Source: a virus
Direction: 5' to 3' (one strand)
Virus record (IMG/VR): IMGVR_UViG_3300018476_000007
Coordinates: 1 to 43,036 of that record
DNA length: 43,036 nucleotides
The position numbers were made by a program, and so were the translations under genes. How positions within the stretch are numbered: position 1 is the stretch's first letter; each line of letters starts with the position of its first letter. Below are positions 1-43,036 of this stretch, piece after piece. Under the pieces are notes generated by a model. The model ran no database searches, was not told the origin of the DNA, and saw only the letters and a list, made by a program, of their open reading frames with translations.

Positions 1-123
1 AACAATCTCAAGCGGAGTTACTAAGGAAATCACAAGAGACAAATGGACAAACATCCAAGTAGATAGTCAAGTACTATCCTTGTTCATGGCTTGTCCTCGG
101 AAGTATGAGTATGTAATGAAGAG
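1..123. repeat. Terminal duplication, left copy (identical to 42914-43036; genome unit 42,913 bp)
   Basis: Read directly: aacaatctcaagcggagttactaagg...gagtatgtaatgaagag occurs at both ends of the window. The copy lies inside an open reading frame. It therefore looks like the overlap of a circular assembly or a permuted genome rather than a non-coding DTR. Confidence 0.9.
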
Positions 124-901
124 ACATCTAGTCCCAGCTAAAGGAATTAAGCCGGCCTTTAGACGTGGTTCTATTGTTCATGATGCATTGCTTGCATACT
201 GGCGTGAGAGAATTAAGACGGGAGATTATCAGATAGCAGTTCAGTCTGCTATTAGAAAGGCTAAAGAACAATTCGATAAGGAGTCGATGTTCACTGGAGA
301 TGAGAAGCTCTATAATCTTGGAGTTATTCTAGAGTTTCTAAAGCATGTACAAGGAATGAATTGGATTCCTCTGGAAGCAGAGAAGTTCTTTAGGGTTCCA
401 ATCTACGAAGATGCAAATCTTAAGCTGAAGATATGGTTGACAGGTAGGATTGATTTAATTGTTAGGACTCCACAGATTGCTAAGCTACCAATTGATTTGA
501 AGACTGAATCGGAACGTTGGTTCCATACTCAAATGAGTAATCAGTTTAGAATCTATTGCATGGCGTGTGAAGTTAACCTACTTGGAGTCCAGAGAATTGG
601 ATTCCAGGAAAAGCTAGACGCTAAAGATAAGTTTAAACTCGAGTTACTTCCTTTTGATCCTGATGTACTTGAGGAATGGAGAACGGAAACTCTACCATAT
701 TATGTAAAGCAATTAATGATTGCACATGAAGATAATTACTTTCCTATGAATACTACGAACTGTGTTCACGGGCATTTCAAATGTGAATTCAGTGACGCTA
801 ATGACCAGGGATTCTGTAACGTAAGTCGGAATATCAGAGAACAAAAGCTCTCCCGTTACTTTGTTATAGGAGAACCTTGGGATCCTAGTAAGACTGATTG
901 A
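1..901 (+). CDS. PD-(D/E)XK Cas4/RecB-like exonuclease, C-terminal 300 codons. The true start is the ATG at 42774, and the gene wraps across the window edge (about 346 aa in total).
   Basis: The frame is open from base 2, and the listed 80..901 ORF begins only at an internal Met. Family features present: an N-terminal Cys (FMACPRKYEY), GRIDLIV...IDLKTE (D...D/E-x-K), QFRIYCMA (QxxxY) and a C-terminal Cys cluster (NCVHGHFKCEF...GFCN). This is the Cas4/RecB nuclease layout. Confidence 0.75.
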   Translation, partial: TISSGVTKEITRDKWTNIQVDSQVLSLFMACPRKYEYVMKRHLVPAKGIKPAFRRGSIVHDALLAYWRERIKTGDYQIAVQSAIRKAKEQFDKESMFTGDEKLYNLGVILEFLKHVQGMNWIPLEAEKFFRVPIYEDANLKLKIWLTGRIDLIVRTPQIAKLPIDLKTESERWFHTQMSNQFRIYCMACEVNLLGVQRIGFQEKLDAKDKFKLELLPFDPDVLEEWRTETLPYYVKQLMIAHEDNYFPMNTTNCVHGHFKCEFSDANDQGFCNVSRNIREQKLSRYFVIGEPWDPSKTD

Positions 902-926
902 CGTGCTACACCTTGAGGAAAAGTAA

Positions 927-1229
927 ATGACTCAGCACATTCATAAATTTAGAAGGATTGATATAGGTAAAGATGTGCCACATTGGGTAATGCAGTGTCA
1001 GTTGCCAGGTTGCAACCACTATACATCAATGGTTAGTAAGCTATCTGTACCAGCCTTAGTAGGTAAAGTATCAGTCTGCAATAGTTGTGGAGATAGATTC
1101 CAATTAGATAGACGTGCATTGAGACAAGCAAAGCCCACTTGTAATGCGTGCATTCAGACTCCCCAAAAGAAAGAGCTAGATAAAGCAGCTAAATTCTTCG
1201 AGAAGCTAGCTAAGACTAATCTAGGATAG
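927..1229 (+). CDS. Hypothetical zinc-ribbon protein (100 aa)
   Basis: Compact spacing after the nuclease gene. Cys/His clusters CQLPGCNH and CNSCGD...CNAC. No family recognised. Confidence 0.65.
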   Translation: MTQHIHKFRRIDIGKDVPHWVMQCQLPGCNHYTSMVSKLSVPALVGKVSVCNSCGDRFQLDRRALRQAKPTCNACIQTPQKKELDKAAKFFEKLAKTNLG

Positions 1230-1230
1230 G

Positions 1231-1395
1231 ATGATATTATCTGAGCTAAAGTTATTGGAGAGGATACTCAAACGCGAGGAAGAAATATCTGAGCATGATT
1301 ATATACTCGCGCTTTGGTTCATTGAGCGGGAGATACGTATGAGGATTACAAGTCCCATAACGGGTAAAGAATATCAGGAACAAAAGGATAAGTAA
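1231..1395 (+). CDS. Small hypothetical protein (54 aa), below the track cutoff
   Basis: Found by reading the 166-nt gap: MILSELKLLERILKREEEISEHDYILALWFIEREIRMRITSPITGKEYQEQKDK. The ATG lies 2 nt after the previous stop. Its TAA overlaps the next ATG (TAATG), the coupling pattern used all along this arm. Confidence 0.45.
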   Translation: MILSELKLLERILKREEEISEHDYILALWFIEREIRMRITSPITGKEYQEQKDK

Positions 1396-2297
1396 TGCCA
1401 TCTGATACAGCGTTCGCACCGGAAAGTATTAGCGCAGAGTCTGCATTGGTTAGTCCAGTGTGGTCTATTTTGTCTAAGGGATTGACTGGATCGGGTAAGA
1501 CTATCTTTAGTAATGGTAAAGAATTCAGGCCGTGCTACAATTTCATGTTTGAAGGTAGGTTTGAATCTGTACTAAGCTACTACAAGAAGAGGGATGGACA
1601 CGTTAAAGATATTTACTATAACAATTTCCCTCTCGGAGATAGTAGTGCATTCTTCAAGTTCGATAAGAAGATGGATGCAATCGTTGCGCGCCCAGAATAT
1701 AAGACTATTGTAGTTAGTTCATTGACTTCATTCATTCGTCTTGTTCTTCTACATCTTCAACGTTCCTCTCAAGGTAAGAGAGAAGAAGGAACGAATAAGA
1801 TGAAGGGCGTTCGTATGAAGGGCGGTATCCAAGCTAATATTTTGGAAGACTATAATTTCGAAGACTCAGCAATCTTTGATCTTATTGGATTTTTTCAGAC
1901 ATGCAAAGATATGGGAATGAATGTAATCCTTGAAGCTCATATCACTCCTTATGATATCAAATATATTGATGAGGATACTGGACAGAAGGAAACTTCTACG
2001 GTAATGGAAGTTCTTACTAAAGGTAAGAAGGCACCTGCTGAGATTCCATCCTGGTTCAATGAGGTATGGTTATTTCAAAAGGTAGTTCAGGGAGCATGGG
2101 ATACGACTAATGCTCAGGCTAAATACATTATCAATACTCAGGGAGATGCAGTTAATTCATGCAAGACTTCTTTTTCCATTCCTTCTTTTGAGTGGACTAA
2201 TACTGATCCTACTATTCAGTTGATGAAGTTTCTAAATCCTGATATTGCTAATGCTCCGAGGGTAGATCCTAATAAGCCACAGACTGCGAGTTGGTAG
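1395..2297 (+). CDS. P-loop ATPase, RecA-like / AAA_24 (Sak4-type) candidate
   Basis: Walker A GLTGSGKT and a Walker-B-like hydrophobic strand KTIVVSSLTS. It sits between the nuclease and the DUF669-like gene, as in phage Sak4-type recombination modules. The family assignment is from memory of the pattern only. Confidence 0.6.
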   Translation: MPSDTAFAPESISAESALVSPVWSILSKGLTGSGKTIFSNGKEFRPCYNFMFEGRFESVLSYYKKRDGHVKDIYYNNFPLGDSSAFFKFDKKMDAIVARPEYKTIVVSSLTSFIRLVLLHLQRSSQGKREEGTNKMKGVRMKGGIQANILEDYNFEDSAIFDLIGFFQTCKDMGMNVILEAHITPYDIKYIDEDTGQKETSTVMEVLTKGKKAPAEIPSWFNEVWLFQKVVQGAWDTTNAQAKYIINTQGDAVNSCKTSFSIPSFEWTNTDPTIQLMKFLNPDIANAPRVDPNKPQTASW

Positions 2298-2298
2298 T

Positions 2299-2526
2299 AT
2301 GAAGAATAAAGATGTATATGATTCTTTAGATACACTTACTAAGGAAGTAGCTGAAGCTGTTGCAGATCATCTTAGATATAGAGGACATACAGAAACTAAA
2401 AGTTATGTTATATTCCTTATAGATCATCCAAGCAAAGAAGTATCTTGTATGAGCAATCTACCTTATAACAAAATGCTAACTGCAATAACAGGTTGGTTGG
2501 AACACTTCAAGAAGTCAGGGCATTAG
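2299..2526 (+). CDS. Hypothetical protein (75 aa), paralogue family member 1
   Basis: TKEVAEAVADHL...SYVIFLIDHPSKEVSCMSNL...AITGWLEH aligns with the next gene and with 3785..4003. Confidence 0.7.
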   Translation: MKNKDVYDSLDTLTKEVAEAVADHLRYRGHTETKSYVIFLIDHPSKEVSCMSNLPYNKMLTAITGWLEHFKKSGH

Positions 2527-2527
2527 A

Positions 2528-2767
2528 ATGAGTAAAGATAACGGCGCTAGGAGTGATGATGAGATTAATGAATCGTTAGCGATAGATACAAAGGAAATAG
2601 CAGAAGCTATTACAGGATATCTGATAGAGATGGGAACGTTGCAGCGTAGAGGCTTTGCATTATTTTTAGCGGAGTATGGCTCCGGTCATATAAGTTATAT
2701 AAGTAATATTAATCATGATGATGCTATCGGAATGATAGCTGCGTGGATTGATAGAGAAAAGCAGTAA
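2528..2767 (+). CDS. Hypothetical protein (79 aa), paralogue family member 2
   Basis: TKEIAEAITGYL...GFALFLAEYGSGHISYISNI...MIAAWIDR. The start is 1 nt after the previous stop. Confidence 0.7.
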   Translation: MSKDNGARSDDEINESLAIDTKEIAEAITGYLIEMGTLQRRGFALFLAEYGSGHISYISNINHDDAIGMIAAWIDREKQ

Positions 2768-2980
2768 TGAAACTTAGGATTCTGCTCCTTACTAACTTAG
2801 TAATAAACATTATAATCATATATAAGATATGTTTTGTATATAAGTATTGGAGCTATTGAGATGCCGAGCGTTGCCGTAAGGATGTGACTTACGAGGCTGA
2901 ACCTGCTATAAGGTCGTCAAACAACGAAGAATCTTAAATGAATCTTCAAACAACAACAACGAAACGAAACGAGAACAACA

Positions 2981-3388
2981 GTGATTACAATCACTCCGAA
3001 AGACGCACTCAAGGCAGAGACTCTTCCTCCGGGTTGGCAGAATTGTGAAGTGGAGAACCACTACACTAAGCCTGCTTCGGGAGATGGTTCTACTGTTCAT
3101 TATTACGAGATCACCGTGATTGATGGACAGTTTGCCGGAGTTCCATTGAACGAATTGACCATTAGCGAAAAGGCTATTGGTATGGGTAAGAACTTCTTCC
3201 TTGCTTGTGGTATGCCACAGTCCCTTTGGGATAAAGCAAAGAAGGGTGAAGCTGTCCAGTTTGATGAGAAGCTTCCTGTTGGTAAGAAGCTCAAGGTTAT
3301 GGTAAAGCCTGAGCCTTTCGGTGGTAGGATTCTTAATAAGGCATCGGACTTTATGCCTATGGAATCCGCGGGTTTCGTTAAGCCGTAA
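2981..3388 (+). CDS. DUF669-like protein, possible ssDNA-binding partner of the Sak4-like ATPase
   Basis: The pattern LPPGWQNCEV...HYYEITVIDGQFAGVPL resembles DUF669-type phage proteins. It has a GTG start (the first in-frame ATG is codon 67) and is preceded by an SD-less CA-rich leader. Confidence 0.5.
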   Translation: MITITPKDALKAETLPPGWQNCEVENHYTKPASGDGSTVHYYEITVIDGQFAGVPLNELTISEKAIGMGKNFFLACGMPQSLWDKAKKGEAVQFDEKLPVGKKLKVMVKPEPFGGRILNKASDFMPMESAGFVKP

Positions 3389-3523
3389 TACTAATTGCTG
3401 TCCAGACTTGTTGAGGAATGAGATTGATTCTTCCGATAATTACTGGTCCCCCAACTGGTAGATTAAAGGTAGTTGTATTGAGTTCCAAGATCGCCAGCAT
3501 GCATAAGGTTCTGGGAGAATTCT

Positions 3524-3643
3524 ATGTATGTTAACGGCTTACAAGTTGGGCAGCAATTCTCTAGTAAGATTGTTCCATTCCTACTTCAGAACCTTAACCA
3601 GCGTGGGCTATCAATGACCTATTCTGACTGGCTAGGATTATAG
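3524..3643 (+). CDS. Candidate 39-aa ORF in an otherwise non-coding gap
   Basis: GGGAGA lies 5 nt upstream of the ATG. Product: MYVNGLQVGQQFSSKIVPFLLQNLNQRGLSMTYSDWLGL. There is no other support. Confidence 0.25.
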   Translation: MYVNGLQVGQQFSSKIVPFLLQNLNQRGLSMTYSDWLGL

Positions 3644-3720
3644 ATAGACAAGGAGCGGGTTTGGTCCCACAATACGTCGTTGCAAAATGTATTGAGGCAT
3701 AAGTAAAAGAATGGAACAAG

Positions 3721-3765
3721 GGAGGGTGGTAGGTCTTTATCATTAGGATAAGCCTATCATCCTCC
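3721..3765 (+). other. Strong RNA hairpin: 13-bp stem GGAGGGUGGUAGG/CCUAUCAUCCUCC, extendable by 3 bp
   Basis: The two G.U pairs (3726.3760 and 3729.3757) work only in the + strand transcript. The hairpin ends about 10 nt before the GAGGAA Shine-Dalgarno of gene 3785. No clean U-tract follows it. Confidence 0.55.
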
Positions 3766-3784
3766 ACGTTCTTATGAGGAATCT

Positions 3785-4003
3785 ATGAGTTTTAGTGTTA
3801 GAAATTCAGAGATAGAAACTATTATAGTTTACTTGGGTAAGATTATTAAGGCACTCTTACCTGAAGGTTGGGGATTTAATCTACAGATATTTTCTGTTGG
3901 GGAAAAGGGAGAAATGTTTTACATATCCTCAGCCCCAAAAGAAAATATGCTTGAGATACTACAAGAGTTCATTGATAAGACCAAACCTTTTAGGGAACAT
4001 TAA
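3785..4003 (+). CDS. Hypothetical protein (72 aa), paralogue family member 3
   Basis: GFNLQIFSVGEKGEMFYISSAPKENMLEILQEFIDK shares its pattern with 2299..2526 and 2528..2767. GAGGAA SD. Confidence 0.7.
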   Translation: MSFSVRNSEIETIIVYLGKIIKALLPEGWGFNLQIFSVGEKGEMFYISSAPKENMLEILQEFIDKTKPFREH

Positions 4004-4300
4004 ATGCCTGACAAACCCAAGAATCAGAATCTAGAACTTAATGTTATTCTGAGTAGTAAAACTAAACAAGGAATGGTTCAGCTTATTCTGAATGGGGAAA
4101 CTATTTCTCAGTGGGATATACGTAAAGCTAAAGAGATTCATGGTATGTTAGGGGAAGCAATAGAAGCTGCTGTTAGTGATACCTTTATCTTCAATTTTAT
4201 GGTAACTAAAGTAGGATTAAGTGAAGATAAAGCAGCCGCTATGCTAATGGACTTCAGGGAATTTCGACAAGGAAGTAGAGAAACCGTATTCATACAGTAG
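4004..4300 (+). CDS. Hypothetical protein (98 aa)
   Basis: The ATG abuts the previous TAA. No motif recognised. Confidence 0.7.
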   Translation: MPDKPKNQNLELNVILSSKTKQGMVQLILNGETISQWDIRKAKEIHGMLGEAIEAAVSDTFIFNFMVTKVGLSEDKAAAMLMDFREFRQGSRETVFIQ

Positions 4301-4309
4301 GAGAATCAA

Positions 4310-4504
4310 ATGAAACTCTCAATGATTACAGTCTACGTTGATGGAGAACCTTATCGGATTCTGGATAAGAAGTATTACGATCACATCGAATGGTCTTATC
4401 CTAAAGATGAAGATGGATTCCTGAAGATTAATGCATTGGAATTCGCTGATTGGATTAGGAAGAACGCAACTAAGATTGGGACAACTGAAGTAATCGCAGC
4501 CTAA
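4310..4504 (+). CDS. Hypothetical protein (64 aa)
   Basis: GGAGAA SD 6 nt upstream. Tight spacing. Confidence 0.65.
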   Translation: MKLSMITVYVDGEPYRILDKKYYDHIEWSYPKDEDGFLKINALEFADWIRKNATKIGTTEVIAA

Positions 4505-4508
4505 CACT

Positions 4509-7016
4509 ATGAGCAACTTCGGAAGATACGTTCCGGGTTATGGATCCATCGGCGCAAAATTATGCATCGTTGGTATAGCTCCAGGTCAAGAAGAAGTTAC
4601 TGCTGGGCGTCCGTTTGTAGGTCCAAGTGGTAATATTCTAAGGCGAGACTTGGCTGAAGCAGGAGTTAATCTAGACGATTGTTACAGGACTAATGTATTC
4701 AAATACAAATTACCTGATAATGATTTTGCGAAGTTTAAGGAAATGGGATTATCCTTACCTGCTGCAATGGATGATCTAGTGACAGAGATACTATCACTTA
4801 ATCCTAACTGCATATTGGGATTAGGAGATCCTGTTCTATATGCACTAGCTGGTAAGCATGGTAAGTATAATAATATTGGAGTTTGGAGAGGTAGTATTCT
4901 CCCAGTAATGGATCGTAAGGCAGTATTTACTTGGCATCCTGCCGCTGAATTACATGGCTCAGGCGAAGGAACATTCGCTAGCTGGCAGAAATATGTAAGG
5001 AAGTTTGATATTAAGCGAGCAGTTGAGGAAAGTAAAACTACTAGATATGATGTTCCACATAGATTAGTTCGGATAGCTAGAACAAGTGCCGATCTATATA
5101 GATTCATAGAAGAGAATATCAACGAAGAATTTGTTGCGCTTGATATTGAATCCATTGAGTCCATTCCAGTTTGTCTCGGACTAAGTTTTAAATCATATGA
5201 GGCGATGGTAGTTCCCTTGTGGAATACATTGCCCATTGATGTACTGAATCATAAGAAGCCTAAGAAAACTTATAAGTATGATCTCCGAGTTTCGGATATT
5301 CCAAACGATGATTTAGGATATGTTTGGAAAATGTTAGGCCTATTCCTTTTGAATCAACTATCCTTCAAAGGAAGGAAGATTAACTTCAAGAAGATAGGAC
5401 AGAACTTCAAGTACGACGAAGCTAAATTAAATAATCTGGGCTTCTATCTTGATGAACTATTCTGGGACTTGATGATTAGTGCTCATGCTATCAGTCCTGA
5501 AATGCCTAAAGGATTAGCATTCAATACAAGCATTAAAACTAGAGAGCCATATTATAAGTTTGAAGGTAGGGAGTTTATTCCTCAGCGGGATTCCATTGAA
5601 ACTTTCTTTAACTACAATGGTAAAGATGCCTGCGTTTCTAGGGAATTATTCGATAGTGACTACGCTGAATTAAGCTCTATTAAGTATGGAATAGAACACG
5701 CTACGTGGAGAATGCAATTACATAAAGCTTACATGCAAGTGGATGATGTAGGTTTTAAGACTGACGAATTGCAGAGAAAGGATCTAATGGTCAAGTATGT
5801 AAATAGACTAGTAGATCTAGAAGTAGAACTCTTTGAGTTGTGCAAGGAATTTGGAGTAGAAGAACCAGTTAATGTACGCTCGCACCCTCAAGTAAATCGT
5901 CTTATTTATGTTACTCTTAATGTACCCGTTAGAGCCGGTACTGGTGAGCAAGTATTAACCGGACTACTGGCTAATGTAATTAAAGATAAACGGAAGAAGA
6001 GAATCTGTGAATTAATCCTTGAGATTAGGAGAGTTGATAAGACGTTAGGATATCTGAAGGCAGAACCCGATTATGATGGTAGGATGAAAACTACATTCCT
6101 TATCACGGGAACTGAAAACTTCAGGACATCTACTAACGTATTAGAACCTCCCATTAGACCTACCCAAGTAGGTTGGGCATTCCAGACTGTTACTAAACAC
6201 GGTGATGTAGGGCAGGATTTAAGATCTATTCTAGTAGCAGATCGTGGTTATGTCATAGTTAACATAGATCAATCTCAGGCAGAGGCTAGAGTCTGTTCTC
6301 TATTAGCAGGAGATGAAGATAAACTCTTAGCCTATGATACTAGAGATGTCCATGCTGAAACAGCAGCTAAGTTCTTTTCTGTTAAGCCAGAACAATTCAG
6401 TAAGAAACTATTAGGTTACGAATGTGCAGAGCGTTTCGTAGGTAAGACACTAAGACATGCCTTTCACTTAGGTATTGGAAAAAGAGAGGCAATGATTAAT
6501 GTCAATACTGATGCGCGCAAGTATAAGATTGACATTAACATTAGTGAATGGTTCGCACAGAAATGTCTTAATGCACTTGAATTAGATACACCTAAAATTC
6601 CTAAGGTGTTTCATGAAACTATTAAAGAACTTCTATATAACGATCGTAGATTATTTGGAACCTATGGAGCCTCCCGTTACTTTTACGATGATGAAGGATC
6701 AGATCTGTGGAAGGGTGGATATTCATTCATTCCTCAACAGACGGTTAGTGATAAGACTAAGCACGTCCTATTAAAGATTGTTAAACATCTATGGGATGTT
6801 AAGGTAGTAGTAGAATCTCACGATGCATTAGCAATGTTGATTCGTGAGAAGGTAGTAGAAGAACGGATAGAAGAAATTCAATCTTGGTTTAGTGAGCCTA
6901 TTGATTTCTCTCGTTGCTCGATTCCAAGAAGAAGTTTAGTAATACCAACTGATGTAGAAATCGGTTACAACTATAAAGAACTTAAGAACTTCAGTAGGAA
7001 ATTGATGGTGGCCTAA
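4509..7016 (+). CDS. Family-A DNA polymerase with 3'-5' exonuclease domain and an N-terminal uracil-DNA-glycosylase-like domain
   Basis: UDG-like motifs: GIAPGQEE, PFVGPSGNIL and HPAAE. Exo I: ALDIES. Pol motif A NIDQSQAEARV, motif B RFVGKTLRHAFHLG, motif C ESHDA. Confidence 0.85.
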   Translation: MSNFGRYVPGYGSIGAKLCIVGIAPGQEEVTAGRPFVGPSGNILRRDLAEAGVNLDDCYRTNVFKYKLPDNDFAKFKEMGLSLPAAMDDLVTEILSLNPNCILGLGDPVLYALAGKHGKYNNIGVWRGSILPVMDRKAVFTWHPAAELHGSGEGTFASWQKYVRKFDIKRAVEESKTTRYDVPHRLVRIARTSADLYRFIEENINEEFVALDIESIESIPVCLGLSFKSYEAMVVPLWNTLPIDVLNHKKPKKTYKYDLRVSDIPNDDLGYVWKMLGLFLLNQLSFKGRKINFKKIGQNFKYDEAKLNNLGFYLDELFWDLMISAHAISPEMPKGLAFNTSIKTREPYYKFEGREFIPQRDSIETFFNYNGKDACVSRELFDSDYAELSSIKYGIEHATWRMQLHKAYMQVDDVGFKTDELQRKDLMVKYVNRLVDLEVELFELCKEFGVEEPVNVRSHPQVNRLIYVTLNVPVRAGTGEQVLTGLLANVIKDKRKKRICELILEIRRVDKTLGYLKAEPDYDGRMKTTFLITGTENFRTSTNVLEPPIRPTQVGWAFQTVTKHGDVGQDLRSILVADRGYVIVNIDQSQAEARVCSLLAGDEDKLLAYDTRDVHAETAAKFFSVKPEQFSKKLLGYECAERFVGKTLRHAFHLGIGKREAMINVNTDARKYKIDINISEWFAQKCLNALELDTPKIPKVFHETIKELLYNDRRLFGTYGASRYFYDDEGSDLWKGGYSFIPQQTVSDKTKHVLLKIVKHLWDVKVVVESHDALAMLIREKVVEERIEEIQSWFSEPIDFSRCSIPRRSLVIPTDVEIGYNYKELKNFSRKLMVA

Positions 7017-7198
7017 TGCTACAAGATAATGATAAAGATAAAACTATACATGATCTTGTAATAGCTCTAGAAGAAAGCCTCAAACTTCAATCTCATTACG
7101 CCGGATTATTGAATATGTGGGACGGTGGACAAAGATTACAATTCCATAATGTTGATGCATGGTTAACAAGGCTGCGTGAAACAGGGACATTAGAATAA
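7016..7198 (+). CDS. Hypothetical protein (60 aa)
   Basis: TAATG overlap with the polymerase stop. Confidence 0.6.
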   Translation: MLQDNDKDKTIHDLVIALEESLKLQSHYAGLLNMWDGGQRLQFHNVDAWLTRLRETGTLE

Positions 7199-7377
7199 TG
7201 TTCTATCAGGTTATCTCGCTGGATAAAAGAAACTATATCAATAGAGTTCGTAACTTTCAGAAAAACGACACGGCTAATCTGTTGGATTACATATCAGAAC
7301 AGCTTGAGTTAGGATCGAACTTTGAGGTTGTAGTTAAAAAGTACGAGGGAAACTTTCCAGCGAGTAAATCAAAATGA
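7198..7377 (+). CDS. Small hypothetical protein (59 aa), below the track cutoff
   Basis: MFYQVISLDKRNYINRVRNFQKNDTANLLDYISEQLELGSNFEVVVKKYEGNFPASKSK. TAATG overlap upstream and ATGA overlap downstream fill the gap exactly. Confidence 0.55.
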   Translation: MFYQVISLDKRNYINRVRNFQKNDTANLLDYISEQLELGSNFEVVVKKYEGNFPASKSK

Positions 7378-7556
7378 ACATCAAATGTCCGAAGTGTCAG
7401 CAAGAAGATACCAATATGTTCGATACATTTGGTCATCGAAGAGAACAAGTAAGTGTATACTGCCGCGTATGTGGGCATGATTTTATTCACATATTTAAAG
7501 AGATTCCTAGGGAATCCTTGATTAAGGTAGTACCTAAAGTAAATCAGTGGACCTAG
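7374..7556 (+). CDS. Zinc-ribbon protein (60 aa)
   Basis: CPKCQ...CRVCGH. Confidence 0.6.
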   Translation: MNIKCPKCQQEDTNMFDTFGHRREQVSVYCRVCGHDFIHIFKEIPRESLIKVVPKVNQWT

Positions 7557-7579
7557 GAAACTAGAGAATTGAGGGGCAA

Positions 7580-7840
7580 ATGAAAGTACTTAATCTCCAG
7601 GCAAAGCCGATTGAAGTTCAAGCAATCAAGTGGGAGAACAATGAAGTAGAGGTCAGAGAGTTTGTTAAAGATGATAAAAGTCTTAGGTTCATGGACAATG
7701 GACTTCATCTCTGGAACGAAGAAGAACAGTCTTGGTTAGTTGTTCAGCCTCTTCATTACATTGTTAAGGGACTTAAAGGAGAATTGACTAGTGAATCTCC
7801 TGAAATGCTAGAAAGGAAATTTACTATCTCCGAGGAGTAA
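7580..7840 (+). CDS. Hypothetical protein (86 aa)
   Basis: GAGGGG SD 5 nt upstream. Confidence 0.7.
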   Translation: MKVLNLQAKPIEVQAIKWENNEVEVREFVKDDKSLRFMDNGLHLWNEEEQSWLVVQPLHYIVKGLKGELTSESPEMLERKFTISEE

Positions 7841-7845
7841 GTCCA

Positions 7846-9051
7846 GTGGACCTAATAGAAGAAGTCTTAGAGTCCACTAATACTTTTGAGGCTCCAAAGA
7901 GATTCTACTATTGGTCAACTCTAGCAGCTATCAGTGCGGTAATGAAGGATCATGTATGGTTCGATATGGCGGGGAATTATCTGCTACATCCAAACATCTA
8001 CGTTCTTCTTTATGGTCCATCTGGTATCAGAAAAGGGCCACCTATTGCATTAGCTCAGGAGTTAGTTACTCTTGTTGATAATACTAGAGTGATCGACGGA
8101 CGATCTTCGATTGAAGCTGTCATTAAAGAACTTGGGACTTTCACAACAAGAGAAGGTAAAGCACCACTAAAAGATTCGTGCGGATTCATGGTTGCCTCTG
8201 AATTGTCTAGTTCGATTGTAGGAAACAATTCAGCTATGGATATCATGACTAATCTATACGACAGACAGTATAACACCAATGAATGGAAGTATAGATTAAA
8301 GGTATCTGAATCCGCACGACTCTTAAAGCCTACCATTACTTGGCTATCAGGGACTAATGAAGCATTGTTCAGAGACTTCATGCCTGAGAAGAATTTAAAT
8401 GGTGGATTGATTGGTAGGATGTTTGTTATCAGTGAGCATCAGAAGCAACAGACTAACTCCCTGATGTTCAGAACTAAGGCACCTGATAAGAACAAGATAG
8501 CAGAAGGACTTCTAGAAATTGCTAAGATTAAGGGCGAATTTACAATGGAGCATGATGTAAGATTAGCCCTTGATGGATGGTATCAGAAGTTCGATAAAGA
8601 AGTAGCTCCTACTTTAAATGATGATACGGGATTCGTAAGTAGGATGCTAGACTTCGTTATCAAAGTTGCTATGATAATTGCAGTGGGAAGAAGGGGATCT
8701 AGAGTACTTATCATTGATGATATTCTTGAGGGAATTAAAGTGGTTAATCCACTGATTGTTCCCACTAAGAAAGTAGTCAATTCAGTTAAGAGAACTGATA
8801 ACTCTCTGATAACTAAGCGGGCGCAAGTTTTAACTTATCTTAGTGCTCAGCCAGAATACAAGGCTGAAAGAGGTAAGTTGCTTCAAAATCTGGGACTTCA
8901 GATTGACCATGAAGACTTAGATAAGATTGCTCAGTTTATGATACAGATGAATGTCTTAACGATAGACAGTCACGGTGGATCTGTATCGTATAGACTGAGA
9001 GTTGATAGACCTGAAGTTGTAGATTGGTTGAAGAATTACAGATCAAAGTGA
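7846..9051 (+). CDS. P-loop NTPase, SF3-helicase-like layout with a degenerate Walker A
   Basis: LLYGPSGIRKGP is Walker-A-like but lacks GK[ST]. GFMVASEL is Walker-B-like, and WLSGTNE is motif-C-like. The three elements are spaced about 50 aa apart. GTG start. Confidence 0.5.
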   Translation: MDLIEEVLESTNTFEAPKRFYYWSTLAAISAVMKDHVWFDMAGNYLLHPNIYVLLYGPSGIRKGPPIALAQELVTLVDNTRVIDGRSSIEAVIKELGTFTTREGKAPLKDSCGFMVASELSSSIVGNNSAMDIMTNLYDRQYNTNEWKYRLKVSESARLLKPTITWLSGTNEALFRDFMPEKNLNGGLIGRMFVISEHQKQQTNSLMFRTKAPDKNKIAEGLLEIAKIKGEFTMEHDVRLALDGWYQKFDKEVAPTLNDDTGFVSRMLDFVIKVAMIIAVGRRGSRVLIIDDILEGIKVVNPLIVPTKKVVNSVKRTDNSLITKRAQVLTYLSAQPEYKAERGKLLQNLGLQIDHEDLDKIAQFMIQMNVLTIDSHGGSVSYRLRVDRPEVVDWLKNYRSK

Positions 9052-9061
9052 GGGGTATCTT

Positions 9062-9412
9062 ATGGGATTTCATTTCAGTCCAGAGCCTGTAGAAAAACTG
9101 AAAGAGAAGATACCCCTTGCTTTGAGTAAGATTTGGATAGCGGATGAAGATCTAGAAGATAGACCTGGATTACACAGAGAGCATGTGTTTGATTTCGAGA
9201 ATGGATTGAGGTTGATTATATCTAAGGATAAATTCCCTGGATATATTTCAGCCTTGATCCATGTATCTGGTTCTTATCCTCAGAAACATAATCCAGTAAC
9301 TGCTGCTAAAGTACATGAAGCTTTAGGTTCAATAGGTATGTATGGAATTCTAGATCATATAGGAGATACACCTAATAAGGTATCTCATTGGGTATTAGAA
9401 CTTGGTAACTAG
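9062..9412 (+). CDS. Hypothetical protein (116 aa), last gene of the + arm
   Basis: GAGGGG SD. The stop TAG at 9410-9412 overlaps the stop of the convergent gene. Confidence 0.7.
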   Translation: MGFHFSPEPVEKLKEKIPLALSKIWIADEDLEDRPGLHREHVFDFENGLRLIISKDKFPGYISALIHVSGSYPQKHNPVTAAKVHEALGSIGMYGILDHIGDTPNKVSHWVLELGN

Positions 9413-11769
9413 CGCATCTTAATAGATGGCATTTTGTATCCACTATTAGGATTTTTAAACATTCCCGATCCTGATTTTCCACTGGAAGATTTAGTCTTAC
9501 CGTAGCTTTGAATACCTATTCCGAATGCACCTGGAAGAATAACAGGTATTAGTTTAGGATCTTCTTGAGCTAGTTCAGTTAGATCCTGTATAATTAGTGG
9601 AATAACCCTATCTTTAGCCGCCTGACTCCACGTAAACTTCTCTCCTAAAACATTCTTCTCTGCCATCCAATCAACTATCAATCCTGCCAATGGAGATAGT
9701 TTATTCCTGCCAAATCTTTCCGCAGTAGTTTTCCTATTCCTATCCTCTACCTTATCCCCAGTATTAACCTGACCAGTAGCTAATTGAGTCGCTACTCTAG
9801 CATACTGCTGAAACCCACCTGTCATATCCAGCCTAGTATTACCAAACTTAAGCTTACCAAAATCTGTAGATCTTGGATCAAGCGTTCCTTCTGCACCAGA
9901 CAATTCAGAGATTGTAGCAGACCCTCCTAACAATCCTCCAACCGCTGCCATATCTCTCCAAGCACGCTTTCTAAGTTGCTTAGCTAATGCAGAATCAACT
10001 CCCTTTTCCAGCATTCGGGGATCTGCAAAAGCCCTTCTAACCATATTAACTCTGGATGCCATTAGCTTAGGAGAGAAGAGAACATCGTTTAGAATCTCTG
10101 CATTCTTCTCCAATTTCCCTAGATGTCCACGCCCAGTAGCATCATTAATATATCGAGCGATCGCCCGCGCATTTTCATTAACTTTACCATCCTTACCTAT
10201 AAGCTCAACTCCTGCCTTCTGAGCTTTCTCTACCATATTATCAAATAGATCACTTCTAAGTTTATTACCGAATGCCATATAGGCTCTATTAGATGCTCGG
10301 ATAGGACTGAATCCGGCAAGTTTGATTCCTTCTACTAGAGTATCCTTGCTAATACTCTCCTCAACATTTTTAATATTCTTACCTAGTTCAGAGAATTCTA
10401 TTCCTGCTTCCTCTGCCATTTTGAAATTAGGTTTAGTGAGAACTTGATTTTGAAGAGTTTCAAAGTTCTCTTCTTTAAGTGCAGACTTCATCATAGGTAC
10501 CATAGATTTCCAGAATTCTTTTCTGGTTATATTAGTGATACCTTGTCTAAAGGGGAATGATAAGTCAAGACCTGTCTGCAATTGTCTAGCTTCAGCAGCA
10601 GCTTTCCTAATAGGATTCTTCATCCATGATTGAAGTTGAGTCAGTTCAGGTTTAGTTTCAAAGTCTCCTAATTTAACTTCGGGAGCGGCAGTTTGTAAAT
10701 CTACTTGTGGTGCTTGAGTATCAGCAGCGGTAGATACAGTAGGAGTTGTTGGAGTAGGAGGAACATCTACAGTAGGAATCTTAGGAATACCAAAATCAAA
10801 AGTATGGAGCTTAGGAACTTTAATCTTTCCATCCTCAGTTTGTCCACTGAGGAATGATTTAAGACCTTCTCTTACTTTCATTCCATGTTCTTGCAGTTCT
10901 TTCTCTTCTAATCCTGTATGATCCGTAAGCCATTTTACATATTTATCGTGTTGGGCACTCTTCTTAGGACGGGCTATAATATATAATGCCTTATCAAAAT
11001 CATTTTCAAATTCAGGAACGAATTCTCTAGTACCGTAACCATATCTAGGCTTAGCCCCTGCTAATTCCTTAGGAAGAAGTATCTTAGGTTCTGCTGGAAC
11101 TTTACTACTTACTTCAGCTACTACTTCAGCAGCTTTCTCGGCAGCTTTAGCAGGAATCTTAGTCTCAGAAGCTTGTGCAACTGCTTCAGATACTTCCTTA
11201 ATAGCCTTCTCTTTAGGAGTAGCCTTACTAAATTTACTATAATCTATCTTACCTAGAACTTTATTAGCAATACCCCCAGTAGCTCCACTTATAGTTGCTC
11301 CTAATGCAATTTCTTTTCCTTCTTCAAGATTAGGTATATGTAATCCTTTTTCAGTTTGTTGTCTTAACGCTGTTGAACCACCACCTAACAATGCACTCTT
11401 ACCTACTACATTAAGAAGTTTACCTGCACCAGAAAAAGGAATAGCTCCAATAGCCGCAGCCCCACCTATATTAGGTAAACTAAAATCCTCTCCTCCTATA
11501 AGTTGTGCTCCTCCTTCTGTTAAAGCATTTACTCCAGCACCTATAAATCCGCCTGGCGCTAGTCCTCCAATACCTCTAAGTGCCATAGCACCTATAGCGC
11601 GAGGATTATATCCTCCTATAGTCCAAGGAGTACTAGATTCAGTAGGCGTTCTGAATCCTTTATATTCTTCAGGAGGAAGATTAACAGGCGGAGGAGTATT
11701 AATAAGAGGAGCAGAAGGAGGAACAGGAGAAGAATCTCTGCGGAATTGACTATAATCAATTTGACCCAT
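9409..11769 (-). CDS. Large virion/ejection-type protein (786 aa)
   Basis: It is the last of three large genes at the distal end of the structural operon. The N-terminus is Gly/Ala-rich and hydrophobic (GAMALRGIGGLAPGGFIGAGVNAL...GGAAAIGAIPFSGAG). The functional class is inferred from position and composition only. Confidence 0.45.
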   Translation of the reverse strand: MGQIDYSQFRRDSSPVPPSAPLINTPPPVNLPPEEYKGFRTPTESSTPWTIGGYNPRAIGAMALRGIGGLAPGGFIGAGVNALTEGGAQLIGGEDFSLPNIGGAAAIGAIPFSGAGKLLNVVGKSALLGGGSTALRQQTEKGLHIPNLEEGKEIALGATISGATGGIANKVLGKIDYSKFSKATPKEKAIKEVSEAVAQASETKIPAKAAEKAAEVVAEVSSKVPAEPKILLPKELAGAKPRYGYGTREFVPEFENDFDKALYIIARPKKSAQHDKYVKWLTDHTGLEEKELQEHGMKVREGLKSFLSGQTEDGKIKVPKLHTFDFGIPKIPTVDVPPTPTTPTVSTAADTQAPQVDLQTAAPEVKLGDFETKPELTQLQSWMKNPIRKAAAEARQLQTGLDLSFPFRQGITNITRKEFWKSMVPMMKSALKEENFETLQNQVLTKPNFKMAEEAGIEFSELGKNIKNVEESISKDTLVEGIKLAGFSPIRASNRAYMAFGNKLRSDLFDNMVEKAQKAGVELIGKDGKVNENARAIARYINDATGRGHLGKLEKNAEILNDVLFSPKLMASRVNMVRRAFADPRMLEKGVDSALAKQLRKRAWRDMAAVGGLLGGSATISELSGAEGTLDPRSTDFGKLKFGNTRLDMTGGFQQYARVATQLATGQVNTGDKVEDRNRKTTAERFGRNKLSPLAGLIVDWMAEKNVLGEKFTWSQAAKDRVIPLIIQDLTELAQEDPKLIPVILPGAFGIGIQSYGKTKSSSGKSGSGMFKNPNSGYKMPSIKMR

Positions 11770-11771
11770 GA

Positions 11772-13355
11772 CTATCTTCCAGTCCGTCGCCTAGCTAAAC
11801 CCTGAGGATCATAAATATTCTGAGGTGCATTCCTAATAGAATTAATCAATCCACCTATTGTATTTAATCCAGTATCAGAATTAGGATCTGTTATCTGTAC
11901 TGGAGGATGTGGTTGAGAATAATCTCCAAAGTAGATATTATTACGAATCTGTCCTGGAATTCCTTTAATTGCTTCCAGTCCTACATCAGGAGTTCCTACA
12001 ACTGGAGGAGTCTGATCCGGTAATGCTACTTGTGGCGCTTGATTCTGTGGAGTAGAAGCTTGCTGTATCCACAATGCAATATTATCTTCATGTGTCGGAA
12101 CACCATTCTTCGTTAGATCTGCAATAGCAGCAGCCCTAAGAGCAGGATCTACTTGCGCGGCTGGTTGTTGTATATTGCCAGCAACACTATGACTAACAGC
12201 ATCCCTAACACTAGGATCATCTGATATCCCAGTAGGTCCAGCAGATACTGCACTGTTAACCTCTCCCATAGCCTGTGTCATAGTCTGATTTACAGAACTA
12301 ATAAAAAGAGCATGAAGATCAGGATTATAATCTTTCTTTAGACTTAGATTTCCTTTTTCATCCTGATCAAATAGCATATTCTGCATAGCAGGATGCTTTA
12401 GTAGAGTTTGTTTATAAGCATTATCAAATGCTGTACCCTGTTCTTTAGGACTGAGCCTATCTAGATTATCCCTTAACTTAATTTCCAATCTATCATTGGA
12501 AGATCTAAGATTCTCCATGAATTTATCATGGACTTGATCCATTCCCTTAATAGCAATTCTATTCGATTGCTGAATTCCTTCCATTTCCTTTCTGCCAGTT
12601 TGCTCTACTCCAAATCTTTCCTTAAACCATTTATGTTCCCTAGCAGATGTTTCTTCTGCAGTTTCTTTTACTTTACCTATATTCCAGACTTCTCCTGTCT
12701 TGCCATCAACTATTTGTCTTTGACCAGTTAAATCACTAACACTAATTACTTTTTTACCATTCTTAATATCATCTTCTATTTTTCTAACTTGGGCGGCATT
12801 CAATTCCATACCAGATTGGGCTACTATCATTTGCCTAATATCATCTCTGCGTTTAGCTTCATCAGCAGCAATAGCAACTTCAAGTTTATCTTGATCTTCT
12901 AATTGAGTATTCTCAATACTAGCCAAATTCTGCAATCTATTAGCCTTACTAGCATAATCTATTTGAGCTTTCTTAAATGGCTCGTCTGCAATTGACTTAT
13001 AAATTCCTATTCCATGTGCAGGATCTTTTTGAATTCCAGCACCTATAACACCGGATGCAGCAGATAGTGCTTTGCCTAATTTACTTAATTGATGTTCTTC
13101 TCTTTTAGGTTCACTAGAATAAAAATCTTTAAGTTGGTCCATATAAGGACGAGCTCTACCTCTAAGAGCTCTAAGATTAGAGTCCGGCGCGTTTAGTGGA
13201 CTACTAATTGCTGGTGTTCCCATACCAGGAGTAGTAGGATCAGCACCATAAGCATTATTAAATGGACCCGTAATATCTATGGGGAATCCAGTAGAAACTT
13301 CAGGAGTTCCACCACTAAATAATCCACGAAGTCTAAAGTTCTGAAATGGGTCCAT
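11772..13355 (-). CDS. Virion/ejection-type protein (527 aa)
   Basis: Position, a coiled-coil-like central part and Pro/Gly-rich ends. No enzymatic motif recognised. Confidence 0.4.
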   Translation of the reverse strand: MDPFQNFRLRGLFSGGTPEVSTGFPIDITGPFNNAYGADPTTPGMGTPAISSPLNAPDSNLRALRGRARPYMDQLKDFYSSEPKREEHQLSKLGKALSAASGVIGAGIQKDPAHGIGIYKSIADEPFKKAQIDYASKANRLQNLASIENTQLEDQDKLEVAIAADEAKRRDDIRQMIVAQSGMELNAAQVRKIEDDIKNGKKVISVSDLTGQRQIVDGKTGEVWNIGKVKETAEETSAREHKWFKERFGVEQTGRKEMEGIQQSNRIAIKGMDQVHDKFMENLRSSNDRLEIKLRDNLDRLSPKEQGTAFDNAYKQTLLKHPAMQNMLFDQDEKGNLSLKKDYNPDLHALFISSVNQTMTQAMGEVNSAVSAGPTGISDDPSVRDAVSHSVAGNIQQPAAQVDPALRAAAIADLTKNGVPTHEDNIALWIQQASTPQNQAPQVALPDQTPPVVGTPDVGLEAIKGIPGQIRNNIYFGDYSQPHPPVQITDPNSDTGLNTIGGLINSIRNAPQNIYDPQGLARRRTGR

Positions 13356-13373
13356 TTGATTTACCTTTAATTC

Positions 13374-14846
13374 CTACCAATAGCCACGATAAGGATCAAA
13401 CGCAGCAGTTCCTTGACCACTAGGAGTATTAGTTAAACCTCTACCCCCGCCAAACATTCCGCCACCCATCATACCACCTAGTATACCAGCACCAGCACCA
13501 ATACCAGCCATGATATTACCACCAATACCAGGCTGCATACCTAATTGTGCTTGCTGACTTAATCCTTGACCTCTCTGGCCGAACATACTATTCATAATAG
13601 CTAATTGTCTATTAGCATTAGCTTGACTGGTACTTAAATTTCTATCAAGAGCATTCTGTCCACCAGCAAATTCTCTGCCAAGACTAGATTCTCTAGCATT
13701 GAAATCTCTATCTACTGCATTCTCATCGGTAGTATGATATCTATTGTAGGCATTCTCACTACTAGTAAGACCACGATTCAATGCATTCTGCTGAACTGCC
13801 ATTTCTCTATCAAATGCATTTTCACCTCTACCCATAGTACCTTCATACAGTCCACCTAGCCCGCCTAATCCGGCTAGTTTCATATTTTGCTTATTCTGGA
13901 TATTGAATAGATCTGTATTCTGTGAGTTAGCAATATCCTCGGCGCTGATATTAGATAGATTAGCACCGATTGCAGATTCTCCTTGCAATGCATTCATTCT
14001 GTTAGCAGATTGCATTCCAGCAATTCCACCTTCAGCAGATGCAACATTGCCTATTCCCCATTGTCTTCCTTGATTGATTCTATCTTGGATTCCAACGTTT
14101 GCGTCAAGTGAAGTAGCAGCGATATTTCTTGCTGCATCTCTTTGCAATTGCCTACTAGCAGCATCAAATCCTGGAGTATAACCTCCTTGGACTGCTGCTC
14201 TTCTAGATAGTTCGTCTCTTGTACCGCCTGCATAAGCACCAATAGGTGAGAGAGCTTGAGCTTTGATATTTGCAATTGCTTCTGGAGTGTATCCACCAGT
14301 TTTTGCAAATTCATCAAAGCCACCCATGCCACGCATTCTATTTACAGTTTCATCACTAAGCCCGCCAGTATCTCTAAACTTCTTAAACTGACCTAGAGTT
14401 TCCTGTTGTTCAGCTGAACTAATCTTATCAGGATTTTTTAATGTATCCTGATTCTCATAAATACCTTTATATCCAGTATTTAAGTAATCTCTTTGATCTT
14501 TAGGAGTAGTACTACCTTCTCCCGGATTAGTAGGTCCACCCCATAATCCTCTAATTTGACTTATATCACTACTTCTTCCTTCTAATCCACTACCTCTAGT
14601 CCAAGGCGCGCCAGTGATATCCCCATAATCTCCACCAGTTTGACCAAAGAAGGGACTACTATAATTCCCTCCATAAGATCCTGCTGGCCCACCTACACCA
14701 GGAATACCACCTTCACCCCCACCTTCACTACCACTTTCACCACTAGAAGGTTGATTTTGACCTAGTAAATCATCATAACGATCCGTGACATCCTGTTGGT
14801 AATCCTTACTGTCCTTATACGATTCCTTAGTTTCTCTTTTGCCCAT
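13374..14846 (-). CDS. Gly-rich virion/ejection-type protein (490 aa) with internal repeats and a C-terminal glycine zipper
   Basis: N-terminus GESGSEGGGEGGIPGVGGPAG. Repeated (E/Q)NAxDR/NR units: ENAFDRE, QNALNRG, ENAYNRY, ENAVDRD, QNALDRN. C-terminus GIGGNIMAGIGAGAGILGGMMGGGMFGGG. Confidence 0.45.
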   Translation of the reverse strand: MGKRETKESYKDSKDYQQDVTDRYDDLLGQNQPSSGESGSEGGGEGGIPGVGGPAGSYGGNYSSPFFGQTGGDYGDITGAPWTRGSGLEGRSSDISQIRGLWGGPTNPGEGSTTPKDQRDYLNTGYKGIYENQDTLKNPDKISSAEQQETLGQFKKFRDTGGLSDETVNRMRGMGGFDEFAKTGGYTPEAIANIKAQALSPIGAYAGGTRDELSRRAAVQGGYTPGFDAASRQLQRDAARNIAATSLDANVGIQDRINQGRQWGIGNVASAEGGIAGMQSANRMNALQGESAIGANLSNISAEDIANSQNTDLFNIQNKQNMKLAGLGGLGGLYEGTMGRGENAFDREMAVQQNALNRGLTSSENAYNRYHTTDENAVDRDFNARESSLGREFAGGQNALDRNLSTSQANANRQLAIMNSMFGQRGQGLSQQAQLGMQPGIGGNIMAGIGAGAGILGGMMGGGMFGGGRGLTNTPSGQGTAAFDPYRGYW

Positions 14847-14854
14847 TTCAACCT

Positions 14855-15235
14855 CTACAAATTCTTTACCAACACGAGGTCTTTAGTTTTAATAAATTCG
14901 TACTGTTTTTCTAGCATTCTTGCTAAGCTAGGATCTTCAACAAAACATTGCAATTGATTACAGTCTGCCATCTTGCTGGCGTATTCTGCATATTGCATTA
15001 ATTCTCTCATGGCTTTAGCTCTCATTAGTTTAGGACTTTTTGGATTAACTAATAAGATTGCCTCTGCCATTCTCTTAACTATGCCATATGCTACTGGAAC
15101 TGTGCCATCTAGAACTAATCTATGAACTATGCGATTATCAATACTGTTTAACTTAAATCCTGTCTGAAGTTGATTCAGATAATCTATAACAGTTAGATCA
15201 TTCTCGTTTGGCTCTTTTATAATTAGTGTTTTCAT
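14855..15235 (-). CDS. Hypothetical protein (126 aa); weak GNAT-like resemblance only
   Basis: ORF with an ATG start. It overlaps the upstream gene by 38 nt. Only a loose acetyltransferase-like C-terminal pattern (MLEKQYEFIK) is visible. Confidence 0.5.
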   Translation of the reverse strand: MKTLIIKEPNENDLTVIDYLNQLQTGFKLNSIDNRIVHRLVLDGTVPVAYGIVKRMAEAILLVNPKSPKLMRAKAMRELMQYAEYASKMADCNQLQCFVEDPSLARMLEKQYEFIKTKDLVLVKNL

Positions 15236-15455
15236 TTTTACCTATATCAGAAGCTCTAGTTCTTGATCTGGTATCTCTATTTCTATCCCTAAATTCTCTT
15301 TCAACTCGTTCCCAATGTAACATCTCTTCTTCTTTAGCCTCTCTACGCCATCTACGTTCTCTATTCTCTCTCCATATTTGGAATGCAATACCCAATAGAG
15401 TACTTACTAATAAGAACAGTTGGGTAACGATAACTTCCTTAGCCTCAAAGCTCAT
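15198..15455 (-). CDS. Small membrane protein (85 aa); holin/spanin-like candidate
   Basis: One N-terminal TM segment (VIVTQLFLLVSTLLGIAFQIW) followed by a highly charged Arg/Glu tail. Confidence 0.5.
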   Translation of the reverse strand: MSFEAKEVIVTQLFLLVSTLLGIAFQIWRENRERRWRREAKEEEMLHWERVEREFRDRNRDTRSRTRASDIGKNENTNYKRAKRE

Positions 15456-15460
15456 GGGGA

Positions 15461-16600
15461 TTACATTAATTCCAGAACCATTCCAGCCAATGTATGTGGT
15501 TTATTACTTCCGTTAAAGAAGTTTATCGTAAATCTCAGCGTAGATGCATTAGGGAACCAATAGTGCCCTGTGAATACTTCAGTATCAACTGCGTTAGCTC
15601 CAGCCATGATACCGGCAGGAACAAAGTACATCTTAGCTACATTGGAGAATCCACTTAGCGCGACATCGTAATTAACAGTACCCTGTATTAATGTAACATT
15701 CTGTCTGACAGCTTGATTAGCTCTGTATGAACTCACATTAATACCCTGCCAAGTTCCATCACCACGAAGAAATGTTCCAGTATTAGCAGCTCCTGAACCT
15801 AGATTTGCAGTAGGAATTAATCCACTTATCTTAGTAGAGTCTAGTAGACCACTTCCTACAGTAAGTAATTGAGCTGGATTGCCTGCGTATATTCCAGTTA
15901 TTGCATGTACATGAGCATTAGTAGTCAAAGCTCCAGTAACAGATGCATTACCATTGACTGTTGTTGGTCCTAAGCTAACAGATCCACTAATAGTAGCAGT
16001 TCCACCAACAACTGCAGCCCCGCCAACATTCAATGATCCTGTCCAAGTATTACCCGCAAAATTGGTATTTCTACCAGCAGTAATATCATATGCAACTGCG
16101 ACAGTATTAGCAGTTAGATGACCAGTAATAGCTGCTGATCCTGCTGTAAGAGCTCCAGCAACATTAACAGCACCATGAGCAGTTACAGTTCCATAGAGTC
16201 CAACATCACCTATTAGATTTGTAATGGTATTAACATGTAATGCTCCGGCAGTGATAGATCCATTGACACCTAATGAACTCAGATTGCTAATAACACCCCC
16301 AGTAATAGAGACGTTATTAGCATCCTGAGTCGCTATGGTTCCAAGACCTAATGCTGTTCTACCGCCAGCAGGAGTATTAGCACCTAATCCTCCGCTGCCC
16401 ATTGCTATAACTAGAATGGTCCAACTAGATCCATTCCATTCTTCAAATTGATTAGCAGCTCTATTATATCTAATGGTTCCTAAAACTCCATTAGTATAAC
16501 CGTTCTTACCCAAAGTAACGGCATCTACATCTCTTGCTTTAAGCAGAGTTAGAAAATCAGTATAAAGACTTGTTAGTAAAGGTAAATTCCAATCAGCCAT
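15461..16600 (-). CDS. Tail fibre / receptor-binding protein (379 aa)
   Basis: AAGGAA SD. The central part is long and Gly/Ala/Thr/Asn-rich, with repetitive beta-type sequence (GSITAGALHVN, GTVTAHGAVNVAGALTAGSAAITGHLTAN...). It lies in the tail module. Confidence 0.6.
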   Translation of the reverse strand: MADWNLPLLTSLYTDFLTLLKARDVDAVTLGKNGYTNGVLGTIRYNRAANQFEEWNGSSWTILVIAMGSGGLGANTPAGGRTALGLGTIATQDANNVSITGGVISNLSSLGVNGSITAGALHVNTITNLIGDVGLYGTVTAHGAVNVAGALTAGSAAITGHLTANTVAVAYDITAGRNTNFAGNTWTGSLNVGGAAVVGGTATISGSVSLGPTTVNGNASVTGALTTNAHVHAITGIYAGNPAQLLTVGSGLLDSTKISGLIPTANLGSGAANTGTFLRGDGTWQGINVSSYRANQAVRQNVTLIQGTVNYDVALSGFSNVAKMYFVPAGIMAGANAVDTEVFTGHYWFPNASTLRFTINFFNGSNKPHTLAGMVLELM

Positions 16601-16832
16601 TCTGATGTTCCTTAACTCTCTGCCTTAGCTCTTTGATGCTAGTAGGAAATTCTTCTTTAGCTAGCGTAATCTTCAAATCTTCTCTAACTGTATCTGTTCT
16701 ACCCTTAATCCAAAACTCTAGCTGGAGCTTTATATAAGTAGATCCACGAGTTTCTATTAAATGATCTAGAACTTCGTTCTCTTCTTCTTCTAGTTCAATT
16801 AATAGATTAGTTCCATCTTTTGTTACATTCAT
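16593..16832 (-). CDS. Hypothetical protein (79 aa from ATG 16832; the track lists a TTG start at 16862)
   Basis: The ATG (MNVTKDG...) lies 7 nt after the stop of the upstream gene. The longer version would need a TTG start and a 23-nt overlap. Confidence 0.55.
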   Translation of the reverse strand: MNVTKDGTNLLIELEEEENEVLDHLIETRGSTYIKLQLEFWIKGRTDTVREDLKITLAKEEFPTSIKELRQRVKEHQNG

Positions 16833-16839
16833 TTTAGAC

Positions 16840-17166
16840 TCATGGATACATATGCGCCGCAAAAATAAACCAATTGGGACCTCCTATAGGAATTAAGACT
16901 ATACTTGAGTGTCCCTTAGTTAATGCTATAGAAGAAGCAAAATCAATTAAACCGCCAGGTCCGGGATATACTGTTACCAAGCCTCCAGAATAATTATGAA
17001 TATAGAAAGGCTTATATGTTGCATAAGTTGCATCATGCATATTTACTCTACCATTAGTGCTGACTACGACTACATCATCAGCATTAGTCATATCATATGC
17101 ACTACCGCCGCTATATGTAACTTTAAGTGGATAAGTAATAGGAACATAACTCATACAATCATCCAT
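16840..17166 (-). CDS. Tail-module paralogue C (108 aa)
   Basis: NADDVVVVSTNGRVNMHDATYATYKPFYIHNYSGG shares motifs with the two upstream genes. Confidence 0.65.
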   Translation of the reverse strand: MDDCMSYVPITYPLKVTYSGGSAYDMTNADDVVVVSTNGRVNMHDATYATYKPFYIHNYSGGLVTVYPGPGGLIDFASSIALTKGHSSIVLIPIGGPNWFIFAAHMYP

Positions 17167-17507
17167 CCTTGAGTAGCCCAGGGGAGTAAAATAATTCCCT
17201 GAAAAGGAATGGGTACAAGTTTATTTACGCCAGAACCGTCTAGAGTTTCTCCGGATGGAGGAAGAATAGTAACCGATGTAGCACCCCAATTTTTAATATA
17301 GTACGGTTTTGCATAAATACTAGCCGATGGGGGTAATTGTATAGCAACTCCTGCTTGGAAAATTAAATAAATATCATATTGAGTTTGCAACGTATAAGGA
17401 CTATTAGCTGCAGATACTCCTGCTAAGACAAAAGGGGGACTTGGTAGATTAGTAGGTATAGTAGGAGGAGCAGGTACTATAGGATAAGGAGGATGAAGAT
17501 AAGTCAT
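17151..17507 (-). CDS. Tail-module paralogue B (118 aa)
   Basis: PPSASIYAKPYYIKNWGATSVTILPP. ATGA-type overlap with the upstream gene. Confidence 0.65.
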   Translation of the reverse strand: MTYLHPPYPIVPAPPTIPTNLPSPPFVLAGVSAANSPYTLQTQYDIYLIFQAGVAIQLPPSASIYAKPYYIKNWGATSVTILPPSGETLDGSGVNKLVPIPFQGIILLPWATQGWMIV

Positions 17508-18025
17508 AAAATTGTCCAGTAAGGATGTCCGGTCAAAGGGACCAAAGTAATAGTTCCAGGAGCAGCAAGTATTATTTCTGTTAACTCAGGAGCTTCCATA
17601 AAATTTCCAGCTATAGTTCTAATATGGACATTATTTGCGGACCAGCATTTAATATGATATGGTTTAACTTTAGCTGTATTCGCATCATGCATAGTTAATA
17701 CAGTTGGATAGCTGGGATTATACATAACTATAACATCATCAGCATCACTCAGATTCCAATAAGCATCAACCATAAATTTTACACTTAATGGACTAGGAGG
17801 TAATGTTGCTGGAATAGCAGGAGGAGGATCTTCTGAATGATATATATAAGAATGATGATTTCCTTGATGTAGATATAATCTATTTATATCCTTAGCAAAA
17901 AGAAAATCTCCTCTCATTCCTGGTCCTTGCTCAGAAGCACTATCAACTACTTGATATCCATTTATTAATGTAGCAGGAGAATCAGCACCATCTTTAAATA
18001 CGAATTTCATATTCGTATTAGCCAT
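17504..18025 (-). CDS. Tail-module paralogue A (173 aa)
   Basis: DADDVIVMYNPSYPTVLTMHDANTAKVKPYHIKCWSANNVHIR. Confidence 0.65.
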   Translation of the reverse strand: MANTNMKFVFKDGADSPATLINGYQVVDSASEQGPGMRGDFLFAKDINRLYLHQGNHHSYIYHSEDPPPAIPATLPPSPLSVKFMVDAYWNLSDADDVIVMYNPSYPTVLTMHDANTAKVKPYHIKCWSANNVHIRTIAGNFMEAPELTEIILAAPGTITLVPLTGHPYWTIL

Positions 18026-19440
18026 TATACAACTCCTCTAGCATCCCATCTAAATACCACAGTCTTTCTTACTCCAGCATTATCATATATCTTAACTCTG
18101 AAGTAAGTTGGATTAGGAACATCCAAGAAATCAACAATCGGAATAACTGTTTCAACACTCATAGGAGCAATAGTAATACCATCAATATCCTTAAATATCT
18201 TATTGAAGGTTACCACAGTTCCACTTGGATCAGTTGCTACAGCAGTAGCCTGTCCAGCATCTTGTTCTCTCTTGACAGATACTCCTACCATATAATTGCT
18301 AAAGGCTGTTAATGCCTTATCATCAGCAGAAGTAAATGACATCTTAATCTTAATATATCTTGCACTCATTACATAGAATGTTTGAGTAGTATAGTTTCCT
18401 GTAAAATTAATGTTATTATCAGATACCTGAGCATAGATGCCAAATGTAGGAGAATTACTCCCTATAAGCATCTCAAACATCCAGCTAATACTTACGATGA
18501 CACTTGTATAAATAATACCAAAATCAAATGTCTCTTCATAAGATGCTGTAGTAGGAACAGGAGTTATCCACCAAGTATATCCAGCATTTATCTGCGCTTG
18601 TGGACTAGCCCATCCTCGCCTATCAAAATGCTGTTGAATAGTCTCACCTAAATCTAGGGCAAAGAGAAGTCTTCCTCGCTCATCAATCTTAGAATTGATC
18701 TTAGTTCCGGGAATAAAATTAGATGTAATAGATTTGATTAATGAGAAATCAGGAAATGCTGCTACATCAACTACAATATTATTCTCAGGTCCGACGTTAC
18801 CTGCAACATCTACTGCAATAACGGTATACTTATACGTTCCCTGATTGATCTCGGCATAGACAAAAAACTGTCCATCCTGCCGAGTAATTTCCATATTGTT
18901 CTTCTTAACAATATAATATGAAATCTCGAATGTAGTTACCGGCCTATTCCATCTAAGGAGGACGTTATTAATTGAGACTTCTGCAGATATAGTAGATGGA
19001 CCAATTGTAGGAACAACTACATCTACTCTAGCAGCTTCTTCAGAATACTCTCCATCAACACTAATAGTCTTAAGAAGATAAGTATGAGTGCCTACAGTTA
19101 TAGGATCTAGAACAGCCTCAATACTATTAGTTACTAATACTCTAGAAGCAGTATTCCAGACTGTTCCCTTCCTTAATTCATAAAATTGAAAATCAAAATC
19201 CGGTGGCGTCCATCTAAGAATTACACTAAGTGTAGTAAACTCATAAGTAAAGTCTATTACTACTCCAGGAATCTTAGGTGCTACTGGGGTAATCTTCTCT
19301 CCAGTTACAGGAGCGGGATCAACTATATAACCAAGTCGATCCAATTCATCTACTATCTCTTGCAATACAGTCAACATTACAGGGTCGCCTTGCCCTGCTC
19401 TAGTCAATAGACTGTTTAAACTAGACTGAATGTTAGACAT
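18025..19440 (-). CDS. Tail protein with two fibronectin-type-III-like repeats (471 aa)
   Basis: Two segments match the FN3 pattern: TLSVILRWTPPDFDFQFYELRKG and NNVLLRWNRPVTTFEISYYIVKKN. There is a 1-nt overlap with both neighbours. Confidence 0.55.
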   Translation of the reverse strand: MSNIQSSLNSLLTRAGQGDPVMLTVLQEIVDELDRLGYIVDPAPVTGEKITPVAPKIPGVVIDFTYEFTTLSVILRWTPPDFDFQFYELRKGTVWNTASRVLVTNSIEAVLDPITVGTHTYLLKTISVDGEYSEEAARVDVVVPTIGPSTISAEVSINNVLLRWNRPVTTFEISYYIVKKNNMEITRQDGQFFVYAEINQGTYKYTVIAVDVAGNVGPENNIVVDVAAFPDFSLIKSITSNFIPGTKINSKIDERGRLLFALDLGETIQQHFDRRGWASPQAQINAGYTWWITPVPTTASYEETFDFGIIYTSVIVSISWMFEMLIGSNSPTFGIYAQVSDNNINFTGNYTTQTFYVMSARYIKIKMSFTSADDKALTAFSNYMVGVSVKREQDAGQATAVATDPSGTVVTFNKIFKDIDGITIAPMSVETVIPIVDFLDVPNPTYFRVKIYDNAGVRKTVVFRWDARGVV

Positions 19441-21287
19441 TAGAGTAGGGGACGGCTACCAAATATCGGATTTGTATAAATATAAATACTGTAAATCTTG
19501 AAGTAATTTCCCGCGTCTAACATACTGATTTTCAAAGATGCTTTCTCACTTTGAAACCGAGCTAATGAAATGAATTCTTTGCCGGGCGCGCAGTTTAGAT
19601 TTAAACTAGGTAGATCCTGATATTCTACATCATCTTCGCCTTCAAGTCGTAGGACTAATAGACCAGAGCCTTTAGCTCTGAATCCTACTGCGCCGACATG
19701 ATGTATAATATTAGACTCTCCTGAATTACTAAATGCGAATTTTACAAATTGCTCGATGATGGTAAAATTATCATCTTTCCTATCAGGTTGCTGACTAAAG
19801 ATTCCACTCGTAGAAGCTGCTATATGCAACTCAGGAACACCATCAGCATTTCTTTTAATGGCAATGGCACGAGGATCAAAATCCTTAAACTTCCACTTAT
19901 GCCATTTGATTCTATCTAGCTGAAAACCATTCTCATAATTACATACAAAGATAGTATTGGGCTTAGTAGCTCCCTCAGTAGCAGCTAACACATAAAGCTT
20001 TAGAGCTTCCTGATCGAACATAATCTGAAGAAGATGGAAGGATTTATTATTTATCTTCTTCCAAAAGTTCTTTATATTTCTAGTGAGGGGTATTTCTTCG
20101 TAGACACCAGTAAACTTAAATATACCCGTAGGGTTAGCAACAACAAAGAACTCAACCTTACTACCAGTCGCATCCAGAAACTTAGCAATTCCATTAACAT
20201 CGCTACCAGTAGAAGAATCTATCGTAACTGGATTCCAAGTAGATGGTTCATAGCTATTATCACGGACTGTATAAGTTTTATTTCTCTTAGTTACGAAGAA
20301 ATTATCTCTATGTTCAGTAGCATCCTTAACTCCCTCAGTTTCAAAGGGATCATAGGATAGAAAGCCCGCACTACTATGAATACTCTCAGGTTCCATAGCC
20401 TTGCTAAAGTATACTAGATTCTTATCAATATCAGGCCCTCCGAATGCCATTCTCCTACCATAAGGACGAATGAATACTACAGCAGGAATCTCTTCTAATT
20501 GATCGTATGTATAATCTGCACTGAATTGTAGATCAGCATCGTAGAAGTTTACATTAGCTAGACTAGTATCTACGTTATTTTCAATTCTTCCCCCATTAAC
20601 GAAGAACATCTCGTATCCTAGTTCATTCCCATTGTAGTTCTGAATTGCCATACTAGCAATCAGTCTACGTCCCATAGTTCCTACTGGACCTACAGGAATA
20701 TTGGTGAAGTCTACTGAATGCGCTCCATCAACTAGTAGAGTCTTAGCAGGACAAGGACCAGTAATGAATCCCGTATCAGTCTCAAATACCCATGCAAAGA
20801 TATGAGTCCCTGCTTCAATTACTCCTGCAGAACTCATAGCTACGTTAAAGGATGCTACAGGTTTCTTACCAGCAGCCGGTCTAGCTACTCCAGTTCCACC
20901 ATAGATGTATACTACTGATCCAGGTAATCCCGATATTCCATTATGGGGAGATATGAAAGCTTTACCATTCATATAGTTGATGGTAAAATCAGTCATACCG
21001 GGAACATCAAGAATCATTACGCTGGTAGTTAAATCATGTATCTGACTTCCTATCAGAATAAGAACTCGATCAGCTTCTCCTTGTCTCCTATAGATCTCAA
21101 TTCTAACCGCAGTAGAGTAAGTGCTATAAACTTGACCAAACCCATCCCTAGTTCTTATGTCATCACCATACGTTATGGTATTCAATTCATCCATAGAATA
21201 ACCTGGAGGAACTGAATCCGTAAACGAATCTATTCCGTATAGTCCTAAGAATCTATCTATAGGGATGGGTTTGTGATCTTGGAGCAT
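19440..21287 (-). CDS. Large tail structural protein (615 aa; tubular/nozzle-like by position)
   Basis: Size and position between the head-completion genes and the fibre module. No motif recognised. Confidence 0.45.
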   Translation of the reverse strand: MLQDHKPIPIDRFLGLYGIDSFTDSVPPGYSMDELNTITYGDDIRTRDGFGQVYSTYSTAVRIEIYRRQGEADRVLILIGSQIHDLTTSVMILDVPGMTDFTINYMNGKAFISPHNGISGLPGSVVYIYGGTGVARPAAGKKPVASFNVAMSSAGVIEAGTHIFAWVFETDTGFITGPCPAKTLLVDGAHSVDFTNIPVGPVGTMGRRLIASMAIQNYNGNELGYEMFFVNGGRIENNVDTSLANVNFYDADLQFSADYTYDQLEEIPAVVFIRPYGRRMAFGGPDIDKNLVYFSKAMEPESIHSSAGFLSYDPFETEGVKDATEHRDNFFVTKRNKTYTVRDNSYEPSTWNPVTIDSSTGSDVNGIAKFLDATGSKVEFFVVANPTGIFKFTGVYEEIPLTRNIKNFWKKINNKSFHLLQIMFDQEALKLYVLAATEGATKPNTIFVCNYENGFQLDRIKWHKWKFKDFDPRAIAIKRNADGVPELHIAASTSGIFSQQPDRKDDNFTIIEQFVKFAFSNSGESNIIHHVGAVGFRAKGSGLLVLRLEGEDDVEYQDLPSLNLNCAPGKEFISLARFQSEKASLKISMLDAGNYFKIYSIYIYTNPIFGSRPLL

Positions 21288-21294
21288 TTGAAAC

Positions 21295-21744
21295 CTATGC
21301 TACAAAGCGAATAACCATCACTCCACCAGTAAGAGTATTAGGCAAAGTTCCAGTTCCAGTTACTCTAACTCTAAGTCTATCCCCTGCCTTAACCTGCAAT
21401 GCAGGACTTGAAGTGCTAGGATAAAGCTTCTTCCTGCTACCAGACTGCAATGCAGATCCACCAGTCAGTTTGGTAGTATTATTATTGGTAGCAGCAAGTA
21501 TTTGATTGGTTCCAATTCCAGCCTGACCTAGATTCTGAATTGCAAACGTTACGTAATTAGAATCACTGGCTGCAATTGCTTCTACTGCTGAGAAGTCTGC
21601 CGAATGGAATTCTCCATCCTCAGGAACAATAGCAAACATATCAGTATTGCCAGCAGCAGTAGGAATAGTTCCGAAGTTAAGTTGAACTTCAGATTTAACT
21701 CCGCCCTGATACCTAAGTGCAGCTAGAGCATTTGATCCTGCCAT
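21295..21744 (-). CDS. Small virion protein (149 aa)
   Basis: Ala/Gly/Thr-rich beta-type composition. Abuts the upstream gene. Confidence 0.5.
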   Translation of the reverse strand: MAGSNALAALRYQGGVKSEVQLNFGTIPTAAGNTDMFAIVPEDGEFHSADFSAVEAIAASDSNYVTFAIQNLGQAGIGTNQILAATNNNTTKLTGGSALQSGSRKKLYPSTSSPALQVKAGDRLRVRVTGTGTLPNTLTGGVMVIRFVA

Positions 21745-22401
21745 TTAACCTCTCCCGGCGTAAGGTCTACGCCTAGTTCCCATTCCATGTTGAGTTTGTT
21801 TCTGCAATCTTCTAGTTAATCTATCCCGCGCTCGCGCAATGTCTATCTCAAAGCTATTAGCTTTCGTAATGCTGTTACCTAAATCCCTAGCTGCATTACG
21901 CGCAGTAACGAGCGCCAGAAACCTACGAGATTGTTCAATATCAATCGTAATATCATCCTGAGTGATAGGAGTTAGTCCAGTAATATACTGAAGCATTACC
22001 TCTCTATCAGTGCTAGGAGGATTAATTGCAATTTCTGTCGCTCTAACAGTCCACTGAACTACTGAATCTATTGGATTGATAGAGCGATTGGCGTCAATAA
22101 CTACAGACTCTTTAACCTGAGTCCATAGATCTGTGCTACCCATCCTACGTTCATGAAGTGCAATAGCTTCCACGAAATCAATAGGCATCTGAGGAAGTTC
22201 TAATGATCCTTGTGGAACTAGAATGATAATCGAATCCCTCCTAAGTGGAGTTACTTCGTATACTGATAGTTCTTCTTCCAGTTCATCCAATGCATTATTG
22301 AGCATTGGAAGCAGAACTACGTTATCGTATACTAGTTGATTGATATCATTTAGATGCGTAGCTGCACGCATCATAATACTTCCAGCAGTGCTAATCGCCA
22401 T
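21745..22401 (-). CDS. Virion protein (218 aa; adaptor/head-completion candidate by position)
   Basis: Position only. Basic C-terminal tail GTRRRPYAGRG. Confidence 0.4.
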   Translation of the reverse strand: MAISTAGSIMMRAATHLNDINQLVYDNVVLLPMLNNALDELEEELSVYEVTPLRRDSIIILVPQGSLELPQMPIDFVEAIALHERRMGSTDLWTQVKESVVIDANRSINPIDSVVQWTVRATEIAINPPSTDREVMLQYITGLTPITQDDITIDIEQSRRFLALVTARNAARDLGNSITKANSFEIDIARARDRLTRRLQKQTQHGMGTRRRPYAGRG

Positions 22402-22402
22402 T

Positions 22403-23035
22403 TTACTTGCTCATCTGACCAGCCAATAGTATTTCTAGCTGCTTAAGACGCTCAGGATTATGTACTTTGCCACAGTGAGGACAAATAGGAGTATTAGAAT
22501 CAAGAAGATTACTACCACAATATGGACAAGTATCCTTCCTATTAAGCTCCTCACTTTCAATATCAAACAACCACTCCCGCGTTAGTCCTAGTTCACGGGC
22601 TGCAATTCTTTGAATACCAGAAATCATTTGATGTCTACGTGCTGTCTGCCAATCATCATCAGCAAGCTTAACCAGAGCAATAAACCACTTCTTCTGTTTT
22701 CTCAGATGCTCAGCAACAATCTCTTTATAATTCTTCTCTACATCCTTTGGTTGGACTTCAATACTAGGAATGTAGAATAGAGCTGGATGTTGTTCAGAAT
22801 TATACATAAGCTGTGAGGTAATATGCATATGCACTACACTCTCAGCAATCTGCTCTGAAGCAACTAGAACTTTATCCTGATTGCCATCAATATCAGGTTT
22901 ATAGTAATAAGAATTCTCTACAATCAGAACTGTAGGCAATCCCTGTGAAGCTGCCAGACGATAGTTACCAATCTGTAGTCCCGGAATTTGCTCGTTAATA
23001 TCTACCTTAGCGTAACTTACAAGTGAGCTAGCCAT
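22403..23035 (-). CDS. Virion-module protein with a C-terminal zinc ribbon (210 aa)
   Basis: CPYCGSNLLDSNTPICPHCGK. Confidence 0.55.
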   Translation of the reverse strand: MASSLVSYAKVDINEQIPGLQIGNYRLAASQGLPTVLIVENSYYYKPDIDGNQDKVLVASEQIAESVVHMHITSQLMYNSEQHPALFYIPSIEVQPKDVEKNYKEIVAEHLRKQKKWFIALVKLADDDWQTARRHQMISGIQRIAARELGLTREWLFDIESEELNRKDTCPYCGSNLLDSNTPICPHCGKVHNPERLKQLEILLAGQMSK

Positions 23036-23038
23036 TCT

Positions 23039-23548
23039 TTACTCCAATACAAATCCAAAAGAACTACGTAGATCACCTAGACGTTCTACAGTTTCCTTAT
23101 GTTTAGCTAATTCTCGCATAGCCAATTGTTCCATGCGGAAATTAATACGTTCCGCAAGTGTCATCTTTACATAGAACTTAAAGAATAACATCATAGCTGC
23201 TTTTACCATTTCTAGCTTTAATGGCAGCGGATTACACATAACATCCTGAAAGGTATAAATCTCATTGTAGGTAAACATCTTATCAGTCTGTAAACCTACT
23301 TCTCTATCCTGAGGATTGATAAGACAAATCCGCTCAAGTATCCAACGATCTTGAGCAAAAGGATAGACTAATACTTCTCTAGTCTCTACTACATCTCTTA
23401 TGATACTATCGCCTACATGATCTATAAACCTACTCTTACGATGCTCTGTCATTCCCGTAGACCAAATTACTCGGAACAGTGGAAGTCCTTCAATGGTCTT
23501 ACCATAGTTATTGTCTAACCACTGATTGATCATATTAGGATCATCCAC
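23039..23548 (-). CDS. Virion-module protein (169 aa)
   Basis: Position downstream of the capsid gene. No motif recognised. Confidence 0.55.
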   Translation of the reverse strand: MDDPNMINQWLDNNYGKTIEGLPLFRVIWSTGMTEHRKSRFIDHVGDSIIRDVVETREVLVYPFAQDRWILERICLINPQDREVGLQTDKMFTYNEIYTFQDVMCNPLPLKLEMVKAAMMLFFKFYVKMTLAERINFRMEQLAMRELAKHKETVERLGDLRSSFGFVLE

Positions 23549-23573
23549 TGTTCCTTCTCCTTATCCTACTGTA

Positions 23574-23879
23574 CTACTTCAAATACCAGAGTGAACCATC
23601 ATAATAGCCAATGATGGGAACATTAGCAGTTGCAGTAAATGCAGCAGCAATATTACCACCAGTAGCAAATGGTGCAGCACCAGTAGGAACAAGTGTTACA
23701 TGACCTACGAATCCTGTAAAAGGAGGATTAATAGTCGTGCAACTAACAGCACCTGTCAATTTGTGCACGGGATGTGAGAGTGTAATAGTTGCTGCACTAG
23801 CAAGTGTTGAACCCTCTGCTCCACCAGGAGGGTTAATCCATGCTCTTGAAGCAAATTTAGCGAGATCAGCATCAGGCAT
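23574..23879 (-). CDS. Small Ala/Gly/Thr-rich protein (101 aa), possible capsid accessory
   Basis: Lies immediately downstream of the major capsid gene. GGAGAA SD. Confidence 0.5.
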   Translation of the reverse strand: MPDADLAKFASRAWINPPGGAEGSTLASAATITLSHPVHKLTGAVSCTTINPPFTGFVGHVTLVPTGAAPFATGGNIAAAFTATANVPIIGYYDGSLWYLK

Positions 23880-23926
23880 TGTTTGATTCTCCTTGTTAAC
23901 GAGACTCTCTAGAAAAGAGAATCAAT

Positions 23927-25189
23927 CTATTCGTAACCCGCAGGAATCGCCAAGTTGTCAATGTAGACATTGGCTCCGGGATTCTTGTGATAAAGCTGCC
24001 AATCAGCAGTAACATAAGATACTGACGATGTAGCAACTCCACCACTAGGACCACGCATTTCAAAAACCTTACGGCCAGCAACAGTGTGCCACCCAGGTTC
24101 TTTCATAACTGCGCGGCCATAAAGACCCATAAGAATGAAATCCATTCTCCTTTTGTTCCACATATTAGACAATTTCAGTGGAACTCCAGCGATAGAAAGA
24201 TTATCACCGAAGTAAAGGTCCAATGCTTCATTCTTGTTAGAACCCTTGTTAATCATCGTAACAAGGTGTCCAAGAGATTCATACGCTGCTGCCTGTGCAG
24301 GATGGGTCCAAATCTCTGGGCGAAGTTTCTTAGCACTCTTAATACCAACTCGATCGCTAAGCTTATTCAAAGCCAAACGACCAAGAGGAAGTGCCAAAGC
24401 AGCATTGTTACCATCTACCCTAGTTGAAACAACTTCAGGAGTAGTGGCTCTATCAATCCCCATAACACTACCAGTGGTAGCATTAGAAGACCAATAAGGA
24501 ATACCAAGCAATGCTACAGGGGTTACACCAGTAAGACCCTCAGGAAGAATTACATCAGTTGCAATGTGTCCTGCTACCGCCGGGATCTTAAGTGTATTGT
24601 TAGCGTAATCAATAAAGCTGATAGGAATAGATCCGCCAGCCGTTCTATTAATGGTCCTTGCGGCATTATAGACACTCACACGCTGACCAAACCTAAGCAG
24701 CTTTACACCATAACCATCAGTTGTGCAAGTAACGGTGTCGATTCCTGCACTACTAGTTACCGTAGTAACAGTAGCCATCACACCAGTTCCAGCCTGCATC
24801 AACTGAGCTTCACTATGCCTACGGAATTCATCCATACCATCCGCCATATTCTCACGGATAGCATTAATGACAGCTTGATTACCATCAGTTCCCAACTCTA
24901 CTTCTAGAGTCCACTGAATAGCAATCTTCATATGGGCAACTGTCAATGTCCCCTTATCATAACGGGTAGCATCGCCAGTACCGAGATCACCATTGTTAGG
25001 ATCGTAGTATCCGAATTTTCCACCCGGCCTAAGCTTCAGTGGTACTCTCATACTACGACTTGAGACTTTCTTACCACTAACCTTCTCAACTTCAGAATAG
25101 AACGTATCGTCAATGTCATAGGCAGTAGTCAACCTACCATCTTCAACTCGTTCCATCTCAGTTGCTAGAACGTCGTCAACTGTTTGCAT
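23927..25189 (-). CDS. Major capsid protein (420 aa)
   Basis: Follows the scaffold gene, has a strong GGAGGA SD, and has typical size and composition. The fold was not verified. Confidence 0.7.
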   Translation of the reverse strand: MQTVDDVLATEMERVEDGRLTTAYDIDDTFYSEVEKVSGKKVSSRSMRVPLKLRPGGKFGYYDPNNGDLGTGDATRYDKGTLTVAHMKIAIQWTLEVELGTDGNQAVINAIRENMADGMDEFRRHSEAQLMQAGTGVMATVTTVTSSAGIDTVTCTTDGYGVKLLRFGQRVSVYNAARTINRTAGGSIPISFIDYANNTLKIPAVAGHIATDVILPEGLTGVTPVALLGIPYWSSNATTGSVMGIDRATTPEVVSTRVDGNNAALALPLGRLALNKLSDRVGIKSAKKLRPEIWTHPAQAAAYESLGHLVTMINKGSNKNEALDLYFGDNLSIAGVPLKLSNMWNKRRMDFILMGLYGRAVMKEPGWHTVAGRKVFEMRGPSGGVATSSVSYVTADWQLYHKNPGANVYIDNLAIPAGYE

Positions 25190-25285
25190 GCTAATCCTCC
25201 AAAATCCTTTAACTAGTGCAATCTCCTTATCAGCTATTTTTACAGCATTTATACAGTGCTGGACTGGGGATTAGCTGAGTTTAAT

Positions 25286-25468
25286 CTATTCGTCAAGCAA
25301 GTCCGTTAGTTGTTCCGCCTGAGCTTTTTCAATTGGGGGAATGTTACTAGTCGCAACCCAAGTGATTAAATTGCTTATGATTTTCTTCAGATCTCTAATC
25401 TGATTCTGAAGATTCTCAACAGTTTCTTCCAGTTCATCGTTTGATTTAGTCATTGTACTAATCATCAA
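25286..25468 (-). CDS. Small coiled-coil protein (60 aa; start uncertain, alternative ATG at 25453)
   Basis: DELEETVENLQNQIRDLKKIISNL. The listed start overlaps the end of the scaffold gene by 11 nt. Confidence 0.5.
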   Translation of the reverse strand: MMISTMTKSNDELEETVENLQNQIRDLKKIISNLITWVATSNIPPIEKAQAEQLTDLLDE

Positions 25469-26672
25469 ACACCTGTCGAGTTGTAAGGTTTTCCTTCTTA
25501 GCTCTCTCTACGGTCATCTTACCGCCCTTGGATCCTCCCTTATGTTCTCCACCTCCAGAGATTCTAGTAGGATCCTTCTTATCTTTTTCTTCCTTACCAT
25601 CACTCTTGCCAAGTGTTTCTTTTCTCACTTCGGCCCTAACTTTAGGTATAAGAGTCTTAGCCTTAGCCAGAAACAATGCAAGAAACGCACTCTTATGCGC
25701 TCCAGAGAAACCGTTCCTCTGTTCTTTTTTCCAATTAGCATTCATTCTCCCCAGATAGAGGGAGTCTTGATCCATCTGTTCGAGAATTTTGCCTCTTACT
25801 TCCTTAGAAATAATCTTCCTTAGTCCAGGCTGCTTAGCTAAATCTTCCAATCCTTTACTAATTTCAGTATCAAGAGCATCATAACAGGTCTTAGTTACTT
25901 CTCCTGCCAATGCCTTATACTTACCGGCAAAATAATTAGCCTTATCTCTTTCTACAGTCTCGTCCTTAGGAGTCCTAGAGCCATTTACTAATGAGACTTC
26001 ACCTTCAATATCCTCGTAAGCTCCACCGAATAGAATCTTATGGACGATCTTGGCGGCGTTCTTAATGTTTTCGTCTTTACCTTTATCACCGTGATTATAA
26101 ACATTCTTAATAAACTGCTGAACTTCTGGAGCTACGATATCAAAATATAAACCTTTATCAAGTTCTTTTACTGCGGGTATGAAATTGCCACTAAATGTCT
26201 TAAGGGATTCATCTCCCTCACCTTTAAGTTCAGTAAGAAATCTACCAGCATCTCCTGCTACAATGGCAGCAGTAATATCATTATATGCATTCTCAATCTC
26301 AGCAGCCTTCCTAGCATCTTCTACCGTAGGAAAGATTTCAGAGAATTGCTGCTCACGGAAAAAAGCGTGTTTAAGATCTGGGAAGTCCTTAAAGAATTGA
26401 GGATACTTTCCCTTAATATCCTTAAACTCTACACGAGTAAGAACTGGATCTTCTTCTTCCTTCTTATCCTTTTCTTCGCCTTCTTCATCTTCTTCTTTAT
26501 CTTCTTCATCATCTTCCTTATCTTCCTTATCTTCTTCTTCTTCTCCTTCTTCCTCTTCTTCATCATCCTTTTCATCAAGGTTGACTTCGGGTTCATCAGT
26601 CATAATCCCGCCAGAACTATCTGCGGGAGCGAGCAATAGAATGAATTTATCTAGCAGGGAATTGCGCAACAT
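25458..26672 (-). CDS. Scaffolding protein (404 aa) with a long acidic tract
   Basis: Lies between the portal and capsid genes. It has a D/E run (DEKDDEEEEEGEEEEDKEDKEDDEEDKEEDEEGEEKDKKEEED) and is helical and charged. An AAGGAG SD sits 6 nt upstream, inside the end of the portal gene. Confidence 0.65.
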   Translation of the reverse strand: MLRNSLLDKFILLLAPADSSGGIMTDEPEVNLDEKDDEEEEEGEEEEDKEDKEDDEEDKEEDEEGEEKDKKEEEDPVLTRVEFKDIKGKYPQFFKDFPDLKHAFFREQQFSEIFPTVEDARKAAEIENAYNDITAAIVAGDAGRFLTELKGEGDESLKTFSGNFIPAVKELDKGLYFDIVAPEVQQFIKNVYNHGDKGKDENIKNAAKIVHKILFGGAYEDIEGEVSLVNGSRTPKDETVERDKANYFAGKYKALAGEVTKTCYDALDTEISKGLEDLAKQPGLRKIISKEVRGKILEQMDQDSLYLGRMNANWKKEQRNGFSGAHKSAFLALFLAKAKTLIPKVRAEVRKETLGKSDGKEEKDKKDPTRISGGGEHKGGSKGGKMTVERAKKENLTTRQVFDD

Positions 26673-28854
26673 TTGATACTCCTTCAGGACTTTCAGCGCC
26701 TGGTACTGGTTTTGGTTCTTCTTCTTGTTTAGCAGAGGTATTACCAGAACCTTCTGCTTCTAAGTGTTTTTTCATATGTACTTCAATAGCTTCATATCCA
26801 GCTGGATTAGTTTTCTTAAGCATCATACCTGTAGCGGATACTAGGAATGATCTACATACCTCAGCTTCAATCTTATTATCATCAATAGCAGGATTAATAT
26901 CTACAGGAACTCCAGCTAATAGATCTGCAAACTCTGCATATTGCTTGCTTCTATCATCCGCATTTGGAACAAAGAAATCGGGCGCTCCGAGAGCTTTGGT
27001 AATGAGAGGAATGTTATTAGGATGAAACATTGCTTCCTTAATGAAATCATCATTAAGAGTAAGCAATTGAATTACTACATCCTTCAACTGCGCTGGAGTC
27101 TGTGGAAGTTCTTCATCAGAATCAGCTTCAACACTTCCAATCATTCCATTAAGATCTGCCTGAGTAATCCAGTTATTAACGAATCCTGTAGAAGTTTTCT
27201 CTACAATCTTCTCATCCTGTAAAGATGTTCTCAGTGCATGAATCTCAAGTGGAACTGCCTTAGACATTACTCCGGCCCAGAAATACTTTTCGATATTCCA
27301 AGTAAGTCCTAGGCGTTGAAGAGCCATAGCTCTAGACTCAGAGTATTCTCTAGCAGTTTTACTTCCACTAGTAGCCGGTCCACCGTAAATAGATGGAAAG
27401 GATGCAGATACAAATTGTCCTTTTTCATCAAGCCTTCTAAGGAAGAGATCAGACTCTTCACTCATAGTAGCAGTCTTGATAGAATGAAAGGCACTAGCTA
27501 ATCCCTGCCCATCAATAGGCTTAGTTGCTGGATATAACATTCCGGGCTTAGCTCTAGATTCTCCATACTTCTTGAAGTCTAGAACAGTGCCATCAACGAA
27601 TGTCTCAGGGATTGCATGTTCAAATGTTTCAATCTGAAGATCCATTACCTCATTGCTTAGATCTTGAATAGGAGCAAGAGGCTTACCCAAGGGATCTGCA
27701 TGAATGTAAGTGCTTAATGGATTCTTAGATATTTCCCAATGATCGTCAAGTTTCTCGTTATTAATCTCTACGAGTTGCTCATCAATGAACACTGCATAGA
27801 TTCCATCTGGGTACTTATCCTTAAGCTTCTTAACTTCCTCTTCCTTACCGTCGATGATGTTATATGCCCAAGGTCTAAACCACCAGCACTCTACTGTAAC
27901 CAGATTCTTATTGTTAACTTCAACTCCAATATATCTTTCATCAGAGTCTGAGTCAACTCTCTTATTAATTCCCTTCTTAGCTAGCTTAGGATATAGATCC
28001 TTTACAGCAGCATAGTGTTGCTCGAACTTAAGGTATAGGTAAGGACAAAGCTCTTGACTTCTTGCATAGATTGGAAGATGGACGAATAAAGGACTGAAGA
28101 TCTCTATGATTGTCCGGGACTTAGATTCAATAGTAGATCCAATTACTTCAGGATAAGTCTCTTCATACTCTTCAATAGTAGGAGTTCCAACATATCCACA
28201 TACTGGACATTCTAACTCTTCCTCACTTACCTTACCTTTTTCCTTCTTGAATACCACATCCATGATATTGTTGCCGCATTCAGCACAATTCAATAGAGTA
28301 GTATATTGGATAGCATCTTCCTTAGCATACTTGGGAAGAGCATAGGTTCCAAACTTAGAATCTTTCTTACTATATACATAAGCACAAACTGTTCCCTGAT
28401 TGAATAGAATCATCAAGGTCTTAATCAGCAACAATTGTGCTTGATTCTGTTTCTCAAGCCGGGTCTTAATCTTAGTGCAAGCTCTAGCAGTCGTAACATC
28501 TTCTTCTACATCAGCATCAGCAGGATAGAAGAATGCTGAAGGAATCTTAACTGATAGAGCAGCAACAATAGATTCTGCGTGCGCTCGATATGTGTTGACT
28601 ACTTTATCGTAGTGCCTATTAGTTTCGGCCGTATCGCTATCATCAACCGAGCGCCAGTCTTTTGCTACAGCGTTCCAATAGATACGCTGAATGCCATTAA
28701 AGTAATTCTCAAGTTTAGACCAAAGAGCTACCTTATGATCTCTATCGAATCTATCTTCCCGTTCATACTCGTCCCTAATATTCTCGACAAGATCCAGCAA
28801 TTCATCTGGAATCTTTACTAGATTATCGTCTGAGTACTTCTTAGATCTTGCCAT
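26647..28854 (-). CDS. Portal protein (735 aa) with an inserted CxxC...CxxC zinc ribbon
   Basis: Size and position upstream of the scaffold and capsid genes. The insertion reads CAECGNNIMDV...(25 aa)...CPVCGYVG. Confidence 0.7.
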   Translation of the reverse strand: MARSKKYSDDNLVKIPDELLDLVENIRDEYEREDRFDRDHKVALWSKLENYFNGIQRIYWNAVAKDWRSVDDSDTAETNRHYDKVVNTYRAHAESIVAALSVKIPSAFFYPADADVEEDVTTARACTKIKTRLEKQNQAQLLLIKTLMILFNQGTVCAYVYSKKDSKFGTYALPKYAKEDAIQYTTLLNCAECGNNIMDVVFKKEKGKVSEEELECPVCGYVGTPTIEEYEETYPEVIGSTIESKSRTIIEIFSPLFVHLPIYARSQELCPYLYLKFEQHYAAVKDLYPKLAKKGINKRVDSDSDERYIGVEVNNKNLVTVECWWFRPWAYNIIDGKEEEVKKLKDKYPDGIYAVFIDEQLVEINNEKLDDHWEISKNPLSTYIHADPLGKPLAPIQDLSNEVMDLQIETFEHAIPETFVDGTVLDFKKYGESRAKPGMLYPATKPIDGQGLASAFHSIKTATMSEESDLFLRRLDEKGQFVSASFPSIYGGPATSGSKTAREYSESRAMALQRLGLTWNIEKYFWAGVMSKAVPLEIHALRTSLQDEKIVEKTSTGFVNNWITQADLNGMIGSVEADSDEELPQTPAQLKDVVIQLLTLNDDFIKEAMFHPNNIPLITKALGAPDFFVPNADDRSKQYAEFADLLAGVPVDINPAIDDNKIEAEVCRSFLVSATGMMLKKTNPAGYEAIEVHMKKHLEAEGSGNTSAKQEEEPKPVPGAESPEGVSNVAQFPAR

Positions 28855-29060
28855 TAGTCTACTTCAAAGGGAATGATATTATCAGGATCGGCCCCAATCA
28901 TTCTAATTTTAGATTCAATCTCATTCAATCTACTTTGAACAAGTGGAGAATCAGCAGGACTAATTCCCTTGCCTACCATCATCAATCTAATCAACTTAAT
29001 CTCTTCTGCCAGATCAAAATTGATATTATGTAGATGTTCTATATCAACAGATTTAAACAT
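28854..29060 (-). CDS. Hypothetical protein (68 aa)
   Basis: Its stop overlaps the portal ATG by 1 nt (TAATG). Confidence 0.65.
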   Translation of the reverse strand: MFKSVDIEHLHNINFDLAEEIKLIRLMMVGKGISPADSPLVQSRLNEIESKIRMIGADPDNIIPFEVD

Positions 29061-29108
29061 GATTGGTTCGGGAAGGATACCCTGATACCCTTCCCTTTCC
29101 TTTTTGAA

Positions 29109-29831
29109 TTAAGCTACCTTAGTATTAGTCCTGAGCTGTTTCTCGATCTCAGTAAGTCTTTCCTTATCCTTAGCATCAAGGCTATCCTTCTTAAGCATAT
29201 CCTTGAGTTCATCAGCTATAAGGCCAGTGTTAACAACATAGCCCATACCAAGAACACCCTGAGTAGCTTTAAGGATTTCGTTTCCTTCTCGGTTAGGCTG
29301 AGGATTAGGACCAGAAGTCTTTTCAAGTTCTTCGTTAATATCTTCGATAGTCCTCTGTGCCCTAACAGATTTATCTCCTGAGAGTCTACCACCCTGAGTA
29401 AGATCAACATTACCAGGTACTCCAGTTAGATTCTGGGTAAAGTTAACCGGAGCAGAGCTAACAGCACCGCTATTCTTAACTTTAGCAGTTTCCTCTTCAC
29501 TAATAGAACTAACGAGAACGGTCCTACCATCCTCCTTAAATTCTGTTTCGTGATTACCTTCTGCTAGCTTATCTGATTCTTCCTGAGTAATAGAGCTAAG
29601 ACTACCAGCACCACCAAGCCTACCAATAAGCTTGTCTCTATTCCTAGCATCTTCCTGTTTCTTTTCTTCTTCAGTCTTAGTTCCACCTTCGTTTTTACCA
29701 GTCTCTACTTTGCCACCAAGATTACGACCTTCTTCAGGTCGATTAGGTGCATTCTGTCCTGAAGGATTAGAACCACGGGGATCAATTGCCATTCTGTCCT
29801 CACTTTTAGCTTTAGGTTTTTCGACCATCAC
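29109..29831 (-). CDS. Low-complexity, probably disordered protein (240 aa; likely start ATG 29828)
   Basis: Gly/Asn/Glu/Lys/Pro-rich N-terminal half. GTG at 29831 or ATG at 29828. Confidence 0.6.
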   Translation of the reverse strand: MMVEKPKAKSEDRMAIDPRGSNPSGQNAPNRPEEGRNLGGKVETGKNEGGTKTEEEKKQEDARNRDKLIGRLGGAGSLSSITQEESDKLAEGNHETEFKEDGRTVLVSSISEEETAKVKNSGAVSSAPVNFTQNLTGVPGNVDLTQGGRLSGDKSVRAQRTIEDINEELEKTSGPNPQPNREGNEILKATQGVLGMGYVVNTGLIADELKDMLKKDSLDAKDKERLTEIEKQLRTNTKVA

Positions 29832-29974
29832 AATTTACCTTTAGAGAACATAGACTTAGGCTTTGGCTTCTTAAGGAACTTACTAATAGGATCCTTCTCA
29901 GGTGCTCCTATACCTTTATTACCTTGACCTAATACTACTATCAGATCAAGTTGTTTCTTATTCTTCGGTTGCAT
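29828..29974 (-). CDS. Candidate 48-aa basic ORF, below the track cutoff
   Basis: MQPKNKKQLDLIVVLGQGNKGIGAPEKDPISKFLKKPKPKSMFSKGKL. It fills the 126-nt gap, and its TGA overlaps the next ATG (TGATG). The SD is weak. Confidence 0.3.
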   Translation of the reverse strand: MQPKNKKQLDLIVVLGQGNKGIGAPEKDPISKFLKKPKPKSMFSKGKL

Positions 29975-30242
29975 CTTCGTTAACTCTTGCAGCCTGTGCT
30001 CTTGATTCAGACTCTAGATCTCTAATCCTAGTTCTAAGAGGAGTAATACCACCTATAGGATTTACTTCGCCTACTTTAATATCATTCCTAATCTCTTCAA
30101 AGATTCCGAGTCTCTTCAATAACATTCGGTTAGTCTGACGTTCTTCTCTAATCAGATCATGCAGTCTTTGTACTTCATCTGATAGAAAAGTATTAATTCT
30201 TTCTAGATGATTAATGACGTCTTGCTGCGTGCCTTCTAACAC
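29958..30242 (-). CDS. Coiled-coil protein (94 aa from GTG 30242; the track gives a 140-aa version reaching 30380)
   Basis: The long version would overlap the terminase by 170 nt. GTG 30242 is preceded by AAGGAAAGGAAA and overlaps the terminase by only 32 nt. Confidence 0.5.
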   Translation of the reverse strand: MLEGTQQDVINHLERINTFLSDEVQRLHDLIREERQTNRMLLKRLGIFEEIRNDIKVGEVNPIGGITPLRTRIRDLESESRAQAARVNEDATEE

Positions 30243-31890
30243 CGAAGGTTTCCTTTCCTTGCCCTTGTTCAAGAAACTCCATCCGGCGATAGAATCTATT
30301 AGTGTCATGCGTAGTCTCAAATTCTTGAATAATATTCTGAGTCTTCTGTCTTCTAGCAAGTTCCTCGCCGAGCATTCCATTCATATAACGCTGAGCAAAC
30401 TTACAGAGATAACGAAGACAATCAATAGGATCATCTCCATCAAACTCTTTAATATCCTCAGTCTTGTTATCATCATAGATAACACTTGGAATAGTCTCTA
30501 CCAATAAAGGGGCGATCGTTTCTAACGTACTACTAGGTGAGGACAATATTTGGAGCTTAGGAATATTAGTTTCCTCAGCATACTCTCTAAAAGTATTCAT
30601 ATACTTCTGTAAAGCTTCCTCACCAAACTTTCGATAGATCATCTCTGCTTTACTATGATCGTATAATTCAGTAGGATCTTGTCTGGGTTTTTGTTCCCAC
30701 CTAAGGAAATCTTGTAGGACTTGTAATGTTGCAACTCTAGAACCTGCTGTGTTTTCTGATGGGATTGGGGTAAGCTTAGAATATCTTTTAACTTCAGCCG
30801 CAATAGTTCCTTGTCCCCTATCTTGCCATCCAGAGCCGCATAATACGAACTGGACGATATGCTCATACTCACTGATCTGTCCTACTTCAGTTGCCCAGAA
30901 TGCGATATCTTTATTTTTCCACCATCTTTCACGATAAATATATACCCTATTGTCCGGGCTAATGGCCGCCCATAACGCGTAACAAATAGCTCTCTTCCCC
31001 CAATCAAGAATAAGTAATCTGGGCCACCATTCAGGTATCTCAAAATATTTACAGACATGAAGTGCATTGTCTGGCTCATCTGGGAATCTGAATGGTCTAA
31101 ATGTTGTAAATACTGATCCCTCATATGCGTGCCAGTCACCATACTTCTTAGCTCTCTTCTCTGCTTCTGGTAGAATCTCTAGTTTCTGTAAGTAATCCGG
31201 ATCATATTGCATCCCATAAGGATTATCCTGCGGTAAGCAGGGAATATACATTCTTCGTAGTCCGGTGACTTTATCTCTGATAAGTTTATAACCAGATTCA
31301 CAAGGTCGCACGAATCTGTTGTAAGTAAATGTTTGACCAATTCCTCCTGGATTGCTTCCATTCCTAACGATTGCAACGTTGAAAGTACTCGATGGTCTAA
31401 CACGAGAGCCAACGAAATATCTATACATTGGTTCTTCAAAGTGTGTCAACTCATCGAAAGCACAGTAATTATACTGGGCGGTATCGTAAGCTTTAACGTC
31501 CTTAAGATGTTGGATGTGACTAAAGTCAAAATAACTTCCATACTCTTTCCATTCCCATGAGTGCTTGTTCTCATTGTATCGCGCTCCGGTTAAAGGAAAG
31601 TATTCCTTAGATAATCTAATAACTTCCTTCTCTAGATCCGTTAACTCTCTTCTTAGCAGGATTCCTTTAAAACCTCGGTACTTATAAAATCCTCTTAACA
31701 AGGGAAGTAACGTTAAGATAAATGATTTTCCTCCATAAGCCGCTCCTCCATAAAGACCTTCGTAAACTGTATCAGGCATTTCTAGAAAATCTTTCTGCCT
31801 GAGATGGGGTTCAATCTTTCTTATAAGATCCTCTGCGGGATCTCGGAATTGTACTATAGGGAACTCTGATATAAGAGGATTGACGCTCAC
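30211..31890 (-). CDS. terL: Terminase large subunit
   Basis: Walker A YGGAAYGGKS, Walker B CAFDELTHF, and a C-terminal nuclease-type region (LILDWGK...). Size 559 aa. Confidence 0.85.
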   Translation of the reverse strand: MSVNPLISEFPIVQFRDPAEDLIRKIEPHLRQKDFLEMPDTVYEGLYGGAAYGGKSFILTLLPLLRGFYKYRGFKGILLRRELTDLEKEVIRLSKEYFPLTGARYNENKHSWEWKEYGSYFDFSHIQHLKDVKAYDTAQYNYCAFDELTHFEEPMYRYFVGSRVRPSSTFNVAIVRNGSNPGGIGQTFTYNRFVRPCESGYKLIRDKVTGLRRMYIPCLPQDNPYGMQYDPDYLQKLEILPEAEKRAKKYGDWHAYEGSVFTTFRPFRFPDEPDNALHVCKYFEIPEWWPRLLILDWGKRAICYALWAAISPDNRVYIYRERWWKNKDIAFWATEVGQISEYEHIVQFVLCGSGWQDRGQGTIAAEVKRYSKLTPIPSENTAGSRVATLQVLQDFLRWEQKPRQDPTELYDHSKAEMIYRKFGEEALQKYMNTFREYAEETNIPKLQILSSPSSTLETIAPLLVETIPSVIYDDNKTEDIKEFDGDDPIDCLRYLCKFAQRYMNGMLGEELARRQKTQNIIQEFETTHDTNRFYRRMEFLEQGQGKETFGVRRHAARRH

Positions 31891-32126
31891 TTCTTTTCCA
31901 TACCTAGATAATCTTTAAGAGTAACTCTAGTTCCATCTTCGAGTACCCTAATAAACTTAGCTCCGGTAGTTCCAGATCCATCTGTTAAAGTTAGATCGAG
32001 GAATGATTCCCCATCATCTGACACTTTTACCGATCCATTTGACGTAACCATGCAAGCTCTCGCAGGTAGAGCATATAGCATGTTACGAATCAGTTCGTAT
32101 GTAACTCCTACCGATAGTAGAGTCAT
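31887..32126 (-). CDS. Hypothetical protein (79 aa)
   Basis: Four-nt overlaps at both ends: GTGA (TerL GTG start over this gene's TGA stop) and ATGA (this gene's ATG over the upstream gene's stop). Confidence 0.65.
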   Translation of the reverse strand: MTLLSVGVTYELIRNMLYALPARACMVTSNGSVKVSDDGESFLDLTLTDGSGTTGAKFIRVLEDGTRVTLKDYLGMEKK

Positions 32127-32269
32127 GGCAGTGAAAAAGGAGGTATAAGAAATGCTAGCGTTACCAACGCCAATCCGAGCGCCGTCATGTTTATTTTCCC
32201 GGTGGCTATGCTAAATGCACTGAGAATAAAACAAGCCAATGCGAGAACGAGTAGAATTAATCTAATCAT
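32123..32269 (-). CDS. Small membrane protein (48 aa, two predicted TM segments), below the track cutoff
   Basis: MIRLILLVLALACFILSAFSIATGKINMTALGLALVTLAFLIPPFSLP. Its stop overlaps the next ATG (ATGA). Confidence 0.5.
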   Translation of the reverse strand: MIRLILLVLALACFILSAFSIATGKINMTALGLALVTLAFLIPPFSLP

Positions 32270-32366
32270 TTCTCTTCTCGTTAAATTGTAAATGGGAATG
32301 AAGTTCTAGAAGAGGATTGTCAATCGACAGACTATTAAACGAACCTAAGATCATGATTAAATCAAA

Positions 32367-32867
32367 TCAAGCATCAATCACGTCGTAATCCTTCTCTACC
32401 TTCTGCGTCGGACTATATAAATGTAAATGCACTGTAGGCTTATCCGATCCGTTCTTATTATCTGTACTAAGTTTCTCTATTACTTGACTCAATCCAGTCA
32501 TGATGGCTATCTTATCCCGTTCCTTCTCTACCATATTAGGATCGAGAAGATTCAAGGTATCCATCAATTTAGTAATCGCCATGTCTTGGATGTTATTCCG
32601 CTTACTGAGAATACTAATCCTCGTATCCTCACTAACATCCTCACCCTTAGCATACTGTGCCGCATTAGTCTTACCAATACCATTAATCTCAGCAGATCTC
32701 CTTGCCGTAGATTCAATGGTATCAATAGCAGCTATCTCTTTTCTAAGTTCACTAATCTCAGGCCGATCAGTCTTACCCGTATTAGGTGTGATGACAATAC
32801 CTTTGTCTTCCGTTTCATCAACGGGCCTAATCTCAATTAGTTCAGTATCATCTAGGAATATATTCAT
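32367..32867 (-). CDS. First gene of the - arm (166 aa); small-terminase candidate by position only
   Basis: Lies upstream of terL and has a suitable size. No motif recognised. Confidence 0.35.
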   Translation of the reverse strand: MNIFLDDTELIEIRPVDETEDKGIVITPNTGKTDRPEISELRKEIAAIDTIESTARRSAEINGIGKTNAAQYAKGEDVSEDTRISILSKRNNIQDMAITKLMDTLNLLDPNMVEKERDKIAIMTGLSQVIEKLSTDNKNGSDKPTVHLHLYSPTQKVEKDYDVIDA

Positions 32868-33022
32868 AGTAGTTTTTAAGGACTAGAATCAGTTCCCTAT
32901 AATAAGATCTTCTAAGTAGAAAATCAAATTGTTCACACGTTAATTGACCAAAGAACTCGCCCACTTCTCTAACACTATAATATTAATCTTCCACCCTTAA
33001 GACCTACACCTCGACTAAAGAA

Positions 33023-33051
33023 AGTATAACACAGTCCGAACCGTTTGTCAA
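33023..33051 (-). promoter_or_regulatory. sigma70-type promoter facing the - arm (TTGACA-N17-TATACT with an extended TGT)
   Basis: The reverse complement of 33021-33055 reads ccggTTGACAaacggttcggactgtgtTATACTtt. It lies about 150 nt upstream of the ATG at 32867. Confidence 0.6.
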
Positions 33052-33118
33052 CCGGCCCAAATTTCGACCAATTCGATGCACTCAGTTCTCTAATTTTTAA
33101 AATTCCCTAAATTTTTTT

Positions 33119-33153
33119 ATTAGGTACTTATCCTAAAATCATTAGGTACTTAT
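33119..33153. repeat. 13-bp direct repeat ATTAGGTACTTAT x2 (period 22 bp) next to an A/T tract
   Basis: Copies at 33119-33131 and 33141-33153. Preceded by taatttttaaaattccctaaattttttt. Confidence 0.8.
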
Positions 33154-33191
33154 ATTTTTAGGACACTTAAGCTTGGGGTTAGTTTCACCTC

Positions 33192-33207
33192 CGCAAATAT
33201 TGTGCCA
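33192..33207 (-). promoter_or_regulatory. sigma54-type -24/-12 element facing left: TGGCACAATATTTGCG
   Basis: Exact TGGCAC-N5-TTGC with GG-N10-GC spacing on the - strand. Confidence 0.45.
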
Positions 33208-33237
33208 TGTAAAATTTCTGTAAAGGGCATATGGGGG

Positions 33238-33507
33238 TGGCATTATTATTGCATTAGCATGATTCATGCCAGATAATCGTGTAAGTATTATACAGCGCAT
33301 AAATCATGCCATATAAAAACCGTGTAAAAAATACAGGTATGATCCTTGCATTAGCATAGTTCGTGCCATAATATTGGTATGATCTATGCCGTATAAGAAT
33401 ACTGATTAAAGTCTTGGCATGTTCTATGTGGGATTAGATTAGTTGTAAGCTTTACAAGAATTGTAAGAGTTACAAGTAAGATTTACAAATATGCATAATT
33501 CGTGCCA
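33238..33507. repeat. Array of 16-nt TGGCAYGnnnnWTGC motifs in both orientations
   Basis: Minus-strand copies: 33256-33271 TGGCATGAATCATGCT; 33296-33311 TGGCATGATTTATGCG; 33353-33368 TGGCACGAACTATGCT; 33492-33507 TGGCACGAATTATGCA. Plus-strand copies: 33238-33253 TGGCATTATTATTGCA; 33335-33350 AGGTATGATCCTTGCA; 33375-33390 TGGTATGATCTATGCC; 33415-33430 TGGCATGTTCTATGTG. Further copies lie at 33624-33639 and 34483-34498. Confidence 0.85.
33443..33476. repeat. Two tandem 16-bp near-palindromes TTGTAAGnnTTACAAG (period 18 bp); operator-like
   Basis: ttgtaagctttacaag at 33443-33458 and ttgtaagagttacaag at 33461-33476. TTGTAA and TTACAA are reverse complements of each other. Confidence 0.75.
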
Positions 33508-33689
33508 TATCATATTCTTAGATTGTTAGACTTTCTTCTAGTATTCTCAGTATTCTTAGAAGGATCATAGTAGGGCATATAACCTAACTCCTTTAGAATC
33601 AACAACTTACGAGATTTATAAGTTGGCATATAGTATGTATTAGTATAGGATTGCGTAGCTTACCTGCTACCAGGGAGCCAAACCTAATT

Positions 33690-33705
33690 TGGCACGGCGG
33701 TTGCT
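33690..33705 (+). promoter_or_regulatory. Canonical sigma54-type -24/-12 element facing right: TGGCACGGCGGTTGCT
   Basis: Matches TGGCACG-N4-TTGCW exactly. The predicted start is near 33716, at the 5' edge of the hairpin-dense segment. Confidence 0.5.
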
Positions 33706-33715
33706 ATAGTATAGG

Positions 33716-34280
33716 CTACGGGAGGAATGAAACGATAGAGTAAAAACTACACGATTCGAGGTCACGTTTAATGAGTGTATGACCTTGTATCCACAGCGTT
33801 TCGGCGCAGGCCACGATTTACTCGTGTGTTAGTGAGATACTAAATAGACTCTGGCGTTCAACATCCGCGCATATGATTATGCGACAGGTTGCGAGGTAGA
33901 TAATTCTACAGAATCTCAAAGCCGTGCAAAATCTGAAAATGCTTTCGAGCATAATGGTAAGCGGATGATATCAATAGGATGGTTCTTACAAAATCATCCG
34001 AGTGCCAAGGGGGAGTTAGTCTCCCATCCTATACATGCACGGCGATGCAGAAACAGTATGCAAGATAACACTGCTATAGCTGATAAGGAATTAGGGTGGA
34101 AGTAGTGATTAGGCGAAAGCTTATAACTCTCAATACACTATAAATACAAAAGATTTGACAGAGCCTAAATTGTGCGGGCAAGAGTGAGCGCATTAGGTTC
34201 TATCAAATATCATTCTAATCGAATTATGCTTCTCACCATTGAGAGGGATATTCGATAAGGGCTAAGCGATTAATTTCCTT
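33716..34280 (+). ncRNA. Candidate large structured RNA or structured leader (unclassified)
   Basis: No ORF of 60 aa or more. Hairpins whose loops are special only on the + strand: AUGCU-UUCG-AGCAU at 33939-33952 and UAGGC-GAAA-GCUUA at 34110-34123. Other hairpins: CGCAUA-UGAU-UAUGCG at 33868-33883; GUAGA/UCUAC at 33896-33909; GGGAG/CUCCC at 34011-34025. An 8-bp stem pairs 33962-33969 with 33993-34000. Its loop UAGGAUGG (33975-33982) is complementary to CCAUCCUA (34024-34031). Boundaries are approximate. Confidence 0.35.
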
Positions 34281-34296
34281 ATAAGGAGTTAATCCC

Positions 34297-34479
34297 ATGA
34301 AAGAATACAGAGTTAACATTGAGTTCGATACGATGAATGATAATGCTGCACTTCGTTCTATGATGTTGATTGTAAACGCAACATCAGTGCCGCATGCGAC
34401 AATCTGCGCTGAAAGACTTGTTAGAAGTATTCTCACTGTTTGGCCTGAGATTAAGTATCTCAGTGCTTCTCAGCGTTAA
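34297..34479 (+). CDS. First ORF of the + arm (60 aa)
   Basis: AAGGAG SD 9 nt upstream. No motif recognised. Confidence 0.6.
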   Translation: MKEYRVNIEFDTMNDNAALRSMMLIVNATSVPHATICAERLVRSILTVWPEIKYLSASQR

Positions 34480-34559
34480 TATTGGCATAGGCGTTGAGTT
34501 TGACCTCATTCCCCCGTCACTGACCAACCAAAAAATCGCTAGCCTTTGTCGAATATCCC

Positions 34560-34588
34560 TTGACATGGGGTATTCATTGTGATACAAT
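34560..34588 (+). promoter_or_regulatory. Consensus sigma70 promoter TTGACA-N17-TACAAT with an extended -10 (TGA)
   Basis: ccctTTGACAtggggtattcattgtgaTACAATc, about 60 nt upstream of the ATG at 34650. Confidence 0.7.
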
Positions 34589-34649
34589 CTTTTCATCGGG
34601 TTAGGAATTCACCGAGCCGATAAACTGACTGTAAAATGAGGGATACGAT

Positions 34650-35237
34650 ATGACGACTAAGATGCGACGTTTGGTTGACAAGCAGTTGGCGGTTGAGGAA
34701 ACTTCGGGCGATGCGAACTTTGTAAAGGATACGCCTTTCGGTTCGATTCGTCGTGGCACCTTCTCTATTACCGTATCGGACGAGAATAAGAAGGAACTTT
34801 ACAGCAATAAGGCTGAAGCTTATGAGTTTGATGTTGTAAACTCTTTGGCTAATGTCCTTCGGCATGCTGGCGCTAAGTTGCCGGATGCTGCAATTGGTGG
34901 ATTGGGTAAAGTTCTTACCGCTGACAATCCTGCCGACCAGACTACGATTAATGAGGCAACTCAGGAAATCGTTAAGACTTATAATAACAAGCTGAAGGCT
35001 GACGCTAAGTCGTCTGCTTATCAGGCTCTTGTTAATAAGTATAAGCCTCTTGAGGGTGAGAAGAAGGAATCGGCACAGGCTCGACTTGTTGCTAATTTCA
35101 TCAAGCTTGCTGGTGTTAGCAAGGAGACTGCTATTACTCAGCTTAAGGCTGCAATGGCTCTTCCTGCGGAGTATACGGTTGCTGATTTTGATAGCACACC
35201 GCTCCGTCGGACTAAGGGGGATGATAGCGAGGAATAA
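34650..35237 (+). CDS. Early protein (195 aa), unknown function, atypical codon usage
   Basis: GAGGGA SD. Ala/Lys-rich with an acidic tail (GDDSEE). It uses CGN Arg, GCT Ala and CTT Leu codons, unlike the AGA/AGG/ATA-rich remainder of the genome. The antisense 220-aa ORF is Leu/Ser/Arg-rich and is judged spurious. Confidence 0.75.
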   Translation: MTTKMRRLVDKQLAVEETSGDANFVKDTPFGSIRRGTFSITVSDENKKELYSNKAEAYEFDVVNSLANVLRHAGAKLPDAAIGGLGKVLTADNPADQTTINEATQEIVKTYNNKLKADAKSSAYQALVNKYKPLEGEKKESAQARLVANFIKLAGVSKETAITQLKAAMALPAEYTVADFDSTPLRRTKGDDSEE

Positions 35238-35296
35238 TATTCTAAGGATTATCAACTGGTATAGGCCAGTATAAACAGGTCTTAAGCCTATAGCGT

Positions 35297-35339
35297 TTAG
35301 TTGGCTGGCTAGTTCGTATGTAATTAGTCAGTCAACTAA
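35297..35339 (+). other. Long intergenic RNA hairpin (11 bp + 6 bp, three G.U pairs valid only on the + strand)
   Basis: UUAGUUGGCUG-g-CUAGUU-cguaugu-AAUUAG-u-CAGUCAACUAA. It ends 46 nt before the ATG at 35386. Confidence 0.5.
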
Positions 35340-35385
35340 GGTGACTTTCAATCAAGAAGGTCCAATCCCTTATAATGGGAGGTAT

Positions 35386-35562
35386 ATGAAGTCTCTATTC
35401 CTCATTCAGCACGCACAGAATGGATACGTTCATTGCGTATTCAGCAATCTTCGTGCTGCCCAACATTTCCTCGACAGACTCAATAGCGTTAGTTCTACAC
35501 CTAACGTCTATCAGATTGTCGAGCGCTACCTTTACGATAACATTAGTGAGATTGGGGGCTAG
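35386..35562 (+). CDS. Small early protein (58 aa; the track lists a longer GTG start at 35341)
   Basis: GGGAGG SD 4 nt before the ATG at 35386. The GTG at 35341 directly abuts the upstream hairpin. Confidence 0.6.
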   Translation: MKSLFLIQHAQNGYVHCVFSNLRAAQHFLDRLNSVSSTPNVYQIVERYLYDNISEIGG

Positions 35563-35565
35563 TCT

Positions 35566-35727
35566 ATGAAGGCTATGCCTGCAATAGTCACTTGGGCTGA
35601 TGGGACTGAGACTATTATTACAGTAGTTAGGTTCCAAAAGATTGACAGCCAATGGTATCAAGTCCAATTCGAGGATGGTTCCTACGATTATGTTGGACTG
35701 GCTACTAACATGCGTTGGAAGTATTAA
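35566..35727 (+). CDS. Small early protein (53 aa), below the track cutoff
   Basis: MKAMPAIVTWADGTETIITVVRFQKIDSQWYQVQFEDGSYDYVGLATNMRWKY. GGGGG SD 7 nt upstream. Confidence 0.55.
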   Translation: MKAMPAIVTWADGTETIITVVRFQKIDSQWYQVQFEDGSYDYVGLATNMRWKY

Positions 35728-35737
35728 GGAGGCTAAT

Positions 35738-35902
35738 ATGCCATTTAGAGTCATAGTCTATTCGCTGTGGCTGCATGACGGATATTGTCAAATTGCAGAC
35801 ATTCTTACTGTAATGACAATCTATGCACTCACTCCTGAACTTGCATTGCAGAAGGCTCAGGCAATTACAGACCTTCATTGTGAATTAGAGGTAATCAAGT
35901 GA
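35738..35902 (+). CDS. Small early protein (54 aa; internal start of the listed 35642..35902 ORF)
   Basis: AAGGAGG SD 5 nt before the ATG at 35738. The upstream part of the listed ORF overlaps the previous gene. Confidence 0.6.
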   Translation: MPFRVIVYSLWLHDGYCQIADILTVMTIYALTPELALQKAQAITDLHCELEVIK

Positions 35903-36063
35903 TAATCAAATTCAAGCAATGCAAGGGGTGTAGGAAACAAGCAGCGCCATTGAGTAAGAAGTTTAATGGAGTCCTCCTTTGCTTTTCCTGTATTAGCAAG
36001 CTGAAGAAAATCACTGAGCAACTTTGCGAATTGCAGGAGAATAATGCAACTAAAGCATCTTAA
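35899..36063 (+). CDS. Small zinc-ribbon protein (54 aa), below the track cutoff
   Basis: The GTG overlaps the previous TGA (GTGA). Product IIKFKQCKGCRK...LLCFSCISK has two CxxC pairs. Confidence 0.5.
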   Translation: MIIKFKQCKGCRKQAAPLSKKFNGVLLCFSCISKLKKITEQLCELQENNATKAS

Positions 36064-36117
36064 GTAGTCTAAGCTTAAGATTCGACTTGATAAGAGGTAG
36101 AGAATCAGTCTTGATTC

Positions 36118-36170
36118 GGTCGAAAGACAGTCGAGAAACGGTCGAGAAATGGTTGAGCTTTGGTCGAATG
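36118..36170. repeat. Five tandem iterons, unit GGTCGAGAAAn, period exactly 11 bp
   Basis: GTCGA occurs at 36119, 36130, 36141 and 36163, with GTTGA at 36152. An inverted copy TCGAC lies at 36082-36086. The palindrome GAATCAgtctTGATTC lies at 36102-36117. Confidence 0.8.
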
Positions 36171-36212
36171 GAATCAGGGTTAACTCATTCAATCAAAAGC
36201 AGTTAAAGGAAA

Positions 36213-36426
36213 CCCCCTCCCTCTCCCCTAGCATACCCTCCCATACCCTCTAGTGTCCCCTATAGTGGTCACGGTGCTGTTGTTCTTATATTAGTAATAA
36301 TAAAAAATACTAAGAAGAATAACACTCTACCACAAGGAGTGTCCTCTAAAGGATACACTTGACAGGCTCCATAGGGGTGTGATACACTCCAAGGGGGAGA
36401 GGGGGAGGGGTATGCTAGAGGTATCG
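36213..36426. repeat. Imperfect inverted repeat with a C-run left arm and a G-run right arm, enclosing an AT-rich core and a promoter
   Basis: The left arm ccccctccctctcccctagcataccctcccataccctctag (36213-36253) is partly complementary to the right arm gggggagagggggaggggtatgctagaggtat (36393-36424). For example, ctagcataccctccc pairs with gggaggggtatgctag. An inner pair is cccctatagtgg with ccatagggg. The core 36281-36325 is A/T-rich. Confidence 0.65.
36359..36388 (+). promoter_or_regulatory. sigma70-type promoter TTGACA-N18-TACACT (extended TGA)
   Basis: cacTTGACAggctccataggggtgtgaTACACTcc. The octamer GATACACT occurs twice (36352-36359 and 36381-36388), flanking the -35 and overlapping the -10. 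Confidence 0.55.
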
Positions 36427-36789
36427 CGTAAAGCCTTTAAAATCAAGAGGATACAGCAATTACCGCCCGCTGATACCTCTACCAAAACTGAACCATTCCT
36501 CGACCGTCCCTCTACCGCGCCTGAACCGGCACTCGACCGAATTTATACTAACTTCAAGGGTGGGCTAATTCAATTACTTCTCCCAATTATAAAGGAAGGA
36601 AATGGAATAACAGCAGGTGAAATTAATAATGAATTAAGGAAAGTGATTAAGAGGAAGAAATTTTATAATCCTCCTGACTTAAGCACGACGGGATATATCA
36701 GCTCTCATCTAAAATTGTTAGTTGATAGAGGAATTCTTGTGAGAGTGAAAATTAATAAGGTCTATCACTATTATCTTAGGGTTGATTAA
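36412..36789 (+). CDS. Winged-helix DNA-binding protein (125 aa); candidate iteron-binding/initiator or regulator
   Basis: The ATG follows a G-rich SD, and the listed GTG at 36379 lies inside the promoter. The C-terminus (ITAGEINNELRK...HLKLLVDRGILVRVKINKVYHYYL) is wHTH-like. The coding sequence contains two inverted iteron copies, CTCGACCG at 36499 and 36532. Confidence 0.6.
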   Translation: MLEVSRKAFKIKRIQQLPPADTSTKTEPFLDRPSTAPEPALDRIYTNFKGGLIQLLLPIIKEGNGITAGEINNELRKVIKRKKFYNPPDLSTTGYISSHLKLLVDRGILVRVKINKVYHYYLRVD

Positions 36790-36795
36790 TTTAAT

Positions 36796-36865
36796 TAAGT
36801 CTATCAGTTATTTATCATGAGTTGGATAGTAATAGCATCCAACAGGTCACTGGCTGATAGACTTA
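36796..36865. other. Nested perfect inverted repeats (12 bp outer, 7 bp inner)
   Basis: taagtctatcag (36796-36807) pairs with ctgatagactta (36854-36865). gttggat (36821-36827) pairs with atccaac (36837-36843). Confidence 0.75.
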
Positions 36866-36913
36866 ATCAACCTCATCAACTTACTTTAACAGGCCTAATA
36901 GGAGGGCGCTTAT

Positions 36914-37093
36914 ATGGAACTATCAATGAATATCGTCAAGGTCGAAAAGTTCCCCAATCTATACGATGTTATGGAAGAGGGATTCAGTATTTTTCGAGGG
37001 ACTTATACTAACTGCCTAGTAGTAGTTGGTGGATTAACTCTCTACCCCGATAAGAAGATTGATGAAATCTTCAAGATGACTGAGACAGAGTAA
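36914..37093 (+). CDS. Small early protein (59 aa), below the track cutoff
   Basis: AGGAGG SD 8 nt upstream. Product MELSMNIVKVEKFPNLYDVMEEGFSIFRGTYTNCLVVVGGLTLYPDKKIDEIFKMTETE. TAATG overlap with the next gene. Confidence 0.6.
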   Translation: MELSMNIVKVEKFPNLYDVMEEGFSIFRGTYTNCLVVVGGLTLYPDKKIDEIFKMTETE

Positions 37094-37383
37094 TGCAAGA
37101 ATTTACTCCAAGAGAAAAGAAGCATCTTTACTTTGCAATTGCCAAGGTAATGAGCGTATTGAAACATCTGGATACGTTTACTCTTGAAGAACTCGAGAAT
37201 CACATCCGTAAGATAGACCAAATGGATGTGAACCATGTAGTTAAGGAACTACTAGCACTTGGAGTTCTTGAGAAAGATGAGACTGACCTTTATAGTTGGG
37301 TCGGAACAGACCATCTAGTTCGGGAAGTAAGTGTAACGGAAGTAAACATAGTAAAGAAGAAGCTCCTTAATGAGGAGAATTAA
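37093..37383 (+). CDS. Winged-helix-like DNA-binding protein (96 aa)
   Basis: LEELENHIRKIDQMDVNHVVKELLALGVLEKDETDLYSW. Confidence 0.55.
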   Translation: MQEFTPREKKHLYFAIAKVMSVLKHLDTFTLEELENHIRKIDQMDVNHVVKELLALGVLEKDETDLYSWVGTDHLVREVSVTEVNIVKKKLLNEEN

Positions 37384-38084
37384 TGAGCACCGCAACTGCA
37401 ACTGAGATTAAATTCTGCCAATCCTGTATTGAGAGAGGATTCAATCCTCCTAATCAAGCATCAAGGGAATGGCAGCCAGGAATTTATTACTGTGATGAAT
37501 GCTTCAATGCTATCATCAGTAACTTAACTAACATTCCTGAGAGTTCAGTAAGAGAGACACTATCAACTATTGAACCCGGTCCTATTCTTGACCAAGTTTA
37601 TAAGGCTCTCAATATTCCAGAAGCCCTACAGTATGATAAGATTGATGTCTTGCAGAGAAGCAGGGATAAGCTATTCAATCTCCATGCGCCAAGTGTAGTC
37701 AATAAATCAATCGAAGAACTACAAGCCGAGATAGAACAATTAGGAATGATTATCTTCCATTGTATCTATCGTAAGGAACCACTTGAACTTGAGGTTAATC
37801 GTCTTAAAGAAGCTCGGCGTAAGGAAAAGAATCTTATCAGCTACGACGACTCTAAAGAAGTCTATAGTAAAGTTAAGAAGCCATCTAATATTAAGGCCAC
37901 TCAAGAAGAGAAGATGGCTCGAACGCTTGGTATGTCATTAGAGCAATACAAAGCATTCGTAGCAAACAGTCAAGCTCAAGAGAAGCTTGCTAAGGAACGT
38001 AAGTTTAACATCCTAGCAGGTAATTGTCCAGCGTGCGGTGGACACTATCCCTGTGCGAATCATCCTAATGAGAAGTTGATATGA
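37383..38084 (+). CDS. Hypothetical protein with terminal Cys clusters (233 aa)
   Basis: N-terminus CQSC...CDEC. C-terminus CPACGGHYPCANH. The central part is coiled-coil-like. Confidence 0.7.
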   Translation: MSTATATEIKFCQSCIERGFNPPNQASREWQPGIYYCDECFNAIISNLTNIPESSVRETLSTIEPGPILDQVYKALNIPEALQYDKIDVLQRSRDKLFNLHAPSVVNKSIEELQAEIEQLGMIIFHCIYRKEPLELEVNRLKEARRKEKNLISYDDSKEVYSKVKKPSNIKATQEEKMARTLGMSLEQYKAFVANSQAQEKLAKERKFNILAGNCPACGGHYPCANHPNEKLI

Positions 38085-38254
38085 AAATAGTATTCAATGC
38101 ACTCCCCCTTAAGCAAGCCTTGGAGGGGAGTAAAGAAACTCAAGTAGTTATGATAGGAATTGATAAGAGTAAGCTTCCATATCCTAACTGTAAGGAGCCG
38201 GAGCGTTGTATTAAACTTAGCAACTGTCCAAGGGAATACTCTTGCAGTCACTAA
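38081..38254 (+). CDS. Small Cys-rich protein (57 aa), below the track cutoff
   Basis: ATGA overlap with the previous gene. Product MKIVFNALPLKQALEGSKETQVVMIGIDKSKLPYPNCKEPERCIKLSNCPREYSCSH. Confidence 0.5.
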   Translation: MKIVFNALPLKQALEGSKETQVVMIGIDKSKLPYPNCKEPERCIKLSNCPREYSCSH

Positions 38255-38352
38255 AGAATAATCAAGTGCCAAGACCAGAGATATTTTTGGTCGTGGTAAT
38301 CATAGTCTCCTTACTTGGAGTGATAGTTCTATATACTGTATATAGGTGAATA

Positions 38353-38583
38353 ATGAGTGTATATAGTGAGTTAATTAGAATTGGAATAAAGGAAGATGAA
38401 GCAGGTAAGATTGCAGAATCAACCTATGGTTATACCGACTTAGTTACTAAACAAGACTTGGCAATTGCAATTAAAGATGTAACGATTGCAATCAAGGAGC
38501 TTGAAGCTACTCTAGCATGGAGAGTTATTGCAGCTATGGTAGCATTGACTGGTATATTTGCAGCTATAGTTAAACTAACCTAA
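38353..38583 (+). CDS. Coiled-coil protein with a C-terminal TM anchor (76 aa; DUF1640-like pattern)
   Basis: TKQDLAIAIKDVTIAIKELEATLAWRVIAAMVALTGIFAAIVKL. Confidence 0.6.
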   Translation: MSVYSELIRIGIKEDEAGKIAESTYGYTDLVTKQDLAIAIKDVTIAIKELEATLAWRVIAAMVALTGIFAAIVKLT

Positions 38584-38600
38584 TCCCTAAAGAGGATAAT

Positions 38601-38834
38601 ATGGCAAAGACTAAGAGTCTATTAGAACAAGCTCTTGATATTGATGTAAAGCGAACCGTTGCAAGAGAAATGAATCATGAAGAGATTGAAGTTGCTCTTG
38701 CATGGTTAGCAGATGAAATTACCATAACCCAAGCGGCAAAGGTTATGGGATTCAAAGGAGCTAGTGCTTGTGTATCCCGTCTAATAATGCTAATTAGAGA
38801 AGCTTATAGAGCCGGACTACTTAAGCGAAAGTAA
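38601..38834 (+). CDS. Helix-turn-helix DNA-binding protein (77 aa)
   Basis: ITITQAAKVMGFKGASACVSRLIMLIREA. AGAGGA SD. Confidence 0.6.
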   Translation: MAKTKSLLEQALDIDVKRTVAREMNHEEIEVALAWLADEITITQAAKVMGFKGASACVSRLIMLIREAYRAGLLKRK

Positions 38835-38857
38835 ACCTCCTATAGAAGAGGGATAAG

Positions 38858-40876
38858 ATGGTAAGACAAATAGACGCACAAGATATGTGCGACATAGATC
38901 TCCGTAAATATGGACTATGGGAAAAGGGTTGGCGCACTAACTTTACTAAGGTAACAGGATACATTGCACTCTGTGACCATACTAACAAGCGTATCATTAT
39001 CAGCATTCCTCACCTTAATGCTAGGAGTGAGGCGGAATTGATGGATACTATTCGTCATGAGATTGCTCATGCATTGGTTGGTCATGGGCATGGACATAAT
39101 GCAATCTGGCAGGCTAAAGCTATTGAGCTTGGAGCTAAGCCAGTTCACTGTGCGCCTAGTAATGTTAATGCAGGACAAGCTCTTAATGTAGTTGAGACTA
39201 AGCCGGAGAAAAAGATTAAGGCTCTCAATAATTATTGTCCGGTCTGCTTTGCAGTTGCAGTAACTAAGAGTCAGATTACTAAGAAGGATATCATTACTGG
39301 GTATCCTAAGATTCTAATGACTCTTGAGTGTGGACATACAATTGAGAAGGATCAAATCAAGTCCGCGCTCGATGATATCAAAGTATGGACTAGCACCACA
39401 GGTAAGCAAGTATTTCCTTATCAAGTGGATGGTATTAAGTTCATTGCAGAAGCTAACGGGCGTTGTCTAATTGCAGATGAACCGGGATTAGGTAAAACTA
39501 TTCAAGCTCTGGGCGCGCTCAAGTTCTATCCTGAAATGCGTCCTGCACTGTGGGTATGCAAGACTACACTTAGACTCCAAGCTTTGAAAGAAGCTATTGA
39601 TTGGTGTGGTCCTGAGATGATGGGACAGATTATTGAGCATGGTAAGATGTTTATCATGCCCAATCTGAATCTTTACATTGTCTCTATGGATTTGCTGAGG
39701 AATATTCCTACTGAAAAGTTGGAAGAGATTCCTTATAAGACTATCATTGCAGATGAGATTCAGCACTTCAAGAATCCAGACAGTTCTAGGACCGCAGAAC
39801 TTAGGAAGCTTGTTAGTCGAGCGGAATACTTTATCCCCCTATCAGGAACACCTTGGAAGAATAGAGGTAGTGAATACTATCCAGTGCTTAACATGCTTAA
39901 GCCTGAGATGTTCCCAAGTCCTAAGCATTTCAAGAATGTTTGGGTTGACCAGTATCTTGATAAGGATACAGGCAAGTATCGAGAGGGTGGTATCCGTAAT
40001 ATCCCTGCGTTTAGAGAGAAGACTAAAGGCTTTATCATTAGGCGCATGAGGGATGATGTTCTTCCTGACCTACCTAAGATTAACAGGAAGATTCGTTTCG
40101 TAGATATGGATGCACTCTATCAGAAGTCATATGATAAGAGTGAGTCCAAGGTAGCTGAGATGATTAAAGCTGCAATGATTGACGGCAGACCTATGAAGGA
40201 TATTGCCGCTATGATTATGCAGCTTAAGCATATCACTGGTCTTGCTAAAGTTCGTGCTCTAGTTGATGATGCACAGGAATGGATTGAGAATGTTCCTGAT
40301 GAATTCGAGAAGCTTACAATCTTTCATCACCACATTGATGTTGGTAATAACATTCAGGATGGTAATGCTGGAGAGTATGAAGGACTTGATAATTGGCTAG
40401 TGAAGAATGGGTATAACAAATCCCTTAGACTTTTCGGAGGAAAGAGTGGAGAGGAAAGGGATAATGTTATCAACGAATTCAAGAAGGATAAGCGTAATAG
40501 GATTCTCATAGGCTCTACCTTAGCTAGTGGTGAAGGACTTAACATTCAGTTCTGTCAACATGCATTCATGCTAGAGAGACAGTGGAATCCACAGAATGAG
40601 GAACAAGCTGAGTTGAGATTCAGCAGACCTCTTACTAAGAATGACCTACCTGAATACTTGCATCCTATTGCAGAACGTCAGGTGAGTATTGATATTCCTT
40701 ACTTCATTGCAGCTGGAACGGTAGATGAAATTCTTACTAACATTGTGGAAAGGAAGAGACTAAACTTCCGGCGCTCGATGAATGTGAAGGATATTAATCT
40801 AACGTGGGACGAGAACGAAATTATCCGGGAAGTTAGTGAAGAGATTATCAAGCGCCGTTATAAGAAGACGGCTTAA
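38858..40876 (+). CDS. SprT-like zinc metalloprotease domain + zinc ribbon + SNF2-family helicase fusion (672 aa)
   Basis: HEIAHALVGHGHGHNAIW (HExxH, SprT-like). CPVC...ECGH. SNF2 motif I ADEPGLGKT, motif II ADEIQHFKN, motif III LSGTPWKN. C-terminal helicase motifs STLASGEGLNIQ and QAELRFSR. Confidence 0.8.
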   Translation: MVRQIDAQDMCDIDLRKYGLWEKGWRTNFTKVTGYIALCDHTNKRIIISIPHLNARSEAELMDTIRHEIAHALVGHGHGHNAIWQAKAIELGAKPVHCAPSNVNAGQALNVVETKPEKKIKALNNYCPVCFAVAVTKSQITKKDIITGYPKILMTLECGHTIEKDQIKSALDDIKVWTSTTGKQVFPYQVDGIKFIAEANGRCLIADEPGLGKTIQALGALKFYPEMRPALWVCKTTLRLQALKEAIDWCGPEMMGQIIEHGKMFIMPNLNLYIVSMDLLRNIPTEKLEEIPYKTIIADEIQHFKNPDSSRTAELRKLVSRAEYFIPLSGTPWKNRGSEYYPVLNMLKPEMFPSPKHFKNVWVDQYLDKDTGKYREGGIRNIPAFREKTKGFIIRRMRDDVLPDLPKINRKIRFVDMDALYQKSYDKSESKVAEMIKAAMIDGRPMKDIAAMIMQLKHITGLAKVRALVDDAQEWIENVPDEFEKLTIFHHHIDVGNNIQDGNAGEYEGLDNWLVKNGYNKSLRLFGGKSGEERDNVINEFKKDKRNRILIGSTLASGEGLNIQFCQHAFMLERQWNPQNEEQAELRFSRPLTKNDLPEYLHPIAERQVSIDIPYFIAAGTVDEILTNIVERKRLNFRRSMNVKDINLTWDENEIIREVSEEIIKRRYKKTA

Positions 40877-40885
40877 GGAATTAAT

Positions 40886-41110
40886 ATGTCTAACATATTT
40901 ACCAGGCTAAGGGTTCCAGTTAATCCATTACAACAGGGCAATCATGATATAGACGTTAAGGTATATGATGGTAAGCTAGCCGTTGTAAAATGTGTCTCGT
41001 GCAACAAAGAAAATAGAATTAAGATAAAGAAAGAAACTGTAAAACTCATAAATAAATTAGTTGCGGATTTCTATGCAGAGCACGTTTGTGCTGAAGGCCC
41101 TATACATTAG
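40886..41110 (+). CDS. Hypothetical protein (74 aa)
   Basis: AAGGAA SD. CVSC motif. Confidence 0.65.
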   Translation: MSNIFTRLRVPVNPLQQGNHDIDVKVYDGKLAVVKCVSCNKENRIKIKKETVKLINKLVADFYAEHVCAEGPIH

Positions 41111-41119
41111 GATTATAAG

Positions 41120-41359
41120 ATGGCAACTATTGATAGTAAGTATATTATAGATACTCTAATAGAGAACGATGGATATTATGAAGGTGACGAACGTATCTAT
41201 GCCATTGTTGAATACACGAATGCATATGGTAACACTACATATGGAGTAACGTGGCCGCGGGAGAATGGACGTAAGACTAGATACATGATTCATCAACCGC
41301 CGTATGTAAATAATCCCAAGGTTATTTGGTGCCAGGATAAATCCTTAGTAAAGGCATAA
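41120..41359 (+). CDS. Hypothetical protein (79 aa), tandem paralogue 1
   Basis: MATIDSKYIIDTLIE...YAIVEYTN...YGVTWP...RYMIHQPPYVNNPKVIWC. Confidence 0.7.
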   Translation: MATIDSKYIIDTLIENDGYYEGDERIYAIVEYTNAYGNTTYGVTWPRENGRKTRYMIHQPPYVNNPKVIWCQDKSLVKA

Positions 41360-41362
41360 ATT

Positions 41363-41614
41363 ATGGCAACTATCACTAGTAAGAAAGTCGTAGACGAACT
41401 GATTGATATGCTCAAGGCAGAAGAGAGATTTGAAATACACTCTCACGTATATGCTATCGTAGAATACAAGAGAGAATCGGGTCTAGTAGTATGGGGTATC
41501 ACATGGAATCATGACCCAGAGAAGCAACGTTTCATGACACATCAACCACCATCCATTAACCATCCAAAGGTTATATGGTGTAAGACAAAAGAATTGATTT
41601 ACCCAAGTAAGTAA
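41363..41614 (+). CDS. Hypothetical protein (83 aa), tandem paralogue 2
   Basis: MATITSKKVVDELID...YAIVEYKR...WGITWN...RFMTHQPPSINHPKVIWC. Confidence 0.7.
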   Translation: MATITSKKVVDELIDMLKAEERFEIHSHVYAIVEYKRESGLVVWGITWNHDPEKQRFMTHQPPSINHPKVIWCKTKELIYPSK

Positions 41615-41615
41615 C

Positions 41616-41924
41616 ATGGACTTCTCAGTAATCATTGCCCGACTTCGAGACTTCTTTGTAATCACAGGAGAACTAGCTAAGGCTGAACTGTGTAACAAGA
41701 TGCTAACTCAGTTGGATACTGAAAAGAAATACATTCATTCTCTAACAGAAGCAGAGTGTAAAGACCTACTAAGATACTTCATTGAAGAAGCGGGTTATAT
41801 TAGTTACGAATCTTCACCCGGTATACATAAAATTATTAACGACATAAGTGCTAAACTATATGGCCAAAGCAAATTCAAACCACTCAAGAAACGTGAGAAA
41901 GAAGAAGCCCTTAAGAAGGCTTAA
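41616..41924 (+). CDS. Hypothetical protein (102 aa)
   Basis: Starts 1 nt after the previous stop. Confidence 0.65.
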   Translation: MDFSVIIARLRDFFVITGELAKAELCNKMLTQLDTEKKYIHSLTEAECKDLLRYFIEEAGYISYESSPGIHKIINDISAKLYGQSKFKPLKKREKEEALKKA

Positions 41925-42075
41925 AGGTTATCATGGATTCCAGCGTGAGCGCGCAGGATTCGGATGCTTTGAAGAACAGAAGGATGAGTTAAGGAAGATT
42001 GCTAGGAGTAAGGGTATGACTCTTAGCTTCTATATTAACTATCTCATCTGGAAGGATTTAGACGATGAAGCTTAA
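41848..42075 (+). CDS. Ribbon-helix-helix (CopG/Arc-like) candidate. The start is uncertain (GTG 41848 or ATG 41860), and the gene overlaps its upstream neighbour by 65-77 nt.
   Basis: GFGCFEEQKDELRKIARSKGMTLSFYINYLIW resembles an RHH strand-helix-helix. There is no convincing SD at either start. Confidence 0.45.
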   Translation: MLNYMAKANSNHSRNVRKKKPLRRLKGYHGFQRERAGFGCFEEQKDELRKIARSKGMTLSFYINYLIWKDLDDEA

Positions 42076-42235
42076 TGTTACAGTGAAGTTTGTTATCCTA
42101 ATGGATAATGAAACTCCTGAGGAAGCGGCCAGATTTATACAGGAACATCTTTTCATGATGTATGCCATGATGGAAAAGGAAGATGGAACTAAGATGAGTC
42201 ATCAACTTTTCTTTGAAGCGTTGGAAGATAAGTAG
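42065..42235 (+). CDS. Small hypothetical protein (56 aa), below the track cutoff
   Basis: GGAAGGA SD 8 nt upstream. Product MKLNVTVKFVILMDNETPEEAARFIQEHLFMMYAMMEKEDGTKMSHQLFFEALEDK. Confidence 0.5.
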   Translation: MKLNVTVKFVILMDNETPEEAARFIQEHLFMMYAMMEKEDGTKMSHQLFFEALEDK

Positions 42236-42255
42236 AGATTTTTGAAGGGGATAAA

Positions 42256-42744
42256 ATGTTTATAAATAGGGATAGGGAATTCTACCGGAATAAATATAGA
42301 CATTATGTTCATTCCCCATTTCAAATGAAACATGAAGGGATTATAGTTAAGTGTAGCGAGCAGGGTAAAATCACTATACATCAGGACCATGAGAACGAAG
42401 AGTTCAGTGAGATAGTTTGTCGGGCATCTACAATCACTAAGCTATATAGGATACTGGTAATCACATCCAAAGAAATTTGGAAGGATGATCCTACATGGTT
42501 AGGAGGAACGGATTATTATTCGTTCTCACTGAATCATCAAGGTATTGATATCGCTTCTGATGAAAAGGGAAAGATCATCATGCATAAAGATCATGATGCA
42601 GATGATACTTTCAGTGAGATCGTTTGTGATTCTTCCTTCATAGTTAAAGTCTATAGGATGTTGGCGGCTAGTCGTAAGTTAGAATGGAGAGACGAACCAT
42701 TCATTAAGTCTGATGATACCGAAGAGATACACGAGGAAGAATAA
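42256..42744 (+). CDS. Hypothetical protein (162 aa) made of two internal repeats
   Basis: GIIVKCSEQGKITIHQDHENEEFSEIVCRASTITKLYRILVITSKEIWKDDP aligns with GIDIASDEKGKIIMHKDHDADDTFSEIVCDSSFIVKVYRMLAASRKLEWRDEP. Confidence 0.7.
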   Translation: MFINRDREFYRNKYRHYVHSPFQMKHEGIIVKCSEQGKITIHQDHENEEFSEIVCRASTITKLYRILVITSKEIWKDDPTWLGGTDYYSFSLNHQGIDIASDEKGKIIMHKDHDADDTFSEIVCDSSFIVKVYRMLAASRKLEWRDEPFIKSDDTEEIHEEE

Positions 42745-42773
42745 TTAGTACGTTCCTTATTAAGGAAATTATA

Positions 42774-43036
42774 ATGCCTAGAATTGACGTTATCACGGGG
42801 GAGCTTATCCGGGATGAAGTTCCAATCGAAAGTATTAGACTTCCGGAAGTTACGACAGACGTTGTTTCTAAAGAAGCTATGGAACCCGTCCAAGAAACAA
42901 CAGGAGTTTCTGAAACAATCTCAAGCGGAGTTACTAAGGAAATCACAAGAGACAAATGGACAAACATCCAAGTAGATAGTCAAGTACTATCCTTGTTCAT
43001 GGCTTGTCCTCGGAAGTATGAGTATGTAATGAAGAG
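42774..43036 (+). CDS. N-terminal part of the Cas4/RecB-like exonuclease (continues at base 124 of the window after the wrap)
   Basis: The ATG at 42774 opens a frame (MPRIDVITGELIRDEVPIE...SLFMACPRKYEYVMK) that runs off the window end without a stop. It is in phase with 80..901 once the 42,913-bp offset is applied. Confidence 0.75.
   Translation, partial: MPRIDVITGELIRDEVPIESIRLPEVTTDVVSKEAMEPVQETTGVSETISSGVTKEITRDKWTNIQVDSQVLSLFMACPRKYEYVMK
42914..43036. repeat. Terminal duplication, right copy (identical to 1-123)
   Basis: Direct comparison of the two window ends. Confidence 0.9.

Follow-up and report, generated by a model that had tools for sequence, protein, structure and literature searches.

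An array of putative sigma54-type promoter elements in the central control region of a lytic-type phage

Architecture of the control region

We analysed a stretch of viral DNA of 43,036 bp from an uncultivated phage (IMG/VR virus record IMGVR_UViG_3300018476_000007, positions 1 to 43,036; referred to as the window) and compared it with other genomes and contigs, which are designated by L numbers. An assembly of this genome, of 42.9 kb, also exists from SRR6958482. The late arm lies on the minus strand and the early arm on the plus strand, and the region between them carries an array of short asymmetric repeats resembling the -24/-12 elements of sigma54 promoters. The array is located 326 nt ahead of the first gene of the late arm, which encodes a protein of 166 aa (32867-32367) and is followed by TerL. 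The control region comprises the following elements:

33023-33051, minus strand: near-consensus sigma70 promoter with extended -10 (TTGACA-17-TGtgTTATACT; 11 of 12 matches, TG present) ahead of the late arm
33193-33207, minus strand: P_L, outward sigma54-type -24/-12 element facing the late arm, TGGCACAATATTTGC; predicted start near 33181
33226-33237, no strand assigned: GGCATATGGGGG (late-sense strand: CCCCCATATGCC), a box conserved a short distance upstream of P_L, from the P_L alignment
33238-33271, no strand assigned: face-to-face pair 1, TGGCATTATTATTGC-ATTA-GCATGATTCATGCCA, two -24/-12 elements with predicted starts directed outward, about 19 bp apart
33297-33311, minus strand: single leftward copy TGGCATGATTTATGC, from the motif search
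33335-33368, no strand assigned: face-to-face pair 2, AGGTATGATCCTTGC-ATTA-GCATAGTTCGTGCCA, from the motif search and the alignment of copies
33375-33389, plus strand: rightward copy TGGTATGATCTATGC, 6 nt from the leftward copy 33354-33368
33415-33429, plus strand: rightward copy TGGCATGTTCTATGT with GT, not GC, at -12; weak or degenerate
33441-33490, no strand assigned: three palindromes of the TTGTAA-N3-TTACAA type, a second repeat family (D4) inside the array, from the repeat analysis
33493-33507, minus strand: leftward copy TGGCACGAATTATGC, 18.2 bits with our own matrix
33587-33610, plus strand: conserved 24-nt box ACTCCTTTAGAATCAACAACTTAC between the outer promoters
33624-33638, plus strand: rightward copy TGGCATATAGTATGT with GT at -12, degenerate
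33690-33704, plus strand: P_R, outward sigma54-type element facing the early arm, TGGCACGGCGGTTGC, followed by TATAGTATAG; predicted start near 33716
33716-34296, plus strand: noncoding stretch downstream of P_R, whose folding energy predicts a strongly structured RNA or leader
34560-34588, plus strand: near-consensus sigma70 promoter with extended -10 ahead of the first conserved early gene (34650-35237), from the promoter scan

The sigma70 promoter of the late arm, upstream of which we found an A-tract region and two ATAAGTACCTAAT direct repeats (33119-33153), is kept in L001-L004, L009, L013, L019 and L020, and an equivalent of the early-arm sigma70 promoter is present in L011. Ten of 11 relatives keep the CCCCCATA block of the box next to P_L with hardly any change. 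The 24-nt box, positions 33597-33609 of which match the IHF consensus WATCAANNNNTTR, has a near-identical copy in L002, L029 and L030 (twice in the latter) and variants in L036 and the unrelated L048. Palindromes like those at 33441-33490 were also detected in L019 and L020. The minimum free energy of the noncoding stretch was -178.3 kcal/mol vs -140.7 ± 6.9 kcal/mol in shuffled sequences (z = -5.45); its sequence is unconserved in the relatives except for one 38-nt segment common to L020, and a search of Rfam yielded no family for it or for the array repeats. An AT-rich stretch (33060-33180) adjoins the array, and DnaA boxes are absent from the window.

Using TGGCAYRNNNNWTGC as search motif and allowing up to one mismatch, we obtained 16 matches in the 43,036 bp as compared to 3.30 ± 1.78 in 100 dinucleotide shuffles of the genome (maximum 8), with 11 of the 16 located at 33193-33704, i.e. 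in 1.2% of the genome. The strict form TGGCAY-N5-TTGC was found three times vs 0.11 expected, always in the array region (P_L at 33193 on the minus strand, the copy at 33238 and P_R at 33690 on the plus strand). These numbers bear out an earlier note on this DNA, which had reported eleven copies within about 514 bp and regarded their clustering as non-random. Equally, we recovered the two canonical copies diverging outward that it had described (TGGCACAATATTTGC(G), 33207-33193, minus strand; TGGCACGGCGGTTGC(T), 33690-33704, plus strand), its four leftward copies reading TGGCA(C/T)GA...ATGC (at 33271, 33311, 33368 and 33507) and its count of nine copies with exact GG-N10-GC spacing, as this hallmark of sigma54 promoters is present in 9 of the 11 array copies, those at 33415 and 33624 ending in GT instead of GC. 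A twelfth copy is AGGTATGATCCTTGC (33335-33349, plus strand), the left half of pair 2, having two mismatches and an intact GG-N10-GC; the twelfth copy counted in the note may instead be 34483-34497 (TGGCATAGGCGTTGA), which is devoid of the GC. Scanning the whole genome with a rough sigma54 weight matrix of our own making, a check proposed in the same note, placed seven of the eight sites scoring at least 14 bits in the array region.

Across the copies, information is concentrated in two blocks, TGGCAYR and WTGC, the spacer and flanks being uninformative; at position -15 the interior copies mostly show A instead of T. No copy is symmetric, as TGGCA at one end is faced by TGC at the other and the TGC has no CCA after it, and the orientations are mixed (five leftward, six rightward). 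Both 33238-33271 and 33335-33368 are indeed paired units, as had been suggested, built of 15 + 4 + 15 nt around an ATTA centre; the note had called them back-to-back, and going by their predicted starts they would be compact bidirectional units. Copies are 19-21 bp apart in the window and 25 bp apart in L048; at this spacing simultaneous occupancy of all copies by holoenzyme would be impossible, and the array looks iteron-like.

Outer and interior copies in related genomes

P_L was found at the homologous place in L001, L002, L020, L021, L026, L030, L031, L036, L039 and L045, and also in L004, and is missing in L019 and L003. In the alignment of 11 genomes, whose TerL proteins are 35-91% identical to that of the window, TGGCA and TTGC are invariant and the AT-rich spacer varies. 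P_R is kept in 11 relatives; in the 12 aligned genomes TGGCA and TG are invariant and the C nearly so, the spacer being GC-rich and again variable. Taking both alignments together, the 5-nt spacers of the outer copies differ in nearly every genome, and conservation confined to the two blocks around a free spacer is the signature expected of a -24/-12 promoter. The outward orientation and the position of P_L and P_R are fixed across the family, with P_L facing the late arm, P_R facing the early arm and about 480 bp between them, and many relatives carry just two copies, far apart and outward-facing. In L007 and L011 P_R precedes a ribosome-binding site and ATG by some 35-40 nt. The AT-rich stretch that follows the GC of P_R (TATAGTATAG) looks as if it had been selected for melting.

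The right half of pair 2 with its flank, TGGCACGAAYTATGCTAATGCAAGG, was found again in L020, L029 and L030, a divergent pairing like that of 33354-33368 and 33375-33389 is also present in L020, and units of the pair 1 kind occur in L020, L021, L029, L030 and L045. L001, L003 and L019, by comparison, have an unrelated palindrome, TAAACATGGTTA, in place of the interior copies. Judged from these exchanges, the interior array behaves as if it were a swappable binding-site module.

Face-to-face units in other phages

Face-to-face pairs with gaps of 3-8 nt are present in at least 186 IMG/VR contigs with GC contents of 30-68%, and the pair 1 kind of unit in at least 119. Among the matches listed, 117 distinct IMG/VR units follow the sigma54 consensus YTGGCACGr-N3-TTGCW at the positions left free by the search pattern (-27: T 60%, C 21%; -20: G 62%, A 37%; -15: T 88%; -11: A or T 82%), and in other phages more than 200 paired units, again among the matches listed, match this consensus at their free positions. 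A 22-nt unit pattern gave two matches in GTDB genomes, L047, which is likely a chance match, and L048, a contig with no protein similarity to the phage family of the window that nevertheless carries a motif array of its own with the identical motif. The motif thus stays the same, among the matches listed, in contigs of 30-68% GC as well as in L048, which points to a universal host factor rather than to a phage-specific protein.

Comparison of the halves showed that those of one unit share 2.74 of 7 free positions, and those of different units 2.79. As belonging to one unit does not make two halves more similar and the gap varies from 3 to 8 nt, the pairs seem to be composed of two independent monomer-type sites instead of a dimer operator or a hairpin. 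A hairpin or cruciform was rejected for the paired units, the spacers of the halves being neither complementary nor alike beyond the motif. For the same reasons, namely asymmetric sites, independently varying halves and the variable gap, the dimeric phage regulator that the earlier note had considered is disfavoured; the copies have neither the dyad symmetry nor the fixed half-site spacing of a dimeric helix-turn-helix operator.

The gene context of the units is mostly divergent (30 cases, with 19 co-directional and 8 convergent), and of 159 unpaired copies elsewhere 113 are directed towards a gene start (p = 1e-7). At 56 other loci the units are always upstream and never downstream of TerL, and terminase is the only protein family found together with the units at more than roughly one locus in four. 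DnaA boxes are 12-fold enriched beside units in other phages, hinting at an origin-like region. Two cultured phages whose terminases are related to that of one unit-bearing contig, Stenotrophomonas phage BUCT708 and Rhizobium phage RHph_I3_18, have no units, and a BLAST search of cultured phages with one unit returned chance-level matches only.

Candidate roles of the array

We lean, if only just, towards the view that the copies are binding sites for the sigma54 (RpoN) holoenzyme of the host and form an array of outward and bidirectional promoters. We infer sigma54 as the binder, transcription starts at the copies and the nature of their activation from the features described above. Host sigma54 promoters were also the first of the explanations offered by the earlier note, and this proposal is upheld in part: the outer copies have direct comparative support, their blocks being kept and their spacers free in 11-12 relatives, the interior copies are supported less directly, placement in front of genes is promoter-like, and the consensus is followed at free positions in more than 200 units among the matches listed. 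The missing activator, in contrast, counts against it, and the concern that the note had voiced on this point stands. Pfam and PHROGs scans of the approximately 70 ORFs of the genome revealed neither a Sigma54_activat/AAA+ enhancer-binding protein nor a sigma54 DNA-binding domain nor lysis or host-indicating domains, and none of the 3,304 ORFs located up to 5 kb from the units at about 120 other loci contained a GAFTGA or RpoN-box signature. Further points against sigma54 promoters are the near-consensus sigma70 promoters that both arms already possess, the A at -15, the GT ends, the close, iteron-like spacing of the copies, the swapped interior copies, the missing P_L of L019 and L003, the DnaA-box enrichment near units and the lack of the motif in the two cultured phages with related terminases.

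If the copies are sigma54 promoters, the central control region between the late and the early arm would be where holoenzyme binds, with transcription from P_L entering the late arm and transcription from P_R passing through the structured noncoding leader and a 60-aa ORF into the early arm. The interior copies would be additional sigma54 sites, each aimed at one arm or the other. Since the two elements of a 34-bp pair are interdigitated and their predicted starts, about 19 bp apart, diverge without collision, each pair would constitute a compact bidirectional promoter, one polymerase occupying it in either orientation. Firing would require an enhancer-binding ATPase or some substitute for it, and as no such ATPase is recognisable in the phage, the array would most likely couple part of phage transcription to an activator of the host, supplementing the constitutive sigma70 promoters that serve both arms. 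In the search for relatives and host, DNA of 32000-35500 showed no similarity to cultured phages, a TerL profile found no relative in GTDB genomes, and TerL and DNA polymerase matched proteins of cultured phages at 24-29% identity only, too low for the host to be inferred.

In bacteria, pairs of divergent sigma54 promoters are known that have a central enhancer and an IHF site in common, e.g. zraP/zraSR and hyc/hyp of Escherichia coli. The phage region resembles them in the GG-N10-GC core within YTGGCACG-N4-TTGCW and in having two outward promoters about 480 bp apart with repeated sites and the IHF-consensus box in between. It differs from them in that its carrier is a lytic-type phage with no recognisable enhancer-binding ATPase, in that 9-10 extra promoter-like copies lie between the outer two, and in that strong sigma70 promoters also serve both target operons; we know of no bacterial sigma54 promoter with interdigitated face-to-face pairs. 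Tandem host-polymerase promoters at phage control regions, such as T7 A1/A2/A3 and lambda pL/pR, are likewise clustered where transcription of the arms begins, yet they are sigma70-type, fire without an activator ATPase, are spaced for separate polymerases and contain no mirror pairs.

The same sequence evidence for sigma54 binding would serve a decoy, on which sigma54 or its holoenzyme is held in stable closed complexes that are not meant to fire. The tens to thousands of sites on replicating genomes would titrate the scarce sigma54 and shut off sigma54-dependent stress responses of the host, and the bound complexes could double as roadblocks or insulators between the arms. This would account for an activator found neither in the genome nor at the approximately 120 loci, and for strong sigma70 promoters on each arm; dense, overlapping copies in both orientations fit capture better than productive initiation, and the DnaA-box clusters beside units in some phages could be a parallel titration device. 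The datA locus of E. coli, which titrates DnaA, is similar in being a dense set of sites for a scarce host DNA-binding factor on a replicating element; unlike there, titration by the phage array is a mere possibility, and we are not aware of any sigma54-titrating locus having been described. We consider a decoy unlikely, as P_L and P_R are fixed in orientation and position across the family, P_R is at promoter distance from the gene start in L007 and L011, unpaired copies are oriented towards genes, many relatives have two sites only, few for a sponge, and the AT-rich TATAGTATAG appears adapted to melting.

To our knowledge, sigma54 promoters have been thought to be confined to cellular regulons and always to require an AAA+ activator, and full-text literature searches turned up no account of such promoter arrays in phages. 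Should the sites bind sigma54 polymerase, be it as the promoters that we favour or as a decoy, the phage of the window and at least 186 IMG/VR contigs would tie their expression to a stress or nutrient activator of the host, carry an unidentified activator or titrate sigma54, and any of the three would be a novel kind of interplay between phage and host at the level of transcription. Quite tentatively, and with more doubt than confidence, we suggest that host sigma54 polymerase has been co-opted by a large group of tailed phages, most of them uncultivated, by means of face-to-face -24/-12 pairs and arrays in the absence of an AAA+ enhancer-binding protein, using either a new activator or bypass factor or a sponge that disarms stress and defence programmes of the host. 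A new activator or bypass factor, if real, would be an exception to the strict dependence of sigma54 on an AAA+ ATPase. The 34-bp unit, predicted to be bidirectional, would in addition be a compact, portable genetic part.

We regard it as unlikely that the array is recognised by a protein of the phage, a replication initiator or two-headed regulator, so that it would be an iteron-like origin or operator field beside the AT-rich stretch 33060-33180 and its likeness to sigma54 sites coincidental or competitive mimicry. Many copies 19-25 bp apart in both orientations adjoining an AT-rich region would suit such a protein, as would the exchange of the interior array for another repeat family in close relatives, which is what one sees when a protein and its sites are swapped together, and the DnaA boxes near units in other phages. 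A 96-aa winged-helix ORF (37093-37383) gave a faint match to Phage_rep_O, the DNA-binding domain of lambda O, at E = 0.036, which is below the threshold for acceptance. The sigma54 consensus, however, is matched at every informative position, including those not imposed by the search, the motif is identical in contigs of 30-68% GC and in one that shares no proteins, no protein family besides terminase accompanies the units at more than roughly one locus in four, many family members have just two distant outward copies, and the window has no DnaA boxes. Iteron origins (lambda ori, P1 oriR, plasmid iterons) share with the array short repeats about two helical turns apart beside an AT-rich stretch and, in some other unit-bearing phages, nearby DnaA boxes, but the array is of mixed orientation, its motif is not lineage-specific, no initiator gene is linked to it, the Phage_rep_O match being the only lead, and its outer copies are placed like promoters. 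We also considered an early protein of 195 aa as binder or activator and dropped it: its AlphaFold2 model (pLDDT 75) had no Foldseek match in the PDB below E = 0.6, and it is present at 81% identity in L019, which has no copies.

Packaging (pac/cos) repeats recognised by a small terminase subunit encoded just downstream, the last proposal of the earlier note, would agree with the array lying 326 nt ahead of the 166-aa gene and TerL and with units being always upstream of TerL at the 56 other loci, but such a role is very improbable, as the motif equals the sigma54 consensus and does not track the small-terminase-like protein: the TerS position beside it is taken by at least two unrelated proteins, of the 166-aa type in the window and of a 'c2' type of about 146 aa elsewhere, and the motif copies are absent from L019, where the 166-aa protein is 77% identical, whereas L020, at 68% identity, has the copies.

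Organisation of the intergenic array

The window is a complete circular phage genome of ~42.9 kb (39% GC) with 123 bp repeated at its ends. An independent assembly of the same genome exists from SRR6958482, and no cultured phage has DNA-level similarity to it. Its late and early arms are separated by a noncoding region of 1.43 kb (32868-34296). The early/replication arm encodes an SNF2 helicase, a UDG-PolA polymerase and a DUF3987 primase, and GGAG-type ribosome-binding sites precede many of the genes.

Gene arms, sigma70 promoters and motif copies in the window
32867 down to 9409, - strand: late genes
31890-30211, - strand: TerL, in the late arm
33051-33023, - strand: late-arm sigma70 promoter, near-consensus, extended -10
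33207-33193, - strand: P_L, conserved outward sigma54-type copy
33238-33271 and 33335-33368: face-to-face pairs (two 15-mers, 4-nt gap)
33354-33389: second pair type (TGG ends 6-7 nt apart)
33690-33704, + strand: P_R, conserved outward sigma54-type copy
34297, across the window end, to 9412, + strand: early and replication genes
34560-34588, + strand: early-arm sigma70 promoter, near-consensus, extended -10

Searching for TGGCAYRNNNNWTGC with at most one mismatch gave 16 matches in the window against 3.3 expected, 11 of which lie within 33193-33704 (6 rightward, 5 leftward). For the strict form TGGCAY-N5-TTGC the count is three against an expectation of 0.11, all of them inside the array region. 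Together with AGGTATGATCCTTGC at 33335 these 11 pattern matches make up twelve copies, and the exact GG-N10-GC spacing is kept in 9 of the 11; the earlier note, which had reported 12 sigma54-like copies, described the motif accurately. The information profile is bipartite, with two informative blocks (TGGCAYR and WTGC) and free spacer and flanks, and the sites are asymmetric, as the TG of TGGCA has no mirror counterpart after TGC.

Conservation and exchange in related phages

Relatives were gathered via TerL, the 166-aa first late protein, the 195-aa first early protein and DNA patterns, their TerL identity to the window ranging from 91% down to ~35%. Counterparts of P_L occupy the homologous place in L001, L002, L004, L020, L021, L026, L030, L031, L036, L039 and L045, directly after a CCCCCATA(T/C)xCC box and 130-170 nt upstream of a conserved sigma70 late promoter. 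Their alignment shows no variation in T, G, G, C, A or in T, T, G, C, and the five spacer bases vary but are AT-rich, often a T-tract. P_R has counterparts in L002, L007, L011, L019 (degenerate), L020, L026, L029, L030, L036, L039 and L045, with TGGCA and TG invariant and the C nearly so; here the spacers vary freely, most of them being GC-rich, and beyond the GC comes AT-rich sequence resembling TATAGTATAG. In L007 and L011 the distance from P_R to a downstream GAGG-type ribosome-binding site and to the ATG that opens the arm's first small ORF is ~35-40 nt; L011, like the window, has a sigma70 promoter further downstream. Fixed blocks one helical turn apart, drifting surroundings and a fixed position and orientation before genes are the pattern expected of -24/-12 promoters.

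More distant relatives carry a GGGTCCCAT box close to P_L or in the stretch from P_L to the late sigma70 promoter (L030 7700-7800, L007 1060-1090, L029 1300-1320, L036 1355-1365, L045 575-590); the window lacks the box in this form.

Interior copies are common to the window and its closest relatives, with 7 copies in L020 and 5-6 in the genome represented by L021 and L235, and some are near-identical, for example TGGCACGAAYTATGCTAATGCAAGG in the window, L020, L029 and L030. In three relatives their place is occupied by TAAACATGGTTA-type palindromic repeats (L001 290-400, L003 1990-2170, L019 3710-3840). The flanking genes of L019 are 77-81% identical to those of the window; L003 and L019 are without P_L. 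The replacement looks like the exchange of a binding-site module.

The face-to-face unit and its likely binding partner

The unit TGGCAY-N5-WTGC-N4-GCAW-N5-RTGCCA was found in at least 119 IMG/VR contigs, where ~1 match is expected by chance (an estimate from 36 specified bits and an assumed library of ~60 Gb); the contigs among the matches listed span 30-68% GC. The sigma54 consensus reportedly published by Barrios et al. in 1999 is YTGGCACGr-N3-TTGCW, and the positions left free by the pattern follow this consensus in the 117 distinct units among the matches listed: position -27 is T or C in 81%, -20 is G in 62% and A in 37%, -15 is T in 88% even though the pattern also permitted A, and -11 is A or T in 82%. 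A variable-gap scan returned, among the matches listed, 11, 32, 28, 13, 13 and 4 loci with gaps of 3, 4, 5, 6, 7 and 8 nt, no pairs at 0-2 nt and few above 8 nt. The unit centre is 73% AT compared with 54% overall. Halves are not more alike within a unit than between units (2.74 vs 2.79 of 7 free positions), indicating that the unit is two independent sites held close together and neither a longer palindrome or hairpin nor a dimer operator of fixed spacing.

Among the matches listed the unit lies upstream of TerL in all 56 loci with TerL within reach (0.3-4.8 kb), and the flanking genes are divergent in 30 cases, co-directional in 19 and convergent in 8; the intergenic region around it is usually large (median 825 nt) and flanked by divergent genes. 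Of 159 unpaired copies at the unit loci, 113 are oriented towards a gene start (p = 1e-7), a bias that stems partly from the divergent-region location. In other phages, five IMG/VR contigs (L175, L181, L187, L191, L204) have three face-to-face units with 7-nt gaps repeating every 47 nt, which are tandem arrays of the paired unit. In L048 (CAZBOT010000039.1), whose MAG is labelled Candidatus Saccharibacteria, sigma54-like copies spaced by 25 nt, five leftward and four rightward, lie at 7539-7788 together with one face-to-face pair; this contig also has the CTTTAGAATCAA box and shows no detectable protein similarity to the window's phage family.

The constancy of the motif in unrelated phages and over widely differing GC contents argues for a universal host factor, and to our knowledge sigma54 is the sole factor with TGGCAY-N5-WTGC-type specificity. 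We consider it somewhat more probable than an even chance, and the likeliest reading, that the array consists of host sigma54-polymerase sites acting as promoters. The two outer copies would be conserved outward promoters and the remaining ones additional promoters, some bidirectional. If transcription begins 12 nt beyond the GC, the predicted starts of a face-to-face pair are unit position 27 for its rightward half and position 8 for its leftward half; since these starts diverge and lie 19 bp apart, the unit would form a compact promoter serving both directions, in which the recognition elements interdigitate and the AT-rich centre is common to both halves. Activation might come from a host enhancer-binding protein or an unrecognised phage factor. 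Sigma54 promoters had already been proposed in the earlier note, a proposal that the conserved blocks and free spacers of P_L and P_R support and that lacks its activator: no enhancer-binding ATPase was found in the window genome, and a GAFTGA/RpoN-box signature occurs in none of 3,304 ORFs near units at ~120 loci. Further weak points are that both arms are already served by strong sigma70 promoters, that copies 19-25 bp apart are too close for polymerase to occupy all of them simultaneously, that the interior array is replaced in L001, L003 and L019, and that DnaA boxes accompany the units in other phages. The missing activator and the crowding are better explained if the same sites act as a decoy that binds sigma54, a reading that rests on the same binding evidence and that we regard as unlikely. 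No precedent for such a phage sigma54-type array was found in the literature searched.

Origin-like neighbours and other elements

Among the matches listed, DnaA boxes show a 12-fold enrichment at distances of up to 600 nt from units in other phages, and clusters of 3-7 perfect boxes (TGTGGATAA) lie no more than a few hundred nt from face-to-face units in eight loci (L059 2735-2800; also L056, L069, L088, L119, L149, L154, L164), which suggests that in these phages the control region also serves as an origin or DnaA-binding field; the window has no DnaA boxes. Such origin-like neighbours, like the module swap, would be accounted for by a phage-encoded iteron or operator binder. This reading fails to explain the exact sigma54 consensus and the spread over unrelated phages, and we place it behind the decoy as doubtful. 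Packaging repeats, another option of the earlier note, are very improbable because the motif does not follow the small terminase.

Further elements of the window
33119-33131 and 33141-33153: direct repeats ATTAGGTACTTAT (ATAAGTACCTAAT on the late strand), two exact copies 22 nt apart
33441-33490: three TTGTAA-N3-TTACAA palindromes, inside the array
33587-33610: conserved 24-nt box
33716-34296, + strand: noncoding segment, 580 nt, downstream of P_R
34650-35237, + strand: 195-aa protein, first gene after the early sigma70 promoter
35255-35306, + strand: Pistol self-cleaving ribozyme (RF02679)

The 24-nt box, conserved in L002, L029, L030 and L036 and partly in L048, holds in the window a perfect IHF consensus, the 3' part of which is not kept in L048. 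The TTGTAA-N3-TTACAA palindromes, also present in L019 (~3340-3395) and L020 (~9560-9680), are a separate, operator-like repeat family. The direct repeats, with A-tracts beside them, are located between P_L and the late-arm sigma70 promoter; both are conserved in several relatives (e.g. L001 630-660, L019 4010-4045), and L002 and L020 have other two-copy repeats in their place.

The noncoding segment folds far better than shuffled sequences (z = -5.45), has no Rfam match and is unconserved in relatives except for 38 nt common to the window and L020; we interpret it as probably a structured leader or an RNA specific to this lineage. The 195-aa protein is conserved across the family (34 clusters), and its confident model (pLDDT 75) comprises a three-stranded sheet and helices, with no PDB match for the model and no Pfam or PHROG family. 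The Pistol ribozyme (41.3 bits, gathering score 34.5) starts 18 nt after the end of this ORF.

Follow-up and report, generated by a model that had tools for sequence, protein, structure and literature searches.

The early control region of a soil phage genome contains, at positions 33726–34150 of its + strand, a candidate structured RNA of approximately 425 nt that is non-coding and is a member of no catalogued RNA family. Comparison with its single homologue indicates that the secondary structure of this RNA (the core) is conserved via compensatory changes, which are not seen in coding controls, and favours the + strand as the strand that is folded. We class the core as either a phage-borne large structured RNA or a structured early leader, both of which are known kinds.

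Genomic setting

The stretch of DNA that was analysed (the window) spans 43,036 nt of IMG/VR record IMGVR_UViG_3300018476_000007 and derives from the public sequencing run SRR6958482 (Logan). The genome is complete (approximately 42.9 kb) with a circular assembly, and the ends of the window share a 123-nt direct repeat. Structural genes, including those for the large terminase (30211–31890) and an SU10-like adaptor, run leftward from 32867, and early and replication genes, coding for an SNF2 helicase, a PD-(D/E)XK nuclease, a primase and a family A DNA polymerase, run rightward from 34297. Neither blastn nor megablast gave a DNA match among GenBank phages when the region or a 23 kb stretch was used as the query, and the terminase is at most 28% identical to those of GenBank phages (tblastn); the phage therefore has no cultured relative. 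The clade is common in soil metagenomes, in which 893 terminase homologues were found.

The control region is divergent and lies between two sigma70 promoters, beside an array of ten oriented motifs. An earlier note, made by reading the sequence, had pointed to 32887–34232 as a stretch in which neither strand has an ORF that reaches 60 aa, and the longest ORF measured there is indeed 52 aa. The same note described the segment as richer in G+C than the A/T-rich spacer to its left, in agreement with the measured G+C content of 0.42–0.455 over 33600–34200 compared with 0.31–0.36 over 33100–33600.

Coding potential and known RNA families

The homologue was found among contigs anchored on the 195-aa protein that is encoded downstream. 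It lies on a forest-soil contig (ENA ERZ1761150; labelled L166), positions 521–1000 of which align with 33726–34192 of the window (nhmmer E = 9.5e-38, approximately 66–72% identity). Across the core the substitutions are distributed over the three codon positions as 44/51/44 (chi-square p = 0.70), and the gaps in the alignment are of 1, 5 and 7 nt. For flanking genes of the same pair of phages the periodicity is pronounced (p = 9e-11 and 3e-8, i.e. about 1e-8 to 1e-10) and gaps occur only in multiples of three. A protein-coding gene as the identity of the core was rejected on the lack of codon periodicity and on the gap lengths, and the homologue thus upholds the earlier statement that the segment has no protein-coding capacity.

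A search of Rfam 15, which the earlier note had suggested, gave nothing at the gathering score in 32868–34296 or in the corresponding relatives. The families covered included GOLLD, ROOL, OLE, raiA, HEARO, 6S, RNase P and tmRNA, together with group I/II introns, phi29 pRNA, riboswitches and ribozymes. At E values of up to 10 there were five chance-level matches to small-RNA, snoRNA and miRNA models (16.6–23.6 bits, with gathering scores of 42–70). ARAGORN detected neither a tRNA nor a tmRNA in the whole window. A tRNA, a tmRNA or a known ribozyme as the identity of the core was rejected on the Rfam and ARAGORN results, which also agree with the earlier reading that RNase P, tmRNA, 6S, tRNA and group I/II introns could not be recognized here.

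The single-sequence folding energy of the core is not special when compared with coding DNA in the same genome. RNAfold gave z values of −5.8 (+ strand) and −4.7 (− strand) for 33700–34296, and to this extent the segment does fold better than shuffled sequence, as the earlier note had proposed to check; however, the core alone (33716–34150) gave z = −3.5 (+) and −3.4 (−), equal to the coding controls (−2.3 to −3.6). The value for the longer segment is more negative because the strong hairpins in 34150–34296 raise the total. The excess over chance of the core comes instead from the comparison with its single homologue. That comparison also shortens the RNA, for which a length of about 600 nt had been suggested: the conserved unit is approximately 425 nt (33726–34150), and the rest, up to 34296, consists of separate hairpins and cassette-closing helices.

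Conserved fold of the core

RNAalifold applied to the pair formed by the window and L166 (alignment A3) predicts 90 pairs, 18 of which are compensatory; 150 column shuffles, which preserve the gap and conservation patterns, gave means of 9.0–9.6 (s.d. 2.7–2.9) and a maximum of 17. The consensus energy is −75.3 kcal/mol, compared with −35 ± 5 in the shuffles (z = −7.6 to −8.2 on the + strand), and the structure conservation index is 0.59 compared with 0.31 ± 0.04. Three coding alignments from the same two phages (the 195-aa gene, a 166-aa gene and the terminase) gave z values of between −1.0 and +0.6, with counts of compensatory pairs at or below those of their shuffles. The covariation that the earlier note had looked to as a check is therefore present as an excess over shuffles (18 versus 9.0–9.6), in counts that come from two sequences and lie below R-scape-grade statistics.

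The − strand also yields a consensus fold far from its shuffles (z = −5.9), with an energy of −60.2 against −75.3 for the + strand. The + strand structure contains 23 G·U cells and 12 one-sided wobble-mediated changes, compared with 15 and 5, respectively, on the − strand. Both the energies and the wobble cells point to the strand on which the earlier note had placed the RNA. The elements predicted for the core are as follows.

33726–34150, + strand: structured RNA core ('module A'), approximately 425 nt, in which a 5′ hairpin is followed by a central multi-branch domain, then by a 3′ domain and lastly by a conserved 3′ tail
33757–33787, + strand: hairpin P2, 8-bp stem 33757–64/33780–87, with a 15-nt loop CGUUUAAUGAGUGUA identical in the window and L166
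33849–34010, + strand: central multi-branch domain, closed by 33849–59/34000–10
33862–68/33961–67, + strand: central-domain helix with 2 compensatory pairs
33870–72/33954–56, + strand: central-domain helix with 2 compensatory pairs
33880–89/33921–28, + strand: central-domain helix conserved in L166
33939–52, + strand: central-domain UUCG hairpin with one compensatory pair
33977–84/33992–99, + strand: central-domain hairpin with 3 compensatory pairs
34011–34131, + strand: 3′ domain, with an 8-bp closing helix (34011–18/34124–31) that has 3 compensatory pairs
3′ end of the core, + strand: conserved tail CAAUACA-N-UAUAAAUAC

The stem of hairpin P2 contains two compensatory pairs, one from U-A to C-G and one from C-G to U-A. 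The interior of the 3′ domain is variable and poorly conserved, and contains the GAAA hairpin at 34110–23. No long helix closes the core itself, and its outermost helix is formed by six A-U-rich pairs. At an overall identity of 66% there are nevertheless identical blocks of 15–22 nt, among them the loop of hairpin P2, ACUAAAUAGACUCUGGCGUUC and the 3′ tail. A search of the phage genome for sequence that could pair with the conserved loops found no target.

All of the stems and loops listed in the earlier note can be read directly from the window at the positions given there, and three of them also occur in the predicted fold. The UUCG tetraloop hairpin (ATGCT/AGCAT stem with a TTCG loop, 33939–33952) is kept in L166, the GAGGTCA/TGACCTT pairing at 33758–33786 lies in the conserved hairpin 33757–87, and the GAAA tetraloop hairpin at 34110–34123, in the poorly conserved interior of the 3′ domain, has the stem TAGGC/GCTTA. 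The others are present in the window but have no conserved counterpart in L166. This holds for CGCATA/TATGCG (33868–33883), for the enclosing pairing ACACGA/TCGTGT (33749–54/33822–27) and for GGGAG/CTCCC (34011–25), in place of which the long-range helix 34011–18/34124–31 is formed. It also holds for the 8-bp stem CGGATGAT/ATCATCCG (33962–69/33993–34000), the 5′ strand of which pairs with 33862–68 instead, and for the pseudoknot between TAGGATGG (33975–82) and CCATCCTA (34024–31), the complementarity of which is real in the window; as conserved features, this stem and the pseudoknot were both rejected.

Predicted promoters

Upstream of the core lie three predicted elements.

33593–33605, + strand: IHF-consensus site AATCAACAACTTA = WATCAANNNNTTR, approximately 20 nt 5′ of the first + strand sigma54-type motif
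33624–33638, + strand: sigma54-type −24/−12 motif P1, TGGCATATAGTATGT, which aligns with the L166 motif TGGCAGGCGGTATGT
33690–33704, + strand: sigma54-type motif P2, TGGCACGGCGGTTGC, which matches the consensus YTGGCACG-N4-TTGCW in full

The motif TGGCACGGCGGTTGC has GG at −24, GC at −12 and the fixed spacing TGGCAC-N5-TTGC that define a sigma54 promoter, and is the canonical element after which the earlier note had the RNA begin; transcription from this predicted promoter would start near 33716. The relaxed pattern TGGYAY-N5-WTGY has 12 matches in the window compared with 1.1 expected, and ten of the 12 are clustered within 33193–33704, five on each strand. At −12, motif P1 and several relatives show GT where the consensus has GC. 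In two related contigs (L082 and L002) sigma54-type motifs of the same kind are followed by (A/C)TAGTAT(A/G)G. The IHF site is putative and was assigned by consensus alone; the 26-nt block around it is kept in L166 and is inverted in L002 and in a further relative (L167). As no sigma54 activator was recognized in Pfam or PHROGs scans of phage proteins, the use of these promoters by the phage is presented here as presumptive.

Downstream helices, p60 and the Pistol ribozyme

Several predicted elements follow the core on the same strand.

34155–34205, + strand: long hairpin of approximately 18 bp, which aligns with two arms enclosing a small ORF in L166
34229–34246, + strand: hairpin CUUCUC-N6-GAGAGG, present in the window, L165, L166, L082, L002 and L167
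34244–34271, + strand: 5′ arm of a long-range helix (27 bp with one bulge) that encloses p60
34534–34560, + strand: 3′ arm of the long-range helix, which stops at the −35 box of a sigma70 promoter
34268–34294, + strand: hairpin sequestering the p60 Shine–Dalgarno sequence (AAGGAG, 34283–88), with a 5′ strand that overlaps the arm of the long-range helix
34297–34479, + strand: p60 (60 aa), the gene with which the + arm begins and which the enclosed cassette carries as its cargo, with its ATG at 34297
34560–34588, + strand: sigma70-type promoter TTGACA-17-TACAAT (11/12, with TG), which precedes the 195-aa gene (34650)
35255–35306, + strand: predicted Pistol self-cleaving ribozyme (RF02679, 41.3 bits compared with a gathering score of 34.5)

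The homology of the hairpin at 34155–34205 to the L166 arms was judged by eye from the alignment, and the hairpin looks like the closure of an empty cassette. The stem of the hairpin at 34229–34246 is invariant and therefore provides no covariation evidence. For the 27-bp helix (34244–71/34534–60), which was compared in six phages, 13 of the 21 aligned pairs have changed in a compensatory manner, and pairing is kept in 98.4% of cells. Its wobble cells are nine G·U and no A·C on the + strand; a DNA palindrome would show both kinds, so the helix is best explained as + strand RNA. The covariation of this helix indicates that a + strand transcript which starts upstream reads through p60 and extends at least as far as 34560. 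No terminator is predicted downstream of the core, and the RNA thus leads, as the earlier note had it, into the AAGGAG sequence of the gene at 34297. The overlap between the hairpin that sequesters this sequence and the long-range helix might act as a switch.

A database search for homologues of p60 returned the phage itself only, and a 63-aa counterpart was read from the sequence of L166. The sigma70-type promoter is kept in L165 and L082. The AlphaFold2 model of the 195-aa protein (pLDDT 78) has no fold match in the PDB at E ≤ 0.001 and offers no functional clue. The predicted Pistol ribozyme lies directly 3′ of the 195-aa gene, whose transcription unit it shares, and is the sole Rfam match in the window; it is syntenic in L166 (42.3 bits) and L165 (39.6 bits). 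The 27-bp helix has the length of double-stranded segment (at least about 20 bp) that characterizes an early transcript processed by RNase III. Other long helices are the 18-bp hairpin at 34155–34205 and closing helices of 28–32 bp in the relatives.

Distribution of the core and exchange of cassettes

The core RNA is absent from 160 loci gathered with a terminase profile from IMG/VR and JGI metagenomes, and searches of IMG/VR with single flanking proteins as queries found nothing. The contigs of P0002, P0004, P0005 and P0123 either end before the region or differ in layout. Exact-motif scans of viral contigs gave no match to TAAATAGACTCTGGCG or CTGAAANTGCTTTCGNGCANAA, and a scan with ACGTTTAATGAGTGTAT gave two chance matches; in a 16-mer scan of genome contigs, none of the at least 76 matches listed showed wider similarity. 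A covariance model of the central domain, run over 0.93 Mb of related loci, recovered only the window and L166, with no distant members.

At the same position and behind the same type of promoter, L165, L082 and L002 carry unrelated non-coding sequence. Their terminases are the more similar ones to that of the window, with identities of 97% (for a relative from the same sample as L165), 92% (L082) and 76% (L002). Because closer relatives have unrelated non-coding sequence here, the core is taken to be an autonomous, exchangeable RNA cassette rather than a leader that belongs to a single gene. In L166 approximately 800 nt of other cassettes separate the core module from the p60 homologue. One extra cassette of the relatives, which is not in the window, consists of a 43–65-aa ORF within a 28-bp helix. 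A second is non-coding, is approximately 270 nt long and has a 32-bp closing helix; 26 of its 60 pairs are compensatory in four sequences, the closing helix has 13 G·U and no A·C cells, and the single-sequence z values are −6 to −8.6. This cassette was also looked for in the window and is absent. Taken together, the comparisons show that the early leader of the clade is a modular, heavily base-paired transcript, the parts of which are exchanged between phages.

Proposed mechanism and alternative explanations

The explanation that we prefer, tentatively and at somewhat less than an even chance, is that the core is released by processing as a stable RNA which acts in trans via its invariant loops. 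For its processing, trans action and biological role, all of which we infer, the following course may be proposed. Transcription would start near 33716 from the tandem sigma54-type promoters (33624 and 33690), with the core as the first element of the transcript, and would continue without a terminator through the cassettes closed by helices, reaching p60 and then the 195-aa gene. A host double-strand-specific RNase of the RNase III type would cut the primary transcript at the 18–27-bp closing helices, and the Pistol ribozyme would cut it further downstream. These cuts would turn the 5′ module into a discrete RNA, stable and expressed early, and the freed RNA, by means of loops that are perfectly conserved, could contribute in trans to host takeover or to counter-defence as an accessory factor.

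Among the observations that speak for a released RNA are the absence of a coding signal, the conserved fold on the favoured + strand, the read-through, the independence of the module from any one downstream gene, the identical 15–22-nt blocks, taken as specific interaction surfaces, and the RNA-processing setting, with a syntenic Pistol ribozyme and, in the relatives, a covarying second cassette. Among those that speak against it are the recovery of only two sequences, a single-sequence z for the core (−3.5) that equals that of the coding controls, the − strand consensus z of −5.9, and the lack of a terminator and of a long closing helix of the core. The lack of a loop target in the phage genome and of a recognizable sigma54 activator, and the GT at −12 in some relatives, fall on the same side.

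A bolder version of this proposal, which we consider rather unlikely, would make the region an 'RNA accessory island' in which helix-closed cassettes, each with either a large structured RNA unrelated to the others or a tiny gene, are swapped like anti-defence genes behind a sigma54 promoter that depends on host signals, the core being one of several hitherto unrecognized trans-acting RNAs that counter defence or reprogram the host.

The main rival to a released RNA, plausible although the less probable of the two, is a cis-acting structured 5′ leader that stays on the early mRNA. Such a leader could shield the transcript from 5′ decay or Rho-dependent termination, or could modify RNA polymerase for read-through, and its presence would matter more than its identity. 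In every syntenic relative a non-coding stretch of approximately 280–800 nt comes straight after the same promoter, regardless of its sequence, and both the absence of a predicted terminator and the read-through into p60 and beyond are as expected for a leader. G also exceeds C throughout 33600–34200 (GC skew +0.08 to +0.21), and an excess of G over C is the opposite of what is found at Rho utilization sites. However, a generic spacer would need neither the identical 15–22-nt blocks nor the 18 compensatory pairs, and the layout in L166 shows that the module is not tied to a particular downstream gene. The other leader types, moreover, show little or no folding excess (single-sequence z of 0.0 to −1.3 in L082, L165 and L002), which argues that structure is not a common property of this position.

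It is improbable that the core is functionless, whether as filler with a rapid turnover or as a remnant left by decay, in a control region that is hypervariable, its apparent structure arising from shared ancestry and from the alignment method. The closest relatives lack the core entirely, only two copies are known, the core evolves faster (66% identity) than the neighbouring genes (73–78%) and in single-sequence z it does no better than coding DNA, all as a remnant would have it. The same method applied to the three coding alignments nevertheless gave z values of around zero, compared with −7.6 and 18 compensatory pairs (9.6 ± 2.7 in shuffles) for the core, and in the core long identical blocks alternate with covarying stems.

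An element that works at the level of DNA, such as an origin of replication, a signal for packaging or entry or an array of protein-binding sites, in which the inverted repeats act as DNA hairpins, cruciforms or paired sites, is a still fainter prospect. It would suit the position in a divergent control region, between two sigma70 promoters and beside the ten-motif array, as well as the − strand consensus fold that is far above its shuffles. Yet the two best-sampled closing helices together have 22 G·U and no A·C cells, so that G·U is tolerated on the + strand only, the core has the lower energy and more wobble-mediated changes on that strand, and the UUCG and GAAA loops make sense on it alone.

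A hidden protein-coding gene, in the form of short ORFs or of a recoded gene, is scarcely credible: one + frame of the window has an 85-codon stop-free run, and a mini-ORF of three codons (AUG...UAG) comes after a purine-rich stretch both in the window (33726–33737) and at the same place in L166, but in addition to the absence of 3-nt periodicity and the indels of 1, 5 and 7 nt, the stop-free frame is lost in L166, where the + frames have 10–14 stops, and the purine-rich stretch is only approximately 1 nt from the AUG.

Comparison with known systems

GOLLD, ROOL and OLE are large, ornate non-coding RNAs of bacteria and phages, of unknown function, for which cryo-EM structures have been determined (PMC12286853). 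Like them, the core is a phage-borne, non-coding, multi-helix RNA of several hundred nucleotides with conserved junctions and loops. Unlike them, it fits none of their covariance models, is smaller (approximately 425 nt), is found in two soil phage contigs only and does not lie beside tRNA genes, of which the genome has none; instead of being a stand-alone gene, it also occupies the 5′ end of an early operon.

The early transcript of phage T7 is cut into separate RNAs by host RNase III, and stems recognized by RNase III flank the rRNAs. As in T7, the early transcript here is polycistronic and contains double-stranded segments of at least about 20 bp, the involvement of a host polymerase being presumed, and as in rRNA operons the helices enclose cargo. 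The T7 sites differ in that they are local hairpins between genes, and cleavage in the present phage is putative, including the step assigned to the Pistol ribozyme.

The genes glmY and glmZ provide an example of sigma54-dependent non-coding RNA genes with activator sites and IHF (PMC3045617), and the sigma54-type promoters of Pseudomonas phage YuA are a precedent for the use of host sigma54 by a phage (PMC10914365). The predicted arrangement described here resembles that of glmY and glmZ in having a −24/−12 promoter behind an IHF-consensus site and ahead of an untranslated structured RNA. GlmY and GlmZ are, however, approximately 150–200 nt long and have terminators, whereas the core is approximately 425 nt and is read through, and the motif array in the phage occupies both strands.

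Candidate non-coding RNAs derived from 5′UTRs have been reported in virulent phages by ONT-cappable-seq (PMC10914365). These share with the core the placement of a structured RNA, conserved among relatives, in the interval from a phage promoter to the first gene; they are shorter than 250 nt and are generated by premature termination, whereas the present RNA is far larger, modular and has no terminator. The put RNA of phage HK022 is promoter-proximal, is approximately 70 nt long with two stem-loops and makes RNA polymerase resistant to termination. As a folded RNA just downstream of early promoters, the core could likewise act in cis on the polymerase, a likeness that we offer as a lead only.

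Implications

Large structured RNAs without an assigned function are rare, and each new class (GOLLD, ROOL and OLE) has opened new biology. The core comes with a defined setting, as the predicted first product of an early transcript behind a sigma54-type promoter and an IHF site, and the setting is an unusual one in that the core shares its unit with a self-cleaving ribozyme and with long RNA helices that enclose cassettes. If the proposed reading is correct, RNA genes would be exchanged among phages in the way that accessory protein genes are, the phage would be a tractable case of a lytic phage that uses host sigma54, and uncultured phages would repay a search of their early leaders for new functional RNAs.

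Promoters and motifs of the control region

The divergent control region of 1.5 kb is flanked on both sides by outward-facing near-consensus sigma70-type promoters.

Predicted sigma70-type promoters in the window
33051–33023, − strand: 11/12 consensus, with TG
34560–34588, + strand: 11/12 consensus, with TG

Ten sigma54-like motifs (TGGYAY-N5-WTGY), five per strand, lie at 33193–33704, although only 1.1 would be expected across the entire window, and TAGYATAG follows several of them. A match to the IHF consensus (AATCAACAACTTA) occupies 33593–33605, and the block containing it is conserved among relatives, where it can face either way. The phage proteins that were scanned yielded no activator gene.

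The homology between the window and L166, a forest-soil contig (ENA ERZ1761150), starts exactly at a three-codon mini-ORF, with a purine-rich GGAGGA/AAGGA stretch directly upstream.

Mini-ORFs at the start of the homology
Window, 33726–33737: AUG AAA CGA UAG
L166, 521–532: AUG AGU GAG UAG

Translation of the mini-ORF is doubtful because only about 1 nt separates the purine-rich stretch from the AUG.

The 195-aa early gene and a predicted Pistol ribozyme

The first gene behind the + strand sigma70-type promoter (34650–35237, + strand) encodes a 195-residue protein that is conserved across the clade, with 34 homologues. It had no match in Pfam or PHROG. The AlphaFold2 model (pLDDT 78) combines a β-hairpin sheet with a helical bundle, for which fold comparison with the PDB returned no match. 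The stop codon of this gene is followed directly by a match to the Pistol self-cleaving ribozyme (RF02679; gathering score 34.5), which is syntenic in two relatives, L166 and the related phage contig L165.

Predicted Pistol ribozymes
Window, 35255–35306, + strand: 41.3 bits
L166, 3077–3126: 42.3 bits
L165, 4159–4213: 39.6 bits

A second stretch without a called gene (35903–36411, chiefly 36081–36409) is self-complementary: nhmmer aligns it to its own opposite strand, and its two arms, one C-rich and the other G-rich, pair across an A/T-rich centre (RNAfold z = −3.6). It contains a promoter-like site, TTGACA...GATACA, and is kept in five related loci (L082, L166, L002, L011 and L167).

At its two ends (1–123 and 42914–43036) the window carries the same 123 nt as a direct repeat. 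This is an overlap left by the assembly of a genome that is circular or terminally redundant, and not a biological repeat internal to the sequence.

Leader cassettes in related loci

Four relatives carry both a small ORF (43–65 aa) and a non-coding cassette of about 270 nt.

Small ORFs and cassettes
L166: ORF 1006–1137; cassette 1172–1462
L165: ORF 2380–2577; cassette 2612–2892
L082, − strand: ORF ~2815–2949; cassette 2495–2775
L003, − strand: ORF ~1025–1165; cassette 655–905

The ORFs share the motif ...RRINKE...F.P.PRLVK and lie inside a 28-bp RNA helix, whose three mismatches in L166 are all G·U on the + strand; the window counterpart is a hairpin only (34155–34205). The cassette is not present in the window, is unrelated to the structured RNA found there and had no match in Rfam. 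It has a 32-bp closing helix, compensatory changes in 26 of 60 pairs and the conserved blocks GGUUUACGGAUACG, AGUCUUUAACUUU and AGAUACCGGCAUUGCC, and is itself a candidate for a new RNA motif.

Follow-up and report, generated by a model that had tools for sequence, protein, structure and literature searches.

The window, by which we mean the whole 43,036-nucleotide stretch of viral DNA that was analysed, is a complete phage genome of about 42.9 kb. The phage is probably virulent, and no integrase, partition NTPase or repressor was detected in the complete genome. Its replication genes encode a helicase-primase (7846-9051) and PolA (4509-7016), and within the replication-gene block lies a compact module in which two arrays of short repeats, one of them inside a gene, enclose a promoter and several smaller elements:

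36096-36172, plus strand: left iteron array, seven 11-bp-phased units with core GGTNNAG
36162-36184, plus strand: conserved box GGTCGAATGGAATCAGGGTTAAC, at the inner end of the left array and in phase with the variable iterons
36213-36250, plus strand: C-rich tract, including 1.9 copies of CATACCCTCC, complementary to the G-rich leader
36253-36272, no strand assigned: palindrome A (GTGTCCCCTATAGTGGTCAC), a conserved TGTC-N10-GACA site with one mismatch
36281-36325, no strand assigned: AT-rich core, 80-85% A+T
36339-36358, no strand assigned: palindrome B (GTGTCCTCTAAAGGATACAC), directly abutting the -35 hexamer
36359-36388, plus strand: sigma70-type promoter TTGACA-18-TACACT with TG extension
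36390-36411, plus strand: G-rich leader (aaGGGGGagaGGGGGaGGGGt), containing the Shine-Dalgarno sequence GGAGG
36412-36789, plus strand: gene for a 125-aa protein, residues 1-50 predicted disordered and 50-125 a predicted winged helix-turn-helix
36477-36538, minus strand: right (intragenic) iteron array, six 11-bp-phased units in the opposite orientation to the left array

Two inverted arrays and the elements between them

The cores of the left array are GGTAGAG (36096), AGTCTTG (36107), GGTCGAA (36118), AGTCGAG (36129), GGTCGAG (36140), GGTTGAG (36151) and GGTCGAA (36162). Five of these units had been claimed in the first-pass annotation, and a direct reading of the sequence placed them at 36118/36119, 36129/36130, 36140/36141, 36151/36152 and 36162/36163, with a period of exactly 11 bp. 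TRF reported 3.7 copies of period 11 over 36117-36157; two further in-phase units to the left (36096 and 36107) bring the total to seven. The palindrome GAATCAgtctTGATTC (36102-36117), also described earlier, is present but coincides with a degenerate in-phase unit, and the TCGAC at 36082, once taken for an inverted copy, is a lone 5-mer, off the array phase and at chance level. On the plus strand the right array reads CTCTACC, CTGAACC and CTCGACC, twice over (consensus CTNNACC), and it codes for an 11-aa peptide repeat, TSTKTEPFLDR/PSTAPEPALDR. The two inverted copies of CTCGACCG that had been picked out at 36499 and 36532 were confirmed, and both proved to be part of this six-unit phased array.

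The motif GGTCGAG occurs only three times in 43 kb, each time within the iteron region. Allowing at most one mismatch, GGTNNAG-N4-GGTNNAG has 11 matches genome-wide, 8 of them in the two arrays, where 1.6 were expected; none of 100 shuffles equalled this. The arrays are also the top two windows of the 43-kb genome for 11/22-bp periodicity, with lag-11 identities of 0.69 and 0.62 (the genome mean for the combined lag-11/lag-22 score is 0.256, sd 0.048). Chance or low complexity was ruled out as the source of the arrays, since motif statistics and periodicity rank far beyond the shuffles and the remainder of the genome. Combined periodicity at lags of 11 and 22 within a coding region is not a coding signal; from its periodicity, a non-coding constraint acts inside the 125-aa gene. 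Just 4-9 of 11 positions are shared between the arrays. With only the cores in common and the spacers free, the pattern fits protein-binding sites rather than a continuous duplex. On sequence grounds, the view that these repeats are real iterons in the operational sense is supported: they are phased, unique to the locus, kept in position in seven related loci, and co-vary with the winged-helix gene.

Between the arrays, the conserved box was found in all related loci, with the consensus GGTCGArNNNAATCrrGGyTAAg. In the C-rich tract, CATACCCTCC is the reverse complement of GGAGGGTATG, which comprises the Shine-Dalgarno sequence, spacer and start. The C-rich and G-rich character of the two tracts had been recognized, but they are not strictly homopyrimidine and homopurine. 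The accompanying idea of a G-quadruplex or H-DNA structure is weak, and such a structure was rejected as the conserved feature: a canonical G4 motif occurs in just 3 of 9 loci (L001, L004 and L088) and the tracts are impure. What is kept instead is a set of GGGAG-type purine repeats, including the Shine-Dalgarno sequence, along with the complementary C-rich tract upstream. No Rfam match was found in 36064-36540, either at E ≤ 1 or at the gathering threshold, and with no ARAGORN match either, a structured RNA or tRNA in the intergenic region was excluded.

The AT-rich core proposed at 36281-36325 was borne out by its composition and stability rank, 36283-36322 being second among the least stable 40-mers genome-wide; across all loci its composition is kept, its sequence is not. 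The proposed sigma70-type promoter likewise held up, as TTGACA-18-TACACT plus TG, and is conserved in all loci as TTGACA-17/18-TGnTAnnnT. Two GATACACT octamers had been reported beside it; both exist, one making up the right half of palindrome B, the second the -10 region. The whole genome contains three TG-extended consensus promoters, that at 36359 among them, and the replication block has no further one downstream of it; this promoter probably drives the whole replication operon (~16 kb). A leftward promoter in the left arm was rejected, as palindrome A and the complementary strand's G-rich tract stand too close together to accommodate one. No DnaA boxes were found in 36000-36600 with up to one mismatch.

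The winged-helix protein and its related loci

The start offered by the ORF finder, a GTG at 36379, is not the true start of the gene because it falls inside the promoter. The winged helix attributed to the 125-aa protein was recovered in an AF2 model with pLDDT of 80-90 over residues 50-125; from the single sequence, AF2 gave a pLDDT of 41. The closest structural matches by Foldseek were repressors of the ArsR, BlaI/MecI and MarR families, all sub-threshold (E ≥ 7e-3), and Pfam Penicillinase_R matched 3 of 6 family members, again below threshold (best E = 0.022). The modelled fold is no more than a generic winged helix of ArsR/BlaI/MarR type. Assignment to ArsR/SmtB, BlaI/MecI or MarR proper is not indicated, there being no significant match to these families and the putative sites being phased tandem units, not a single palindrome.

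The search for initiator families was similarly negative. Pfam scans covered the 136-aa and 125-aa forms along with six family members, none of which matched Phage_rep_O or Phage_rep_org_N, and no homology of the 125-aa protein to lambda O, to plasmid Rep or to other initiator families was detectable. Nor does it resemble the Rep_3/RepA WH1-WH2 proteins: the model has a single winged helix and a disordered N-terminus, the units are contiguous and 11 bp long, and no Rep family matched. A tblastn search against 72,556 plasmids returned nothing even at E ≤ 1. The 96-aa neighbour (37093-37383) gave the sole Phage_rep_O match, a weak one below the cut-off (E = 0.036), and is missing from several related loci; it was excluded as the reader of the iterons after tblastn did not locate it in L002 or L006.

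A word-indexed protein search returned only the query itself, an exhaustive search returned four relatives, and a scan of the collections for the promoter pattern yielded mostly unrelated promoters, with L073, L088 and L162 the only family members. No homologues were found among cultured phages, plasmids or GTDB genomes, and plasmid collections and 185,579 reference genomes likewise yielded no relatives. The comparison rests on seven independent loci from metagenomes: the window, L001/L006, L002, L003, L004, L005 and L162. All seven share one order of elements: iterons, conserved box, C-rich tract, palindrome, AT-rich core, second palindrome, TG-extended sigma70 promoter, G-rich leader, ATG and then inverted iterons within the gene.

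The anatomy of the module is conserved, and its arrays and protein vary together, as is evident from sequence and comparison. The iteron core is GGTCGAG in the window, CTGGTAG in L002, TTGATTC in L003, TTGGT in L005, CCGGTC in L162 and TtTGrwT in L001 (the arrays of L004 are poorly defined); iteron sequence varies among loci, and each locus repeats its own left array in inverted form on the right. Among 5040 permutations of left with right arrays, the true pairing was the best at k = 5, 6 and 7. Loci L001 and L005, whose iterons are similar, also resemble each other most in the N-terminus of the protein. Identity of the winged-helix protein to its counterparts in L003 and L002 is 40-45%, against 77-89% for flanking proteins, and its gene is the only fast-evolving one that always lies beside the arrays. 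Because left and right arrays match locus by locus and co-vary with this fast-diverging protein, the 125-aa protein very probably binds the iterons.

A candidate origin and its rivals

Of the functions weighed, we consider a replication origin with its own recognition protein the most likely, though only tentatively. The winged-helix protein would be expressed from the strong promoter at 36359 and would bind the GGTNNAG cores, one per helical turn, forming two one-face filaments of opposite polarity, on the left array (36096-36172) and on the intragenic array (36477-36538), the latter written in disordered-linker codons of the protein's own gene. These filaments would bracket a dyad-symmetric core made up of the C-rich tract, palindrome, AT-rich core, second palindrome, promoter and G-rich leader. 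This complex, together with negative supercoiling behind the departing RNA polymerase, could open the AT-rich core, after which the phage helicase-primase and PolA would be loaded; occupancy of the intragenic array may in turn feed back on expression of the gene. Melting of the origin, as the outcome, is a less secure step than iteron binding.

Parts of this layout are known elsewhere. The AT-rich region of a SaPI origin stands between oppositely directed iterons that a winged helix recognises (PMC9371898); the origin of lambda forms part of the O gene, where additional iterons lengthen the protein (PMC7466680); and in archaea, origin recognition boxes stand to either side of AT-rich unwinding elements (PMC5333045). 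In the first-pass description of a lambda-O or plasmid-Rep style of origin, the intragenic array and the low-stability AT core are supported; homology to these initiators and a lambda-like iteron layout are not. GC skew shows no step at 36.3 kb; it tracks transcription direction, and its cumulative minimum falls near 33 kb, where transcription direction also switches. Alternative origin candidates are a repeat-rich non-coding region at 33.05-34.3 kb and a very AT-rich spot at 2802-2841.

Since the promoter probably feeds the whole replication operon, regulation alone could explain the module and is a serious rival to an origin, the chief one, even if we think purely transcriptional control somewhat unlikely. 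Here the winged-helix protein, as product of the first gene of the ~16-kb operon, would shut off its own promoter, with cooperative coating of the arrays producing a loop of ~360 bp or a roadblock at +65 to +130; shut-off would be delayed and ultrasensitive, the AT core would contribute bendability only, and the palindromes would be operators for a second, conserved regulator. The scarcity of consensus TG-extended promoters, with none further downstream in the replication block, speaks for such control, as do the repressors at the head of the structural matches and the placement of arrays around the promoter, like the two sets of five 11-bp iterons that are operators in R1 parC (PMC2241845). 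Divergent specificity would also be expected from competition among co-infecting relatives. The absence of iterons from all other promoters would also suit a protein dedicated to autoregulation. Against this reading, 11-13 sites are elaborate for a self-regulator. The arrays also stand well away from the promoter without overlapping it (at about -190 to -265 and +85 to +145 relative to the inferred start), and neither the conserved 45-70 bp tract of at least 80% A+T between the palindromes nor the overall dyad symmetry is needed for simple autoregulation.

Control at the level of RNA would account for less, and we judge it highly improbable. In transcripts reading through from upstream, the C tract would pair with the G-rich leader and hide the Shine-Dalgarno sequence and AUG (the left array perhaps pairing with the right as well), so that only transcripts from the internal promoter would be translated; fold-back inhibition of this kind operates in IS10. 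The predicted fold of 36200-36430 indeed pairs the C tract with the Shine-Dalgarno sequence and AUG (-87.5 kcal/mol, z = -4.3), and in 6 of 6 loci tested the predicted partner of this segment in the long transcript includes the C tract, being the C tract alone in the window, L002, L004 and L001. Its probability of being unpaired is lower in the long than in the short transcript in 5 of 6 loci and equal in L001 (0.43 vs 0.43); RNAalifold recovers the C-tract/leader helix, and a search for an upstream terminator found none. Against these points, cognate C-tract/leader duplexes gain nothing over non-cognate ones, with 1343 of 5040 permutations as good, and the RNAalifold covariation term is +1.56; locus-specific base pairing between the two was excluded for want of covariation. 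An 11-nt periodicity would be purposeless in a stem, the arrays share cores and not spacers, and fold-back covers at most the C and G tracts, not the whole module.

Least likely of all, and very remote in our estimation, is a centromere-like segrosome site of ParR-parC or TubR-tubC type, segregating a plasmid-like prophage or replicating genomes. R1 parC does have two sets of five 11-bp iterons around an autoregulated promoter (PMC2241845), the tubC of the c-st prophage, to which the small protein TubR binds, is a split iteron centromere that covers part of a promoter (PMC6009700), and AspA, a centromere protein, ranks 38th among the structural matches, as a weak one. TubR itself is absent from the top 50 structural matches of the winged-helix model. 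No ParA, ParM, TubZ-like or other motor gene and no lysogeny functions were detected in the complete genome, and the reference genomes and plasmid collections, as noted, yielded no relatives. The arrays are moreover inverted, one of them intragenic, and a segrosome would leave the AT core and palindromes without a role. Two further functions were considered and excluded. For a pac site with a small terminase, TerL is ~4.5 kb away on the opposite strand, the module lies inside the replication block, and a separate 166-aa gene sits upstream of TerL. For an invertible promoter between inverted repeats, a recombinase was looked for and not detected, the repeats match imperfectly, and the promoter would have no leftward genes to serve.

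The candidate origin could be carried a step further, although we hold this extension to be doubtful: the module may represent a new type of phage origin, in which a conserved dyad-symmetric core is combined with a rapidly diversifying winged-helix 'specificity subunit' acting on inverted 11-bp arrays. Conserved factors would read the core, two convergent filaments would make initiation phage-specific and self-limiting, and transcription of the leader may supply supercoiling or an R-loop primer. Were the module an origin, its architecture would be new, with inverted, contiguous, helically phased iterons and one array in the coding region of a disordered linker, and it would show origin specificity diversifying around a fixed core. 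Were it a regulator, it would be a phage analogue of parC/ParR operator logic without the segregation motor. Either way, the seven iteron-protein pairs are a natural data set on how recognition by a small winged helix follows changes in its target DNA. In a phage clade without cultured relatives, where most early genes are unannotated, a co-evolving pair of cis-element and protein is an entry point to the control of the genome.

Comparison with known systems

The SaPI origin with its Rep protein offers several likenesses: short iterons are read by a winged-helix domain and are split into two oppositely directed halves by a central AT-rich region, the origin adjoins the gene of the recognition protein, and iteron sequence and protein specificity vary among elements (PMC9371898). 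In SaPIs, however, a hexameric SF3/MCM-like helicase carries the winged helix as its C-terminal domain, whereas here the winged helix belongs to a free-standing protein of 125 aa. SaPI iterons are 5-6 nt long and lie downstream of rep; those of the phage are contiguous 11-bp units, 11-13 in total, with one array in coding sequence and a promoter, two palindromes and C/G tracts between the arrays.

Lambdoid phages provide a second parallel, in that the specificity of O co-varies with ori. The iterons of ori-lambda lie inside the gene of their binding protein, as one array does in the gene of its putative reader here, and they adjoin an AT-rich tract; further likenesses are that iteron number alters protein length and that the origin is downstream of a strong early promoter (PMC7466680). 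Lambda differs in that its iterons, four to six of them, are direct repeats of ~19 bp forming a single cluster, to one side of which lies the AT tract, and it has neither an inverted second array nor a promoter in the origin; here two inverted arrays of contiguous 11-bp units are ~320 bp apart, the AT core is on the far side of the promoter, about 150 bp upstream of the gene, and the second array is without a lambda counterpart. Lambda O, at ~300 aa, has a P-binding C-terminal domain; the 125-aa protein has no Phage_rep_O match.

Among partition systems, ParR is a ribbon-helix-helix protein, and the phage protein is a predicted winged helix; with no actin-like or other motor gene detected and with inverted iterons, the module does not belong with the type II ParMRC systems. 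The resemblance to R1 lies in contiguous 11-bp iterons, in two sets of about five, on either side of the promoter of a small binding protein's operon, which ParR autoregulates by binding cooperatively along one face of the DNA (PMC2241845). The repeats of R1 parC are all direct and only 39 bp apart, unlike the inverted arrays described here, ~320 bp apart and one of them in coding sequence. Of the traits of a TubZRC locus, a predicted winged helix and promoter-near iterons are present; Pfam and PHROGs scans found no tubulin-like gene. Finally, archaeal oriC places an AT-rich unwinding element between repeats that a protein binds by means of its winged-helix domain, with the gene of the binding protein adjacent, and archaeal oriC also brings to mind the inverted repeat formed by the C and G tracts of the phage. 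Orc1/Cdc6, unlike the 125-aa protein, is an AAA+ protein, and its ORBs are longer and dispersed, in a different domain of life.

Genome organization and promoters

The first and last 123 nt of the window (1-123 and 42914-43036) were identical, so that its ends overlap exactly, and an exonuclease ORF continued across their junction. This makes the window a complete genome of ~42.9 kb (about 42,913 bp), circular or terminally redundant. Close relatives were absent among cultured phages, plasmids and reference genomes, and searches of the genome detected neither an integrase nor a repressor or partition NTPase.

Features of the genome
9.4-32.9 kb, minus strand: structural genes, including TerL and the major capsid protein
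~33 kb, over the junction, to 9.4 kb, plus strand: replication genes, including SprT-SNF2 helicase, PD-(D/E)XK exonuclease, AAA_24 ATPase, UDG-PolA fusion and DUF3987 primase/helicase
4509-7016, plus strand: unusual fusion of a uracil-DNA-glycosylase-like domain with a family A DNA polymerase
38858-40876, plus strand: unusual fusion of a SprT-like metalloprotease domain with a SNF2 helicase
35255-35306, plus strand: Pistol self-cleaving ribozyme (Rfam RF02679; 41.3 bits, gathering score 34.5), in the early operon directly downstream of the 195-aa gene
26449-26576, minus strand: TCT/CTT trinucleotide-type tandem array (period 3 and 21, ~38 copies) in a 404-aa gene, presumably encoding an acidic, Glu-Lys-rich low-complexity stretch
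33023-33051, minus strand: TG-extended promoter
34560-34588, plus strand: TG-extended promoter
36359-36388, plus strand: TG-extended promoter

Only three TTGACA-N16-18-TAnnnT sites occurred in the genome, all between 33.0 and 36.4 kb; the final one ahead of the replication genes is that at 36359. All were TG-extended with a similar TGTGaTAcA -10 region, suggesting transcription of all three units by host sigma70/sigmaA RNA polymerase.

Two inverted iteron arrays and their winged-helix gene

The sequence was read directly from the stop codon (36063) of a 54-aa zinc-ribbon gene to a point halfway into the gene that follows. Every main element that the first-pass annotation had listed for its proposed origin-like region was found, including GGTCGAG-type units with an exact 11-bp period (TRF: 36117-36157, period 11). 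The inverted copies within the 125-aa gene also exist, although they number six phased units rather than two. Two GATACACT octamers are likewise present, but one forms the right half of a palindrome that is conserved among relatives, the other the -10 region. An inverted copy claimed at 36082 (TCGAC) is an out-of-phase 5-mer of no statistical weight, and the tracts described as homopyrimidine and homopurine are C-rich and G-rich, yet not strictly so.

Features of the module
36096-36172: left array, seven units, as extended by a register search
36253-36272 and 36339-36358: palindromes fitting TGTC-N10-GACA
36477-36538: right array inside the 125-aa gene, six phased units (CTCTACC, CTGAACC, CTCGACC x2)

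All three occurrences of GGTCGAG in the 43 kb fell in the module region, as did 8 of the 11 matches to GGTNNAG-N4-GGTNNAG (at most one mismatch; 1.6 expected) within the two arrays. The arrays ranked first and second among all 66-nt stretches of the genome for 11/22-nt periodicity, with lag-11 identities of 0.69 and 0.62; the combined lag-11/lag-22 score had a genome mean of 0.256 (sd 0.048). The intragenic array encodes peptide repeats of 11 aa, with a different sequence in every relative. The 11- and 22-nt periodicity of this array is no signature of coding, and the constraint therefore acts on DNA.

An ORF finder gave a 136-aa form of the protein from a GTG at 36379, inside the promoter; the ATG at 36412, preceded by GGAGG, yields the 125-aa product. 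In an AF2 model built on a six-sequence alignment, residues 50-125 were predicted to form an H-b-H-H-b-b winged helix (pLDDT 80-90) and residues 1-50 to be disordered. Foldseek matches were generic winged-helix DNA binders (ArsR, BlaI/MecI, MarR, PadR), none with E < 7e-3, and winged-helix matches in profile searches of PDB sequences and Pfam were all sub-threshold. The predicted fold thus supports the earlier winged-helix label; because the matches were generic or sub-threshold, membership of any named family, initiators included, is not supported. A second small, fast-evolving protein (37093-37383, plus strand, 96 aa) had sub-threshold winged-helix matches to DUF4423, Mnd1 HTH and Phage_rep_O (E=0.036); it was 36% identical to its counterpart in related locus L003 and had no tblastn match in L002 or L006.

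A word-indexed protein search matched only the query itself, and an exhaustive search found four relatives (P0002, P0003, P0004, P0007). The contigs encoding them were retrieved and a scan for the promoter pattern added a further full locus, L162, giving seven loci for comparison (the window, L001/L006, L002, L003, L004, L005 and L162). Element order was common to all seven. An array of 11-bp iterons comes first, followed by a conserved box (GGTCGArNNNAATCrrGGyTAAg), a C-rich tract and a palindrome; then come an AT-rich core (45-70 bp), another palindrome directly against TTGACA, the -10 element (TGnTAnnnT) and a G-rich leader; after the start codon, an inverted iteron array lies within the first ~50 codons. 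The 18-bp palindrome TGTC-N10-GACA was conserved, occurring twice per locus, either side of the AT core, and in most relatives only there; L162 carried a third copy (720-737), ~1.5 kb upstream. Since the sequence of the palindrome is conserved while the iterons vary, its reader is probably another factor, itself conserved.

Iteron cores varied by locus (GGTCGAG, CTGGTAG, TTGATTC, TTGGT, CCGGTC, TtTGrwT), and within each locus the intragenic array was the reverse complement of the upstream one, with L004 the weak case. When left arrays were matched by k-mers to reverse-complemented right arrays, the diagonal dominated and the true pairing was the single best of 5040 permutations (k=5, 6 and 7); the arrays agreed at just 4-9 of the 11 positions, which form a core, and spacers were free. 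The window's winged-helix protein was 40-45% identical to those of L003 or L002, and the flanking 195-aa, 233-aa and SNF2 proteins were 77-89% identical. L001 and L005 had similar iterons and shared a distinct protein N-terminus. Matched arrays, fast protein divergence, agreement of N-terminus with iterons and DNA-level constraint together argue strongly that the arrays are probably cognate binding sites of the winged-helix protein.

Possible replication origin or operon control

We tentatively read the module as a replication origin with autoregulation, at a probability slightly below even. This reading is favoured by phased, protein-specific iterons that flank a conserved AT-rich segment in opposite orientation (the segment ranks second among the genome's 40-mers for instability), by the recognition gene that adjoins and partly overlaps the element, by its location in the replication block and by a strong promoter directed away from the AT core. 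The earlier observation is confirmed and extended, and its interpretation as an origin is supported in part. The small size of the protein and its lack of kinship with known initiators, GC skew, which tracks transcription and reaches its minimum at ~33 kb, and the lack of a DnaA box in the module are neutral or adverse. The main rival, regulation only, in which the protein would control the replication operon and its own gene by looping or as a roadblock, is somewhat unlikely; it draws on the module's promoter being one of just three in the genome, on repressors being the nearest structural matches, and on R1 parC, where two sets of five 11-bp iterons around a promoter serve as operators (PMC2241845). 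The remaining probability falls to other readings. A centromere is unlikely, with neither lysogeny functions nor a motor gene detected. The C and G tracts may act at the RNA level: the C tract can sequester the Shine-Dalgarno sequence and AUG in read-through RNA (-87.5 kcal/mol, z = -4.3), and the predicted partner of this segment included the C tract in six of six loci tested, but locus-specific covariation was absent and the periodic, core-only conservation of the iterons would be left unexplained.

Two other regions of the genome are candidates as well, a point that is likewise neutral or adverse to the origin reading. A ~1.2-kb repeat-rich non-coding stretch (33050-34290), located where the coding strand changes and cumulative GC skew is lowest, might hold a cluster of early promoters or compete with the module as an origin. 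A 20-bp motif, GCATARTTCRTGCCATATAA, was present there in four direct copies (33257, 33297, 33354 and 33493; 0.01 expected), along with degenerate and inverted copies, three of GTAAGNTTTACAA and two of ATTAGGTACTTAT; the motif's 10-nt core, TYRTGCCRTA, had no copies in the related loci. Another candidate (2802-2841, 88% A+T), the 40-mer with the lowest stability in the genome, lay in a short gap between genes of the replication block; no iterons were seen in this region (2770-2940).

Comparison with known systems

We found no described counterpart to the layout of the module, in which two inverted arrays of contiguous 11-bp units, ~320 bp from each other and one within the codons of a disordered linker, surround a dyad-symmetric conserved core that includes the operon promoter. 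Iterons, an AT-rich core and a dedicated winged-helix protein to read them make up a kind of element already known. In SaPI origins, iterons recognised by a winged helix flank an AT-rich region in opposite directions, the logic that the origin reading gives to the module (PMC9371898); on that reading it also resembles ori-lambda, which is located within the O gene (PMC7466680), and the archaeal unwinding elements that have ORBs on either side (PMC5333045).
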